Shown: piece by piece, positions 1-64,000 of the stretch | How the letters are laid out: each line of letters starts with the position of its first letter | How positions within the stretch are numbered: the stretch's first letter is position 1 | Assembly (NCBI GenBank): GCA_031367385.1 | Contig: JANLPS010000090.1 | Coordinates: 1 to 64,000 of the forward strand | Direction of reading: 5' to 3' | Source of the DNA: Archangium sp. | Lineage (GTDB): Bacteria > Myxococcota > Myxococcia > Myxococcales > Myxococcaceae | DNA length: 64,000 nt | Made by a program: the position numbers and the translations under genes | The notes under the pieces: model-generated | Databases searched by the model: none | What the model was told of the DNA's origin: nothing | What the model saw: only the letters and a program-made list of their open reading frames with translations

Positions 1-107
1 TGAGTTTCGCCGCGCGGCGCTCGGCTGAGCCCCAGTCGCCCGAGGTCGGCGGCCGCCTGCTATCACGCCGCCGCCACCAAACCCGACGGTGATCGCTGAA
101 CGCTTAC
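1..107 (+). mobile_element. IS66-family element, right end (last transposase codons plus terminal inverted repeat)
   Basis: 2-28 reads EFRRAALG*, matching NHFRRAAL in the IS66 TnpC remnant at 3361-3648. 54-107 aligns with 3602-3658 and ends in CGCTTAC (reverse complement GTAAGCG, a typical IS66 terminus). Confidence 0.7.
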
Positions 108-128
108 CACCTGTCCACTCTGCGCGAT

Positions 129-3100
129 GTGACCGAGCGGGTCGACGCCGAGCGCGTCCACCGCAAGACCGCCCAGCAGCTCAATACGGTGATCTCGCAC
201 GCGCCGATCATTCTCTTCGCGACCGACCGCGACGGCGTCTACACACTCCACGAGGGAAAGGGGCTGGCGAGCGTGGGCCTCAAGCCCGGCCAGGTCGTCG
301 GGCAGTCGGTGCTGACACGCCAGCAGTCCAAGCCGGGCGCCGAGGCGGCAATCCTCCGGGCGCTGGCCGGCGAAGATGTTCTGGCCGAGTTCGAGCAGGC
401 CGGCGTCACCTTCGACTGTACCGTGGTGCCCGTTCGCGACGAGCACGGCGTCGTCACCGGCATCACCGGCGTGGCCATCGACGTGACGTCGCGCAAGGTC
501 GCCCGCGCGGCTGAGGCGCGCTACCGCACGATGATCGAGAGCGGCATCGAGGGCATCTGGCTCATCGGCGCAGACGGCGTGGTCACCTGGGCCAGCCCGT
601 CGACGCGCCGGGTCCTCGGCTACGAGCCGCAGGAGATCGTGGGGACCAACGTCGGTCGGTGGATCATGCCGGAGGACGCCGCGTTCGTCGCGCAGGAGAC
701 GCGAGCCCTGGTGGCCGACCCGTCGCTGGGCCGCACGCTCGAGTTCCGCGTCAGGCACCGCGACGGGTCCGTCCGGTGGATCGAGTCGATGGGCTCCAAC
801 ATGCTGGCCGACCCCGCGGTGGCCGCGCTGGTCTCCAACTTCCGCGACGTCACCGCGCGCAAAGCCGCCGAGTCCGAGCTGAGCGAGAGCCAGCGGCTGA
901 TGAAGGAGGCGCAGCGCGTCGCCGAGCTGGGGAGCTGGAGCTCGGGCCGAACGCTCGAAGACCCCATCACCTGGTCCGAGGAGTGCGCGCGCATCTTCGG
1001 GCGCGACCACGCCGGCGCGCCGAACGTGCTCGCCTTCATGGCGTGGGTGCACCCCGACGACCGGGACATGGTCGTCGCGGCCAGCGAGCGCGCGAGCAGT
1101 GCGGGCGGCGTCTGCGAGACCGAGCACCGCGTGCTGCGGCCCAACGGCGAGGTGCGCTGGGTCCACGCTCGGGCGGTCATCGAGGGCAGTCTTAGCTGGC
1201 GTGATGGCGCTGCCAGCGTCTCCTCCGATGCGGTTGGCACGCCTTACCGCGTGGTCGGGGTCGTGCACGACATCACCACGCGCAAGCTCGCCGAGGTGGC
1301 CCTTCACAAGACCGAGAGCGACTACCGCCGCATCGTCGAGAACACCTCCGAGGGCGTCTGGGTCTACGACGCCAACGGCATCACCACGTTCATGAACGAG
1401 CAGATGGCGGCGATGCTGGGCGCCACGGTGGCGGACGCAGTGGGCAAGCCCATCTTCGACTTCATGGACGAGGCAGCCATCGCCGAGGCGCATGAGCGCG
1501 TCGCGCGCCGCCGCGAGGGCAAGGCCGAGCGCGGCGAGTTCCGGCTGCGTCGCAAGGACGGGAGCGAGCTCTGGGTGTCGACCAGCGCCGATCCACTGTT
1601 CGAAGACGGCCGCTTCACGGGCGCCATTGCGCTGGTGACCGACTACACCGATCGCCGGAAGGCCGAGGAGTCGCGCAGCCGGCTGGTGGCCATCGTCGAG
1701 TCGTCCAACGACGCCATCGTCGCCACCGACCGGGAGTGGCGGATCACGAGCTGGAACCGCGCCGCCGAGAGGCTGTACCAGTGGGCCGCCGCCGAGGTGA
1801 TCGGGCAGACCTTGGCGATGATCGTGCCCCCGCAGCTCGAGCCGGAGAGGAAGGTCATCGAGAAGAAGATTCACGAGGGCGGGTTGGTGGAGCACTACGA
1901 GACCACACGCCTCCGCAAGGACAGGACGACCGTCGACGTCTCACTCTCGGTGTCGCCGCTGCATGACGCCGGCGGCAACATCATCGGCTTTGCCAAGACC
2001 GCGCGGGACCTCACCGAGCGCAAGAAGGCCGAGCGCGCCTTGCAGCAGACCGAGGACCAGCTCCGCCAGGCACAGAAGATGGAAGCGGTGGGAGTGCTGG
2101 CCGGCGGCGTAGCCCACGACTTCAACAACGTGCTCTCGGTCATCTTGAGCTTCACGGCCAGCACCATCGACGACCTCAAGCCCGGCGACCCGCTCAGGGC
2201 AGATCTAGAAGAGGTCTTCAAGGCCGGCCAGCGGGCGGCGGGGCTCACCCGGCAGCTGCTCGCCTTCAGCCGCCAGCAGATCTTGCAGCCCAAGGTGATC
2301 AACCTGACCGACGTCGTCTCTGGCCTTGAGAAGATGCTCACGCGCCTGCTCGGCGAGGACATCCAGCTCACGGTGCTCCCCTCGCGAGACGCGCAGATGA
2401 TCTTCGCGGACGCCGGGCAGCTCGAGCAGGTGATCATGAACCTGGTAGTCAACGCGCGCGACGCCATGCCCGTCGGCGGAAACCTGACCATCGAGACCAC
2501 CGAAGCCGAGCTCGACGCCAGCTACGCCAGCACGCATGCGGGCGTGCTCCCGGGGCGCTACGCCATGCTCGCGGTGACCGACACCGGCAGCGGCATGGAC
2601 CGCGCGACGCTCGCCCGCATCTTCGACCCGTTCTTCACCACGAAGGGCGTTGGCAAGGGCACCGGTCTCGGCCTTTCGACGGTCTATGGCATCGTCAAGC
2701 AGAGCGGCGGTCACATCTGGGTCTACAGCGAGGTGGGAAAGGGGACAACGTTCAAGGTCTACCTGCCGCGGACCGATCGCACGGCGAGCGACGAGGCTGG
2801 TTCGGCGCTCGATCCCGAGACGCTCCGCGGCACCGAGACCATTCTGCTCGTGGAGGACGAGGACCAGGTGCGCAACGTGATGCGCGCGACGCTGCGCAAG
2901 CGCGGCTACCACGTGCTCGAGGCGCAGAACGGCGGTGAGGCGTTTCTCGTCTGCGAGCAGTTCACCGCGAAGATTCACCTGCTGCTCACCGACGTGGTGA
3001 TGCCCCGAATGAGCGGCCGGCAACTGGCGGAGCGGCTCGCCTCGGTCAGGCCGGATATGAAGGTGCTCTACGTGTCGGGCTACACGGAGAACACGATCGT

Positions 3101-3242
3101 GCACCACGGCGTGCTGGACGCGGGGATCTCGTTCCTGCCCAAGCCGATCATGCCGGACACGCTTCTGCGCAAGGTCCGGCAGGTGCTCGACGAGCGGGCG
3201 CCCTCGCGGGGCGCGCGGGCGGCGGAGCGCGGCGGGGAGTGA
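129..3242 (+). CDS. Multi-PAS hybrid sensor histidine kinase/response regulator, probably 5'-truncated
   Basis: Several PAS/PAC repeats (..DVT.RK), H-box AGGVAHDFNN, HATPase boxes (NLVVNARDA, DTGSGM, FFTTK, GTGLGL), C-terminal receiver (LLVEDE, LLTDVVMP, LPKP). The in-frame sequence just before the GTG reads STLRDVTER, a PAC end. Confidence 0.92.
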   Translation: MTERVDAERVHRKTAQQLNTVISHAPIILFATDRDGVYTLHEGKGLASVGLKPGQVVGQSVLTRQQSKPGAEAAILRALAGEDVLAEFEQAGVTFDCTVVPVRDEHGVVTGITGVAIDVTSRKVARAAEARYRTMIESGIEGIWLIGADGVVTWASPSTRRVLGYEPQEIVGTNVGRWIMPEDAAFVAQETRALVADPSLGRTLEFRVRHRDGSVRWIESMGSNMLADPAVAALVSNFRDVTARKAAESELSESQRLMKEAQRVAELGSWSSGRTLEDPITWSEECARIFGRDHAGAPNVLAFMAWVHPDDRDMVVAASERASSAGGVCETEHRVLRPNGEVRWVHARAVIEGSLSWRDGAASVSSDAVGTPYRVVGVVHDITTRKLAEVALHKTESDYRRIVENTSEGVWVYDANGITTFMNEQMAAMLGATVADAVGKPIFDFMDEAAIAEAHERVARRREGKAERGEFRLRRKDGSELWVSTSADPLFEDGRFTGAIALVTDYTDRRKAEESRSRLVAIVESSNDAIVATDREWRITSWNRAAERLYQWAAAEVIGQTLAMIVPPQLEPERKVIEKKIHEGGLVEHYETTRLRKDRTTVDVSLSVSPLHDAGGNIIGFAKTARDLTERKKAERALQQTEDQLRQAQKMEAVGVLAGGVAHDFNNVLSVILSFTASTIDDLKPGDPLRADLEEVFKAGQRAAGLTRQLLAFSRQQILQPKVINLTDVVSGLEKMLTRLLGEDIQLTVLPSRDAQMIFADAGQLEQVIMNLVVNARDAMPVGGNLTIETTEAELDASYASTHAGVLPGRYAMLAVTDTGSGMDRATLARIFDPFFTTKGVGKGTGLGLSTVYGIVKQSGGHIWVYSEVGKGTTFKVYLPRTDRTASDEAGSALDPETLRGTETILLVEDEDQVRNVMRATLRKRGYHVLEAQNGGEAFLVCEQFTAKIHLLLTDVVMPRMSGRQLAERLASVRPDMKVLYVSGYTENTIVHHGVLDAGISFLPKPIMPDTLLRKVRQVLDERAPSRGARAAERGGE

Positions 3243-3360
3243 CGGGGCGACCCTCCAGCGGACGAGGCCGAGTCGACTGCCCGTTCAGCGCGACAGCGAA
3301 CCGCTTCTTCCGTCGCCGAAGTGCGAGCTGAGGCGCCAAGCGCTCGGCCGGAAGAATTTC

Positions 3361-3658
3361 AACGCCACCTTCTCGAGCCTGCTGGCGAGCTGCGAAATGC
3401 CCAAGGTGCCGCCGCTCGCCTACCTGCGCGACGTCTTCTGTTTGCTGCCCAGCTGGCGGGCGAAGAAGGCAGACCTGCTCGAGCTCGCCCCCGCGAACTG
3501 GGCAACGACGTCAAAGCGACCCGAAGTGATTGCCTTGCTCGAGGCAAACCATTTTCGTCGCGCCGCCCTCGCCTCATTCGCCACCGGACGCCCTCGGCAA
3601 TCGTCTGCTACCGCGCCCTCAAGACCAAACCCGAACGGTAGTCGTTGACCGACGACAC
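3361..3658 (+). mobile_element. IS66-family transposase C-terminal remnant with degenerate right end
   Basis: NATFSSLLASCEMPKVPPLAYLRDVFCLLPSW...LLELAPANW resembles the TnpC C-terminus. The 3' flank is homologous to 54-107. Confidence 0.75.
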
Positions 3659-3663
3659 TCACT

Positions 3664-3903
3664 TCACTTGAGCTTGGGAGGCAGGAGCTCGGCTAGCCAT
3701 GGGTATCTGCGTTCGATCTCCGCATCAACAGCCGCGGGTTCCATCCCCAGAACGAAAGCAATCTCCTCAACCAGATGGTTGTTCCCTATCGTCATTACGA
3801 GCACCGATTTTCTCAACTCGGGCGCCGCGTCTGCACGCCGAAGCACTTGACCCCAGTAGTCGGCTTGCGCCGGGTGATCGCCGTTCGCCCAGAGTCCGGC
3901 CAT
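3664..3903 (-). pseudogene. Hypothetical protein, probable 3' gene fragment
   Basis: Short frame with protein-like composition, open only up to about 3969, abutting the IS66 remnant. No family recognised. Confidence 0.3.
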
Positions 3904-4099
3904 CGTCTTGAACCATTCCGCAGCATCGGACTCGACCGCAGCCGCGCCTGCCGCCGCTGCACACGCTCAGGCCAATGCTGGTGCCCCCTGACCTCCAGTG
4001 AAGTGCCATGCAGAACCATGCAAGATTCGAAGGCAATTGCATTTGGGCGACTCGCGGTGTCAGGGCGTTGCACCCGTCTTTCACGAGGCTCCGCTCGCC

Positions 4100-5287
4100 A
4101 TGGTTCGACCCCTCCACTCGCTCGTACGCTTCGCCTGTCTGACCGCCATCGCCGCAGCGGGCACGGTCGCAGCGGCACCGTCGCCGTGCACGCAGACCTT
4201 GAGCGTCGGAGCCAATCTGGCGAGCGCGATCGACAACGCGCCGAATGGTTCGACCCTCTGCCTCAACAGCGGCGACTATGGAGTGGTCGACCTCAACAGC
4301 ATTCGGCGAACGGAGTCTGTGACCGTGCGCTCGGTGAGCGGCACCGACGCGAAGCTGCGCTTCAACATCAATTATTCGAGCCACATCACGTTTCAGAGCC
4401 TGACGGTCAATGGGGCCCAAATCGTCGGGTGCGCCCAGAACATCGAGGTGCATGACAGCGTGTTCACCGATGGCCTCTTGGTGATGTCGCTCGGCTGCGG
4501 CGCTCCGCTGAACGTCGTCATCGACGGCAATCAGTTCGGCGACATCGCCAATGCGCTCTACGAAGGCAGGCTCTCGATTCGTGGCGACAGCATGGCCAAG
4601 ACCATCGGCGTGACGGTCAGCAACAACCACTTCGGCCCGGGGTGCCAGTCAGACGGAGTACAGGTGGTCGGTACGGTGAGCGGTGTCGTCTTCGGGCCTG
4701 GCAATGTCTTCGAGAACATCGTGCAGTCTGGCCCGGTGCATTGCGACTCGATTCAGTTCTACTCCGAAGGTCGCGACAACATCGTCACTGGCAACTGGTT
4801 CAAGAATTCATCGGTGGCGCTGCAGCATCAAGCGTCAGGCAGTGAACCGACGCACACGCAGTTCACCAACAACGTCATCTCGAACGTGGCGCAGTTTCAG
4901 GTGGGCAACTCGCCTGACTTCGTGTTCGAGCACAACACCGTCTACAACCTGACCGATGTGTTTCGCTTCAATACCGAGCCGTCGACGAACGTGAGCTATC
5001 GAAGCAACGTCATCATCGGCAACACCGCCGCGCCGCCTGGAGGCACCTCGACGTCGAGCTACAACCTGTGCGGCACCACCGGCCTCTGCAACGGCACCAG
5101 TGCAATCATCGGCACACCGAGCTTCGTTGGAGGCTCACCTTCGACCATCTCGACCCTCGCTGGCTGGCAGCTGACCGCTGGCTCGCTTGGCAAAGGCGCC
5201 GGTCACGACGGGCAAGATGTGGGCGTGGTGCTTGGCCGCGCCCCGGCAGCTCCCGCGCCGCCTACGAATTTGCGAATCGTGCGGTGA
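4100..5287 (+). CDS. Secreted right-handed parallel beta-helix protein (pectin lyase-like fold)
   Basis: ATG at 4100 with GAGG upstream, signal peptide, Asn-rich beta-helix repeats (IDGNQF, VSNNHF, VTGNWF, FTNNVI, FEHNTV), C-terminal PAPPTNLRIVR. Confidence 0.8.
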   Translation: MVRPLHSLVRFACLTAIAAAGTVAAAPSPCTQTLSVGANLASAIDNAPNGSTLCLNSGDYGVVDLNSIRRTESVTVRSVSGTDAKLRFNINYSSHITFQSLTVNGAQIVGCAQNIEVHDSVFTDGLLVMSLGCGAPLNVVIDGNQFGDIANALYEGRLSIRGDSMAKTIGVTVSNNHFGPGCQSDGVQVVGTVSGVVFGPGNVFENIVQSGPVHCDSIQFYSEGRDNIVTGNWFKNSSVALQHQASGSEPTHTQFTNNVISNVAQFQVGNSPDFVFEHNTVYNLTDVFRFNTEPSTNVSYRSNVIIGNTAAPPGGTSTSSYNLCGTTGLCNGTSAIIGTPSFVGGSPSTISTLAGWQLTAGSLGKGAGHDGQDVGVVLGRAPAAPAPPTNLRIVR

Positions 5288-5309
5288 GGGTCGGTTCACC
5301 GCGCCCGCA

Positions 5310-5325
5310 GTCGCAACGTTGCGAC
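5310..5325. repeat. 16-bp perfect palindrome GTCGCAACGTTGCGAC (dispersed family)
   Basis: Identical core at 46712-46727; variants at 45063, 45107 and 46757. The GCCCGCA 5' flank is shared with the 45063 copy. Confidence 0.85.
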
Positions 5326-5393
5326 AACCAGAATCTCTGAATCGAAGATTCAGTGACACCTCGCTTCGATGAAAATTGGCCCTGCTCGGCTGC

Positions 5394-5451
5394 CGCTCGA
5401 CCCACCCGCCCGCTGATCAACCCAGAAGGCTCAGCGATTCGAAACACGTCT
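5394..5451 (+). repeat. 58-bp copy of an otsB internal segment (9620-9677)
   Basis: Manual alignment gives 56/58 identical bases. Confidence 0.9.
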
Positions 5452-5471
5452 GCCGGGCGGTCAGTAGTGAA

Positions 5472-5633
5472 TCAGCCCGCCACCAGCCCATCGCCGCCAC
5501 CGCCCTTGTTGCTCCCTGAGGCAATCGGTAGGCAATCGCGACCGCGTGGCACGGCGGCCTCCTCTGCGCTCAGGGTCTTGAGCTTGTCGAGGGAGAGCGA
5601 GAGGCGTGCAGGAGTCTTGGTTTTGGTCATCAT
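5472..5633 (-). CDS. Small peptide, possible RiPP precursor-like
   Basis: MMTKTKTPARLSLSLDKLKTLSAEEAAVPRG-RDCLPIASGSNKGGGGDGLVAG. The N-terminal half resembles LxLxxxxLxxL leader motifs. Confidence 0.4.
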   Translation of the reverse strand: MMTKTKTPARLSLSLDKLKTLSAEEAAVPRGRDCLPIASGSNKGGGGDGLVAG

Positions 5634-5710
5634 GGTGGGCAAGACAGGGCCAGCCAGGCGACGATGCACGTTCTTTGAATTTCGGGCTCAAATCATGAGA
5701 GCGTTGGCCG

Positions 5711-7378
5711 ATGCATCGATACCTCCTTTTGGTGCTCGCGGCGTGCTCACCCTCGTCGACGCCCGACGAGAAGCCGGTACGCACGAGGGTCACGGCGCAG
5801 ACGCTCCAGCTCGGCAAGCCCGTTCAGAAGTCGTTCGACCCGGGCGAGTCGCATCGATACCGAATCGACGTTGGCGCTGCGATGGTCGTCGTTGGCGTGG
5901 TGAACCAGCACGGAGTCGATGTCGCACTCCAAACGTACGGCCCCCAGGATCAGCGACTCTCCCAATTCGATAGCCCGAGCGGTCAGAATGGGCCTGAGCC
6001 ATTCGTGATCGAGGCGACCGCTGCCGGTGCGTATGACCTCGAGGTGCAGCCCTTCCAGCCCCCTGGAGCTGACCGAACATCTGCGACAACAGGAGGCTAC
6101 GAAGTGCGCATCGACCGAATCGTGACGGCCGAGGCGTATGCGGAGCAGCTCGAAACAGAGCAGGTTGACAGCCCGCGCATTCGCGACTTCTTGCGAGCCG
6201 CGCGCACCCATCAGCGCGACGCCCTCGACAGACTCTGGGCTGACCTCAAGGGCAACGCCCCGCTCATCGAACCGTACCCAGCAGACAGCGACAGCGTGCT
6301 CGTCACGTTCGTGATGCGCTCGGGTGCCTCGTACGTCGGGCTTCTCGGTGGCCCCGCTGGGGTGCGCGAGGCGCCCATGCTGCGAATAGGCGACTCCGAC
6401 CTCTGGTATGCGACCGCTCGCGTCCCCGCTGTGGCGAGCTTCGATTACGCATTCCTGACAGCCAGTGGTCCTCCGGCGCTCCATCGGCCGTATCGCGCCC
6501 AGGGCGGTGGTGGCGACCGCTTTCAAGGTCTCGTGCCCGACCCCAATAACCCACGCATGAGCATGAATATGTCGCGCGTCGAGATTCCCGGCCCCCCGAC
6601 CGAGCCCTACATGGTTGAGAACCCGTCGACTCCGATGGGCACGGTCACACCGATTGAGCTCGACAGCCTGAAGCTCGGAGAGAAACGCACCATCGGCGTG
6701 TATCTCCCGGCGGGTCACGACCCGAAGCGGCGCTATCCGGCGATCATCGCGTTCGACGGAGAGGTCTATGGCCTCGAGCCCGACGCACGAATTCCGCTGC
6801 CGCGCGTGCTCGACAACCTCATCGCGGCGAAGAAGATCCCTCCAGTGGTTGCAGCGCTGGTCCCGAGCCATCAACGCGAACTCGAGCTGTCAGAGTCGGC
6901 ACCGTTCGCGGCCTTCATCGTCGAAGAGGTGTTGGCCAAGTTGCGAAGGGACTACTCGGCTGGGCTTGTGGCGGCCGACACCATCGTGACCGGGTCGAGC
7001 CTCGGCGGCACTGAGGCGATCTTCATCGGGTTGCATCACTCCGACGCCGTGGGCAACGTGCTGTCGAACTCGGCGGCGCTCTGGGCCCGACCCAATCAAA
7101 TGACTCGTGACGTGTCGGACTACATCGAGGGCGGTGCCATGATTCGCGAGTTCGCAAAGTCACCGAAGCTGCCCCTGCGTTTCTATGTCGACACAGGCGT
7201 GTTCGAGGGCGACTTGCGCGACAGCAACCGACGGCTCCGCGACGTGCTCGAAGCGAAGGGCTACCCGCTGACGTATGCCGAGTTCGGTGGTGGGCACGAC
7301 TACGCGATGTGGCGGCACACCATCGCCGACGGGCTCATCGCGCTCACGGCAAAGTCGGAGTCACCTCACCGGAGGTGA
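5711..7378 (+). CDS. Lipoprotein, enterochelin esterase (Fes)-like alpha/beta hydrolase with an N-terminal PPC-like domain
   Basis: Lipobox LAAC, Fes-like N-domain (VLVTFV, DLWYAT, PDPNN), nucleophile GSSLGG, catalytic His in GGHDY. Confidence 0.85.
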
Positions 7379-7619
7379 GCGGGGCGAAGCGGAGAGGGTG
7401 AACGTGTGACGTGGTGGCATTTCTCGAATCGCTCACTTCAAGCCCACCACCGGGGCAGCGGCGCTCACGGGTGGCGCCACTCCGCGGCCCGATGGCTTCT
7501 TCGGCACGAACGCCACCTTCCGCGGCGCCATCGGAGCGACTGACTGGACAACGGGCTGGACCCAGTACCCGCAGAACTGACGAGAACGGGTCGACACAGA
7601 TTCGAGTCATGCTCGAGTG

Positions 7620-8117
7620 CTACGGGCAGACGAAGTCGAGGCGAGCCGCCTTGCGCTGGTGACCGAGGGTGACGGTGAAGGTCATCGGCTCGCAGCCGAC
7701 TCGCTCGACGATGTAGGCGACCAGGTCGGTATCTTCCTCGCCAGCCACGACGCTTTGCTTGGTGACGTGTTTGCCTTGGTGCGTCGTCAACGTGACCTTG
7801 CGATCGGCACTGTCGAGCTCTGGAGCGACCAGGACCTGCACGAGCAAGCGTCGCGCGGTCTCAGACTCGTCGATCGCGTTGGCGAAGCGCAGCGTTGGCT
7901 TCTGCGTCATCAGCTCTGGGCCAAGGTCACGGGCCAGCACGCGCACTGAGAATTCAGGGTTGCTCGGTTTGCCGCGCGAACGTGCGGCAGGTGGCGCCCC
8001 TGCATCAGGGCATTCGACGCACTTCGCACAAACCACGGGCGCCGGGCACTCGTTCGTCGTCGTCGTCGTCGGCGCCGCGCCCAAAGCCAAAAGCAATAAC
8101 AACACTCGGGTCGCCAT
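7620..8117 (-). CDS. Hypothetical secreted protein
   Basis: Signal peptide, Cys-containing linker and a globular C-terminal part; good codon bias. Confidence 0.65.
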   Translation of the reverse strand: MATRVLLLLLALGAAPTTTTTNECPAPVVCAKCVECPDAGAPPAARSRGKPSNPEFSVRVLARDLGPELMTQKPTLRFANAIDESETARRLLVQVLVAPELDSADRKVTLTTHQGKHVTKQSVVAGEEDTDLVAYIVERVGCEPMTFTVTLGHQRKAARLDFVCP

Positions 8118-8522
8118 GCGGCGCGCTCAAAGCACACTTCGTCGGGAAAGTCGTGCCGTGGCAGCCGCGTGCGACCGTCACCCCTTCACTGCGCGACGCA
8201 GGGCAGCGGGTGCCGCACCAGTTGCTCGTCTTTCACCTCGACCGGTATTCGACACCGCGCCAGCTCGCGCACCCGCTGCGCCGTCAGCGCCTCGGGAAAA
8301 ATCGGGTGCTGCAGCTCGGCGAGCCCATCGGTCACCACGATCGCGGTCAACACCCCCAGCGCGCTTCGCGAGCACCGCGCTCTGCACTCAAACGAGGTCA
8401 TCGAGGGCGGCTGGCGCGCGATGACCGCACCTGCAAAACACCGACCCGGCAGCCAGTGCGCTCGACCGACCGGCATGTCGGAGGCGGGCAGTAAGACGAG
8501 AGGGTGGCTGGTGGCGGGGAGG

Positions 8523-8742
8523 GCCGGCGACGGGCGCCTTCAGATGTCGGTGCTGCACGAAGTCTTTCGACGAGGCTGGCCACCGGTGTCTTCATCGATG
8601 CCGTCGCGGGTGCAGCGTGAAGTGGAGCAGTACCTGCGGTGTGGCGACCTGCGGTACGGCTTCGTGGAGGTGAGCTGCGAGGCGTGCAGCTGGAGTCGGT
8701 GCTGCCCCACGTGGCGCACCGACAGTGGACCTTGAGCCTGCA
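8523..8742 (+). mobile_element. IS91-family (rolling-circle) transposase remnant
   Basis: VQREVEQYLRCGDLRYGFVEVSCEAC (zinc-binding domain), then in a shifted frame ESVLPHVAHRQWTLSL. The intervening Cys-rich segment is deleted. Confidence 0.75.
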
Positions 8743-8746
8743 GGCC

Positions 8747-8939
8747 ACACCGTCTACGACCTGACCGATGTATTTTGCTTCAATACCGAGCCATCGACGA
8801 ACGTGAGCCATCGAAGCAACGCTGACCGCTGGCTCGCTTGGCAAAGGCGCCGGCCACGACGGGCAAGATGTGGGCGTGGTGCTTGGCCGCACCCAGGCAG
8901 CTCCCGCGCCGCCTACGAATTTGCGAATCGTGCGGTGAG
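8747..8939 (+). pseudogene. Internally deleted duplicate of the beta-helix gene 3' end
   Basis: 8747-8821 matches 4935-5009 (5 mismatches). 8821-8939 matches 5170-5288 (3 mismatches) and includes the stop codon. Confidence 0.9.
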
Positions 8940-8950
8940 CGTAGGGTTCG

Positions 8951-9464
8951 CTATTTCTTGTTCTGCGCTGACCACCCAACGCGGGCAGCCGGAGCCGGTT
9001 CACCCGCCCTGGCGGGGATGATTTCAACCAGCAACATCTTCGCCTCGCGTCGCTCGCACCGCAGGTAACCATCGAAGCTCAGCTTCGATTGGAGCTCGGC
9101 CACCATCGAAGCGAATTGGGCCTGTTCGGCTTCGAACGAGCCAGACTCGGTATTGAACTGGGCGGTCAGCACAGCGCCCGGTGCGTTGGGTCGAAGAAAG
9201 GCCACGCTAGTCTCGAGTGATGAAGCCGACGGAGTAACCCTTCTTTTGCAGGTACTGCACTCGGGCCAGCGCGGCGGGCTCGACGTAGTAGGTCTTGCCG
9301 CCAAGCTTGACCGGCGTGCTCAGGGTCTCGGGGTCTTGATAGCTCGATGCGACACCGGGGTAACGAGCAGACACTCGATCGAGCGAGTCGACCGCCGAGT
9401 CCCAGGCTTTCCCGGCACGGGCTTCAAGGTTTGCAACGAGGGGTCCGATTCCGTTCTTTCCCAT
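8951..9464 (-). pseudogene. Hypothetical protein, frameshifted near 9210
   Basis: ORF 9207-9464 (MGKNGIGP...) stops where a second protein-like frame (SVAFLRPNAPGAVL...) takes over down to 8951. Confidence 0.45.
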
Positions 9465-9510
9465 GACTCGGGTTGTCGCACAGCGTTGGCCACCGAAGCA
9501 AATGAGCGGG

Positions 9511-9536
9511 CCCTTCGAGGCTCTCAGGGTGAACGG
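9511..9536 (+). repeat. REP-like element (NNNTTCGA-N4-CTCANNN-NGAACG family)
   Basis: CCCTTCGAGGCTCTCAGGGTGAACGG, overlapping the otsB stop codon; related copies elsewhere in the window. Confidence 0.65.
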
Positions 9537-10279
9537 GGGCGGCGCAAGTCGCAGAGGCGGGTGATCAGCGCATCGACTTCGCGCTGGCTCCGCAAGAAGT
9601 ACTGGGCAGCCGAGCGCTTCGCTCGACCGACCCGCACGCTGATCAACCCAGAAGGCTCAGCGATTCGAAACACGTCTTCATCGGTCACGTCATCGCCGAC
9701 GTAGAGCGAGACCTCGGCTCTGGCCCTTGCACGCAGCAGCAACAGCGCGTCACCCTTCGTGGGGGCGCCAGCGGGCACCAGGTTGATGACCGACTTGCCG
9801 GAGATGACTCGCATCGTCACCACCAACGCCCGAATCACCCGCCGAATCGCTCGCAACGCCTTGGGCCGATGGGTCGAGCGCCGGTAGTGCACCGCAAGCG
9901 AATACACCTTGTCTTCGAGGTCGATGCCCGGGTCTCGAGCGGCCAGCTGCTTGAACGCGAGCCGGGCCTCGTCGAGCGCGGCCTTGGCCTTCTTCAAGTT
10001 CGTGCCGGGCTCGAGCCCGTGATTGCCGATGACGTACTTCACCTTGAGCCCCAGCAGCCGCGCCTGCGCATCGCTCCGGCCCCGCCCTGAGATGACGGCG
10101 GTCGGGTACAGACGGCACAGCGCCGCGAAGTGAGCCCGGGTCTTGGCCCGCATGCCGGCCGCGTCACGGTCGCTCACGATGGGTGAGAGCGTGCCATCGA
10201 AGTCGAACGCCAACAGGGTCTTCGAGGCCGCCAACCGTTCGATGACTCCGCGGTGTCGAGCCGCCAAGAGGTGCTTCAT
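9524..10279 (-). CDS. otsB: Trehalose-6-phosphate phosphatase
   Basis: HAD motifs DFDGTL, ISGR, GNHG, KG and VGDDVTDEDVF; adjacent to otsA. Confidence 0.95.
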   Translation of the reverse strand: MKHLLAARHRGVIERLAASKTLLAFDFDGTLSPIVSDRDAAGMRAKTRAHFAALCRLYPTAVISGRGRSDAQARLLGLKVKYVIGNHGLEPGTNLKKAKAALDEARLAFKQLAARDPGIDLEDKVYSLAVHYRRSTHRPKALRAIRRVIRALVVTMRVISGKSVINLVPAGAPTKGDALLLLRARARAEVSLYVGDDVTDEDVFRIAEPSGLISVRVGRAKRSAAQYFLRSQREVDALITRLCDLRRPRSP

Positions 10280-12504
10280 ACGAACCGCCGAAGAGCTCCC
10301 GCGGCTGACCAGCGCCCCGTCATTCGCTCTCGCCGCCGCAGCTCGGCCGCGTCGACCAGCATTCGGCCCGCCCAGCGGTACACGTTGAATTCAGAGACCA
10401 TTCTCCGCATCGACTGCATGCGCTCGCGCTGTTCGGCCTTCGACATCGTCAGCGCGGTTGCCAGCGCCTCACTCGCCTGCCGCAAGTCATACGGGTTGAC
10501 GATCAACGCCTCGGTGAGGTCGCGCGCGGCGCCGGTGAATTGGCTCAAGATCAGCACTCCTTGCTCGTCGTCATGAGCCGCGACGAATTCTTTGGCGACG
10601 AGGTTCATGCCGTCATGCAAGCTGCTCACGTAGCAGAGGTCAGCGGCGCGAAAATACTTGAAGACCAGCGGTGGCTCGTGGTGCGCCCGCAGCAGCACGA
10701 TGGGCTTGTAGGTCTCAGTGCCCCACTTGACGTTGATCTGCGCCGCGACCGCTTCGACGCGCTCATTGAGCTGCTGGTACCGCTCGATCTTCGTTCGACT
10801 CGGCGCCGCGAGCTGCACGAAGGTGAACCGCCCGCGAAATTCGGGGTGGTGGGTCAACAGCTCATCGACCGCCATCAGCCGCTCTTCGATGCCTTTGGTG
10901 TAGTCGAGCCGGTCGATGCCAACGCCCAGCAACGAGTCAGGGGCCAGGCCGAGCTCGTGCCGTATCGAGGCGCGGCAGTCGGCGATGCTCGGAGCCCCGC
11001 GCAGCCAGTGCACCGGCCACTCGATTGAAATGGGGTACGGCCGCACCAGCGTGCTGCGCGAATGCTGCACGACGGCGCGGCGCTCACGGTCGATGCGGCT
11101 CTCGACGAAGGCGTCGACCGAGTCGAAGAAGTTGTTGCAGTGCTGCTGGGTGTGAAACCCGACGATGCTCGAGCCGAGCAGGCCGCTGATCAGCTCTTCG
11201 GCCCAGGGGCAGATGCCGAAGCGCTCGGCGTTCGGCCAGGGGATGTGCCAGAACGTGAGAATCGTCGCCTTCGGTAACCGCTCGCGAATCATTCGAGGGG
11301 CGAGGGCGAAGTGATAGTCCTGCACGAGCACGATGGGGTCGTCTGAATCGACCTCTTGGCACACCGCATCGGCGAAGCGGCGATTCACCGCCTGGTACGC
11401 GGCCCAGTCTTCGGTGCGAAAGTTGGGGCGGTTGTGCGCCACGTGGCAGAGCGGCCAGAGGCCCTCGTTCGAGAACCCGTAGTAGTACCCCTGCTCTTCT
11501 TGAGGCGTCAGCCAGACGCGGCGAATCGCGTACGACTCTTCACCTGGCGGCACGCGAACCCGGTCATGCGTGTCGACGGTCTCGCGGTCGGCATCGCCGC
11601 TGCCGTGCGCCACCCACACCCCGGAGCAGGCCTTCATCACCGGCTCGAGGGCGGTGACCAGCCCGCTGGCCGGGTGCACCACCCGAATGCCGGTGCCGGT
11701 CTTCTCGTGAATGTAGGGCTCCCGGTTCGCCAGCAGCACCACCCGCTCACCTTGCAGGTGCTGAATCAGGGTCGACTTGAGCCGAGCGGCGCTCCAGGGG
11801 CCGCTGCGACCGTCCTGGTCTCCTTCGCGGGTGAGGCGCTCGACCAGGTCACGAACGTCTTTGACCAGGGGGCGAAACTCGAGCGGAGCGTCACCGGTCA
11901 GGGCGCGCCGCAGCTCCATCGTCCACCCGCGCCAGGCGAAGCGCACCGCGAGCAGGGTGACGATTGACGCGCCCAGGGCGAGCACGAAGAAGCCGATCAA
12001 CAAGATGTTTCGGGTCGAGGCCTCGCGCAGCCCGAGGTAGCTCATGTCATGCACCAGCACCACGGTGCCCAAATCGTCTTCGAGCGTGGTGGCGCTGAAA
12101 TGAACCGGCCCAGAGGGCAGTTCAACGACGATGCCCTTCATGCCATCAGCCGCGATGCCCGCCTCTCGAAGCTGGCGCAAAATAGTCTGGCACGGGAAGC
12201 TGGCGGGGTATGCCTCGGTGGCCGCGACCTTCTGTTCGGTGGGTGAGCACGCCGCTGCCGCCATGATGCGCTCGTCATGGGTGATGTCAGAGAGCACGTC
12301 GGTCAGCCGCTCTTCATCGCCCCAGGTCGAGGTGAGGCTCTTGTGCGCCGAGGCCACCGCCAGCCGAGACCTCGATGCCACGTCGTGCTCGAACCAGGCG
12401 CGCGCAGTGCGTGAGAGCGCGGTGTTGCCAACGAACGCGAGCAGCGCCAGGGCGGCAACCAGCACCAACAGAAATCGGGCGGCGCGACGCATTGAGCCGC
12501 TCAT
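10276..12504 (-). CDS. otsA: Trehalose-6-phosphate synthase (GT20) with an N-terminal two-TM extracytoplasmic domain
   Basis: ANREP, ASGLVTAL, YYGFSNEGLWPLCH, QDYH, FWHIPWP, DRLDYTKG, DGMNLVAKE. Start moved to ATG 12504 (or 12492). Confidence 0.95.
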   Translation of the reverse strand: MSGSMRRAARFLLVLVAALALLAFVGNTALSRTARAWFEHDVASRSRLAVASAHKSLTSTWGDEERLTDVLSDITHDERIMAAAACSPTEQKVAATEAYPASFPCQTILRQLREAGIAADGMKGIVVELPSGPVHFSATTLEDDLGTVVLVHDMSYLGLREASTRNILLIGFFVLALGASIVTLLAVRFAWRGWTMELRRALTGDAPLEFRPLVKDVRDLVERLTREGDQDGRSGPWSAARLKSTLIQHLQGERVVLLANREPYIHEKTGTGIRVVHPASGLVTALEPVMKACSGVWVAHGSGDADRETVDTHDRVRVPPGEESYAIRRVWLTPQEEQGYYYGFSNEGLWPLCHVAHNRPNFRTEDWAAYQAVNRRFADAVCQEVDSDDPIVLVQDYHFALAPRMIRERLPKATILTFWHIPWPNAERFGICPWAEELISGLLGSSIVGFHTQQHCNNFFDSVDAFVESRIDRERRAVVQHSRSTLVRPYPISIEWPVHWLRGAPSIADCRASIRHELGLAPDSLLGVGIDRLDYTKGIEERLMAVDELLTHHPEFRGRFTFVQLAAPSRTKIERYQQLNERVEAVAAQINVKWGTETYKPIVLLRAHHEPPLVFKYFRAADLCYVSSLHDGMNLVAKEFVAAHDDEQGVLILSQFTGAARDLTEALIVNPYDLRQASEALATALTMSKAEQRERMQSMRRMVSEFNVYRWAGRMLVDAAELRRRERMTGRWSAAGALRRFV

Positions 12505-12546
12505 ACTCGACACTGGTTGGATATCCAACCGAGGGGATGGTATTTG

Positions 12547-14317
12547 ATGACGATGATGCTCGAAGAGCTCGGCCTGATTGGAAATTGCCAAGTCGCCGCG
12601 CACGTTCGAAATGACGGCGCGATCGTCTGGTCGTGCATGCCGCGGTTCGATTCTCCGCCGATCTTCGGCGCTTTGCTCGACCCCGAAGGTGGCAGCTTCA
12701 TCATCGGGCCCGCCGACCGCTCGATCGTCGGCACGCAGCGGTACCTGACGAACACCAACGTGCTCGAGACGCGCTTCGAGACTAAAGAGGGCGCGTTTCG
12801 GGTGCTCGACTTCGCGCCGCGCTTCTTTCAATTCGACCGCAGCTTTCGCCCCACCAAGCTGATCAGAATCGTCGAGCCGCTCTCTGGGGCACCGCTGATC
12901 AGAGTGTCGTGTGACCCGGTGCTCGGGTGGGCCAAGCGGCCCGCGCCCCGTGAGCAGGGTTCGCACCACGTGTCGTTTCGCGGCTACGACGCCGAGCTGC
13001 GGCTGACGACCGACGCCCCGCTCTCATATCTGCATGGAGAGCCCTTCGCGTTGACCGAGCGCCGGCACTTCGCGTTGGCCTACGGCGCTCCGGTCGAGGA
13101 GTCGCTCGCCCCGTTGTGCGATCGCTTTCTGCGCGAAACGATCAAGTACTGGCAGCAGTGGGTCAAGCACTGCGACATTCCTCCGCTCTACCAAGAAGAG
13201 GTCATTCGCTCGGCGCTGACCTTGAAGATGCACTGCTACGAAGACACCGGAGCGATCGTCGCGGCGTTGACCACCTCGATACCCGAGTCGACCGGCTCGG
13301 GCCGCACGTGGGACTACCGCTACTGCTGGCTGCGAGACTCGTTCTACGCGCTGGGCGCCTTTCGGCACCTGGGCCAATTCGAAGAGCGAGAGCAGTTTCT
13401 GTCGTACCTGCTGAACATCGCCGCCTCGTCACCCGAGCTCGACCTCGCGCCGCTCTACCGCATCGACGGCCGGTCTGACCTCGACGAGCGCATCGAGACG
13501 GGCTGGAAGGGGTACCGTGGTGAAGGCCCGGTTCGGGTGGGCAACGGCGCCGCGACCCACCGGCAGAATGACGTCTTCGGTGAGCTGGTGCTCGCGCTGA
13601 CGCCGATGTTTCTCGACGCGCGGTTCAGGGAGCAGGTGACGCCGCCGGTGCTACCTGGTGACCCGGCTCGCGCGCAAAGCGGTCAGCGTGGCAGGGCAAC
13701 CCGACGCCGGCATCTGGGAGATACGCACCGAGTGGCGCCCGCAGACCTTCAGCTCGGTGATGTGCTGGGCCGCCGCCGACCGCATGGGCCGCATCGCACA
13801 GACCCACCGGCCCGCCGACGCCGACGAGTTCATCAAGGCCGCCGCCCGCATTCGCGAAGAGCTGCTCACCAAGGCCGTCGACCTGAAGCGTGGCTCGCTG
13901 GTCGCCGACTACGGAGGCACCGAGCTCGATGCGGCGTTGCTCCAAGCGGTGTCGCTGCGGTTGTTGCCTGGCAACGACCCGCGCATGCATTCAACCGTCG
14001 ACGCGGTGCGCGCCGACCTCGAACAAAATGGGTGGCTGCGCCGCTATCGGGTCGACGACGGGTTCGGCGTGCCGACGGTGGCCTTCATGCTGTGCACCTT
14101 CTGGTTGGTCGAGGCGCTGGCCAGCCTGGGCCGCTACGACGAGGCGCGTGCGCTGATGAGCCGGTTCTCGAAGATACGCTCGCCGCTGGGCCTGCTGGCC
14201 GAAGACTTGGTGCCCGAAACCGGCGAAATGTGGGGTAATTTCCCACAGGCGTACTCGCACGTCGGCATGATTCACGCGGCCTTCGCCGCCTCGCCGAGGT
14301 GGGCCGACATCGGCTAA
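12547..14317 (+). pseudogene. Glycoside hydrolase family 15 (trehalase-like), frameshifted near 13652
   Basis: LIGNCQ, WDYRYCWLRD and GPVRVGNGA in frame 1; DAGIWEIR, CTFWL and GNFPQAYSH in frame 2. Confidence 0.88.
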
Positions 14318-14400
14318 CCCACGGGCCATTTTTCTCAAGAAATGGAAAAGAAGACCCCGGTGGTCACGAGGGCCGCATCGTTTGCTAGACACGCGCGACG

Positions 14401-17400
14401 ATGGCGTTGATCAAATTTCCAGCGTTCGGGACGATAGGGGCAACTCTCCACACCGCCGTCGAGCACGCGAAGCCAGCGGGCGAAGCGAGCGTGATACCGG
14501 CGTGGGCGCCGAAGGCCGAGGCGTTGGCCCGCCCGACGCGTGGTCTCGAAGCGTTGGCCAGCCTCGATCTGGGCGTGGGCCTCTCAGACATCAACGAGAT
14601 GCGCATCGTGCTGACCGATGCCGCGAAGCCGGCGACCATCGAGCGGGTCGGGCAAGAGACGCATCGCTTGGTGAGGTTGTACAAAGAGCTGACCGACGCG
14701 CAGCCCGGCGCCGACACCACGCAGCTCGAAGAAGAGATGCGCAAGGTGGCCAAGGGGCTGACCTCCCGGTTGGCGGGGCAGAAGGGCGTCTTTCTCTCGA
14801 AGAATGACGCGCGGGTCGACCTGGTGGCGCCCGAAACGGCGGCGAAGCAAGCGGGTGCGGTGGCAGATGACGCGCAGGGCGCCGGCCGGCGATCTGCGAA
14901 AGTCGCGACGGCCGCAGCGGTGGCGGTCGACCCGATCACCGGTGAGCGCGTGGTGCTGCAGCCGATGGGGCGGGTGGTCGAAGACCTGCCGCTGACCCGT
15001 TTTGCCGAGCTGCACGGCGAGCGAAGCAACCGGGGCGCCGAGGCGAAGATTCTGGCGACCGATAAGGCCGCCGTTCAGAGCATGCGCACTCTGAGCGACG
15101 CTGAGCTCGACAAGGCCGACCTGCGCAAGCCCGACGGGCCGATTGAGTACGTGACGCTCACGGGCGCCGACGGCACTGATCAGACCTTCACGTACCCCAC
15201 GCGTTGGTTCAAAAAACCGAGCGACTTGTTCGCGCGGCGCATGGTCATCGAAGGGCCCTTTCGCGGCAGCTACCTCGATGACGTCGCCAGCAAGGTCGAT
15301 GAGGCGTCGCTCTCGAAGGCGACCCAAGAGTCGCGCTTGCTGTGGCTCTCACCGAAAAAATCGAACGTGCAGCCGGTCATCTCGACCGTGCAGGTGCGCG
15401 AGGCGGGCGAGGTGAAGACCAAGCTGCGGGTTCGAATACCCAGCACGCCCGATTGGACGGCGGTGCGCCAATCGCAAGCGCAGCTGGCCAAGGCGCTGCC
15501 CGACGTGAAGCAGATAGACGACTCCAAGAGCACGATGTTCGTGTTCGACCCGACGAACTTCGCGTTCATCAAGAAAGTGGCGCCGGCCTTCGCGAGCACC
15601 AAGGAGGCGCAGCTGCTGGTCGATGGCCACGTCGACGAGCTGCTGAAGTTCGAGAAGGCGCTCACCCCCGAGGCGCTGCGAAAATTTTCTGCCCGTGCGA
15701 TTGGCGGCTTTCGCGAAACCACCGTCGACAACCAGGGCCGCATTCAACCCTTCGAGCTGAGCTCGATTCAACGCAGCACGCTGGCCCGCCTGGAGATGGA
15801 CGGCTGGCGCGGCGCGGTCACCCTGGGCACCGGCATGGGCAAGACCCTGGTCGGCATCACGGCGATGGAGATGATGGCGAAGGGCGGCGAGAAGCGGCCG
15901 TTCTTGGTGGTCGTGCCCGACGGCCTCGAAGGCAATTTCCCCGCTGAGATCTACGCCAAGCGCACGCCCGAGACGGCGCAGCGGTTGGCTGATCAGCTCA
16001 AGGTGATGACCTACACCGAGTTTCGCCGGGCGGTGAAGAAGGGCGAACTCGACGGGCAGCCCTTCGACAAGAGCACGTTCGGCGCGGTGATCTACGACGA
16101 GGTGCACATCGCGACCGACCGTCGCACGGCCAACGGCGCGGCGATTTTGAAGTTCGGTCACGAGCACACCATCGAGATGACCGGCACGCCGCAGCCCGAG
16201 CCCGAGCGGCTCCAGGCGATGGACGCGGGTGTTCGCGGCCTCGACTTGAACTCACCCGAAGCGAAGGCCGACCGCCGCAAGGCGCGAAAGTGGCGCGAGC
16301 TGCTCTTCACCGAGGTGAACGGCGTCACCACCGGCGTCAAGGGCCCCTTCGAGCTGCGTCGCGGCCTGAAGATCGACCCGACCCGCGACATGCTGGAGTG
16401 GATTCGCAGCCGCTTCATCTACGCCGACAATTTGAAAGACGACGTCGCCTTGCCCAAGCGCACCGACGTGCACTTGACCTTGCCGATGAGCACCGTTTTC
16501 GAAGATACCTATCGAAAGCTCGCGGTGCCGGTGAAGACCGCGCTCGAAGGCCTGGTCAGCATCTACCGAGATCAGGGTCTGGCGAACCCCACTGAGCCGG
16601 TGACCTCGGGGCGGCCGAAGCTGACGCCTCAAGCGCGCGACGAGCGGGTGCGTGAAGTGCGCAAGTCGCTCAAGACGCCGATCGCCGAGCTCTCGAAGCT
16701 GACCAACACCGAAGAGAAGCTGACCCAGGTGGGCAAGGCGTTGCTCGAGAAGATGCACGAAGACGAGGTCGGTGGCCTGCCTGCGAGCCGCTCGCTGCTC
16801 TTCACCGACGACCCCAAGTACGTTCAAGAATCGGCCCGGGTGATGTCGTTGCGCATACCCGGCAAGCTGCACGCGGCCTGCATGGGCGATCGCATCGACG
16901 TGTACCAGAACGGCGAGAAGCTCAGCAGTCTGGGGCCCTACAAGTTGCCGTTCAAAGAGAAGGCCTACCGGCCCGACCCCTCGATGCCCGCGAACAGCAC
17001 GACCAACCGCGAGGTGCCGGCTGATCAATGGCGCACCTTCGTGCTCAACAACGTGCTGGGCCAGCACCCCGAGGTCTCCACCACCACGCTGTTCGGGCCG
17101 ACCTACCAGACCGGCCAAAACCTGCAGTGGGCCAGCACGGTGGTGCACCTCGACCGCGACACCTGGAGCGACTTCAACATGCGCCAGCGCGAGGCCCGCT
17201 CCCTGCGTCGGGGGCAGACCCGCCCTGTGACGGTGATGCACGCCGACTACACCTTCGCCAAGCCGCAGAGCACGCTCGACCGCACGCTCGACCAGGTGCG
17301 CGAGCTTCAAGCGAAGAACGACCGGGGGTTGCTGCAGCAGACGCTGGTCGCGGCGCAAGACATCAAGCTGGGCGAAGGGCTCAAGAGGGCTCGCCCATCG

Positions 17401-17511
17401 ACGGCGTTCGACGTCAACGCGCCGCTGCCGGCGCAGAATGATCTCGGCTCGTTCGCGCTGGGCGCGTCGCCGACTCCGGCGAACGTGGGCCAGGCGCGGG
17501 CCATGCCGTGA
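14401..17511 (+). CDS. SF2 (SNF2-like) helicase/ATPase with a long unique N-terminus
   Basis: Walker A GTGMGKT, Ia LVVVP, II IYDEVH, III MTGTP, V GQNLQ, VI QREARSLRRGQ. Confidence 0.85.
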   Translation: MALIKFPAFGTIGATLHTAVEHAKPAGEASVIPAWAPKAEALARPTRGLEALASLDLGVGLSDINEMRIVLTDAAKPATIERVGQETHRLVRLYKELTDAQPGADTTQLEEEMRKVAKGLTSRLAGQKGVFLSKNDARVDLVAPETAAKQAGAVADDAQGAGRRSAKVATAAAVAVDPITGERVVLQPMGRVVEDLPLTRFAELHGERSNRGAEAKILATDKAAVQSMRTLSDAELDKADLRKPDGPIEYVTLTGADGTDQTFTYPTRWFKKPSDLFARRMVIEGPFRGSYLDDVASKVDEASLSKATQESRLLWLSPKKSNVQPVISTVQVREAGEVKTKLRVRIPSTPDWTAVRQSQAQLAKALPDVKQIDDSKSTMFVFDPTNFAFIKKVAPAFASTKEAQLLVDGHVDELLKFEKALTPEALRKFSARAIGGFRETTVDNQGRIQPFELSSIQRSTLARLEMDGWRGAVTLGTGMGKTLVGITAMEMMAKGGEKRPFLVVVPDGLEGNFPAEIYAKRTPETAQRLADQLKVMTYTEFRRAVKKGELDGQPFDKSTFGAVIYDEVHIATDRRTANGAAILKFGHEHTIEMTGTPQPEPERLQAMDAGVRGLDLNSPEAKADRRKARKWRELLFTEVNGVTTGVKGPFELRRGLKIDPTRDMLEWIRSRFIYADNLKDDVALPKRTDVHLTLPMSTVFEDTYRKLAVPVKTALEGLVSIYRDQGLANPTEPVTSGRPKLTPQARDERVREVRKSLKTPIAELSKLTNTEEKLTQVGKALLEKMHEDEVGGLPASRSLLFTDDPKYVQESARVMSLRIPGKLHAACMGDRIDVYQNGEKLSSLGPYKLPFKEKAYRPDPSMPANSTTNREVPADQWRTFVLNNVLGQHPEVSTTTLFGPTYQTGQNLQWASTVVHLDRDTWSDFNMRQREARSLRRGQTRPVTVMHADYTFAKPQSTLDRTLDQVRELQAKNDRGLLQQTLVAAQDIKLGEGLKRARPSTAFDVNAPLPAQNDLGSFALGASPTPANVGQARAMP

Positions 17512-17759
17512 GCGAGCTCAAACCGCTCTCTGAGTGGAAGAGCTTCATCAAAGAGCTCGAGGCCGACCCCGCTGAGCTCTACGCGGCGGCCGAGGCGGCC
17601 AACTCAGCGCAGTGGGTGCACACCATGATGGAGCGCGGCGCGACCGCCCACGATGTGCAAGCGGTGCTCGAGCTGTTCGCCCAGCGCTTCAAGGCCCTGG
17701 GCTTCGTGCCTCCCGCGGGTGGCTACGTCGACCTGGGCTGGCTCGCTGAGAAACCGTAA
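17508..17759 (+). CDS. Small hypothetical protein translationally coupled to the helicase
   Basis: GTGA start/stop overlap, strong GC3 bias, 83 aa, predicted helical. Confidence 0.75.
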   Translation: MSELKPLSEWKSFIKELEADPAELYAAAEAANSAQWVHTMMERGATAHDVQAVLELFAQRFKALGFVPPAGGYVDLGWLAEKP

Positions 17760-17771
17760 CCGCGGCGCTCG

Positions 17772-20700
17772 TCAGTAACAGCTGGTCTGGTAGGTGACCT
17801 TGACCATCGCGCCAGGCGGCGTGGTGGTGACGTCTTGAAACACCACCGCGTTGCTCACGGGGTCGATCGCCCACGCGGTCACCGCGGTGCCGTTGACGGT
17901 CACGGTGACGGGCTGGGTCAGGTCGGGCGCCGAGGTGAGGTAGATGACGCTGCGCGGCCCGAGCGCGTTCTTGCCGATTTTCTCGAGGTCGGTGGCCCAG
18001 TCTTTGGTGCAGATGTCGACCTGCACTCCGCTGGTGGCGGCGATGATTGGCGCGTAGCGGCCCGGGTCGACGAAGCTGTCGATGCTGCAGCCCGCCGGAG
18101 TGGGGGACGTGAAGGGCCCGATGGTGCTGAAGGTGAACAGCCACGCCTGCTGCCGGCTGACCAGGCTCAAGAAGCGGTTCTGGTAGTAGGCCGACGGCGA
18201 GGGCGACTGATCAGGCGCGTCAGAGACGACGACGATGCTCAGCGAGGCCCCCGCGCGCAGAAACCCCTTATTGGCGGTGCCGGTGAGCGGAGAGGTCACT
18301 GCCTTGAGCGCGGCCGAGAGGGGCTGCTCGATGCCGCTGCCATTGGTGCCCACGTTCACCTTCTCTGAGAACCGCGCCTCGACGTTCGGCGTCGAGGGGG
18401 TGAGCACCATCGGGTTTGAGACGGTGCGCAGCAGCTTGCCCTGAGCGCCCAGCGGAGAGTCGTCGGTGGTGGTGACTCCGATTTGGTAGGGCACCTTGAG
18501 CTGATTGGCGTACTTGATGAACGACGAAAAATTCGCCGCGAGCGAGGTCTGCTCGTCGAACATCGAGCAGCTGTTGTCGACTACGAACAAGATGTCGGCC
18601 GGCGTCTGGGCGGGCTGGGTGAAGGTGTCGCTGTTGGTGCTGGTGGTCGAGCCGACGCCCTTCATCGGCACCCGGTCGGTCTTGGAGACGCCCGCTTCTG
18701 AGACGCCGATGACCAGCGCGGCGCTCTGCGCGGTGTAGTCGGTGGGTACGAAGGCGACCTGCACCGGCTGGGGCACGCCTGGAGCCAGGGTCAACCCACC
18801 CGCCGGCACCACTGGAGCCGCGGTAATTCGAAAGCCGCTCGGTGAAGGGTCAATCGCCAGGCTTTTGATGAGAATCGGGTTCGAGCAGGCGTTGTAGATG
18901 GTGACGGCCTTCGAGGCCGACTTGCAGCCGACCTTCACGGTGCCGAAGTCCAAGTCTTGGGGGGTGGCGACCAGGCAGGGCGAGACGCGCACTCCCAGCG
19001 GCACCAGCACCTGGGGCGTCGACCCGGAGTTGAGCGAGAAGCGCAAGAACCCGGTGAGCTCGTCGCCCTCATTCGAGCCGGGCGGCACGGTGACTTGCAC
19101 GTTGAGGCTGCCCGTCGTTCGAGCGGCGACCAGCAGGTTGGCCGCGCCGACGGGGTGAAAAACGGGGTCGCTGCCCGGGGCCAGCTCGATGCCGCTGAGC
19201 AGGCAGTTGTTGTCGCTGGTGTTGGTGAGGTTGACCGTGCGGGTGAGCACCGCGCCCGAGGGCAAATCGCCGAACGAGACCGAGCCTGGCTCGATGGCGA
19301 GCGTGCACAGCTTCTCTTGTATGACGTCGGCGTTGAGGGCGACGGTGGCCACCGGGGTGATGGCGTCGTTCGAGTACACCTTCAGGGTGGCGCGCTTGGT
19401 GCCGACGGAGCTCGGGGTGAAGTGCACATCGAGATCGACGGTGTTCTTACCGGGCGTCGCGGGCAGGCCTTTCACCGTGTCCCACGAGAGCAACGAGACT
19501 TGAAAGTCTCTGGCCTGGGTCTGGGTGTTCGCAGGCTCAATGAAAACGAAGGGCGGCTTGCCGTTTTGGCCCAGAAACAGGTTCGAGCTGGTGTCATCGG
19601 GCCCGCTGGGCAGGGTGCCCACGTTTTGAATGGCGAGGCGGCGGGTGCTGGGCAACGGCGCGCCTGGCACCAGGGGCACCAACCCGAACTCGATCGACGG
19701 AGTGGGGGTGAGCCGAATGCGGGGGCCTCCACCGATGCAGGCCAACGGCACGCGCAGCGCGTGAACCGGGTCGGTGTCGACGTTGAGGGTCAGCTCGCCC
19801 AGGTGTTGCCCGATGGCGGTGGCGTGGCAGGTGAGCTCGACGCTGACGGAGTCGTGAGGGCCCAGGGTTCGGTTCGTTCGGTTGGCGCCTGCGAACCAAT
19901 CGCCGTTGACGGTCAGCGCGCTCAAGGTGGCGGGCACCGAGCTGCGGTTGGTGAAGGTGACTGAGCGAGCGACCGTCTCTCCGGGGGGCACGTGGCCGAA
20001 GTCGAGCAGCTTGGGGTTCCACTCGATGGTGTCGTTCGAGCCAGACCCGGTCAGCACGGTGCGCGCCTCGGGGCAGGTGGCCGAGCGGCGCAGCAGCACT
20101 TCGGCGCGATAGGGGCGCTCGGCGCTCGGCGTGAAGATGAAGGGTACGTCGGCCGCGGCTCCGGCAGCGATGGTCTCTGGGGCTGCGCCCGATGGCGCGA
20201 AGAAGGTGGCGTCGTCGCCCTGCACCGCACCGAAGGTGGGCGTTTGGGGCAGCTGCGAGCCGTTGACCAGGTGGAGCGTCGCGCTCGAGTGCCGGTTGAG
20301 CGGCACCACGCCGAAGTCGAGCAGGGCGGGCACCAGGCAGTCGCGGCCGACCGCGTTCGCGACGAGCTCGAGGGTGAGGGTGCCTTCGCCGTCGCGGGTG
20401 CCCGAGGCGTCGATTTGAAAGCTGGCCCGGTGCTCGACCAGCGCCTTGGTCGCGTCGTCGTCTTGCGGAGGCGAGAAGCTGATGGCCAAGGCGACCTCGG
20501 CCTGGGCTTTGATGACGGTGGCTTCGGGCAGGGTCAGCGTGAAGGCCGGGCTGCCGGCCAGCGGGGTGACTCGAAGCAGGGTGACCGAGGTGTCGCCTAC
20601 GTTGCGCACGGTGGCGGTGGCATTGCCGGTGCCAGTCATCACCACCGGGCCCAAGGTGAGGCTGCCTTCGCGGGTTAGCACCTCGGTGCCATTGCTGGGC

Positions 20701-20816
20701 ACCACGATGACCACGTCGCCGAAGCGGTTGGTCAAGGCGTTGTTTCGATTGCAGGTACACCCGCTCATCGCCACGGCAGCGAAAGCGATGAGCAGGCCTC
20801 GAGGCATTCGCGCCAT
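17772..20816 (-). CDS. Large surface lipoprotein with repeated Ig-like (choice-of-anchor D/ASH) domains and a C-terminal vWA domain
   Basis: Lipobox MSGC, repeated LDFG.V motifs, MIDAS DILFVVDNSCSM, VVSD. Confidence 0.85.
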   Translation of the reverse strand: MARMPRGLLIAFAAVAMSGCTCNRNNALTNRFGDVVIVVPSNGTEVLTREGSLTLGPVVMTGTGNATATVRNVGDTSVTLLRVTPLAGSPAFTLTLPEATVIKAQAEVALAISFSPPQDDDATKALVEHRASFQIDASGTRDGEGTLTLELVANAVGRDCLVPALLDFGVVPLNRHSSATLHLVNGSQLPQTPTFGAVQGDDATFFAPSGAAPETIAAGAAADVPFIFTPSAERPYRAEVLLRRSATCPEARTVLTGSGSNDTIEWNPKLLDFGHVPPGETVARSVTFTNRSSVPATLSALTVNGDWFAGANRTNRTLGPHDSVSVELTCHATAIGQHLGELTLNVDTDPVHALRVPLACIGGGPRIRLTPTPSIEFGLVPLVPGAPLPSTRRLAIQNVGTLPSGPDDTSSNLFLGQNGKPPFVFIEPANTQTQARDFQVSLLSWDTVKGLPATPGKNTVDLDVHFTPSSVGTKRATLKVYSNDAITPVATVALNADVIQEKLCTLAIEPGSVSFGDLPSGAVLTRTVNLTNTSDNNCLLSGIELAPGSDPVFHPVGAANLLVAARTTGSLNVQVTVPPGSNEGDELTGFLRFSLNSGSTPQVLVPLGVRVSPCLVATPQDLDFGTVKVGCKSASKAVTIYNACSNPILIKSLAIDPSPSGFRITAAPVVPAGGLTLAPGVPQPVQVAFVPTDYTAQSAALVIGVSEAGVSKTDRVPMKGVGSTTSTNSDTFTQPAQTPADILFVVDNSCSMFDEQTSLAANFSSFIKYANQLKVPYQIGVTTTDDSPLGAQGKLLRTVSNPMVLTPSTPNVEARFSEKVNVGTNGSGIEQPLSAALKAVTSPLTGTANKGFLRAGASLSIVVVSDAPDQSPSPSAYYQNRFLSLVSRQQAWLFTFSTIGPFTSPTPAGCSIDSFVDPGRYAPIIAATSGVQVDICTKDWATDLEKIGKNALGPRSVIYLTSAPDLTQPVTVTVNGTAVTAWAIDPVSNAVVFQDVTTTPPGAMVKVTYQTSCY

Positions 20817-20893
20817 GTTGCCCTTTGATCCTCGCGCACTCAACAGTGGCTCATGCTGCCGCAGTACGAGAGAGTGTCGGCGGTTTCTTACTC

Positions 20894-21559
20894 ATGAATG
20901 GCGCGCGTTGGTTGGGTCTGTGGCTGGTGCTGCTGAGCGTGGCGAGCTGCCACACATCGACCTGCGACCAGAGCTGTGAGGGCTGCTGCACGGCGGGTGA
21001 ATGTGTCGCCGGCACCTCGCGGTTCACCTGCGGCCGCGGCGGAGCCGAGTGCAGCGAATGCCCGGTGGCCGACCTCTGCAGCGGAGGGCAGTGCGTTCGC
21101 GACCCCCGCATCGACCCCGACAGCGGGCAGTTCGTCTGTAACTGTCTGACCGGCTGCTGTGGCGCCGATGGCGGGTGCACCGCGGGCACCCAGCGAGAGG
21201 CCTGCGGCGTGGCCCGAACGGTGTGCTCGGCCTGCACCGAAGCCGAGCGTTGCGAGATGGCGGTGTGCACTTCGGCGGCGTGCACCGGGTGCATCGACCT
21301 GACCGATGTCTGCGTCAACGGCACCACCGATTCAGCCTGCGGCACCGGAGGCGCCTTGTGCCTGGGCTGCTCAGCGGGCAAGCGCTGCAGCAACGGCATT
21401 TGTGTCGACGCGGCTTGCAACGTAGCGACGTGTGCGACGGGGTGTTGCAACCTCGCACAACGCTGCGTCACCCCGTCGACGATGACGTGCGGCATCGGGG
21501 GGCAAGACTGTCTGACCTGCGCTGACGGGCAGATGTGCAAAGACGGGCTGTGCCAATGA
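20894..21559 (+). CDS. Cys-rich repeat lipoprotein
   Basis: Lipobox VASC followed by four C.GCC...C..GT...CG.GG..C repeats. Confidence 0.8.
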   Translation: MNGARWLGLWLVLLSVASCHTSTCDQSCEGCCTAGECVAGTSRFTCGRGGAECSECPVADLCSGGQCVRDPRIDPDSGQFVCNCLTGCCGADGGCTAGTQREACGVARTVCSACTEAERCEMAVCTSAACTGCIDLTDVCVNGTTDSACGTGGALCLGCSAGKRCSNGICVDAACNVATCATGCCNLAQRCVTPSTMTCGIGGQDCLTCADGQMCKDGLCQ

Positions 21560-22965
21560 CTCGCCTGCTCTTCGCGCTGGTGCTGTGCGGCTGCGCGACC
21601 GTGCCGGTGCGGGGCGTGGTGCCGGCGCCGGTGGGTGACGACGCCGCGTCGCTCGATGCCTTCGTGCAGGCCTCGCTTCAGGCGGGCGACGGCGTGGGGC
21701 TGTCGGTCTCGGTGCTCAAAGGGGGCGTGGTGGTGCTGCAGAAGGGGTACGGGCGGCGCGCGCTCGAGCCTGACGCGCCGGTCGAGCTGAACACGCCGTT
21801 CGCGATTGGCTCGGTGAGCAAGCAGTTCACGGTGGCCGCGCTGTTGCTGCTGGCCGAAGAGGGCAAGCTCTCGGTCGATGACCCGGTCTCGAAGTGGTTT
21901 CCTTCGTTGACGCGGGCGAGTGGCATCACGCTGCTCGACCTGATGCATCACGTGTCGGGGTATTCTGATTATTACCCGCTCGATTACCTCGACCGGCGAA
22001 TGCTCGAGGCGGTGCCGACCGACGCGGTGATTGCGCGGTACGCGGGGCGTGCGCTCGAGTTCGAGCCGCGCAGCCGGTACTCGTACAGCAACACCGGGTA
22101 TTTGATTCTGGGCCGGGTCATCGAGCTCGTCAGTGGAGAGCCGCTCGCCGCGTTCGAGCAGCGCCGGCTCTTCGGGCCACTGGGGTTGACGCACACGTCG
22201 GTTCACCCCGATGGGGCTCCTTCGGGCGGCGAGGTCGCGCGGGGGTACACCCGGTTCGCGCTGGGGCCGACGCAGGCGGCGGTGACCGAGGCGGGCGGGT
22301 GGCTCGGGGGCGCGGCAGCGATGTGGTCGACCGCGGCTGATCTCTCAACCTGGGGCCAGGCGCTGCTGACGGGCAAGGTGCTCACGGCGGCGTCGCTTCG
22401 GGTGATGACGACTCCAGTGCGGCTGAGCAACGGGGCCACGCTTCGATACGCCGGCGTCCTCGTTGGTACCTCGAAAGACAATGTGGCGATCTGGTCGCAT
22501 TCGGGTGCGGTGAATGGGTTTCGAGCGGTGCTGACGCTCGACGCGGCTGGCACCTCGGTGGCGGTGCTGGCGAACTTCGATGACTTCGACGTGGGGGCGG
22601 TGGCCGAGGGGTTGTTCGGGGCTGTTCGCCCGGTGGGCGATGTACCCGTGGTGACGGGGCCTGGGCCGGTTGAGGTGGCGAGAACGGTCGTGGCGCAGTT
22701 TCAGGCGGGGTCGGTCGACCGGCGCGTGTTCACCGAGGAGTTCGCGCGGTTCTTGACCACGGAGCGGCTCGCGAACGCCAAGGCCGCGCTGGCGCCGTGG
22801 GGGTTGCCGAGCGAGGCGGCGCTGATCAGGCGAAGCGAGCGGGGTGGGCTCGAGGTGGCTGTCGTCGAGCTGCACTACGAGGTGGGCTCGCTGCGGGTGA
22901 CGATGTACCGGCGGCCCGACGGCACCATCGAGCAGGTCATCATCAGCAGGGTCGTGTCGCGCTGA
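21556..22965 (+). CDS. Serine hydrolase, beta-lactamase class C/AmpH family lipoprotein
   Basis: F.IGSVSK (SxxK), YSYSN (YxN), HSG; lipobox LCGC. Confidence 0.9.
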   Translation: MTRLLFALVLCGCATVPVRGVVPAPVGDDAASLDAFVQASLQAGDGVGLSVSVLKGGVVVLQKGYGRRALEPDAPVELNTPFAIGSVSKQFTVAALLLLAEEGKLSVDDPVSKWFPSLTRASGITLLDLMHHVSGYSDYYPLDYLDRRMLEAVPTDAVIARYAGRALEFEPRSRYSYSNTGYLILGRVIELVSGEPLAAFEQRRLFGPLGLTHTSVHPDGAPSGGEVARGYTRFALGPTQAAVTEAGGWLGGAAAMWSTAADLSTWGQALLTGKVLTAASLRVMTTPVRLSNGATLRYAGVLVGTSKDNVAIWSHSGAVNGFRAVLTLDAAGTSVAVLANFDDFDVGAVAEGLFGAVRPVGDVPVVTGPGPVEVARTVVAQFQAGSVDRRVFTEEFARFLTTERLANAKAALAPWGLPSEAALIRRSERGGLEVAVVELHYEVGSLRVTMYRRPDGTIEQVIISRVVSR

Positions 22966-22970
22966 GATGG

Positions 22971-23074
22971 CGGTTCATGGTGAGGGGCTCGAACCATCTG
23001 CCCGGTCTTCGTGAATGCAAGCTCGCCTGAAGCAACTCAGTGCACGCTCGCCTTCGAGGCCCTCAGGCTGAACG
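22971..23074. repeat. Inverted pair of REP-like elements
   Basis: 22971-22997 on the minus strand (GGTTCGAGCCCCTCACCATGAACCG) and 23050-23074 on the plus strand (GCCTTCGAGGCCCTCAGGCTGAACG). Confidence 0.6.
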
Positions 23075-23117
23075 TTGCGGTGAGCGAGGCCACGACAGAC
23101 TGTGGTACCAGTGCGCC

Positions 23118-23531
23118 ATGAAGCTCCATCTGCTGATGGCATTCGCCCTGGCCGCCTGCGCGCTCGACCACCGCCTGCCTCGCGACCGAGGCGCCTCCGG
23201 TCTGGTTGAGAACGTGCCGCTCTACGAGGCGCCGGCGACCTCGCGCTGCGTGGCCAAGAAGGTGGGCTGCGAAAACGCGAAGTACCTCGCCGAAGGCTAC
23301 GTGCGCCGCCTCGCGACCGGAGATCAGCTCTGCCTCGAAGGCGGCCTCGGAGAGCCTCCCACGGGGGCGTGCCTGGCCCGAGCGGCCGTGGTCGACACCG
23401 CGACCAACCGGGTACTGCTCGAGGTTCGCGAGGCCAAGCCGGGCTCGACCTGGTTCAGCAAAGAGCAGCACCAGCTCTGGTTCGAAGAAGGCGCCCTGGT
23501 CGATATCGCGCTCGCGGAGCAAGGGTACTGA
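23118..23531 (+). CDS. Hypothetical lipoprotein
   Basis: MKLHLLMAFALAAC lipobox; good codon bias. Confidence 0.75.
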   Translation: MKLHLLMAFALAACALDHRLPRDRGASGLVENVPLYEAPATSRCVAKKVGCENAKYLAEGYVRRLATGDQLCLEGGLGEPPTGACLARAAVVDTATNRVLLEVREAKPGSTWFSKEQHQLWFEEGALVDIALAEQGY

Positions 23532-23534
23532 GCT

Positions 23535-24974
<1,440 letters not shown>

Positions 24975-24985
24975 CGCCCGAGCGT

Positions 24986-26167
24986 CTACCGCTTTGCGGC
25001 CTCGAGGCGCCGAGCGCCCTCGGCCAGCACCGGGTCGGTCTTGCAAAACGCAAAGCGCGCGAGCTTTCGAGCGTGCGAGCGCCCCTCGTCTGAAAAGAAG
25101 AGCGAGGGAGGGATCGCCGCCACTCCGCCCTCGGTGACGAGCCAACGACAAAACGCCACGTCGTCTTCAGGCTCGGGCGAGAGCGCAGAGGTGTCGGCCA
25201 TCAAGAAGTAGGCACCGTCACACCGAAACGTGGGCAGCTTGGCTTCGCGCAAGGCGTTGCTCAAGAAGTCGCGCTTGCGAAGATAGTCGCTCTGAAAACC
25301 GGTGAAGTAGGCATCGGGCAGCTGCAGCGCGACGGCCATCGCCGCTTGAAACGGGGCTGCGCTCGCGAAGGTGACCCACTGATGTGACTTTTGCACCGAC
25401 GCGACCAGCGCCGCCGGCCCCAGCGCCCACCCGATTTTCCACCCCGTGAATGAGAAGCTCTTGCCCCCACTCGAGATGGTGACCGTGCGTTCGCCCAGAT
25501 CTCCGAGCGTGGCGAGACGCACGTGCTTCGCGGGCGGGTACACCAGGTGCTCGTAGACCTCGTCGCACACGATGACGGCGTCGGCGCGCTTGGCGAGCGA
25601 GCCGATCAGGTTCAGCTCGTCGGTCGTAAAGACCTTGCCGGTCGGGTTGTGAGGGGTGTTCACGATGACCAGCGCGGTGCGAGACGAGAACGCGGCGGCG
25701 AGGGCAGCTTCATCGAACCACCAGGTCTGGTGGCTGGCATCGGGCGGTTGGAGCCGAACGTACTTCGGCACCCCGCCGGCCATCAGCACCCCGGCGTGAT
25801 ACGAGTCGTAAAAGGGCTCGAAGAGCACGACCTCATCACCCGGGTCGACGAAGGCCATGATCGAATCGAACAGCGCCTCGGTCGCTCCAGAGGTCACGAC
25901 CACCTGGTTCGCAGGGTCGACGACCTGCCCGTAGAAGCGCTTGGCGTGCGCGGCGACCGCTTGTCTGAGCGCCAGGGCGCCGGTCGTAATGGCATACTGA
26001 TTGACCCCGTTTCGAATGGCGTGAATCGCCGCTTCACGAACCTCCTCGGGCCCATCGAAGTCGGGGAAGCCCTGACCTAAGTTGACCGCGGCCAGCGAGT
26101 GCGCCAACCGCGACATCTCGCTGAAGATCGTCGTGGTGCCGAAGCGCTTGAGACGCTGACTTTCCAT
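24986..26167 (-). CDS. PLP-dependent aminotransferase class I/II (YbdL/methionine aminotransferase-like)
   Basis: NLGQGFPD, NTPHNPTG, DEVY, SGGKSFSFTGWKIG, RFAFCK. Confidence 0.93.
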   Translation of the reverse strand: MESQRLKRFGTTTIFSEMSRLAHSLAAVNLGQGFPDFDGPEEVREAAIHAIRNGVNQYAITTGALALRQAVAAHAKRFYGQVVDPANQVVVTSGATEALFDSIMAFVDPGDEVVLFEPFYDSYHAGVLMAGGVPKYVRLQPPDASHQTWWFDEAALAAAFSSRTALVIVNTPHNPTGKVFTTDELNLIGSLAKRADAVIVCDEVYEHLVYPPAKHVRLATLGDLGERTVTISSGGKSFSFTGWKIGWALGPAALVASVQKSHQWVTFASAAPFQAAMAVALQLPDAYFTGFQSDYLRKRDFLSNALREAKLPTFRCDGAYFLMADTSALSPEPEDDVAFCRWLVTEGGVAAIPPSLFFSDEGRSHARKLARFAFCKTDPVLAEGARRLEAAKR

Positions 26168-26249
26168 TGGCGTGACTCCAGCCAGAAGACGGGGGACATG
26201 CCGAAGATCTAGGTGACTGTGGCGCGGAGTGTCTACCGAAGAAGCCGCG

Positions 26250-26550
26250 TCATTTCACCACGACGTCGATGATTGGCGCGGTGGTCAGCGAGGGAAAATC
26301 TCCGGCGGCGACCACGACGACCGGTGGCGTCAGCTGATCAGACACGAAGAGAAACCCGGCGTAGCCGACCGTCTGTATGTACAGGACAGCGGCGGGCGGG
26401 CGGGGTGGTGCACGCATGCGAGCAGTCGGTGCCGCTCACGCCGGCGTCGATGACCGGGTGCCCCGCGTCGAAGGTGTACGCCGCCGGGTTGAGGTCGAGG
26501 CACCCCGTCGACAGGGTGCAGACGGCGAGCATCAGGGTCAGGCGACGCAT
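26250..26550 (-). pseudogene. Internally deleted or frameshifted lipoprotein
   Basis: MRRLTLMLAVCTLSTGC...DAG...CTTPP is joined out of frame to a protein-like tail AVLYIQTVGYAGFLFVSDQLTPPVVVVAAGDFPSLTTAPIIDVVVK*. Confidence 0.5.
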
Positions 26551-26838
26551 CGGGCGCCACTTCGCACATCGAGTCATGTGCAGTCGACGGGCAGCCCGGT
26601 GAAATTGCGCATTTTTGGTGGGCCTTTAGGGTCGCTCCGGCTGAGGCGGTCTCGAGCGTGGCGAACCAGCGATTCTGCGCGTTCAGACGGCAGTGAATTC
26701 AGGGCGTTGCTCTGTCGTTCGCAAGAGAATTGCGACATCTGGCGCCGGCGCCCGTCTGCAAGGCATGCCAGCCCCCCTTGCCGCCGAGCGCGATTGCCTT
26801 GTACGTGCTGCCCACTCCGATGACTCGACGCTCTGGCC

Positions 26839-27639
26839 ATGACTGACGACAGCGCGACGTTGTACGACTCGGCGAACTCGCGGTGGCCCGGGGTGCGGCT
26901 TTCTGCGGAGCGCTTCGAGTCGGCGTGGGCCCGGTTGTCAGACACCAGCGACGGCCCATCGACCGAGTTTGCCGGCGACTTGTTCTTGGTCGCGGCGTGC
27001 CTCGAGGGTGACCGGGCTGCGCTGGGCCAGCTCCAGCGGCTGATCAGCAACGTGTTGCCGCAGCTGCGCAGCTATGGGCTCAGCGACGGTGAGCTCGAGA
27101 CCCTGTCGCGCGATACCTTGAGCCGGCTGGTGTCGGGCGAGGCCGGGCCCAAGCTGGCGCGGTATTCGGCGCGGGGGTCGCTCGCCGGCTGGCTGCACGT
27201 GGTGATGACGCGGCAAGTGCTCGACCTGAAGGCGGAGTCGACCTCGCACGTCGAGCTCGACGACGTGCTGCTGGGCACGATGGGCACCGACAGCGCGCCC
27301 GAGCTCGAGCTGGTTCGAGAACAGTTTCGCGGCTCGTTCAGTGAGTCTTTTCGCGCCGCGATTGGCCGGTTGACGCCGCGCCAGCGCAACCTGCTGCGGC
27401 AGTACTACCTCGACACGTTGTCGCTCGAGGAGATGGGGTTGCTGTACCGCACCCATCGGTCGACGGTGGCCCGGTGGCTCGCCGACGCGCGAACCTCGGT
27501 GCTCGAGCTGATGCGCGACGAGGTGAGCCAGCGGCTGGGCATCGGCCGGCTCGACGTCGACAGCATCATGCGCGTGGTCGGGTCGCGGCTCGATGTGTCG
27601 GCAGGGTTGTTCTTGAGCCAGGCCGGGGGGCGCTCGTGA
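26839..27639 (+). CDS. ECF RNA polymerase sigma-70 factor, Myxococcales-type
   Basis: DLFLVAAC..GD..AL, YSARGSLAGWL, LTPRQRNLL and HRSTVARWL (region 4). Confidence 0.88.
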   Translation: MTDDSATLYDSANSRWPGVRLSAERFESAWARLSDTSDGPSTEFAGDLFLVAACLEGDRAALGQLQRLISNVLPQLRSYGLSDGELETLSRDTLSRLVSGEAGPKLARYSARGSLAGWLHVVMTRQVLDLKAESTSHVELDDVLLGTMGTDSAPELELVREQFRGSFSESFRAAIGRLTPRQRNLLRQYYLDTLSLEEMGLLYRTHRSTVARWLADARTSVLELMRDEVSQRLGIGRLDVDSIMRVVGSRLDVSAGLFLSQAGGRS

Positions 27640-28580
27640 CCGCGCTGGGTCGCACCGTCATTCTCTTCGCGGTGGTCGCCGGGCCCGCGCTGGCGGCGCC
27701 GTTGACCGAGGCCGCGACGCTGTTCGACAGTGGCCGCGCGGCGTTCAAGGCCGGAGACTTCGATACCGCCTGCCCCGCGTTTGCCAAGAGCTACCAGCTC
27801 GAGCCGGTGCTCGGCACGTTGCTCAACTGGGCCACCTGTCTCGAGAAGCAAGGCCACATCGCCACGGCGTGGCTGCGCTTCAACGACGCCATCGAGTGGG
27901 CGGGCCGCACGCATGAAGCCGAGCGCGAGCAGTTCGCGCGCGAGCACGCCAAGGCCTTGCGGCCCTCGGTGTCGTGGCTATCGGTCAGCTCGGCGAGTGA
28001 TCTCGAAGCGCGGGTTGATGGGAAACCAGTGCACGTCTCGGCGGTGCCCGTCTCGTTGCCGGTCGAGCTCGGAGCGCATGAGCTCTCGGTGGAAAGAGAC
28101 GGGTACGAGCCCTGGTCGCAGAAAGTGAATGTCGAGGCTGCGGGTCAAGCGGTCGCTGTGGTGGTGCCGGCGCTCAAGCGGCTCGTCGCGGCGGCTCCGG
28201 CGGTCGTTTCTCCAGCGCGCGCCAGTGACCTGAGCGCGGTGAGCGCACAGCACGGAGCCCGGCTCACGGGAGGGGTCGCGCTGATCATTCTTGGCTCGGT
28301 CGTGACTTTGGGCGGCGTGGTGGGGCTGGCCTGGAGCTACAGCACATATGACTTGCTGCAGGCCCAGCGCACCGGTTCGGCTGACCCCCGCATTCGAGTG
28401 AGCCTGGAGGACTTCGACCGGCTGCGCTGGGTGCCCGGCGTGTCGTGGACGGGCGTCGGCGTCGGCGTGGCGGCATTGACCGCGGGCATCGTGCTGATCG
28501 CGACGTCGAGAACGGTGTCGATTTCGCCGACCTTCACGCCCGGCGGCGGCGGTGGGTTCGTCGTCACAGGTCGGTTCTGA
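27636..28580 (+). CDS. TPR + PEGA-like domain exported protein
   Basis: Signal peptide, LFDSGR..F...ACPAF..SY.LEP..GTLLN (TPR), PEGA-like strands, terminal GRF. Confidence 0.8.
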   Translation: MTALGRTVILFAVVAGPALAAPLTEAATLFDSGRAAFKAGDFDTACPAFAKSYQLEPVLGTLLNWATCLEKQGHIATAWLRFNDAIEWAGRTHEAEREQFAREHAKALRPSVSWLSVSSASDLEARVDGKPVHVSAVPVSLPVELGAHELSVERDGYEPWSQKVNVEAAGQAVAVVVPALKRLVAAAPAVVSPARASDLSAVSAQHGARLTGGVALIILGSVVTLGGVVGLAWSYSTYDLLQAQRTGSADPRIRVSLEDFDRLRWVPGVSWTGVGVGVAALTAGIVLIATSRTVSISPTFTPGGGGGFVVTGRF

Positions 28581-28772
28581 CCGTTGCCTGACTTCTCGAC
28601 ATTCAGCGCGATGGTCGGCGCGGCATTCGGGCCCGCCGCTTTCTGCGTTTCATTCTTGTAACGTCACTTTGGCAGTACCCCGCTGGTGCATTCACGGGGG
28701 GACGTTGGGCAGGCGGCCGGGTCAGGTCAGAACCATGAAACCTCATAGCGATGCCTCCAGACGCCTTGCTCT

Positions 28773-28979
28773 GTGCCGAGCTACCTGGTGCAGATGGTCA
28801 CCATGAAGGGTCTCAACGGCATTCACTGGCAACTGCTCTCGGGGCCGGTGTCGCAGATCAACGCGGCGATCAACCGCGGCTCCGACCTCGGCGGCTCGTG
28901 CGGCGACCCGAACGACTACCGAGGCCCGCTCAAACCCTCCGTTGATGCCATGCTCGCCAAGCGCGCTCGGGGCGGCTGA
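28773..28979 (+). CDS. Small hypothetical protein or gene remnant
   Basis: 68 codons with high GC3 bias in an otherwise intergenic gap. Confidence 0.35.
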   Translation: MPSYLVQMVTMKGLNGIHWQLLSGPVSQINAAINRGSDLGGSCGDPNDYRGPLKPSVDAMLAKRARGG

Positions 28980-28987
28980 CGCCGTTT

Positions 28988-30184
28988 TTACGGCCGAGTG
29001 AACCGGTCGATGGCTGGCGTGTTGCCGTTCGAGCCGCCGACGTAGATCAACGTCGGGCTCACCACGAATACCGAGCGACCGAGCTGCACGTTGCCGCTCG
29101 CCTGCACCACCGACCACGCGCTGCCTTCGAAGTGCTTCAGCACCTTGCCCTGGCCTCCGACGGCGTACACCTCGGTCGTGCTCGCCGCCGAGATGCCGAA
29201 GAAAATCGCAGAGGCGGTGTCGTTGATGAAGGCCCAGCTCCCGCCCGCAGACCGATGCGACGAGCGCAGAAACACGCCGCCAGCCCAGAGCTCTTCACCG
29301 ACCGCCGCGATGCCGTACCAGTTCATCGTGGTCGAGTCGCCGCTCGGCAAAACGCCATCGTCTGGGTGATTGAGCACGCCTGTGCCCTGGTCGAAGACCA
29401 CCACGCCACCTCGGCCGGTGATGGCCACGGCGCCGCTGGCGGTAACCGCGCACCGGCGAGGCTCGTCGAGGTTCAAATCGGTCGCAACGACGGCCCACCC
29501 GGTGCCGTCGTACTTGCGCAGCGAGCTGTTGCCACTCGTCGAGCGGTTCACGAACACCGCGTACACCAGCGACGATGATTGGCCGCAGAGCGCGACGCCG
29601 TCATCGGTGCTCGAGGGCAGAAACGAGGTGAATGCGGCGCCGCCGGCAGCGCACCCGGTGCGGCAGGTGAAGAGCTCTTTCTGTGCCAACACGAAGACCG
29701 CTCCGTCGGGGGCGACAGAGACGCTGTTCATCGAGGGGTAACCCGCTCCCAGCGAGGTCAACGGCACGTGGCCGAACCCGCCTCCACTCGAGCGAAAGAG
29801 CTCGTAGTCGGTGACTGCGTAGATTTCTCCCGCGCGGCCCGAGAGGCCCAACACCGTGTTTCCTTGGGTCGCAGGCAGGCTGACGTTGAGGGCCAGCCAG
29901 GCGCCAGCATCGACCCCGTTCATGCCCGAATCGGCGGTCGGCAATGCCCCCGCATCGGCTGGAGCGACACCGCCCGCGTCGACTGTGGGCACTTCGCCTG
30001 CGTCGCGAACGAAGCTCCCCCCGTCTGGTGCCTCGCCGCCATCGACGGTGCCCGAGTCGGAGCCCGCTCCTCCGACACTGGCATCGCGCGCCCCCTCGGC
30101 GTGGGTGCCCGCATCGACGTTTGACGGCAACGAGAGCGCCCCGCAGCCCGACACGCACAGCACGATGAGGCAGCGGGTCAACAC
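28988..30184 (-). CDS. Lipoprotein with a DAG/DGG linker and a beta-propeller-like domain
   Basis: Lipobox VSGC, DAG-rich linker, repeated VYAVG/W strands. Confidence 0.8.
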   Translation of the reverse strand: MLTRCLIVLCVSGCGALSLPSNVDAGTHAEGARDASVGGAGSDSGTVDGGEAPDGGSFVRDAGEVPTVDAGGVAPADAGALPTADSGMNGVDAGAWLALNVSLPATQGNTVLGLSGRAGEIYAVTDYELFRSSGGGFGHVPLTSLGAGYPSMNSVSVAPDGAVFVLAQKELFTCRTGCAAGGAAFTSFLPSSTDDGVALCGQSSSLVYAVFVNRSTSGNSSLRKYDGTGWAVVATDLNLDEPRRCAVTASGAVAITGRGGVVVFDQGTGVLNHPDDGVLPSGDSTTMNWYGIAAVGEELWAGGVFLRSSHRSAGGSWAFINDTASAIFFGISAASTTEVYAVGGQGKVLKHFEGSAWSVVQASGNVQLGRSVFVVSPTLIYVGGSNGNTPAIDRFTRP

Positions 30185-30347
30185 GCGACCCTCTTAGCCG
30201 TTTCTCTTTTCGAGGGCACGAGGCTCGCGAATCGCTGGCGTTCGCTCGCCGGAGCGACTGATCATCGAACGGTGACCGCACCCGCAGCGGCCTCGGTTCA
30301 CCCGATGCGAACGCGTCTGGAGCGCTGGTGGCGGGGTTGCGTGAGAG

Positions 30348-30734
30348 ATGCCTGATAGGCTCACCCCTCGCGTGCTCTTCAGACCCACCGCACTCAAGCT
30401 GAGCCTCGCCCTCGGGCTGCTGATCATCGGCGGCGCCTGGGGCCTGTCGACCTTCGGGCCTTTTGAGGGCAGCGTGCGCGAAGGCCCGGTGAGCGCGATG
30501 ACCGTGTTCGAGCGACAGGTGGTGCGCCCGCTCTCGTTCATGGGGCCCGCGGTCGAGCTCGACAAGCGGCTCTCTCGCAGCGAAGCGCTCGGCGCCTTCT
30601 CCCGGTTTGGCACTCCAGCGATCGCCGCGGCGATTGCGTTTCTCTACTACTACGCAGTCACGTGTCTGGGCCTCGCGCTGGTTTCGCGACTGCGGCGGGC
30701 GCCGAAGGTCGAACCAGACCGCCGCAATTCATAG
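30348..30734 (+). CDS. Hypothetical membrane protein
   Basis: Two hydrophobic helices. Confidence 0.6.
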   Translation: MPDRLTPRVLFRPTALKLSLALGLLIIGGAWGLSTFGPFEGSVREGPVSAMTVFERQVVRPLSFMGPAVELDKRLSRSEALGAFSRFGTPAIAAAIAFLYYYAVTCLGLALVSRLRRAPKVEPDRRNS

Positions 30735-30779
30735 GTTTTCATTGACGCGAGGGGGTGCTGGCTCTACGAACCGGCCGCC

Positions 30780-31268
30780 ATGTCGGAGCCCCTGTTCACC
30801 CCAGAAGAGCAGAAAAAGTTCGACGCAGGCATTTCGCAGCTGCTCTCGCACTACCCGCCAGATCGTAAAAGTGCCGCGATGTTACCGGCGTTGCGCCTGT
30901 TGCAAGAGCTCAAGGGCTGGTTGCCGCCCGAGGGCATGAAGCTGGTGTCTGAGAAGCTCTCGACCACCGTGGCCAAGTGCTACGAGGTCGCGACGTTTTA
31001 CGTGATGTACCACACGCAAAAACCGGGCAAATACGTGGTCGATGTCTGCACCAACCTCTCGTGTGCCCTGCGCGGCGCCGAAGGCCTGCTGCACTACCTC
31101 GAAAACAAAATGGGCATCAAGGCCGGCACCAACGGCGACCGGTATTTCTTGCGTGAAACCGAGTGCTTGGCGAGCTGCGGCACCGCTCCGTGCTTTCAAA
31201 TCAACGAAGACCACTACGAGAACCTCACCCGCGCCAAGGTCGACGCCATTCTGGAGAAGCTCTCATGA
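30780..31268 (+). CDS. nuoE: NADH-quinone oxidoreductase subunit E
   Basis: EVATFY, CTNLSC and ECLASCGTAP 2Fe-2S motifs. Confidence 0.96.
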   Translation: MSEPLFTPEEQKKFDAGISQLLSHYPPDRKSAAMLPALRLLQELKGWLPPEGMKLVSEKLSTTVAKCYEVATFYVMYHTQKPGKYVVDVCTNLSCALRGAEGLLHYLENKMGIKAGTNGDRYFLRETECLASCGTAPCFQINEDHYENLTRAKVDAILEKLS

Positions 31269-32602
31269 GCGTGCTCACCGAAAAGGTCATCACCCGCGAT
31301 TGGGAGCGCGCCGGGCAGAACACCCTCGCCGGGTACAAGGCCAGCGGCGGCTACGCCCAGGCCCGCAAGGCGTTGGCGATGGCTCCGGCTGAGATCACCG
31401 ACGTGGTCAAGAAGTCGGGGCTGCGCGGCCGCGGGGGCGCAGGCTTCCCCACGGGGCTCAAGTGGTCGTTCGTGCCGTCGCTCGAGAAGAACACCAAGCC
31501 CCGCTACCTCGCCATCAACGCCGACGAGTCTGAGCCGGGCACCGCGAAAGACCGCTTCATTCTCGAGAACGACCCGCACCTGCTGCTCGAGGGCATCGCG
31601 ATCGCCTGCTACGCCCTGGGCGCGCACACGTGCTACATCTACTCGCGCGGCGAGTTCAAATACCCGAGCAGCGTGCTCGAAAAAGCCATCGAAGACGCCT
31701 ACGCCGACGGGGTCTTCGGCAAGACCACCCTGGGCAAAGACTTCGAATTGAACGTCTACCAGGTGCGCGGCGCCGGGGCGTACATCTGCGGCGAAGAAAC
31801 CGCCTTGCTCGAGTCGCTCGAGGGCAAAAAAGGCTGGCCTCGCCTCAAGCCCCCGTTTCCCGCCGTCGTCGGCCTGTTCGGCTGCCCCACGGTGGTGAAC
31901 AACGTCGAGACCATCGCCTCGCTGCCTCGCATCTTCGAAAAAGGCGCAGAGTGGTTCATGAAGTTGGGCATGGGCAAGTCGGGCGGCACCCGCTTGGTCA
32001 CGCTCTCAGGCTCGGTGATTCGCCCCGGCACCTACGAAGTCGCGATGGAGACCTCGCTGCGAGAGCTCATCTTCGACCAGGCCTACGGCCAGGGGTTGCC
32101 CGAGGGTCGCTCGGTGAAGGCCGTCATCCCCGGGGGGAGCTCGGCGCCGGTGCTCACCGAGGCCGAAATCGACGTGAAGCTCGAGTTCGACGCCTTCAAG
32201 CCGCTGCAGTCGATGGCCGGCTCGGGCGGCATCATGGTGATGGACGACAAGACCTGCCTGGTGCGCTCGCTGTGGCGCATCATTCGGTTCTACGCCGAAG
32301 AGTCGTGCGGCCAGTGCACGCCCTGCCGCGAAGGCCAACCGTGGATGACGCGGCTCCTGCGCAAAATCGAAGAAGGCCGCGGTGAGATGGCCGACCTGGA
32401 GCAGCTGATGAACGTGGCGGTGTCGATTGCGCCGTGGCCTCCGATGGGCCTGGGCACGACCATCTGCGCGTTGGGCGACTCGGGCGCGCTGCCGGTGCAG
32501 AGCTTCGTGCAGAAGTTTCGCAAAGAGTTCGAAGACCACATCACTCAGAAGCGGTGCACGTTCGGTGACCGGCCCTGGGGCGCTTTCGGTGACTTTCAGT
32601 GA
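31265..32602 (+). CDS. nuoF: NADH-quinone oxidoreductase subunit F
   Basis: SGLRGRGGAGFPTGLKW, GAGAYICGEETAL, ESCGQCTPCREG. Confidence 0.97.
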   Translation: MSVLTEKVITRDWERAGQNTLAGYKASGGYAQARKALAMAPAEITDVVKKSGLRGRGGAGFPTGLKWSFVPSLEKNTKPRYLAINADESEPGTAKDRFILENDPHLLLEGIAIACYALGAHTCYIYSRGEFKYPSSVLEKAIEDAYADGVFGKTTLGKDFELNVYQVRGAGAYICGEETALLESLEGKKGWPRLKPPFPAVVGLFGCPTVVNNVETIASLPRIFEKGAEWFMKLGMGKSGGTRLVTLSGSVIRPGTYEVAMETSLRELIFDQAYGQGLPEGRSVKAVIPGGSSAPVLTEAEIDVKLEFDAFKPLQSMAGSGGIMVMDDKTCLVRSLWRIIRFYAEESCGQCTPCREGQPWMTRLLRKIEEGRGEMADLEQLMNVAVSIAPWPPMGLGTTICALGDSGALPVQSFVQKFRKEFEDHITQKRCTFGDRPWGAFGDFQ

Positions 32603-33108
32603 TTGAACAGGTGCTCTTCTATTTGTTCGCGGTCGGCATCGTGACCACCTCGCTGGGGGTCATCGTGCTGCGCAACCCGGTGGCGAGCGCGATGTCGCTG
32701 GTGGCCTGCTTCTTCTTCTTGGCCGGCACCTATGTGCTGCTGTGGGCACACACCATCGCGGTGCTGCAGATTCTCGTCTACGCCGGCGCGATCATGGTGC
32801 TGTTCTTGTTCGTGATCATGCTGCTCTCGCTCACCGACACCGGGCCGATCGCGCGTGTCACCTTCTCGCGGGTCTTGGGCGTCGCGGGCGTGCTCGGCAT
32901 GTTCGCGATTCTCACCGTCGCGTTCTTGAAGCTGCCGGTCTCGACCAGCACGTGGACGAATGACATGGGCCAGGTCGCGCAGTTCGGCACCATCAAGTAC
33001 CTGGGCGGCGTGATGTACACGCAGTGGCTCTTACCGTTCGAGTCGGTCTCGCTGCTGTTGCTGGTCGCCATCGTCGGCGCGGTCGTCGTCGCGAAGTCGC
33101 GCATCTAA
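32599..33108 (+). CDS. nuoJ: NADH-quinone oxidoreductase subunit J
   Basis: QILVYAGAIMVLFLFVIMLL, LPFE. Confidence 0.96.
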   Translation: MIEQVLFYLFAVGIVTTSLGVIVLRNPVASAMSLVACFFFLAGTYVLLWAHTIAVLQILVYAGAIMVLFLFVIMLLSLTDTGPIARVTFSRVLGVAGVLGMFAILTVAFLKLPVSTSTWTNDMGQVAQFGTIKYLGGVMYTQWLLPFESVSLLLLVAIVGAVVVAKSRI

Positions 33109-33128
33109 GTCTGCCTCAGGGGTTCGCC

Positions 33129-33434
33129 ATGGCCGTGCCTACAGCCCATTTTCTGATTCTGGCCGCAGCGCTGTTCTGCATCGGCATGATCGGCGTGCTC
33201 ATTCGGCGCAACGCGCTGATTGTCTTCATGTGCATCGAGCTGATGCTCAACGCCGCCAACCTGACCTTCTTGGCCTTCGCGCGAGAGACCGGCGACTCGC
33301 TGGGCCACATGAGCGCCTTCTTCATCATCGCCGTCGCCGCCGCCGAGGCCGCGGTGGGCTTGGCGATCGTCATCTCCGTGTTCAGAGCTCGCGGCACGGT
33401 CAACATCGAAGAAATTCAGTCGATGAAGCACTGA
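33129..33434 (+). CDS. nuoK: NADH-quinone oxidoreductase subunit K
   Basis: RRN...FMCIELMLNA, VAAAEAAVGLA. Confidence 0.96.
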   Translation: MAVPTAHFLILAAALFCIGMIGVLIRRNALIVFMCIELMLNAANLTFLAFARETGDSLGHMSAFFIIAVAAAEAAVGLAIVISVFRARGTVNIEEIQSMKH

Positions 33435-33450
33435 CCCGGACATCACCGAC

Positions 33451-35606
<2,156 letters not shown>

Positions 35607-35610
<4 letters not shown>

Positions 35611-37343
35611 GCTCGGTGTTCGATTCGCGCATTCTGAACCTGGTCATCTTCGTGCCGGTGCTGTTCGCCGCGCTGGTGGCCTTTCTGCCCAAGAGTGAGA
35701 AGACCCAGATTCGCGGCATCACCTTCGTGGGCATGCTGGTGAACCTGGCGACCTGCGTCTGGGCATGGCTGCGGTTCGTGCCGGGAGACCCGTACGAGTT
35801 TCAGCTCGAGTACCGCATGTCGTGGATCGCGGACATCGGCCTCGGCTACCACATCGGCGTCGACGGCCTGGCGATGACCCTGGTGATGTTGACCGGCGTG
35901 TTGGGCCCGCTGGTGGTGCTGGCCTCGTGGTCGTCAATTGACGAACGGGTCAAAGAATTTCACGTGGCCCTGCTGCTCTTGCAGACCGCCATGTTGGGCG
36001 CGATTTGCAGCATCGACCTGCTGCTCTTCTACGTGTTCTTCGAGGCGATGTTGGTACCGATGTATCTGCTCATCGGCGTGTGGGGCTCGACCGAGCGCCA
36101 GGCCGCGGCGATGAAGTTCTTTTTGTACACGTTGGTCGGTTCGCTGCTGATGCTGATCGCGATTCTGGCGGTGTACTTCTTGGCCGGCCAGGGCGGCGCG
36201 CGCAGCTTCGATTACGCGAGCATCTACAACGGCATGCTGGGTGCGAATCACGAGATTGCCCAGTGCCTCGCGGCGAAGACCTGCGACACCGGCATCTTCT
36301 CGGGCTCGTTTCACAACGAGCAGCTGAGCCCGATGGCGGTGGCCCTGCTGCGCTACGGCCCGTGGATGTTCTTCGCCTTCGCGTTGGCCTTTGCGATCAA
36401 GGTGCCGATGTTCCCCGTGCACACCTGGTTGCCGCTGGCGCACGTGCAGGCCCCGGTGGCGGGCTCGATGATTCTGGCCGCGGTGATGCTCAAGATGGGT
36501 ACTTTTGGCTTCTGGCGCTTCGCGGTGCCGTTCTTCCCCGCGATGGCGCGCATGTACCAGCCGCTCATCGCCACGCTGGCGGTCATCGGCATCGTCTACG
36601 GCGCGTTCATGTGCCTGGCGCAGACCGACATCAAGAAGCTCATCGCGTACTCGTCAGTGTCGCACTTGGGCTACTGCATGCTCGGCATGTTCGCCTTCAC
36701 CGGCGAAGGCGCGACGGGCTCGGCGTACCAGATGCTCAACCACGGCGTCTCGACCGGAGCGCTCTTCATGCTCTTCGGCTTCTTGTACGAGCGCCGCCAC
36801 GACCGCCTGATGAGCAGCTTCGGAGGCATCGCCAAAGTGATGCCGGTGTTCACCGCCTTCTTCGTCATCGTGACCTTCTCGAGCATCGCGGTGCCAGGCA
36901 CGAACGGGTTCATCGGTGAGTTCTTGGTGCTGCTGGGCAGCTTCAAGTCGAACCTGCCGCTCGCCTTGAGCATCGCCGCCACCACCGCCGTCGTCTTGGG
37001 CGCCGCCTACATGTTGTGGATGGTGCAGAAGGTCTTCTTCGGCCAGCTCACCCACGAAGCGAACCGCTCACTCAAAGACCTCGGCCGCCGCGAGGTGTTC
37101 GCCACGCTGCCCTTCTTGGCGCTGATTCTGGTGATGGGCCTCAAGCCCCAGTTCATTCTCGACGTGCTCAACCCCTCGAGTCAGAAGTACATCGCGCGCG
37201 CGGCCTATGGCGCTGACGCTGACACCTCGAAGGTTCACATCACCGTTCGCACCTTGGGCCCGGCCGTCGCCGAAGCCGCCCAGCCCCATCTCTTGGTGCC
37301 CGGCGCGATTGCGTTTCCGTCTCTTCAGGCTCGTGACAGGTGA
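35607..37343 (+). CDS. nuoM: NADH-quinone oxidoreductase subunit M
   Basis: FAIKVPMFPVHTWLPLAHVQAP, KKLIAYSSVSH, PGTNGFIGE. Confidence 0.97.
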
Positions 37344-38938
37344 TTACCGTGCTGAACACTCCCCATTTCACGCTCGATGAATTCATGGCGGTGGTGCCCG
37401 CGGCCATCTTCGCCGCCGGCGCGATTGCGCTGATGTTGTCAGAGGTGTTCTTGAGCCACGTGGCCGCGACCGACGGCTCGGGTTCGGGCTCACGCACCTA
37501 CCAGGCCATCGTTGCGGTGTTGGTCTCGCTCGCCGCTGGGGGTGTCGCGCTGAACAACGCCTTCGAGCCCGCCCGCACCGTGCTGCAGGGCTTCGCCGTG
37601 CTCGACCCGTTCTCGAGCTTCATGACCGCGATGGTCGCGATGGGCACTGCCTTGGCTGCGCTGCTCTCTGCAGGGTTTTTGAAGCACCGCAACGCCGAGC
37701 GTGGCGAGTTCTACGCGCTGATGCTCTTCGCCGCCGCGGGCATGAGCCTGCTCGCGCTCTCGAACGAGTTCATCACCCTGTTCATCAACTTGGAGATCAT
37801 GTCGGTCGCCACCTACGCGCTCACCGCGTACCTGCGCCGCGGCCCGCGCCCGTCAGAGGCCGGCTTCAAGTACTTCATCTTGGGTGCTTTCTCGGCTGCC
37901 CTGCTGCTCTACGGCGCCGCGCTGCTCTACGGAGCGACCGGCAGCACCAACCTCACCGCCATCGCCCGTGCGCTGCCCGACGCGTTGGCCCACAAGCAGA
38001 TGCTGGTGTACGCCGGCTTCGGCCTGGTGCTGGCGGGCTTCGCGTTCAAGGTCGCCGCCGTCCCCTTCCACATGTGGACGCCCGATGTGTACGAGGGTGC
38101 CCCGACTCCGGTGACCGCGTTGATGTCGGCCGGCGTGAAGGCCGCGGCGTTCATCGCGATGATTCGGGTGTTTTTGTCACTCGTCTCGAAGGTCGACTCG
38201 AGCATTCCCTTCATCTTGTTCAGCGCGCTGGCGTTGCTGACCATGGTCGGCGGCAACCTGCTCGCCCTGCCGCAGCGCAACGTGAAGCGCATGCTGGCCT
38301 ATTCGTCGATCGCCCATGCCGGGTACCTGTTGCTTGGCGTGGCGGCGTTGTTCGCGCCGAAGAGCTCGGCGACGGGCGCGGCGGTTGGTGTGCTGAGCGC
38401 GTCACCGCTGTTGCCGGTCGGGTTCGCGATTGCCCCGGCGGTGTACAAGGGCGTGCTGTTCTACCTGTTGGGCTACACGGTCACGGCGATTGGCGCGTTC
38501 GGGGTACTGGCTGCGCTCGAGCGGCGTGAAGACGAGGCCCGCGAGAATACCTGGAGCCTCGACAAGCTCTCAGGCCTGGCGCAGCGAAGGCCCGGGTGGG
38601 CGATTGCCATGGCGGCGTTCATGCTGTCGCTCGGCGGAGTGCCCCCCACGGCAGGCTTCTTGGGCAAGGTGTACCTGTTCGGAGCGGCCGTCGACGCTGG
38701 CCTGTTGGGCCTCGCGGTGGTCGGCATTCTCTCGAGCGTGGCGGGCGCGTACTACTACCTGCGGGTGGTGGTTTACATGTTCATGCGGCCTGCCGCGGCT
38801 GACGCGACCCTGCCCGTGAAACACTGGACGACCGAAGTCGCGCTGGTGTTCTCGGCGCTCGCGGTGGTCGGCCTGGGCTTGATGCCGGGCCCGATTACGG
38901 CCTGGTTGTCGCGCGCCGGCATGGTCTTCGGCGGGTAA
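37340..38938 (+). CDS. nuoN: NADH-quinone oxidoreductase subunit N
   Basis: EAGFKYF, FKVAAVPFHMWTPDVYEGAP, KRMLAYSSIAH. Confidence 0.97.
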   Translation: MITVLNTPHFTLDEFMAVVPAAIFAAGAIALMLSEVFLSHVAATDGSGSGSRTYQAIVAVLVSLAAGGVALNNAFEPARTVLQGFAVLDPFSSFMTAMVAMGTALAALLSAGFLKHRNAERGEFYALMLFAAAGMSLLALSNEFITLFINLEIMSVATYALTAYLRRGPRPSEAGFKYFILGAFSAALLLYGAALLYGATGSTNLTAIARALPDALAHKQMLVYAGFGLVLAGFAFKVAAVPFHMWTPDVYEGAPTPVTALMSAGVKAAAFIAMIRVFLSLVSKVDSSIPFILFSALALLTMVGGNLLALPQRNVKRMLAYSSIAHAGYLLLGVAALFAPKSSATGAAVGVLSASPLLPVGFAIAPAVYKGVLFYLLGYTVTAIGAFGVLAALERREDEARENTWSLDKLSGLAQRRPGWAIAMAAFMLSLGGVPPTAGFLGKVYLFGAAVDAGLLGLAVVGILSSVAGAYYYLRVVVYMFMRPAAADATLPVKHWTTEVALVFSALAVVGLGLMPGPITAWLSRAGMVFGG

Positions 38939-38940
38939 GC

Positions 38941-39297
38941 GTGGTCGCTCGCTTCGTCACCGCCGCCGCCCACCAGAAGAACGTGGCGGCGCATGCGGCG
39001 ATGGTGCCGAAAATCGTCAAGCAGCTGCGGGCTCAGAAGATTGGGGCCCGTGCCTCACGGTCGCTCGAGCTGTTCTTCGCGACCAACTCGCTCGCCAAGG
39101 CCAAAGCGCTGGTCGAGATGCTCGAGGTGCACGAGTACGCGGTGGTGCTGGTGCGTGATGGGGCGAAGTTCATGGTGACGGGCGTGACTCCGCCGATACC
39201 GATGTCGCTGATTGCGTTGCGCGACTGGTCGGCTGACATGGTCGCGCTGGGGTACGAGTTCGATTCACTCTTCGACGGGTGGATGCTGCATGTCTGA
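38941..39297 (+). CDS. RraB-like (regulator of ribonuclease activity B domain) protein
   Basis: R.LE.FF pattern and C-terminal ..FDGW. Confidence 0.6.
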   Translation: MVARFVTAAAHQKNVAAHAAMVPKIVKQLRAQKIGARASRSLELFFATNSLAKAKALVEMLEVHEYAVVLVRDGAKFMVTGVTPPIPMSLIALRDWSADMVALGYEFDSLFDGWMLHV

Positions 39298-39883
39298 TCT
39301 GCTGATTTACGCCGTGCACGCCCTGTTCTGGGCCTCGTTCGGCGTGACGCGAATGGTGGTGCGCCCCAAAGCCGGGCCGGTCGCGGGCGCCCCTGAGGTC
39401 ACTGCCGAGAAGCCAGCGACTGCGCCGTTCTCGCGAGGCCTGCTGGCGCTGCACACCGTGGCCTTCGGCGTGATGTACATGGGCATCGGCCAGACGGTGG
39501 TACCGAACCGGGTGCCGGAGTGGTTCGCAGGCCAACGCATCGTCGGCACGGCGATCATCGCGCTCGGTGCGTTCTTCATGAGCTGGTCGCTGGCTTACTT
39601 TCAGTCATGGCGATTTCGGGCCCAGCTCGACGCAGGCCATCAGCTCGCCACCGGAGGACCCTTTCGCTGGGTGCGCCACCCGATTTACTTGGGCCTCACG
39701 TTGTTGGCGTTGGGCTCGGCGGTGTGGGTACCGACCGCGTTCACCTGGGTGGGCTTCGTGTTGATGTTCATCGGCAGCGACCTGCGCGGCAGAGCCGAAG
39801 AGAAGTTGCTCGAGGCCCGCTTCGGCGAGGCGTACCGGGCGTACACGGCGAAGACCAAGCGGTTCGTCCCCGGCGTGTACTGA
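39290..39883 (+). CDS. Isoprenylcysteine carboxyl methyltransferase/PEMT family membrane protein
   Basis: HQLATGGPFRWVRHPIY, EEKLL..RFG..Y..Y...KRFVP. Confidence 0.88.
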   Translation: MSDLLIYAVHALFWASFGVTRMVVRPKAGPVAGAPEVTAEKPATAPFSRGLLALHTVAFGVMYMGIGQTVVPNRVPEWFAGQRIVGTAIIALGAFFMSWSLAYFQSWRFRAQLDAGHQLATGGPFRWVRHPIYLGLTLLALGSAVWVPTAFTWVGFVLMFIGSDLRGRAEEKLLEARFGEAYRAYTAKTKRFVPGVY

Positions 39884-39940
39884 AAGAGGCCAAGAGGTCA
39901 CGTGTCAGTGCCCGATGGTATGGGGCGGCCGGGGGTCACA

Positions 39941-41425
39941 ATGCGGGTTTTGTTGGCGGTGCTGGTGGTGAGTGGGGTGGGTGCCGCAGAGGCGGCGCCG
40001 CCCAGGTTCGAGGTGCTGCACCGAGCGTTGCCGAACCTGGTCTACGAGCTCGACTGCGTCAGCGGCGCGATTTCACAGTGCAGCCTCGAGGCGTACAAGC
40101 CGCTGTGGGAGTCGAAGTTTTTGAGCTCCCCAGAAGACCGCGCCGCCATCGAGGTGTGGAAGGCGATTCGGGCCAAGTACTCGCAGTCAGTCGAGCTGCC
40201 GCTGGGAGTGACCTTTCCCCTTGGTGAGCGGGGCAATTCGCTGTCGCTGTTCGCGAGCGCCCGCAAGGCGACCATGATGGCGACTTCGGTCGATGACCTG
40301 ATCAATCGGCTCGACGTGATGACGTTGCCGCACGACCGTGACGCCATGGCCGATGTGGTGCGTCGCTTCGAGCCGCGATTTCGGGTGTGGTGGGCCTCGC
40401 AGTCGAAGAGCGGTGATGCCTTCGCCGCCGACCTGAGCAAGTTGCTGATGCGGCTCGACGTGCGCGATCTGATTATGAAATTTCAGGCGTTCTACGAGGC
40501 GCCAAATCGCGGTGACCGGGCGCTGCCGTTTCTGGTGCTCGACCGGCCCGCGGCCGATGCGCACGTGCACACCTTCGGTGAGCAGGTCGACGGGGTGTCG
40601 CTCATCGAAGTGCCCCCGGGAGACAAGGCCACCAACCGCCTCGACGTCGTGGTGCACGAGCTGTGTCACTATTTCTACTTCACCGCCCGCCCCGAGAGCA
40701 TCGCGGCGTTTCAAGCAGCCATTCTCGCCTCGAAGGTCCCTGGCGCGATCGGGGCCTACCGGCTCTTCGACGAAGCCATGGCGACGGCGCTCGGCAATGG
40801 GTTGGTCGGGTACGCGGCCGATCGCGAAAACTCGGCACGTCGGCTGGCGCGGGTGCAGGGGTTCTACAACGACCCCGACATCGACCGGGCCGCCAAGGCC
40901 CTCTACGCCTGGGTGCGCGTGGGCTCGTTCAACGCCCGAATCAGCGACCCCACATTTGCCGCCGGGTACCTCGAGGTGCTCAGCAAGGAGTACGGCGAGT
41001 CGCTGGCCGCGCCGAGGCTGTCGATGTTCACGCTGCTGATGTTCGTTGATCAACGGCTCACGCTCGACGTCGACAGGGTGCTCAGCTCGAAATTTCACGT
41101 GAACAACAACTCGTCGCTGGTCGGGTTGCCCGAAGAGCCCGAGGTCGACCCCTGGTACGCGGCGGGGCATGGCACCGGCCTGTTCATCGTGCCCCCTGAG
41201 GGCCTGGGCGAGCTGGTGAAGAAGAAGCTCATCACCGGGGCTGATCAGAAGGCCCTGACCGAGGCGAAGGGGGGCGCGATGCTGGGCAAGCCCCGCGGCA
41301 CCGGGGAGTGGACGTACGTCATCGTCGCGGCAGATCAACCGGCGCTCGAGCGGTTGTTCGACCAGCTTGCTGCCGCCAAGGGCCCGCTCGAGGGCTTCGC
41401 AAAAGGGGCTTCAACCGCCCAATGA
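39941..41425 (+). CDS. Secreted protein with an HExxH zinc-metallopeptidase-like motif
   Basis: Signal peptide; VVHELCHY with a downstream DEAMA Glu. Confidence 0.7.
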   Translation: MRVLLAVLVVSGVGAAEAAPPRFEVLHRALPNLVYELDCVSGAISQCSLEAYKPLWESKFLSSPEDRAAIEVWKAIRAKYSQSVELPLGVTFPLGERGNSLSLFASARKATMMATSVDDLINRLDVMTLPHDRDAMADVVRRFEPRFRVWWASQSKSGDAFAADLSKLLMRLDVRDLIMKFQAFYEAPNRGDRALPFLVLDRPAADAHVHTFGEQVDGVSLIEVPPGDKATNRLDVVVHELCHYFYFTARPESIAAFQAAILASKVPGAIGAYRLFDEAMATALGNGLVGYAADRENSARRLARVQGFYNDPDIDRAAKALYAWVRVGSFNARISDPTFAAGYLEVLSKEYGESLAAPRLSMFTLLMFVDQRLTLDVDRVLSSKFHVNNNSSLVGLPEEPEVDPWYAAGHGTGLFIVPPEGLGELVKKKLITGADQKALTEAKGGAMLGKPRGTGEWTYVIVAADQPALERLFDQLAAAKGPLEGFAKGASTAQ

Positions 41426-41453
41426 AGGGGCGATTGGTCTATGAAAGCAGCCC

Positions 41454-42515
41454 ATGAAGCTCCGTGTGTTTTTGGCTTCGGCCATCGTCTCGATGTGGGC
41501 TGGCTGTCAGTGCGGCCCCGCCTCGCTGTGTGACTCGGTCAAATGCGGTTCGGGTCTGGTGTGCGTGCCTGCCACTGGCAAGTGCGCGGTCGCCGGCGCA
41601 GGGCAGACTGGCTCAGACGGCGGTGCCACGGGTGGGGGCATGGGGGGGGGCACCGGGTCGATGCAGCCGGGTGACGCTGGCCCGCAGTGCCCGGTCACCT
41701 GCGGCGTCGACGCGCCGGTCTGTGACCCCGTTGCCCAGAAGTGCGTCGTGTGCACCGCCACGGCGGGGTGCTCGGCGCCGACGGCGTTCTGCGACACGAA
41801 GGTCGCGCCCAGCGGTGCCTGCTACGGCTGCCGCACCTTTGCCGACTGCGAGGGCGAGCGGGTCGACTGCGATACCAGCACCCACACCTGCTACCGATAC
41901 GACGCCGGGTACGGCGGGGGCAGCGGTGGCAGCCCGGTGTCATTCGACGATGCGGGCCTGACCGCGCACTGCCAAGACGTGACCGGCAGTGCTCCCACGT
42001 GCAAGGGCGAGAGCTGCCCCAAAGGGTACGCCTGCGCCAACGGAGCCTGCGTGCTCAACGGGCGAAACGGCCCGGTGCAAGTGACCCTGCGGTGGGACCG
42101 TGACGAAGACCTCGACCTGTACCTGGTGGCGCCGAAGAAGGTCGGCGGCGGGCCGTGCGAGATTTATTACAGCCAACCGAACGCACCTCCGGTCACCATC
42201 GGTGGGTACACCTTTCCCACCGTCGGGTGCGGGGCGCAGGCGTACCTCGACCGCGACTCGAACCCGGCGTGCAAGATCGATCACGTCAACGTCGAGAACA
42301 TCGTCACGCCGACCGGCGAAGTGGCCCTCTCGGGCAAGTACACCGTGCGCGCCAACTACTACCAAAACTGCAGCGCCACCTCGCCCACGCCGTACGAGGT
42401 CGAGGTGCGGGCCAATGGGCAGACCCGCTACTACTGCGGCAAGTTCAACCCGAACGCGGCCAACGGCGGCAGTGCGGGCGCGGGCGTCGTCATCACCGAG
42501 TTCACGATTCAATAA
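41454..42515 (+). CDS. Cys-rich lipoprotein with a C-terminal YfaP/DUF2135-like domain
   Basis: Lipobox WAGC; VQVTLRW...DLDLY..P, LDRD.N, ENI, G.Y.V..NYY. Confidence 0.78.
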   Translation: MKLRVFLASAIVSMWAGCQCGPASLCDSVKCGSGLVCVPATGKCAVAGAGQTGSDGGATGGGMGGGTGSMQPGDAGPQCPVTCGVDAPVCDPVAQKCVVCTATAGCSAPTAFCDTKVAPSGACYGCRTFADCEGERVDCDTSTHTCYRYDAGYGGGSGGSPVSFDDAGLTAHCQDVTGSAPTCKGESCPKGYACANGACVLNGRNGPVQVTLRWDRDEDLDLYLVAPKKVGGGPCEIYYSQPNAPPVTIGGYTFPTVGCGAQAYLDRDSNPACKIDHVNVENIVTPTGEVALSGKYTVRANYYQNCSATSPTPYEVEVRANGQTRYYCGKFNPNAANGGSAGAGVVITEFTIQ

Positions 42516-42520
42516 CGACG

Positions 42521-43510
42521 ATGGAACGGACCGAACGTCTGCTCGATTTGGTCGCGCTCCTGCTCGACGCGAAGCTGCCGCTGACCTGGTCGGGCATCTA
42601 CGACTCGTTTCCAGACGACTATGGCGGCAGCACCGAGGCCGCTGAGCGCAAGTTCGAGCGCGACAAGGCCGAGCTGCTCGAGCTGGGCATCCCCATTGCG
42701 TTCGTGCAGGCCACCGATGATCACGAGGCGGGGTACGTCATCGACCGCGAGCAGTACTACCTGCCGCAGCCGGGCTTCACCCCTGAAGAGCTGGCCGTGC
42801 TCTACGCGGCGGGCTCGGCGTCGCTCGCGTCGGGCGCTTTCCCCGGCCGGCAAGACCTCGCGCATGCCTTGCGAAAAATTGGCTTCTTCAGCGAGGGGCC
42901 GCTGCCGGTGCCCAAAGTTCGGCTCGAGCTGGGCGCGCTGGCAGAGACCAAAGAATTGCCCGGCCGGCTCGAGCTGCTGTGGGCGGCGATCAACGCGCGC
43001 AAGGCGGTCGAGCTCGACTATTTTTCACCTCACTCACGGCAGCTGACCCACCGGCGCGTCGACCCGTACGGCCTGGCCCTGCGCCGAGGCCTGTGGAGCC
43101 TGGTCGGCTATTGCCACCTGCGCGCCTCGATTCGCACCTTTCATGTGCACCGGGTGCGCGCCCTCGCGGTCAACGCCAAGAGCCCCAAGAGCGTCGACTA
43201 TGAGGTGCCGGCGGGTTTCGCGCTGCATGACTACGTGGCGCACTGGCCGTGGCAGCACCGCTTTCACCCGCCGCTCGAGGTGCAGGTCGCGCTGACCGGC
43301 AGCCTGAACGCGCTCGCACGGCAGCTCTTCCCCGGTGAGCCGAGCGGCGAGGTGGTCACGGTGAAGGCCACCGATGTCGACGGGTTGCTCAAGTACGTCA
43401 TGTCACTCGGGCCCGAGGCGAGCGTGCGCGGGCCGCCAGAGGTGAAGGCCAAGCTCAAGGCGATGGCCAGGCGGGTGCTGGCCGCGCACCAACCCGTGGG
43501 GGCCCCGTGA
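42521..43510 (+). CDS. HTH-WYL transcriptional regulator (PafB-like)
   Basis: ERLLDL, RKFERDKAELLELG, RRVDPYGL...WSLVG...RTF..HRV. Confidence 0.9.
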   Translation: MERTERLLDLVALLLDAKLPLTWSGIYDSFPDDYGGSTEAAERKFERDKAELLELGIPIAFVQATDDHEAGYVIDREQYYLPQPGFTPEELAVLYAAGSASLASGAFPGRQDLAHALRKIGFFSEGPLPVPKVRLELGALAETKELPGRLELLWAAINARKAVELDYFSPHSRQLTHRRVDPYGLALRRGLWSLVGYCHLRASIRTFHVHRVRALAVNAKSPKSVDYEVPAGFALHDYVAHWPWQHRFHPPLEVQVALTGSLNALARQLFPGEPSGEVVTVKATDVDGLLKYVMSLGPEASVRGPPEVKAKLKAMARRVLAAHQPVGAP

Positions 43511-44457
43511 ACCCGACCACCGACAAGGGCCGACCCCTGGTCTACGAGCGGCTGCGCCGGCTGCTGTTTTTGGTGCCCTTCGTCTCGAAGAATCAGGGCC
43601 TCACCGTCGACGAAGTCGCCACCGCTGCGGGCCTGACGACCAGCGCGCTGCTCGAAGACCTCGAGCTGCTGACCTTGGTCGGGCGGCCTCCGTTTCAGCC
43701 CGATGACTTCGTCGACATCTACGTCGAAGACGACCGGGTCTACGTCGATTTAGATCAACGGTTGTCGGCGCCACCGCGGTTGACCGCGGCCGAAGGCGTG
43801 GCCCTCGCTGCGGCGGCTGAGCTGCTGCGACCGGCGGCGGGTGACGCCCTGGCCTCGGCGCTCCAGAAGCTCGAGCGGGTGCTGCCGGCGCAGGCGGTGC
43901 AGCAGTACCGGGCGATGAGCAAGCAGCTCGACGTAACGGTCGAGGGGCCGAAGGGCTTGTCGACGCTGGCGCAGGGCATCGTCGAGCATCGCGAGGTCGA
44001 GTTCGATTACCTCACCGCGAACCGGGCCCTTTCAGAGCGGCGCAGGGTGCAGCCGCACGAGCTCTTCAGCTTTCGCGGCCAGTGGTACCTGAGCGCTCAC
44101 GACACGGCGAGGGGCTCGGCGCGGTTGTTTCGCTTCGACCGGTTGTCGAATGCAGCGGTGACCGAGACCACGTTCACGCCGCCCGAGCATGCGAGCGAGG
44201 CGCGGTTGCCGACCAGCAGCCAGGCCGAGACGCTGGTGCGGGTGCGCTTCGAGGCGAGCGCGGCGCCGTATGTGACTGAGCACTTCGGTGACGAGGCCAA
44301 GCCCGTCGGTGAGGGCCGCGTCGAGGTGCAGGTGCCCGGCGATTCAGAGCGGTGGTTGATGCAGTGGGTGCTCTCGTTCGGCGGCGACGCGGTGGTCATC
44401 GAGCCCGAGTGGGCGCGTACCGCCGTCGCCAAGGCCGCCAGCGGGTGGCTCGGCTGA
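43507..44457 (+). CDS. HTH-WYL transcriptional regulator (PafC-like)
   Basis: RLRRLL.LVP, RLT..E, RRVQP..L....QWYL....RLFRFDR, WCX-like tail; GTGA overlap with the upstream gene. Confidence 0.9.
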   Translation: MNPTTDKGRPLVYERLRRLLFLVPFVSKNQGLTVDEVATAAGLTTSALLEDLELLTLVGRPPFQPDDFVDIYVEDDRVYVDLDQRLSAPPRLTAAEGVALAAAAELLRPAAGDALASALQKLERVLPAQAVQQYRAMSKQLDVTVEGPKGLSTLAQGIVEHREVEFDYLTANRALSERRRVQPHELFSFRGQWYLSAHDTARGSARLFRFDRLSNAAVTETTFTPPEHASEARLPTSSQAETLVRVRFEASAAPYVTEHFGDEAKPVGEGRVEVQVPGDSERWLMQWVLSFGGDAVVIEPEWARTAVAKAASGWLG

Positions 44458-44491
44458 TGGTCACCCGCGCGAAGGCACACCGAGAGGAGCG

Positions 44492-45055
44492 ATGGTCATG
44501 ATCACAGTCGACCTGAAGTTGAAGAAGCGGTACGAAATTGCGCTCGCCGAGCTGAAGAAGGCCAGCGGGCTTTCGCGGTATCGAGTCGTGTCTCGAATCA
44601 TCGAGAGCACGCCTCCGTTGTACCTGGCCGGGAGCATTCCGAACGAAGGTGCGTTCTTCAAGCAGGTGCTTCAGGAGAGCCGACAGTCGGTTTACCGATT
44701 GATACGGGTCGCCAAACACGCGAGCGATGCTGATTTCGAGAAATACGGCTTGAGCGTGCTCGATGCGGCCATCACCTATTTCGAGGCAACGAAAGGCCCC
44801 TCGAAGAAAGCGATCGATTTCGACACGCTTCGAATTCTCATTCGGCGCGACGAGGGTGAGGTGTCGAAGCCGTTGAGCGAAGTGAGCGTGGCTGAGGTTC
44901 GCAGCGCGATCTCGGCGCGCAAGGGCACGCTGAAACCTCCAGTGACTCCGCCCCGGGTCAAAAAGCTGCTCGAGCTGATGAAGCGGGCCGGCATCGTGCC
45001 CGAGTCGGTCACGACCTCGAGGGCTGCAACGGTCATTCGAATCGCGAATTCGTGA
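44492..45055 (+). CDS. Hypothetical basic protein, possible HTH DNA-binding protein
   Basis: AGGAG RBS; ESRQSVYRLIRVA resembles a recognition helix; Lys/Arg-rich. Confidence 0.65.
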   Translation: MVMITVDLKLKKRYEIALAELKKASGLSRYRVVSRIIESTPPLYLAGSIPNEGAFFKQVLQESRQSVYRLIRVAKHASDADFEKYGLSVLDAAITYFEATKGPSKKAIDFDTLRILIRRDEGEVSKPLSEVSVAEVRSAISARKGTLKPPVTPPRVKKLLELMKRAGIVPESVTTSRAATVIRIANS

Positions 45056-45062
45056 GCCCGCA

Positions 45063-45123
45063 GTCCCAACGTTGGGACGATTTTGGAACTTTCAGGTTCA
45101 TAGCCTGTCGCATCGTTGGGACA
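45063..45123. repeat. Double-palindrome element, left copy
   Basis: GTCCCAACGTTGGGAC (45063-45078, perfect), then a spacer containing TTTCAGGTTC, then TGTCGCATCGTTGGGACA (45106-45123). Confidence 0.85.
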
Positions 45124-45214
45124 ACGCCCCTCTTCTGTTTATGAAATCGAGTGAACGATCGTCGGGCTCAGCAGCGGCTGGCCAGCCAATCACGTGTAGA
45201 CGGAGCAGTTCTTC

Positions 45215-45400
45215 GTGTCGAAATACGGCGAGCGACTCGTCACGGTCTTGCGTGAGTCGCACAGCAAACCAGCTCGGCGTTCAACGCTCAGCGCGTATGA
45301 AACGAATTGGCGAACGGTCGTTCGAGAGCTGAAGCTCAAGGGTGATTTCGATAAAGCCAAGTTGTACCAATCGCTCAGCGATTCTGTTCGCGGGGCGTAG
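45215..45400 (+). pseudogene. Probable C-terminal gene fragment
   Basis: 61-codon protein-like frame with no convincing RBS. Confidence 0.3.
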
Positions 45401-45416
45401 GTGACCGAAACATCGG

Positions 45417-46418
45417 TCAGCGCACTCGGCCACCGGGCATGTTGTTTTCAGAATCGTTGGTATTGGGCACAGCGAAATTGGTCATCGAAATAGAGACGCT
45501 CACCGACAGTGCGCGCACGAAGTGCCACCACCCCGCGGGTATGAAGAGCGCCTGACCTTCAGAGAGCGTGGTGGTCAGGAGCGGGATGTCAGCGAAGTAC
45601 GGGAACCGACGCAGGTCGGGAGCTTCGAGGTCGATGAGCGAATAGAAGGCGACGCGGTCTCGGAGCAGCTCGGCCCACGCTGGGTCGATGAGGGTGATGC
45701 GCTTCTGACCGCGCACCTGGCACAAGAGGATGTTCGTCGTATCGTGATGGAGCGGCGTGACCGTGCCCCCCGGCCCGTACCAGAGGTAGACGAACCCATC
45801 GATCTCAAGTGGGTTCATCAGCCCGTGAAAGAACCCGATGTCTTTCACCATCGCGCGCAGCGGCCCGCTCAAGCCGTTGTTGTTGGCCACGAGGTAGGCG
45901 TGATTCGAGAACCGGGTGGCCTCGACCCAGTCGACCCACGCGCCGAAGGTCGTCTCGCCACTGATTTCGTGAACATTCAAATCGTAGAACGCGGTGGTGT
46001 CTCGATTCTGGGCCACCTTCACCGGCACCGCACCGAACCGCTGACGAAGTGCCGATGGCGACCACCGGCGCAGCGCCTGCCAGTCTTTCATCATGGCCGT
46101 GATTCGCACCGGTCGCATGGTGGCGTAGTGCTCTTTGAAGAACGAGCGTCGCCCCAAGCGAGCCACGGAGCGTATTCGTCGGGCGCCAGGCAAGGCATCG
46201 CCAAAGGTACGGCGCAGGCGAGCTTGCCATTCGAGGGTTGCGAGGCGGGCACAGAGTGACTGAATCAGCTCGGCGTTGGGCGAAGTTTCGAGGGCGCGAA
46301 GCTCAGAACGGAGCGCACGGCTCGTCACGAGGGGAAAGGGATTGGCCGCGATCAGCTGCTTCGCCGTGAAACCCCTCGACCAACCCTCGGCGAGCCATGC
46401 CTTCGACAAAGCATCCAT
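45417..46418 (-). CDS. JmjC/cupin_8 2OG-Fe(II) oxygenase (FIH/JMJD5-like protein hydroxylase family)
   Basis: RPV.ITAM..DW.A..RW, LWYGPGGTVTPLHHD (HxD), QVRGQKR, GQALFIPAGWWHFV (distal His). Start set at ATG 46418 because the longer ORF only reads antisense through the repeat gene. Confidence 0.9.
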   Translation of the reverse strand: MDALSKAWLAEGWSRGFTAKQLIAANPFPLVTSRALRSELRALETSPNAELIQSLCARLATLEWQARLRRTFGDALPGARRIRSVARLGRRSFFKEHYATMRPVRITAMMKDWQALRRWSPSALRQRFGAVPVKVAQNRDTTAFYDLNVHEISGETTFGAWVDWVEATRFSNHAYLVANNNGLSGPLRAMVKDIGFFHGLMNPLEIDGFVYLWYGPGGTVTPLHHDTTNILLCQVRGQKRITLIDPAWAELLRDRVAFYSLIDLEAPDLRRFPYFADIPLLTTTLSEGQALFIPAGWWHFVRALSVSVSISMTNFAVPNTNDSENNMPGGRVR

Positions 46419-46496
46419 TTGGCGGTGGAGCTTTGCACTCGGCTCGAAGTCTGGGTACCTTCCGCTCCCCCAAAACCGCCTGTGAGACGCGAACCC

Positions 46497-46691
46497 ATGA
46501 CCACGCTCAAGAAGATTCCGCCGCACCCAGCTCCTCGAAAGACGGGCACCGACGCTCCGAAGATTCCGCCGCACCCGGCGCCTCCGAAGAAGGGCCCTGG
46601 CGCTCCGAAGATTCCGCCGCATCCCGCCCCTCCGAAGAAGGGCCCTGGCGCCCCCAAGATTCCGCCGCACCCGGCTCCTCCGCAGAAGTAG
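46497..46691 (+). CDS. 64-aa tandem-repeat peptide with four KIPPHPAP cores; candidate RiPP precursor
   Basis: The ATG-TAG frame exactly spans four 48-bp units. Differences between the core copies are at third codon positions and synonymous (CAC/CAT, CCA/CCG/CCC, GCT/GCG/GCC). Confidence 0.7.
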   Translation: MTTLKKIPPHPAPRKTGTDAPKIPPHPAPPKKGPGAPKIPPHPAPPKKGPGAPKIPPHPAPPQK

Positions 46692-46710
46692 TACGGGGCC
46701 AGCTGGGCGC

Positions 46711-46779
46711 TGTCGCAACGTTGCGACAAGATTGTCACTTTTCACGTTCTCAATCTGTCCCATCGATGGGACAGATTGA
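46711..46779. repeat. Double-palindrome element, right copy (may also terminate the convergent genes)
   Basis: TGTCGCAACGTTGCGACA (46711-46728, perfect), then a spacer containing TTTCACGTTC, then a 30-bp perfect palindrome TCAATCTGTCCCATCGATGGGACAGATTGA (46750-46779). Confidence 0.88.
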
Positions 46780-46783
46780 AACC

Positions 46784-48616
46784 TCACCGGTAGCCCTGTG
46801 CCTGCAGCGCGAAGAGCCTCGCGTACCGGCCTCCTTGGGCCACCAACGCCTCGTGCGTACCGAGCTCGGTCAGCTTGCCGCCCTCGAGCACCGCGATGCG
46901 GTCTGCCATTCGCACGGTCGAGAACCGGTGCGAGATGATCACCGCCGAACGGTCTTTCGCCAACGTGCGAAAGCGCTCGAACAAGGCCACTTCACTCTCG
47001 GCGTCAATCGATGCGGTCGGCTCATCGAGCACCAGCACGTCGGCCTCGCGCATGAACGCCCGCGCCACCGCCAACTTTTGCCACTGCCCACCCGACAAAT
47101 CGTGCGCGTCTTCGAACCAGGCGCCGAGCACGGTGTCGTACTTCGCGGGCAGCGAGTCGATCATCTCGGCCGCTCCACCGGCTTCGGCAGCGAGCGCAAT
47201 CGCCGCGGGAGAATCGAGCTTGGTCGGCTCACCCAAGCCGATGTTCTCGCCCGCGCTGAACTGGTAGCGCACGAAGTCTTGAAACACCGCGCCGAAGCGA
47301 AGGCGCAGGTCTTTGACGTCGAGGTCGCGAATGTCGATGCCGCCGTAGATGATCGCCCCTTCGGTAGGCTCGTACAGGCGCAGCAGCAGCTTGATCATCG
47401 TCGACTTGCCCGCTCCGTTCTCGCCGACCAGCGCCAGCTTCTCGCCCGGCGCAATCGTCAAGCTGAAGTCACGCAGCGCCCACCCATCGCGCCCGGGGTA
47501 GCGAAACGACACCCCCTGAAACTCGATGGTGTGCTGCCCGCGCGCCAGCTGCTTCGGTGGGTTGACCCGCGACGCCTCGCCCGTCGTCGGCAGCTCGAGA
47601 AACAAGAACAGGTTCGACATGAACAACGCGTCTTCGTACATGCCGGCAATCGACGAGAGCACCGACTCGAAGGCCGCCTGCCCTTGCCGAAACACCGCCA
47701 GGGAAAGGGTCAAATCGCCGACGCTGATCTCGGCCCGCGCGGCGCGACCCGCCACCACCAGGTAGCAGCCGTAGAACGCCGCCGCCGAGAGCATGCCGAG
47801 GCCCGTGCCCAGCCACAGCCGCTTGCGCGCCAACGCCCGGTCTTCGCCCAGAAACGTGGTGTACAGCTTTCGATACCGGCCCAGAATCAGCGGCCCCAGG
47901 TCGAACAGCTTCACCTCTTTGACGTGCGAGTCTCGGGTCAGAATCCACTCGAGGTAGTTGAGCTTTCGGCCCTCGGGCGCCCGCCAGGAGTACAGCTTGA
48001 ACGCCATCGACGAGAGCCGGGTCTCGGCGAAGAACGACGGCACCGCGGCGGCCACCAACACCAGCACCGCCCACCACGACACGTTCCACAGCAGCACGCC
48101 GAAGGTGGCCAGGGTGATGAAGTTCTTCACCACCGTCACGCCCGCCATCGCCAGCGACAACGGCCTGCTCGCCGACTCGCGCCGCGCGTTCTGCATGATG
48201 TCGTAGGTCTTCGAGTCTTCGAAGTGCGAAAGCTCGAGCGTGAGCGATTTTTCTAAGATGCGCTCGGTGATGAGGTTGCCCAGCGAGACGCGGAGCACCT
48301 CGCGAACGAAGCCCTGCCCACGGCCCAGCAGCAATGCGGCGCCTGCCAGGCCCAGCTCCCAGGCGACGTATTGCAGCACCAGGCGCTGCGACTCGGGTGA
48401 CGGCGCCTGCGAGGCGTGCACCACCGCGTCGATGATCAGCTTGCCGACCCAGGCCAGCGTCGCCGGCAGCAACGCTTGCACCATCGTCAGCACCGCCAGA
48501 ATCACCGCGCTGATCCGGTCCGCGTCCCACACCAGGCGGAGGGTTCGCGGCAACTGGTGGAGCAGCTCGCGCGTGCTGACCCGCTCTCGGAGCTTCTTGT
48601 CTTTCGCTGCAACCAT
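46784..48616 (-). CDS. ABC exporter, fused permease/ATP-binding protein
   Basis: Six-TM domain; GENGAGKST, LSGGQWQK, LVLDEPT, ISHR. No C39 peptidase domain. Confidence 0.95.
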   Translation of the reverse strand: MVAAKDKKLRERVSTRELLHQLPRTLRLVWDADRISAVILAVLTMVQALLPATLAWVGKLIIDAVVHASQAPSPESQRLVLQYVAWELGLAGAALLLGRGQGFVREVLRVSLGNLITERILEKSLTLELSHFEDSKTYDIMQNARRESASRPLSLAMAGVTVVKNFITLATFGVLLWNVSWWAVLVLVAAAVPSFFAETRLSSMAFKLYSWRAPEGRKLNYLEWILTRDSHVKEVKLFDLGPLILGRYRKLYTTFLGEDRALARKRLWLGTGLGMLSAAAFYGCYLVVAGRAARAEISVGDLTLSLAVFRQGQAAFESVLSSIAGMYEDALFMSNLFLFLELPTTGEASRVNPPKQLARGQHTIEFQGVSFRYPGRDGWALRDFSLTIAPGEKLALVGENGAGKSTMIKLLLRLYEPTEGAIIYGGIDIRDLDVKDLRLRFGAVFQDFVRYQFSAGENIGLGEPTKLDSPAAIALAAEAGGAAEMIDSLPAKYDTVLGAWFEDAHDLSGGQWQKLAVARAFMREADVLVLDEPTASIDAESEVALFERFRTLAKDRSAVIISHRFSTVRMADRIAVLEGGKLTELGTHEALVAQGGRYARLFALQAQGYR

Positions 48617-48653
48617 CGCCCGTCGGCCTGCCATTGGGGGCGTTGCTTAACCG

Positions 48654-48737
48654 TGGTTCGACAGGCTCACCATGAGAGGTTCGCTTTTGAGGGTGGGTGA
48701 GGTCTTCACCATGGTTCGACAGGCTCACCATGAGAGG
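48654..48737 (+). repeat. Two identical 26-bp REP-like direct repeats
   Basis: TGGTTCGACAGGCTCACCATGAGAGG at 48654-48679 and 48712-48737. Confidence 0.9.
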
Positions 48738-48825
48738 AGGTGCGATTTGGGGCCTCAGAGGGTGGTTGTATGTAGGTCTACACGGCGCTAGAGGCGGCGG
48801 TTCACCAGAAGGAGAGCTCTTCCAC

Positions 48826-49728
48826 GTGCTCCTGCCCATTCTCGCCTCGTGCCTTGTTGCCGTGCCGACGCCCGCTCCGATGCCGGGCGAGGCGGAGTCG
48901 CAGCGCTTCAAGGCCTTCTTCGAGAAGGGCGAGGCCCTCTATCAGGCAGGCGAGTACGGCCCGGCCATCTACAACTTCGAGCTGGCCGACAGTCAGCGGG
49001 TGACGCCCGAGGTGGCGTACGACCTGGCCAAGTCGCACGAGAAGCTCTTCGACGCTGCGTTCACGCTGCTCTACTACCGGCTTTACATGCGCCGCGCGCC
49101 CGAGGCGACCGACACCCTGCAGGTCGCTGAAAAGGTCGGGCAGGCACTCGCCAAGGCCGAAGCCGAGGGCCGTGGCTTTCTCGAGCTGTGGGCCCCCCGC
49201 GCCAAGAGCGTCACCGTGAAGGGCTTTCGCTTCGCCCAGCCGCCGGTCGCGCTGTTCTTGCCCGCAGGTGATTACGACGTCGAAGCCGAGTTTCCCTCCG
49301 GCCCCAAGAAAATGGTGGTGCAGATTCGCAGCGGCCGCACCACCTCGCTCACTTTCGAGCCGGTGCAGCCTCCGATGCTGACCGTCGAGAACGCGCTCAC
49401 CGCCGACCTGGTCGCCGCCGGAGTCGAGCGTGACCACGGCCCGACCACCTCGGGCACCCGCGTCGCCGCCTACGTGGTGGCCGGAGTCGGAGTCGCCGCG
49501 CTGATCACCGGCATCATTCTGGGCGTCTCGGCCAACGCCGACCTCGCCCAATCACAGAACAAGAACCTCACCGTCTCGACCGCCCAGGCCGCCGCTGCCA
49601 GTGCCAACGGAAAAGGCGTCGCCGCCAACGTGCTCTTCGGGGCCGGGGGTGCCAGCGTCGCCGGAGGTATCGTATTGTTCATCTTCTCCATGCCCGAGCC
49701 CGGCATGAAGACCAGTGGAGGTTCTTGA
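48826..49728 (+). CDS. TPR/PEGA-like exported protein
   Basis: FEKGEALYQAGEY..AI..F...YDLAKS (TPR); C-terminal hydrophobic segments. Start (GTG 48826) uncertain. Confidence 0.75.
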   Translation: MLLPILASCLVAVPTPAPMPGEAESQRFKAFFEKGEALYQAGEYGPAIYNFELADSQRVTPEVAYDLAKSHEKLFDAAFTLLYYRLYMRRAPEATDTLQVAEKVGQALAKAEAEGRGFLELWAPRAKSVTVKGFRFAQPPVALFLPAGDYDVEAEFPSGPKKMVVQIRSGRTTSLTFEPVQPPMLTVENALTADLVAAGVERDHGPTTSGTRVAAYVVAGVGVAALITGIILGVSANADLAQSQNKNLTVSTAQAAAASANGKGVAANVLFGAGGASVAGGIVLFIFSMPEPGMKTSGGS

Positions 49729-49729
49729 A

Positions 49730-52192
49730 ATGAACCGCTCGATGTTTTTGCTGTGCGCGGGGCTCGTCACCGTCAGCTGCGCGACGAACGTGAAGGTCGA
49801 CCCGGCGGGCTACGCCTGTGACCCGGGCAATGTGTGCCCCTCGGGGTACGCCTGTGTGGGTGGACTCTGCCAGCTCGGTACCACCACGCTGTGCTCGGTC
49901 ACCAGCTGCGTGCAGCTCGCGCAGTGCGTCGGCACCAAGGTGAAGACCTTCGCCGGCAGCTGCGACACCGGGAGCGGCGTGTGCAGCTACGTGCCCACCG
50001 AGACCGCCTGCGTGAATGGCTGCGCGAACGGCGCCTGCGTCGACGCGTGCAAGGGCGTCACCTGCGCCACGCCTCCCGCGCCGGTGTGCATGGGCTCGAC
50101 CCTGCACGGGTTTCAAGGCAACGGCACCTGCAGCCTCACCACCGGCGTCTGCGCGTACACGCCGGTCGACACGGTCTGCACCAATGGCTGCACCGCCGGC
50201 GCGTGCGTCAACCAAGACACCTGCTCCGGAGTGATGTGCACGACGCCTCCAGCGCCCGTGTGCGAAGGCCAGGTGTTGCGCACCTACTTGTCTGCGGGCA
50301 CCTGCGCCGCGGGCACCTGCAGCTACCCCTCGGCGACGATGACCTGCGACACCGCGTGCTCGGCGGGCGCCTGTGTCTCGGCCGCGGCGGTCTTCAAGCA
50401 AACCGGCCCCCGGCTGCGCTTCGCCGTCTCGGCGCTCGACGTGGCGCCTGGCTCGAGCGGTGGGCTCGCGGTGGCGGTGGGCAAGGCCGGCAACGTCGCC
50501 CGGTGGAACGGGACGGAGTGGGCCGTGCTCGCGACCCCGACGAAAGAGAACCTCAACGCGGTGCACTTCGTCAGCAACAACGCGGCGTGGCTGGTCGGTG
50601 AGAGGCGCACCGTGTGGACGTATCGGAGCGGGGTCATCAGCGCGGTCAGCAACCCGCCGGGCTCGGGCAGCTCGAACTTCGTCGGGGTGTACGGCCGCGG
50701 CGATGCCGACGTGCTGATCGTCGACGACGTCGGCAACTGGCACAAGTGGAACGGCTCTTCGTGGGCCTCTGGAGCCCTGCCCAGCGCGAAGGGGCCGTAT
50801 CTGATCAGCAGCGTGTTCATCGACGAGACCAACCGCGAGCGCATCGGCGGCAAGTGTGGCTCGAGCGCTCACGCCACCTGCATCGCCTACCGAGACCCGA
50901 CCTCGGGCCTCGACTTCGGCATCGATCTCGATGCCACCAGTGACAGCTCGGGCTGCGACGCGCTGGGGCCGTGGGTCGACCCTCCGCCCTCGCTGGGAGG
51001 CCCCGACGTGCTCTGCGGCAAGCCCACCAACGAGCTGCGCCGCCACAACCCCTACGGCTTCACCGGGTCGGTGCTGGGCCCGACGCCGATGCTGTCGACG
51101 GGCAACGGCGTGGTCGGTATCGCCGGGGGCGCCAGCCATGCGTCATATGTGCTGACTTCGTCGAGCGGCCTCTCGGCGACCGGGGTGTTGTACCGATTGG
51201 TGAGATCAGGCGTGACGGTGCCGGTTGATCAGCTGCTGACCACCAGCTTTGGCGAAGAGCACCTCTCGCTCAACGACGCGGCAGGCGTGCTGGTGGCCGA
51301 CGTGGTGCGCACCCAAGACGTGAACAACGTGCTCCACCGCAGCCCGAGCGTGAATGAGGCCTTCGACCTGGGCGAAGACTGGGCCGCCACCACCGCGACC
51401 AACGCCGATGATCTGGTGCTGATCAACACCTCTGGCGACCCGGCGGTACGCAAAGCGGGCGCGCCGGTGTTCAACTTCATTCGCGGCCCCGCCGAGGTCA
51501 GCGCCCTCGCGGCGGCGGCACAGAACGGCACCGGCGTGTTGATCGTCGGCTCGAACAGCGTCACCGGCGCGGCGCTGATCGAGCGCTTCAGCCCCGGAGT
51601 CGGCTTCAGCGCGGTCGCGACCAACACGCCAAACGCCGCGCTGAGCAGCGTGTGCCGAATCTCAGACGCAGAAGCCTACGCCGTCGGCACCGGCGGGCTG
51701 ATCTTCTCGATCAACACCACCACGCTCAGCGCCACCAAGATGCCCTCGACCACCAGCCAAGATCTGCTCTGGGTCGACTGCGGCGCTGCCGGCCGGGCGG
51801 TCGCCTGTGGCAAGAACGGCACGGTCTTGCGACTCTCGGGCGGCGCGTGGTCGAGCACCACCCCTTTTCCCAGCGCGGCGCGGCTGACCGGCTGCAAGCT
51901 GCTCGGCGACACCGTCTGGGCCTCGGGTGACAACGCCTTCGCGCGGCTCGACCCCAATGGCACCACCTGGTCGGTGCTGCCGGCCCGGGCCGGGCTGCGG
52001 GGGCTGTTCATTCGAGCCCCGAACGACATCTACGGCTTCACGATTGGCCTCGGCACCTCCGACGTGCAGCGCTTCGACGGCACCTCGTGGCGCAGCGCGA
52101 TTCAGGTCAAAGGCATGCTCCGCGGAGCCGTTCAAACCAGCGCCAAGCTGACCTTTGGCGGCAGCGCTGGCGTGCTCGTCGAGGGCCAATAG
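49730..52192 (+). CDS. Cys-rich lipoprotein with C-terminal beta-propeller-like repeats
   Basis: Lipobox TVSC; three C.TPPAPVC...GTC...C.Y.P...C..GC units; AVG..G...W.G..W repeats. Confidence 0.82.
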   Translation: MNRSMFLLCAGLVTVSCATNVKVDPAGYACDPGNVCPSGYACVGGLCQLGTTTLCSVTSCVQLAQCVGTKVKTFAGSCDTGSGVCSYVPTETACVNGCANGACVDACKGVTCATPPAPVCMGSTLHGFQGNGTCSLTTGVCAYTPVDTVCTNGCTAGACVNQDTCSGVMCTTPPAPVCEGQVLRTYLSAGTCAAGTCSYPSATMTCDTACSAGACVSAAAVFKQTGPRLRFAVSALDVAPGSSGGLAVAVGKAGNVARWNGTEWAVLATPTKENLNAVHFVSNNAAWLVGERRTVWTYRSGVISAVSNPPGSGSSNFVGVYGRGDADVLIVDDVGNWHKWNGSSWASGALPSAKGPYLISSVFIDETNRERIGGKCGSSAHATCIAYRDPTSGLDFGIDLDATSDSSGCDALGPWVDPPPSLGGPDVLCGKPTNELRRHNPYGFTGSVLGPTPMLSTGNGVVGIAGGASHASYVLTSSSGLSATGVLYRLVRSGVTVPVDQLLTTSFGEEHLSLNDAAGVLVADVVRTQDVNNVLHRSPSVNEAFDLGEDWAATTATNADDLVLINTSGDPAVRKAGAPVFNFIRGPAEVSALAAAAQNGTGVLIVGSNSVTGAALIERFSPGVGFSAVATNTPNAALSSVCRISDAEAYAVGTGGLIFSINTTTLSATKMPSTTSQDLLWVDCGAAGRAVACGKNGTVLRLSGGAWSSTTPFPSAARLTGCKLLGDTVWASGDNAFARLDPNGTTWSVLPARAGLRGLFIRAPNDIYGFTIGLGTSDVQRFDGTSWRSAIQVKGMLRGAVQTSAKLTFGGSAGVLVEGQ

Positions 52193-52432
52193 ACCCGGGC
52201 CTGGCAGATCAACCGCAGTCGTTTTCGGGGGTTGCTGCGGCGACCGTGGGGGGGTGTGCAGATCAGCGCAAAGATGCTACCTGCTGGCGACTTTGCCGGC
52301 TCGCTGCCCCTTTGAGCCAGAGGACTTGTACGCATGCGATTGCAGACTCCGTCACCCGGCCAGCTTGGAATTCCCGCGATGAACGGGGTTTCGTCTCAAG
52401 TGGTTTCGAAGGCTCCGAAAGGCACCGCCGCG

Positions 52433-54442
52433 ATGCAAATGAATGAGCTCGACCCCCGCATCAAGCTTCGCTCGTCGCTGCGCTGTGACGGCATCGGCCG
52501 CCTCGATTGCGCCGAAGATCTCGAGTCGGGTCAGCGGTTGGCGGTGCGGTGGCTGCCCCTCGACGCGAACGGCGAGGCCGCGGTCAAGGCCTGCGAGCGC
52601 TTGCCGGTGCACCCGATGTTGCCGCGCATTCGCCAGACCGGCCGCATGGGCTCGATGGCGTTCTTGGCGCTCGATTTTCCCGAAGGGTCGTTGCTGTCGA
52701 CGATTCTGGGCGACCGCCTCGATACCGGCGTGGTCTTGCAGATGGCCTCGCAGCTGGCCGACGCGTTGGCCACGGTGCACAACCAGGGCGTGGTGCACGG
52801 CGAGTTCGGCAGCGACTCGGTCTTGATGGTCGGCGACAAGTCATACCTGTGGGATTTGCCGTTGGTCATCGCCAACCGGTTGACTGATCGCCGCGGCGAG
52901 AACCGCTTGATGCAGAACCTGGTTCGCGTGGTGCCCTACCTGGCGCCCGAGCGTGCCCGGGGTGCCGGCGCGAGCTGCGAGGCTGACGTGTATTCGCTGG
53001 GCGCACTCTTGTGCATCTGCGCCGGAGCGCCGATGCCGGCCGACTCCACCACGTTGGGCACGGTCTATTCGATTGCCCAGGGCCAGTGGGTGCCGCGGGT
53101 GCCCTCGACCATTCCCCAACCGTTTCACGGCATGATCGAGAAGATGATCTCGGCCGATGCGACCGAGCGGCCGGCGGCGCAAGACGTGGCCAAGCTGTTC
53201 GCGACTCCGATGCAGACGGGCTCGCTGCCTACCGTGCCCGACATGCCGATGATTCGCCTGCCGCCCGAGCTTCAGGCGCGCGCGAATGCGCTGCTCAAGG
53301 CCAAACCGGTGATGCCGGCGTTGTCTGAGCCGTTGGCGCTCGACCCGTTGCCGTTGGGTGAGCCCGAGCGTGAAGAGATCAGCGTGACCGCGGCGATGTC
53401 TGTCGAAGTGCCGGCGATGGCCGAGCCGCCCGTCGAGCCGATGGCGGTGCACGCGGTCGAGGTCGCTCCGGTCGAGCTCGCGCCGGTGGTGGCCGCTGCG
53501 GCGGTCGAGGTCGCGCCGGTCGAGGTCGCGCCGGTCGTGGCTGCGCCGGTCGAGACGAGTGTCGAGGTCGCGCCGGCGATGGTTGCGCCGGCCGTGGTCG
53601 AGCCTGAGGTGAAGGCGGCCGAGGTCGATGAGGTGCCTGAGGCGGCGACCAATGACGTGGTCAAGTTGCCGACCATCGAGATGCCCAAGGTCTTGCGCGT
53701 GGAGTCGATGGTGGTGCCGCCTCCGGCGTCAGCGCCCCGTTCATCGGTCGCGTTGAGCGAGTCGGTCTCGGTGTCACCCGAGATGATGCGTGACGGCGCG
53801 GCGGTGTTCTCGATGTTCAGCGAGCCCCCGAAGCAGTCGATGACGATGTGGTGGGTCGCCGGCGGGTTGGTGGTCGCGATCGTCGCGATGCTGGTGCTGG
53901 CGCTGAGCATGGTCGGTGGGTCGACGGCCGAGCACGCGGCTCCCGCGGCGATGGTCGCGCCGGTGCCGGCGAAGGTCGAAGCGGCGCCTGCGGTGGTTGC
54001 GCCCGCGGGTGAAGCGGCTCCGGGCGTGGTGCCCGCGCCGGTCGCGCCTGCTCCGGCGAATGAGGTGGCCCCGGCCGCGAAGCCGGAGTCGACCAAGCTC
54101 TCGCCGGCCAAGCCGCGCACTGAAGAGATGGTCGACATGGGCGGCAATGACGACGAGCTGGCGCCGTTGGCGAAGGCGAAGGCGGCCGTGGCTGCGCCGC
54201 GCGCTGCGCCGGTGGCGAATCAGAAGGGCAAGCACGCCAAAGCGGTGAAGGCCGCTTTCCCGGTGATGGTGAGCCCGTCGGCCACTGAGCTGGCGGCGCA
54301 GTTGGTGGCGCCTCCCGCGGCGTCGGCGCCGATTGTCGAGGCGCCCGCTCCGGCGGCTGCGGCGAGCGCTGCGAGCCCTGACGCGGTGTTCGACCAGCCG
54401 GTCAAAGAGACCCGGGCTGAGTCGAAGAAGCCGAACCCGTAA
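52433..54442 (+). CDS. Membrane Ser/Thr pseudokinase with Pro/Val/Glu/Ala-rich linkers
   Basis: Kinase fold (YLAPE, ADVYSLG, ERP.A) but LAVR for VAIK, HGE for HRD and DLP for DFG; one TM helix; GAAAGG upstream of ATG 52433. Confidence 0.8.
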   Translation: MQMNELDPRIKLRSSLRCDGIGRLDCAEDLESGQRLAVRWLPLDANGEAAVKACERLPVHPMLPRIRQTGRMGSMAFLALDFPEGSLLSTILGDRLDTGVVLQMASQLADALATVHNQGVVHGEFGSDSVLMVGDKSYLWDLPLVIANRLTDRRGENRLMQNLVRVVPYLAPERARGAGASCEADVYSLGALLCICAGAPMPADSTTLGTVYSIAQGQWVPRVPSTIPQPFHGMIEKMISADATERPAAQDVAKLFATPMQTGSLPTVPDMPMIRLPPELQARANALLKAKPVMPALSEPLALDPLPLGEPEREEISVTAAMSVEVPAMAEPPVEPMAVHAVEVAPVELAPVVAAAAVEVAPVEVAPVVAAPVETSVEVAPAMVAPAVVEPEVKAAEVDEVPEAATNDVVKLPTIEMPKVLRVESMVVPPPASAPRSSVALSESVSVSPEMMRDGAAVFSMFSEPPKQSMTMWWVAGGLVVAIVAMLVLALSMVGGSTAEHAAPAAMVAPVPAKVEAAPAVVAPAGEAAPGVVPAPVAPAPANEVAPAAKPESTKLSPAKPRTEEMVDMGGNDDELAPLAKAKAAVAAPRAAPVANQKGKHAKAVKAAFPVMVSPSATELAAQLVAPPAASAPIVEAPAPAAAASAASPDAVFDQPVKETRAESKKPNP

Positions 54443-54544
54443 GGGCAGCTGGTTGCGGGCTCTGACTCGCACGGGTGCGCTCGAACGGTCTCTGGCCTCC
54501 CGCTCCACGACCGAAGTTTCAGGTCGACCGCGGAAGTGAGAATC

Positions 54545-56014
54545 TCAGGGCGGCGGTAGACACACATATTCGGCTTCGTACGCGCCGATCGGCTCGAAGT
54601 CGCCGCCCGTGGCAGGGACAGGGACCGGCGGATGAGGGGCTCGCAGCAGAATGCCGTGGGTTTGGTCGAACGTTCGAAACTTGATCGCGCCTGGGTACGC
54701 GGTGAAGAGGTCGAACGTCTCGGTTTCAAAAACGACCTTTTGGGTCGGCCGCAAGACGTAAAGGTCTTGGTCGAAGACCCCGTTGTCTCGAGTCGAAATG
54801 AGGAACGCCTCACCGTCGATGGTGTTGGTGAGCCCTACCGCGTAGGGCAATTTCTCAGGCCAATAGAGGCCTCCATCGCGATATCGAAGGGCTGTCCTCG
54901 GAGTCGGCGCGGTCACGAAGTCACGAACTTCCAGCACGAGTGGGTTGTCCTTTACGACGCGGCATTGATCGGCGTTCAGGTCTTCGAAAATGAATTCGCA
55001 GCCCCCGTCAGCTTCGGGAGAGCACCGAAACAGTCGGCAAGAGTTGAATGATTGAATGAAGAAGGAGTCGGCGCTCATGCCGCTCAACCATGCTGTTCCG
55101 ATCTCGGGGTGGCGCACGTTCACACCCCCATCACGAGAGACGTCGATCAGCGTCGGTTGGAAACCTGGCGTCGTCGCGATCGCCCAACCGTTGGCCGTTG
55201 CGAGCACATTGAAGCGCAGCCATCGGTATGCGGGCCTGATGGGAACATCGACCCGAGCGACGCGAGTCACGCCGCCATCGGCGCGGACCGTGTCGACGTT
55301 GAAAATGGGGTTTAACCAGTCGTCGGAGAACACCCGCACCCACTCGTCTCCGTCTGGCAAAACGAATGAGAAACCAGCGTCAGCATCGAGGGTCACTTGG
55401 TTGGTGACGTTGAGCCGATCGTCGAGCCAGATGAGTTCGTTGTCGAAAGCGGTCATCCACCCCTGGGTCTGCCTGTAGATCGTTCCCGTGGACATCTCGC
55501 CGAACAATTGCCCACCGTCTCCTACGAAGAAGACCCGTGGCGACGACTTGTCGATTCGACCGTCGCAATCGTTGTCGAGGCCATCACACTTCAGCTCGAC
55601 CATTTCGTAGTCAGGGCCGTAGTTGCAGGGTGTGAAGCCTCCGTCGAGACAGAGCGCGTCCGTATGCGTTGAGGTGGCGCACACGCCAAATGTCAACCCA
55701 CACGGTCGGGTCAGCACTCCGCCATCGCCGAATCGATCGATCAAGCCGTCTTGATCATTGTCGATGCCGTCACATACTTCGGGCGAGCCAGTCGATGCGT
55801 CCGCGCCGCTGGATCCGGAGTCGTTGGCAACCGATGCGTCGGCTGGAACCGAGGCGTCAGCCGCAACTGAAGCGTCAACCGCAACTGAAGCGTCAACCGC
55901 AACTGAAGCGTCAGCCGCAACCGAAGCGTCGGTATGGACGCTTCCACTCTCGTCAGTGGGCTTCAAGCATCGGCAGCTGGCCGCCAAAATCACACACCAC
56001 AGCAGACCACGCAT
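54545..56014 (-). CDS. Lipoprotein with DAS tandem repeats and putative metal-binding (MopE-like CDG.DND.DG) motifs
   Basis: Lipobox AASC; EVCDGIDNDQDG and ELKCDGLDNDCDG; visibly more AT-rich codons. Confidence 0.78.
   Translation of the reverse strand: MRGLLWCVILAASCRCLKPTDESGSVHTDASVAADASVAVDASVAVDASVAADASVPADASVANDSGSSGADASTGSPEVCDGIDNDQDGLIDRFGDGGVLTRPCGLTFGVCATSTHTDALCLDGGFTPCNYGPDYEMVELKCDGLDNDCDGRIDKSSPRVFFVGDGGQLFGEMSTGTIYRQTQGWMTAFDNELIWLDDRLNVTNQVTLDADAGFSFVLPDGDEWVRVFSDDWLNPIFNVDTVRADGGVTRVARVDVPIRPAYRWLRFNVLATANGWAIATTPGFQPTLIDVSRDGGVNVRHPEIGTAWLSGMSADSFFIQSFNSCRLFRCSPEADGGCEFIFEDLNADQCRVVKDNPLVLEVRDFVTAPTPRTALRYRDGGLYWPEKLPYAVGLTNTIDGEAFLISTRDNGVFDQDLYVLRPTQKVVFETETFDLFTAYPGAIKFRTFDQTHGILLRAPHPPVPVPATGGDFEPIGAYEAEYVCLPPP
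55827..55930. repeat. 18-bp coding tandem repeat (DASVAx, about 6 units)
   Basis: Repeated CCGCAACTGAAGCGTCA(A/G). Confidence 0.85.
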
Positions 56015-56190
56015 CCCGCTCCCCTCGGTCTCGTTGGACCAATCTTACACGTCCGTTGTCGGTTTGCGCTCGGCAGGGCTGCAGTGCTCGATGTCGCCCG
56101 CATCGGCGTCGACCATGGTTGCAACGCTCCGCACACGCGATCTCGGAGCGCTCGTCGGCCACGCTCGAGCTGAGATTCGACGTGTGCGCC

Positions 56191-56215
56191 CCTTCGTCTT
56201 GAGCGACTCGAAGGC
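56191..56215 (-). repeat. REP-like element
   Basis: Reverse complement reads GCCTTCGAGTCGCTCAAGACGAAGG. Confidence 0.55.
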
Positions 56216-56258
56216 CCCTCGATTCAACTCGAGATCTCGATTCACCACCGTGAACAAA

Positions 56259-57101
56259 TCAACCCCACACTGCCGCGACCTTGTCTCGCACCAGCGCTGC
56301 CTGCGCGTACCCTGCCTTCGCCGCCATCGCGCGCCGCTTCGGGTCGAGCGCGTCTTTGCCCATCTGCGCCCGCGCGGCCTGATCAGGCACGACCACCGCC
56401 ACGTTCGCCCCGCCGGCCCGCAGCGCCTCACTCTCGACCCTCACCGACGGCAGCGCGCCGGCCCCGAACGGCAGGGGCGCCAGAATCACCACGTGTTTTC
56501 GCCCCTGCGCCAAATGCGCATTGGTGACCGAGCGCATGCCGCCGTCGATGTACCGCTGGCCCCCAATCGTCACCGGAGGCCAGACCCCCGGCACCGCGGC
56601 GCTCGCACCGACCGCGTCGAGCAGGGTCACCCCGCTGTTCTTGTCGAACACTTTGAACTCACCGGTCACCGCATTCACCGCGCTGATCTGCAACGTCGCT
56701 TCGGGCCATGGCGGAGAGCCCCCGAGCAACGCCTCGAACGCCGGTCGCCGCTGGGCCTCGGTCTCGGTCTTGCTGCCCAGCGCCAGGTGCCCGATGCGCG
56801 CGCCAAACCCCACCGGCGTCTTCTCTCGCCACAGTGCCCACGCGTACCGCAGCAGCATCACCCGGCCCAGCGTGACATGGCGCTCACCCTCAGACGCCTC
56901 GAGCTGACGCGCATAGAGCTCAGACAATGGCCGGCCTCCAAGCACCAGCGCCGCGACCACCGAGCCCGCCGAGGTACCGACTGTCAGCTCGGGCCGGGTC
57001 AAATCGACGCCGCGCTCGAGCAGCCCCAGCATCAGGCCGATTTCCCACGCGATGCCGGTGATGCCCCCGCCGCCTAAAATCAACGCGTTCGACTCGTTCA
57101 T
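56259..57101 (-). CDS. Patatin-like phospholipase
   Basis: LGGGG, GTSAG, YIDGG. Confidence 0.93.
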   Translation of the reverse strand: MNESNALILGGGGITGIAWEIGLMLGLLERGVDLTRPELTVGTSAGSVVAALVLGGRPLSELYARQLEASEGERHVTLGRVMLLRYAWALWREKTPVGFGARIGHLALGSKTETEAQRRPAFEALLGGSPPWPEATLQISAVNAVTGEFKVFDKNSGVTLLDAVGASAAVPGVWPPVTIGGQRYIDGGMRSVTNAHLAQGRKHVVILAPLPFGAGALPSVRVESEALRAGGANVAVVVPDQAARAQMGKDALDPKRRAMAAKAGYAQAALVRDKVAAVWG

Positions 57102-57178
57102 GACACCCCTCGTCTACACCCGAAGGTTCAGCATGCCGTGGGCTCGTTCTGGCGCAAATTGTGTGAAACGTTCGGCCC

Positions 57179-59644
57179 ATGCGTCGAATCGCCTGTGTCC
57201 TCGGCTGTGTGGGTCTTGTCGCCGCGTGCGAGAAGCCTCCCGCGGGCCAGGGGCTTCGAGTCACGGTGACGCTCGCGGCCTCGACGCGCTCCACCTGCGT
57301 GAAGGTGATGGTCGATGGAGCCCAGGTGCACCAAAGCGTGTCAGTGCCAGTCAACGGAGCGTCGCAGTTCGAAGTCGCCGTGCTTCAAGGCGCGCTGCCC
57401 GATGACGTCACCGTGCAAGCGGTCGGCTTTTCAGATGCGGCCTGCACCGCGCTGACGGCACCCAGCGAGCGTTCAGAGGCCGTGGCTGCTCGCTTCGTGA
57501 CCGACAGCGTTCGCTGGGTCCCGGTGTTGGTGCGCCAGCTCTCCGGCGTCGACGCCGACAATGATGGCTCGCCCGTCGAGCTCGACTGCGACGACAAGAA
57601 CCCGATGCGCACGCCAGGCCGAGCCGAAGACTGCGCTGACGGCGTCGACAACGACTGCAACATGCTCATCGACTGCGTCGACCCGGTCTGTGAGGCCAAG
57701 GCGTGCGCGCCCGGAGTGCCGGCTGAACAGGCCGCCTGCGTCGTCTTCAGCTGCGCCGAGAAGCGCTGTGACAATCACCTCGATGACGATCGCGACACCC
57801 GGCTCGACTGCGAAGACGCCGATTGCGACGGTAAGGCGTGCCTCAACGGTGGTCACTGTGCTGCGCGGGTCTGTCTCAACGCGACCAGTGAGGTTGGCCT
57901 GTGCGGCGATGGCGACGACAACGACAACGACGGGCTGGTCGACTGCCTCGACTCCGACTGCTTGGCGCAGCAATGCAATGATCAGCTCACCTGCAGCGAG
58001 CACGAGGTCTGCCTGGCCGACAAGACCTGCGGCTCGGGCACCACGGTCGGCTGCGTGGCTCCTTCGGCGTGCTTTGCGAATGGCGTCTGCCGCGAAGGGC
58101 CCAACGGCAGCGGAGGCTGCACCTTCTCGGTCGTCACCGCCGGCCCGTGCGACGACTTCAAAGCCTGCACGACCAACGACGTGTGCGCGGGTGACGGCGG
58201 CTGCGCCGGCTCGCCGGTCACCTGCGACCAACCACCGGGCATTTGCTTCGCCCCGGTCGGCACCTGCCAGGAGTCACTCGATGGCGGCTGCACGTACGAG
58301 GTGCTTCGCGGGCTGTGCGATGACGGCAAGGCGTGTACCTCCAGCGACGCCTGCAACCCTGACGGGGGCTGTGGCGGCATCGACGTGGTCTGCGTGCCCA
58401 ACGAGTGCCAGATGAACGGCGCGTGCGCCGAAGCGACGGGCGGGTGCACCTACACGCCGAAGACCGGTCAACCCTGCAGCCTCGGGGTGTGCGATTCGCA
58501 GGGGCAGTGCATGGCCATCATCGACGGAGGCACCGACGCCGGCACCTCCCGGGCCGACGCCGGCTTCGTGCCCTCGAACTTCGACCCGAGCCAGGTGCCG
58601 GTGACCTCGGTCAATGCGGTGTTCACCTGCGATGCCACCGTCACGATTGGTGACACCACGGTCACCATCGCGGGCGCGAAGCGTGGGTGTACGCCTCCGA
58701 CGATACCCACCGCAGCGGTGCCGCAGGCGGGGGGCACCACCGCAGCCTTGTTGGCGATGAGCAGCCTGGTCATCAACCCCGGAGTCACCGTGCGGGTCGT
58801 CGGCACGCGGCCGGTCATCTTCGCGGTGCTGGGCACTGCGACGCTCGAGGGCAACATCAACGTCAGCGCAGTCGACTCATCGAGCTCGGGGCCGGGGGGC
58901 AACACCGACAACTTCTGTCTGAGCAATCGGGGCACGCCGGGGTCGGGCAGCAACGCACCGACGGGCGGAGGGGGCGGCGGCGCGTACGGCACCTCGGGTG
59001 CGTCGGGAGGCGTCGGCACTGGCTCGACCACCAACGCGGGCGTCGGGGCGAGCGCCAACGGCAATGACGAGCTCATTCCACTGCGCGGCGGGTGCGCGGG
59101 TGGCAACGGCGGCAGCCTGGCGGGTGGGTTTCTCGGGCGCGCCGGCGGAGCACTGCAGATCACCGCGTTCGGCGTGCTCAGCCTCAACGGGCAGCTCGCG
59201 TCTTCGGGCTCACCCGGGCTCGGCGGGTTCGGGTTTCAAGCCGGCGGCGGCGGAGGCGGCAGCGGTGGCGGAATTCTGCTCGAGTCACCTCGGGTGACCG
59301 TCGGCGCGGCGGCGCGAATCACGGCGAATGGGGGTGGTGGCGGTGCGGGCGCGACGAATCGCAGCGGGGGCTCGGGTGAAGGTGGCACGGCGACGGGCAC
59401 TCCGGCGCTGGGAGGGACGGGGCCAGCCTGCGGCGGGGCTGGTGGGCAGGGCGCGGCGATTCTCGGGGCAGCCGCGGCGGGGGAGGCGGGGGGAGGGACA
59501 GGGTGTGGCGCCACCGGTGGTGGCGGAGGCGGGGGTGGCGGCATGGGCAGAATTCGAGTCAACGCGAGCCAGGGCTGCTCGCTGGCTCCGGCCGCGGTGT
59601 TCAGCCCGGCGTCGACCTCGGCACAGGTGAGCTGCGTTCACTGA
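57179..59644 (+). CDS. Large lipoprotein with MopE-like and Cys-rich repeats and a Gly-rich C-terminal domain
   Basis: Lipobox VAAC; DCDD, C.DG.DNDC, CDDGKACT..D.C; GGGGGGSGG blocks. Confidence 0.82.
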   Translation: MRRIACVLGCVGLVAACEKPPAGQGLRVTVTLAASTRSTCVKVMVDGAQVHQSVSVPVNGASQFEVAVLQGALPDDVTVQAVGFSDAACTALTAPSERSEAVAARFVTDSVRWVPVLVRQLSGVDADNDGSPVELDCDDKNPMRTPGRAEDCADGVDNDCNMLIDCVDPVCEAKACAPGVPAEQAACVVFSCAEKRCDNHLDDDRDTRLDCEDADCDGKACLNGGHCAARVCLNATSEVGLCGDGDDNDNDGLVDCLDSDCLAQQCNDQLTCSEHEVCLADKTCGSGTTVGCVAPSACFANGVCREGPNGSGGCTFSVVTAGPCDDFKACTTNDVCAGDGGCAGSPVTCDQPPGICFAPVGTCQESLDGGCTYEVLRGLCDDGKACTSSDACNPDGGCGGIDVVCVPNECQMNGACAEATGGCTYTPKTGQPCSLGVCDSQGQCMAIIDGGTDAGTSRADAGFVPSNFDPSQVPVTSVNAVFTCDATVTIGDTTVTIAGAKRGCTPPTIPTAAVPQAGGTTAALLAMSSLVINPGVTVRVVGTRPVIFAVLGTATLEGNINVSAVDSSSSGPGGNTDNFCLSNRGTPGSGSNAPTGGGGGGAYGTSGASGGVGTGSTTNAGVGASANGNDELIPLRGGCAGGNGGSLAGGFLGRAGGALQITAFGVLSLNGQLASSGSPGLGGFGFQAGGGGGGSGGGILLESPRVTVGAAARITANGGGGGAGATNRSGGSGEGGTATGTPALGGTGPACGGAGGQGAAILGAAAAGEAGGGTGCGATGGGGGGGGGMGRIRVNASQGCSLAPAAVFSPASTSAQVSCVH

Positions 59645-59665
59645 AAGCGGACTGGGGAAGGACGG

Positions 59666-59692
59666 GTCCTTCGAGTCCCTCAGGACGAACGG
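59666..59692 (+). repeat. REP-like element
   Basis: GTCCTTCGAGTCCCTCAGGACGAACGG. Confidence 0.65.
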
Positions 59693-59717
59693 AGGGTTTT
59701 TCGTTAAAGGCGTCGGC

Positions 59718-60386
59718 ATGGTTGCGAACGAAATTACCCTCGACTTTCAGCGCACCGCGCGCATCGGCTTCGAAGAGGCCATCTTCTGCCAGGGCAAGAC
59801 TGTTGATCAGCTCTGCGAGATTCTCGACACCGCCAAGGCCCGCGGCGCTTCGCTGCTGCTGACCCGGCTCAGCGTGGCCCAGCACGAGGGGCTCACCAAA
59901 GCCCACCGCGAGGCGCTCGACTATGAGCCCCATTCTCGCACCGCCGTCTTCGGCCCCTGGCCCCGCCCCGAGGCACCCTCTCGCGTCGCGGTCGTCGGCG
60001 CTGGCACCAGCGATGCCCATGTCACTCGCGAAATCGTTCGCTCGCTGCGTTACTACGGCGAAGGCTCGACCCTCGTGATGGACGTCGGCGTCGCCGGCCT
60101 CTGGCGCTTGCTCGAGAAAGTCGACGTGCTCAAGAGTCACCCCGTCGTCGTCGTCGTCGCGGGGATGGATGCGGCGTTGCCCACCGTCGTCGGCGGGCTG
60201 ATCGGCAGCGTCGTCATCGGCGTGCCCACCTCGAACGGCTACGGCGTCGCGGAGGGTGGCAGCACCGCGCTCCACTCGATGCTCGCCAGCTGTGCACCGG
60301 GCATCGTCGTGCTCAACATCGACAACGGGTACGGCGCCGCCTGCGCCGCCATTCGGGTGCTCCGCAGCATCGACGCGTCTCGCTAA
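59718..60386 (+). CDS. larB: Nickel-pincer cofactor biosynthesis protein LarB (PurE-like)
   Basis: D..R..RIG..EAIFC.GK, AGTSD, DVGVAGL.RL, AGMDAALP, VPTS.GYG, NIDNGYGA. Confidence 0.9.
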   Translation: MVANEITLDFQRTARIGFEEAIFCQGKTVDQLCEILDTAKARGASLLLTRLSVAQHEGLTKAHREALDYEPHSRTAVFGPWPRPEAPSRVAVVGAGTSDAHVTREIVRSLRYYGEGSTLVMDVGVAGLWRLLEKVDVLKSHPVVVVVAGMDAALPTVVGGLIGSVVIGVPTSNGYGVAEGGSTALHSMLASCAPGIVVLNIDNGYGAACAAIRVLRSIDASR

Positions 60387-60387
60387 A

Positions 60388-61683
60388 TCAGGGCTCGGCG
60401 TTCGCGTGGCGAATGAAGTACCCGAAGTCGGTGGTCGCGCTGAGGTTTCGGCTGGTGAACCAGAGCTGCACGGTATCGTTCACCACTCGAATTTCAGGAG
60501 CGATGACCCCGCCCGACTCCAGCCCTCCGCCATCAGCGGGCGGCGTCGGCAGGTAAAACGGCGCGGGGCAGACGGTGTACGGGCCGAACGGCTGATCGGC
60601 CCAGGCCAACGCGAGCGAGGTGTCTGGCAACCGGTCGTCGGTAAAGGCGGTGAACGCCAGCAGCCAGCGCCCATTGGGCAGCTGAACGAATGAGGCTTCA
60701 CCCACCGCGCGGTTTCGCCATGAAGTCGCGGCCGCGCGCTCGAGCACGGGCGTTGGTTCTTTGACCCAATGAACGCCATCGGTGCTCGAAGCGCCCAACA
60801 GCGCGAGAAAGCCCTTCGCGGCGGGGTTGCAGTTTCGCAGGCACCAGCCTGAGTACAGCATCATCCAGCGGGCTCCATCGCGGGCGATGGTCGGGCTGTA
60901 GGTCGCTTCGCCGTCGAAGCCGCCGTCGGTGCCCGAGAGCACGATGCTGTCGTCGCCGAAGTCGAGGCCTGCATCGCGGTGGCTGGCCAGCCCCACCGAC
61001 GCGGGAAACCCGTCGCTGCAGATGCCGTACATCGTGCACAGCGCGGCGTTGATCTCGGTGCGGTAGCCGGCGAAGTACAGCTGGCTCCCGGCGTCGCTGA
61101 GCACCAGCTCGGCGCTCTCGAGCTCTTCGGCCCAACTGCCGGCGTGGCCCCGCAGCACCACCCCTGCGTCACTCCAGTGCAGGCCGTCGGGTGACGTCGC
61201 GCTCGCCAACAGGTTGTCGCCGCTCGTCTCGTCGAGGCTCGAGAAGATCATCTCATAACGGCCCTGAGCCCAGAGCACCGTCGGGTCGGAGGCTACATTT
61301 CGAAACCCCCGCACGACTGGCTGCGCGCCCACTGACCACCGCCAGGAGCAGGGGTCTTGGGTGAGCCAGCCGGCGTCACGCGCGGTGCCTGAGTCGGCGG
61401 GGCCTGCGTCGCCGATTAATCCGGCGTCGGCGATAACCCCGGCGTCGCTGATCAACCCCGCGTCGGCGGTTGTGCCCGCGTCGAACGGCATGCCGCTGTC
61501 ACCGCGCCGTCCGCCATCGAGTGCAACGCCGCCGTCGGTTTCGACAGCGGGAGGGCAGGCACACAGAATCACGAACACGGCCGCGCGCAGGAGTGCGGCA
61601 CGCGAGCTGACGGGATACCGCCGTTCGCCAACCCGTCGGGGCGCTCGGTCTCGACGTGCTCCGCCGTCAGGTTCAACGGCCAT
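60388..61683 (-). CDS. Exported five-bladed beta-propeller glycoside hydrolase-like protein with a DAG linker
   Basis: SDPTV, ATSPDGLHW, YSPTI, SSTDGVHWVK, APEI; lipobox-like LCAC. Start uncertain (ATG 61683 or GTG 61752). Confidence 0.72.
   Translation of the reverse strand: MAVEPDGGARRDRAPRRVGERRYPVSSRAALLRAAVFVILCACPPAVETDGGVALDGGRRGDSGMPFDAGTTADAGLISDAGVIADAGLIGDAGPADSGTARDAGWLTQDPCSWRWSVGAQPVVRGFRNVASDPTVLWAQGRYEMIFSSLDETSGDNLLASATSPDGLHWSDAGVVLRGHAGSWAEELESAELVLSDAGSQLYFAGYRTEINAALCTMYGICSDGFPASVGLASHRDAGLDFGDDSIVLSGTDGGFDGEATYSPTIARDGARWMMLYSGWCLRNCNPAAKGFLALLGASSTDGVHWVKEPTPVLERAAATSWRNRAVGEASFVQLPNGRWLLAFTAFTDDRLPDTSLALAWADQPFGPYTVCPAPFYLPTPPADGGGLESGGVIAPEIRVVNDTVQLWFTSRNLSATTDFGYFIRHANAEP
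61612..61664. repeat. Diverged copy of the rnhA 3' end (61765-61817)
   Basis: 46/53 identical by manual alignment; reads EHVETERPDGLANGGIP versus [17 protein letters not shown]. Confidence 0.85.
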
Positions 61684-61748
61684 GGCGCAACTCCGGAGCA
61701 CCGCACCAGCGGCCACGCGAACCTTCGCGACACGGCCCAAGGCGAAGC

Positions 61749-62204
61749 TCACCCAACCTCAGCGGGGATACCGCGGTTCGCCAACGCATCGGCCCGCTCG
61801 TTCTCGACGTGCCCCGCGTGGCCCTTCACCCACCGCCACTCGATCTGGTGCCGCTTGGTCGCCAGGTCGAGCGCCTGCCAGAGGTCGGCGTTCTTCACCG
61901 CCTGCTTCGCCGAGGTGCGCCAGCCATTCTTCTGCCACCCGAAGATCCACTTGGTGATGCCCTGCTGCACGTAGGTCGAGTCGGTGTGCACCCGCACTTG
62001 CATTGGCCGGGTCAGCGCGTTGAGCGACTCGATGACCGCGGTGAGCTCCATGCGGTTGTTGGTCGTTTGCAGGGTGCCGCCGAAGAGCTCGCGTTCTTGG
62101 CCGCGCCACCGCAACAACGCTCCCCAGCCCCCGGGGCCCGGGTTCCCCTTACAGGCGCCGTCGGTGAAGATGTCGACTCCAGGGAGCGGCGCGTCGTCAG
62201 CCAT
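61749..62204 (-). CDS. rnhA: Ribonuclease HI
   Basis: [46 protein letters not shown]. Confidence 0.97.
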
Positions 62205-62223
62205 GCGCGCGGCACCTTACCGC

Positions 62224-63102
62224 TTACCGGGTCAGGCGCTGCACTTCTCGCATCATGAAGCCGCGGGTCTCCATGTCGACGCCGTCGAGGCGCACGCCGA
62301 AGCCGCGCAGGTGGTTGCGGCTGTCGACCGTGCCCGACTCGAGCGCAACCGCGCCCAGCGCCTCGATGTTGCGCTGCGCTTCGACGAACTGAAACGTGAG
62401 CAGCATGCGCGTACCCAGGCCCAGCGTCGGCAGACAGGGGAAGAAGACCGACGCGTTCTGCAGGTTCATCAGCCGGTGTACCGAAAACACGTGGGCGGTC
62501 GAGCCGTTGATCTCGAGCGAGCCCTTCATGCGCGCATCGGTCTGCTGCAGCCGCAATCTGGCCAGCGCCCAGGTGTCTTCACGGCTCGGCGCAGGGCTCG
62601 GAGTCGACGCCGCCGCGGCCGCGCTCGTGAAGCGCTTCTCGACGGTGGTGATGACCTCGGTCAGGTATTGGTACACCGCCATCTGCGCCCGCAACAGCTC
62701 AGGCGCGACGTCTTTGGGCAAGCGACCCGGGTGAACGTGCTTCGCTCGAGCCGCGAAGCCGGCCCGAAAATCTTTGGCGGTGGCGTTGGCTGGCACGCCG
62801 AACAATTGGTGCGGCCGCAGGTCTTTGAAGCGGTCGAGCTCGAACATCAAGCGCTGGGCCTCTTCGGTTTCACGCCGCCGCCGCACGTCGGGCAATTCGG
62901 CGCCGACCATCGCTTGCACCTGCGGCTGCCGGGCGATCGGCTTCCACGTGAGGTTGTCGCCCGAGACGTGCAGAAAGAAGCCCGGTCTCGCGCGAATGAG
63001 ATCGACTGCGACTTCTCGAGAAATTGGCCCGACCTGGCCGCCGCGAGAATCTTTGAGGTACCAATTGTCCATGTCGTCTCCGAGGGTCGGGTACGATGTC
63101 AT
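62224..63102 (-). CDS. GYF_2-like + degenerate J-domain + PilZ-like protein
   Basis: WYL...GQVGP (GYF_2); HQLFGV...AKHVHPGRL (J-like, HPG); NLQNASVF...GFGVRL (PilZ-like). Start 63102 or 63072. Confidence 0.65.
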   Translation of the reverse strand: MTSYPTLGDDMDNWYLKDSRGGQVGPISREVAVDLIRARPGFFLHVSGDNLTWKPIARQPQVQAMVGAELPDVRRRRETEEAQRLMFELDRFKDLRPHQLFGVPANATAKDFRAGFAARAKHVHPGRLPKDVAPELLRAQMAVYQYLTEVITTVEKRFTSAAAAASTPSPAPSREDTWALARLRLQQTDARMKGSLEINGSTAHVFSVHRLMNLQNASVFFPCLPTLGLGTRMLLTFQFVEAQRNIEALGAVALESGTVDSRNHLRGFGVRLDGVDMETRGFMMREVQRLTR

Positions 63103-63187
63103 GCCCCCGGGTGTAGGACACAAGGACTCGTTCTGGAGTCGCACCTTTCATGCGCTCACCGCCGATGAAAACCCCCAAAAACGACGA

Positions 63188-64000
63188 ATGCTGAGCTTGG
63201 GCGCGCCACTCGGGCTTCTCACTCTTCTGGCCGTGCCAGCGGTGTTGGCCGCCTACTTCTTACGGCGCCGGCAACCGGTGCGCGTGGTGAGCGCGCTGTT
63301 CTTGTGGAGAACCCCACAGCACCGCGCCGATGCCGGCCCCCGGCTCGAGCGGCTGAGCCGCGAACGCTCGCTGATTCTCGAGCTGCTGGCGGTGCTCGCA
63401 GCCACCGCGTTCTTGAGCGACCTGGGCTGCGCGCAAACGGCGACCCAAACGCAGCTGGTAGTGGTGCTCGACGGCAGCCTCTCGATGCAAGCGAGCGTCG
63501 ATGGGCACTCGAGCCGAGACCGCGCGCTCGAGCTGCTGACCCGCTTGATTGGCGAGTCACGACCGGCGGTGGTGTCGGTGATCGAGTCGGGCACCCGCCC
63601 GACCGTCTTGGCAGGGCCGAGGCTCGAAGCGGCGCGCGTGATGGCACAGCTCGAGCGCTGGGTGCCCTCGCAGCCGGCGCATGATCTCGCTCCCGCGATG
63701 CAGATGGCCAAAGAGCTCGCGGGCTCCGATGAGCAGCTCGAGCTCATCACCGATGGGCCAGTGGTCGGCGAGCTGCCTGCGCAGACACAGGTGCGCTCGG
63801 TGGGGCTTCGGGCCGAAAACCTGGCGCTGACCTCGGCGCGGCGAAGCGATGAAGCGGGTCGCGCGATGGTCACCGTGCGGGTGTCGAACTTCGGAGACTC
63901 CACGCGCCGGGTACCAGTGCGGTTCGGCGGCGACGGCGTTGTCACCCAGACGCAAGAGGTCGAGGTGCCGGCCGGCGGCTCCATCGCGCTCAGAGCGGGC
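63188..64000 (+). CDS. BatA N-terminal double-TM + vWA domain protein (runs off the window)
   Basis: Not in the ORF track because it has no stop in the window. Reads MLSLGAPLGLLTLLAVPAVLAAYFLRRRQPVRVVSALFLW...VVVLDGSLSM (MIDAS)...LITDG. Confidence 0.85.
   Translation, partial: MLSLGAPLGLLTLLAVPAVLAAYFLRRRQPVRVVSALFLWRTPQHRADAGPRLERLSRERSLILELLAVLAATAFLSDLGCAQTATQTQLVVVLDGSLSMQASVDGHSSRDRALELLTRLIGESRPAVVSVIESGTRPTVLAGPRLEAARVMAQLERWVPSQPAHDLAPAMQMAKELAGSDEQLELITDGPVVGELPAQTQVRSVGLRAENLALTSARRSDEAGRAMVTVRVSNFGDSTRRVPVRFGGDGVVTQTQEVEVPAGGSIALRAG

Follow-up and report, generated by a model that had tools for sequence, protein, structure and literature searches.

A JmjC oxygenase gene that stands head-to-head with a short gene for a proline-rich repeat peptide raises the question of whether the enzyme modifies the peptide and, if so, at which residue and what becomes of the product. 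Both genes lie in the window, i.e., the whole 64,000-nucleotide stretch of DNA that was analysed, together with the following features:

45063..45122, no strand: 60-bp double-palindrome repeat, left copy, a possible cassette boundary
45417..46418, minus strand: JmjC (Cupin_8) Fe(II)/2-oxoglutarate oxygenase, 333 aa, the predicted modifying enzyme, with an N-terminal helical domain followed by a JMJD5-like catalytic domain
45522..45749, minus strand: iron-binding triad H224, D226 and H299, with N229 and K239 in between
46197..46415, minus strand: N-terminal four-helix domain, aa 2-74, common to prolyl 4-hydroxylase-like proteins
46419..46496, no strand: divergent intergenic region, 78 bp between two ATGs, scanned for promoter and RBS
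46497..46691, plus strand: peptide ORF with Pro/Lys-rich tandem repeats, 64 aa, four KIPPHPAP cores, the predicted substrate
46512..46679, plus strand: repeat array, KIPPHPAP cores at 46512, 46560, 46608 and 46656, period 48 nt
46712..46772, no strand: 60-bp double-palindrome repeat, right copy, lying between the genes for peptide and ABC exporter
46784..48616 (/48634), minus strand: ABC exporter gene, probably a chance neighbour rather than part of the system

There is about an even chance that these two genes form a cassette in which the JmjC enzyme hydroxylates the repeat peptide, probably on proline, and that the product is neither cut nor exported by the ABC neighbour.

The oxygenase and its divergent neighbour

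The oxygenase matches Cupin_8 above the Pfam cut-off (E 1.2e-35), no NCBIfam model was found for it, and its closest folds are JMJD5, JMJD7, TYW5 and FIH, with JMJD5 as the best match (profile E 2.5e-42, Foldseek E 4e-22, 28-30% identity). The first-pass annotation had described an intact triad, and H224-x-D226...H299 is indeed in place, as are two further features of JmjC proteins, namely the 2OG-binding lysine K239 and a model (pLDDT 89.9) that matches JMJD5. Across the JmjC family, Y175, T219, H224, D226, K239, W298 and H299 are nearly constant. The N-terminal domain, modelled as all-helical (pLDDT 95), gave winged-helix-like matches alone in a fold search (Z 6.6 at best) and scattered weak matches alone in a Pfam scan. 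An RRE consists of three beta-strands followed by three helices, according to PMC12710340, and the all-helical model does not have this architecture; the domain may be a substrate-binding or assembly module. A co-fold of the enzyme with Fe and the peptide scored 0.01 (mark, 0.32) and gave no support either way.

The peptide ORF is real, its translation being exactly that given earlier, and the distance of 78 bp between the two start codons was likewise confirmed. The peptide contains 24 Pro, 11 Lys, 4 His, 4 Thr and neither Ser nor Cys, and its first core begins at residue 6. Codons of the invariant core had been said to differ only synonymously, and this holds: the four 24-nt cores differ at three sites, every one a third position, and the minimum of five changes are all synonymous (chance approx. 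0.001, but the core was picked for its invariance). The linkers, described as variable, are so in part, since linker 1 alone deviates, whereas linkers 2 and 3 are identical. Read in the antisense frame with common third positions, the four cores are invariant as well, so the window alone cannot tell which strand is coding; the proposed selection on the coding peptide draws its support from the family data described below. No Pfam model matched the peptide, an Rfam scan was empty, and the 7.97-Mb genome holds no second ORF with at least two KIPPHPAP-type cores.

A conserved pairing within a larger cluster

The scan of JmjC homologues for neighbouring repeat ORFs that had been suggested earlier was carried out. 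A divergent Pro-rich repeat gene lies beside the JmjC gene in 17 of the 18 loci with an identity of at least 46% and, after removal of two duplicates, in 15 of 16 distinct close homologues; the sole locus without such a gene has 247 nt of upstream sequence. The window JmjC is placed within the His-type PLKS clade (support 0.998). The close clade occurs in 15 of 208 genomes, all of one family, and its loci are therefore not independent.

The precursors of the relatives consist of repeats of PL(K/T)S-I(A/P)P(H/Q)P, in which the middle residue is His but Gln in one subclade, with no leader and no Cys (18/18). In 16 of the 18 relatives the first PLxS is found as early as residue 7-8, in agreement with the earlier view that the peptide is leaderless, and the longest hydrophobic run at the precursor N-terminus comprises 1-4 residues. 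Complete PLKS precursors have 111-204 aa, which makes the window peptide the shortest member. It is 57% identical to the L032 precursor over 47 aa (E 0.003, a low-complexity match) and, to judge by its sequence, is a Ser-free derivative of this precursor family.

The coding strand is settled by the relatives. Serine of the motif is encoded by both TCN (128) and AGY (71) codons (n=199), and L, K, S, I, P and P are invariant in the coding frame of 55 nine-residue repeats, the antisense frame of which varies (I/M, D/L, F/L) and includes Trp and stop. These family codon and repeat data rule out the antisense Gly/Cys frame (GGCGAI-type) as the true gene; that reading, which contains both Cys and Ser, would have been in keeping with a lanthipeptide. 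With crude pN/pS values of 0.08-0.27 in six pairs, the peptide family is evolving under purifying selection. Thus, both the 15/16 pairing and the purifying selection uphold the view that the peptide belongs to a selected gene family partnered with this JmjC clade.

Further searches for relatives added little. A homology search with the L035 precursor returned 806 candidates, none at E <=0.001, the ESM Atlas gave no match at 0.9 or above, and a loose PLxS pattern in five genomes produced mostly chance matches and no precursor for G156. Among seven sequencing runs examined there was no RNA dataset, and the contigs of four DNA runs contained no informative variant or empty site.

In the relatives, the pair is part of a larger cluster. 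A LanK/LanY-type APH kinase and HopA1-domain lyase were found at 13 of 13 loci with enough flank, an AKR-like protein gene at 12 and a second JmjC gene at 11, counted with profiles built in part from these same loci. A Pfam scan of 25 selected neighbouring genes identified the kinase as APH and the lyase as HopA1, and the lyase pattern K/R...K...R...Y is kept in 7/7, spaced as R187/K219/R229/Y236 of CaoY. The third protein is presumably AKR-like, a label based on resemblance: Aldo_ket_red matched one of the three proteins scanned, below cut-off (E 9e-4), the other two had no match, and no PDB match was obtained. Against NCBIfam LxmK the kinase scores 57 bits (cut-off 315). Within 6 kb, ORF clustering and gene maps revealed no Cys decarboxylase, cyclase, YcaO/TfuA, protease or exporter that is conserved among the loci, and a C45-type peptidase occurs at a single locus. 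The association is not absolute, since G151 and G012 have precursor, kinase and lyase and lack this JmjC, and G000 shows the reverse.

Kinase, lyase, AKR-like gene and second JmjC are all absent from the window contig. No cluster-clade kinase is present in the window genome, which has a kinase of another clade (29-35% identical); the kinase/lyase pair on contig C287 was rejected as displaced cluster genes, as it forms a separate clade and its lyase is without the catalytic pattern. Among 208 genomes, the kinase is found in 63 at E <=1e-30 and in 13 at E <=1e-120. The joint loss of Ser and of kinase/lyase is seen in one genome, a 98%-complete assembly of 562 contigs. The window locus is a reduced satellite of an apparently undescribed RiPP-like system; it had earlier not been recognised as a known class, and a literature search, with most subscription papers outside its coverage, turned up no description of this peptide-modification cluster.

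A conserved precursor gene linked to modifying enzymes, as expected of a RiPP, is present in this family. The relatives resemble class V lanthipeptides (cacaoidin, lexapeptide, pristinin) and thioamitides in that genes for an APH kinase and a HopA1-domain lyase directly follow the precursor gene, and differ from class V in that the precursor is leaderless, Cys-free, made entirely of repeats and, when complete, 111-204 aa long. By definition, a class V precursor is shorter than 110 aa and has a C-terminal core that contains Cys and Ser/Thr (PMC9486802); Cys is absent from the window peptide and from 18/18 relatives, neither has the leader ahead of the core that is general among RiPPs, and the window contig carries no LanK plus LanY.

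The probable target residue and the wider family

As the head-to-head pairing is kept in related myxobacteria within a larger cluster, the enzyme likely hydroxylates the peptide, and it is very probable, on comparative grounds, that the window peptide is the substrate of its neighbour. With Fe(II), O2 and 2-oxoglutarate, the JmjC protein would hydroxylate the repeats of the peptide encoded by its divergent neighbour, the likeliest site being a proline of the repeated I-x-P-H-P motif, and the product would be a hydroxyproline-rich basic polypeptide, likely left uncut. In the full cluster, kinase and lyase might turn the repeated PLxS serines to dehydroalanine, the AKR-like protein may reduce the dehydroalanines, and two JmjC enzymes would add hydroxyls; the window lineage would have retained the hydroxylation module alone. 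Provided that the peptide is the substrate, proline is a fairly probable target, although the choice of proline, like any physiological role, is presumably the weakest part of this model. We know of no JmjC-fold protein prolyl hydroxylase.

The case for proline comes from the wider family. No more than 1.2 kb upstream, 27 of 38 dereplicated family loci (at least 125 bits) have a Pro-rich ORF; the figures are 14 of 141 for control windows taken from these loci and 4 of 49 for distant JmjC loci, and at the threshold used 11 of the 38 have none. Distant partners have P-x-P alone in common, with H, Q, N, M or T as the middle residue by lineage. A prolyl 4-hydroxylase-like domain is fused to the JmjC family in L046, L048, P0154 and P0176, and the N-terminal domain also turns up in P0171 (E 2e-52), a P4H-like protein that has no JmjC. 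Such a fusion could equally mean that the P4H acts on Pro and the JmjC on another residue. NCBIfam models gave weak, below-cut-off low-complexity matches to two actinobacterial partners alone.

Taken as a whole, it is a tentative idea, somewhat short of even, that the family, recognisable by its N-terminal helical domain, comprises widespread bacterial protein prolyl hydroxylases built on a fold for which this reaction is not known, that they yield extensin-like hydroxyproline-rich polypeptides and that they plug into different pathways. In Myxococcaceae these would be LanK/LanY pathways to leaderless Cys-free dehydro-polypeptides, and in actinobacteria MNIO systems; other Myxococcota would have lipoprotein-like partners, two large myxobacterial genera would have short IVPNP peptides, and pilin-like partners would go with a fused P4H. 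The window locus would then represent the minimal one-enzyme, one-substrate form. Plant and algal extensins are tandem Pro-rich proteins with Lys/His/Ser repeats and many modified sites, hydroxylated by collagen-type prolyl 4-hydroxylases. The similarity lies in the repeats and in the P4H-like domain fused to this family; unlike extensins, the present system is bacterial and of JmjC fold, PLKS-type partners have no signal peptide, and Ser would be dehydrated rather than glycosylated.

It is also possible, though rather doubtful, that the target is the middle residue of P-x-P, namely His in the window peptide and Gln or Asn in its relatives, and that it is beta-hydroxylated as Asn, Asp and His are by FIH. 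JMJD5, JMJD7, TYW5 and FIH, nearest by sequence and fold (the N-terminal domain lies outside the aligned region), act on Arg, Lys, wybutosine and Asn/Asp/His, respectively, and enzyme positions 179, 214 and 230 switch together with the His-to-Gln change in the partner peptides, which makes it probable that the enzyme recognises the middle residue. Asn occupies that place in the IVPNP peptides. On the other hand, Met and Thr occupy it in other partners, some of which have repeats made almost entirely of P, T, A, K or of P, M, D, A, G, and the catalytic core is near-constant over all partner types. His, one of the options first put forward, was rejected as a target common to all: one subclade has Gln in its place, and distant partners have Asn, Met or Thr.

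For the enzyme-substrate pairing as such, JmjC enzymes that hydroxylate RiPP precursors have precedents in BipG/PbsQ and CzlI; BipG/BpmG/PbsQ (biphenomycin, Orn) and CzlI (curacozole, Phe) are, by description, likewise encoded beside their precursor, but they tailor short leader-core precursors instead of a tandem-repeat Pro-rich partner, and, unlike in those systems, the enzyme here has an extra N-terminal helical domain and is the sole one of the window locus. PMC11575548 names Lys, His, Asn and Asp, plus Phe, as residues hydroxylated by JmjC enzymes and includes RiPP His and Asp beta-hydroxylases, in line with a middle-residue target.

Possible decay, processing and export

A reading that we regard as unlikely is decay: the window copy would be a relic, or a piece of the full cluster that has been displaced, with the peptide unmade or unmodified or the JmjC acting on other Pro-rich proteins. 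Ser and four partner genes are gone, and the peptide (64 aa) falls short of the 111-204 aa of its relatives. A scan of the 78-bp intergenic region found no sigma-70-like promoter, and no clear Shine-Dalgarno sequence precedes the peptide ATG, compared with a purine-rich one in most relatives. In a collection of 15 billion proteins, none of five peptide sequences looked up was present and the window peptide is not called as a gene; this and the weak RBS suggest that the copy may be decaying. GC3 of the JmjC gene is low (0.77 vs. 0.88 for the ABC and pafC-like neighbours), and the pair sits between two dispersed repeats, the syntenic site in G001 holding unrelated DNA. Nonetheless, both ORFs are intact, the core changes are all synonymous, every catalytic residue is kept, and a 96%-identical enzyme is present in another strain. 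The double-palindrome repeat has 16 copies in the genome and is not system-specific; copies also flank accessory genes elsewhere.

Very improbable is the model, based on the first-pass annotation, of a multi-core RiPP whose dibasic sites are cleaved to give short Pro-rich units, antimicrobial or metal-binding, with the ABC transporter next to it as their exporter. In favour of this model, the peptide is Pro-rich and basic, the exporter gene does converge on it, and four dibasic pairs lie between its cores; cleavage there, however, finds no support, since KK, RK, KR or RR pairs occur in 0 of 18 relatives, and dibasic processing was discarded. Precursors of the dikaritin/apidaecin type carry a signal peptide, and their cores are separated by conserved dibasic sites; neither feature is seen in the relatives, given their short hydrophobic runs. 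The neighbourhood data above show no conserved protease or exporter at the loci, although ones that act in trans may exist. The ABC exporter has no orthologue at 21 family loci and has 61-83% identical orthologues in four of five tested genomes that lack this JmjC clade; it was thus rejected as a member of the system, as the earlier caution that it might be unrelated had foreseen. Scarcely credible is a JMJD7/JMJD4-like modification of the Lys preceding I-x-P, which is invariant in 55/55 LKSI-type repeats, kept in all four window cores and reminiscent of ornithine hydroxylation by BipG/PbsQ, but alternates with T, A or R in other PLxS repeats, while Met-type partners carry 0-4 Lys in total.

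The preferred reading, hydroxylation of an uncut peptide, makes the window a two-component, testable entry to a peptide-modifying JmjC family whose partner peptides are mostly missed by gene callers. Should Pro be the target, the JmjC fold would catalyse a reaction new to it, and there would be a bacterial route to polymers rich in hydroxyproline. With the parent cluster, the range of LanK/LanY chemistry would grow to include leaderless, Cys-free substrates of 8-16 repeats, and this bears on substrate recognition by LanK/LanY dehydratases, which is poorly understood (PMC9486802). All genomes searched from two large genera of the same taxonomic family (32/32 and 21/21) have related enzyme-peptide pairs, and the biology should therefore be testable in cultured myxobacteria.

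The enzyme–peptide pair

The head-to-head arrangement of a JmjC oxygenase gene and a repeat-peptide gene, described in the first-pass annotation, is matched by the sequence with respect to the open reading frames, the enzyme's triad, the 78 bp separating the two ATG codons and the changes among the cores, where three sites vary, each in the third position and each synonymously.

46497–46691, forward strand: peptide ORF, 64 aa, four KIPPHPAP cores (ORF translation)
46418 to 45417, reverse strand: Cupin_8 enzyme, 333 aa, with H224, D226, H299 and K239 (ORF and Pfam)

Because the antisense frame sharing third positions is just as invariant in the window cores, the choice of strand needed data from relatives. 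Genome and metagenome collections were scanned with a 39-homologue alignment, yielding 79 and 80 loci. A divergent Pro-rich repeat ORF accompanies the enzyme gene in 17 of the 18 loci scoring at least 277 bits (46–69% identity), and the sole locus without one has 247 nt upstream; once duplicates (two pairs) are dropped, the divergent ORF is found in 15/16. Most of these ORFs start with MPR(I/V/T), and their repeat unit is PL(K/T/A)S, with I(A/P)P(H/Q)P commonly coming next. The sense reading is the gene, because motif Ser codons are mixed (TCN 128, AGY 71 in 18 precursor genes, i.e., 15 paired loci plus L234, L236 and L240), because columns L, K, S, I, P and P are invariant across 55 nine-residue repeats whose antisense frame is variable, with Trp and a stop, and because pN/pS, crudely estimated for six pairs, is low (0.08–0.27). 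The window peptide is 57% identical over 47 aa to the precursor of a relative (L032), and the enzyme, whose nearest named relatives are in Myxococcota genomes, is placed inside the same His-type clade (relatives whose partner peptides carry His in the middle of P-x-P) with support of 0.998. The window copy, on contig C47 of a 7.97-Mb genome, may also be a decaying relic: the peptide is short and is preceded by a weak RBS.

The finding is real and wider than first proposed. The pair would work like a RiPP tailoring pair. JmjC hydroxylases acting on RiPP precursors have been described, namely BipG/PbsQ for ornithine (PMC12707348, PMC12257519) and CzlI for Phe (PMC11575548). RRE-fused JmjC proteins (PMC12710340) differ in architecture from the window enzyme. 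Literature searches found no description of the enzyme/repeat-peptide system, and two supplementary tables of the HopA1 survey (PMC8153245) contain no PLKSI or PLTSA peptide.

The parent cluster and a possible acquired cassette

What had been missed is a larger cluster in the relatives. An APH-family kinase and a HopA1-domain protein follow the precursor on the same strand in 13/13 loci with enough flank, with an AKR-like gene in 12/13 and a second, JmjC_2-type oxygenase in 11/13, as counted with profiles derived from some of these loci themselves. An APH protein plus a HopA1 protein is the dehydratase pair, LanK/LanY, that class V lanthipeptides and thioamitides use (PMC9486802, PMC8153245); the CaoY catalytic spacing is kept in all seven lyases checked. 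The parent-cluster precursors have no Cys, leader or signal-like stretch. Membership of class V lanthipeptides fails, as the window peptide, too, is without Cys or leader and the window contig has no LanK/LanY. The dibasic cleavage suggested initially, and with it membership of the dibasic multi-core precursors, likewise falls, since 0/18 relatives' precursors contain a dibasic pair.

The modules of the parent cluster are separable. Two genomes (G151 and G012, the latter with a locus spanning two contigs) have precursor, kinase and lyase but lack a Cupin_8 gene at the corresponding position, and the window contig (68.6 kb) combines a Cupin_8 gene with a peptide free of Ser and carries none of the kinase, lyase, AKR-like and second JmjC genes. 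That Ser and the dehydratase are missing together makes an attractive match, seen in one genome only. An APH kinase/HopA1-like pair elsewhere in the window genome (C287:6173-8000, L226) was considered as displaced cluster genes and rejected, as it falls in a clade of its own, present in about 60 family genomes: its kinase is 29–35% identical to cluster kinases and its lyase lacks the catalytic pattern. No precursor was seen near the pair. Kinase matches at E 1e-30 or better occur in 63/208 family genomes, and at 1e-120 in only 13. The same genome has a HopA1-domain protein fused behind a long GAKEAAKE-type repeat (C219:1-1449, L326), with no kinase gene on that 2.1-kb contig, and a 46-aa, double-glycine-leader-like ORF (C480:6642-6782, reverse strand) that immediately precedes an AKR-like gene from the family seen in the parent cluster. 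Precursors with other repeats also precede kinase and lyase genes: PTPTATRP at L239 (7454-9939, G005 C51), and RPEM/PPTSI at L236 (12-3257, G020 C582), where there is a lyase–AKR fusion.

The adjacent ABC exporter, initially listed beside the pair with the remark that it may be unrelated, does not belong to the system: no orthologue occurs in 21 family loci (three have only an unrelated ATPase domain, at most 30% identical), and orthologues (61–83% identity) are present in 4/5 genomes tested, none of which is among the 15/208 carrying the enzyme's JmjC clade. Synteny with a congener (G001) covers the exporter and the genes upstream of it, after which G001 has unrelated repeat DNA. Two repeat copies flank the window pair:

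45063–45122: 60-bp double-palindrome repeat, REP-like, left copy
46712–46772: the same repeat, right copy

These double palindromes, together with the lower GC3 of the enzyme gene (0.77 vs. 0.88 in neighbours), suggest that the pair may be an acquired cassette. The repeat has 16 copies in the genome, 14 outside the window, and paired copies flank accessory genes at two further sites, enclosing a small two-gene module that is presumably BrnT/BrnA-like (C92:42088-43335) and a 348-aa orphan gene (C57:18093-19872). Left of the cassette lie tandem WYL-type regulator genes (42500–44457; PafC-like domains confirmed in 43507–44457) and a 187-aa ORF (44492–45055, forward strand; GC3 0.75) with no Pfam match and 8 paralogues in the genome (34–48% identity). 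Two 34-nt direct repeats, 94% identical and 58 nt apart, lie upstream of the ABC gene (48646–48737).

Target residue and the wider enzyme family

Most likely, the enzyme would bind the repeat peptide and hydroxylate each repeat. The full cluster might yield a basic polypeptide of 8–16 repeats with dehydroalanine or reduced residues plus hydroxyls, and perhaps Lys- or His-mediated cross-links. No conserved protease or exporter was seen in the family loci, which makes a secreted small molecule a poorer match than a modified polypeptide with a structural or binding role.

Judged from sequence, Pro would be the most economical target, since it is the sole residue common to all partner repeats. The main rival is β-hydroxylation of the middle residue of P-X-P, in favour of which three enzyme positions shift together with the His-to-Gln switch; a further point against Pro is that we know of no JmjC-fold prolyl hydroxylase.

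The wider family appears to point to proline. Pro-rich ORFs are also neighbours of more distant homologues that share the N-terminal domain (31–48% identity): they adjoin 27/38 dereplicated loci of at least 125 bits, those with <900 nt upstream being left out (8/10 close, 19/28 intermediate); the figures are 14/141 for control windows of the same loci and 4/49 for distant JmjC proteins. Partners share (I/V/L)-x-P-X-P or P-X-P, where X is H, Q, N, M or T, and the catalytic core is nearly constant across enzymes with differing partners. Enzymes fused to a prolyl 4-hydroxylase-like domain occur at L046 (4720-6468) and L048 (5755-7524), although such a fusion can be read the opposite way. The N-terminal domain profile matched 778 cluster representatives; 27 long or multi-hit proteins picked among the 150 matches listed include two JmjC–P4H fusions, four sulfotransferase fusions and one P4H-like protein that has no JmjC domain (E 2e-52 against solved P4H). 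These proteins (P0154, P0176, P0171, P0189, P0221, P0230 and P0255) suggest that hydroxylation may be followed by sulfation in some hosts.

Partners differ by lineage: they are lipoprotein-like with PMPPP repeats in other Myxococcota, pilin-like with a (PT)n tail at L048 and L050, and, in actinobacteria, built of (PT)n and (PTPH)n repeats ending in Cys-rich tails, with an MNIO gene alongside. At six loci (L058, L060, L064, L119, L128 and L130) the precursor begins with a leader conserved at the N-terminus, continues with (PT)n/(PTPH)n repeats and has a tail rich in Cys and Gly; it lies upstream of a gene of this JmjC family, divergent from an MNIO gene, and the MNIO genes scanned (L058 and L130) are BufB-like, below the cut-off.

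Enzymes of the family occur in 82/401 genomes of the phylum sample and in every genome searched from two large genera that belong to the same bacterial family as the window (32/32 and 21/21), which we infer to be Myxococcus and Corallococcus. There, a Pro-rich peptide of 47–85 aa, mostly with IVPNP, is found in 20/24 loci, counted without dereplication by a pattern drawn from motifs already seen. Loci L314–L320 and L322–L325 (G178, G118, G190, G123, G132, G076 and G179) have one to three JmjC genes each; short Pro-rich peptides are encoded in between or alongside, and frequent neighbours are a CHAT-domain protein and an ECF sigma/anti-sigma pair.
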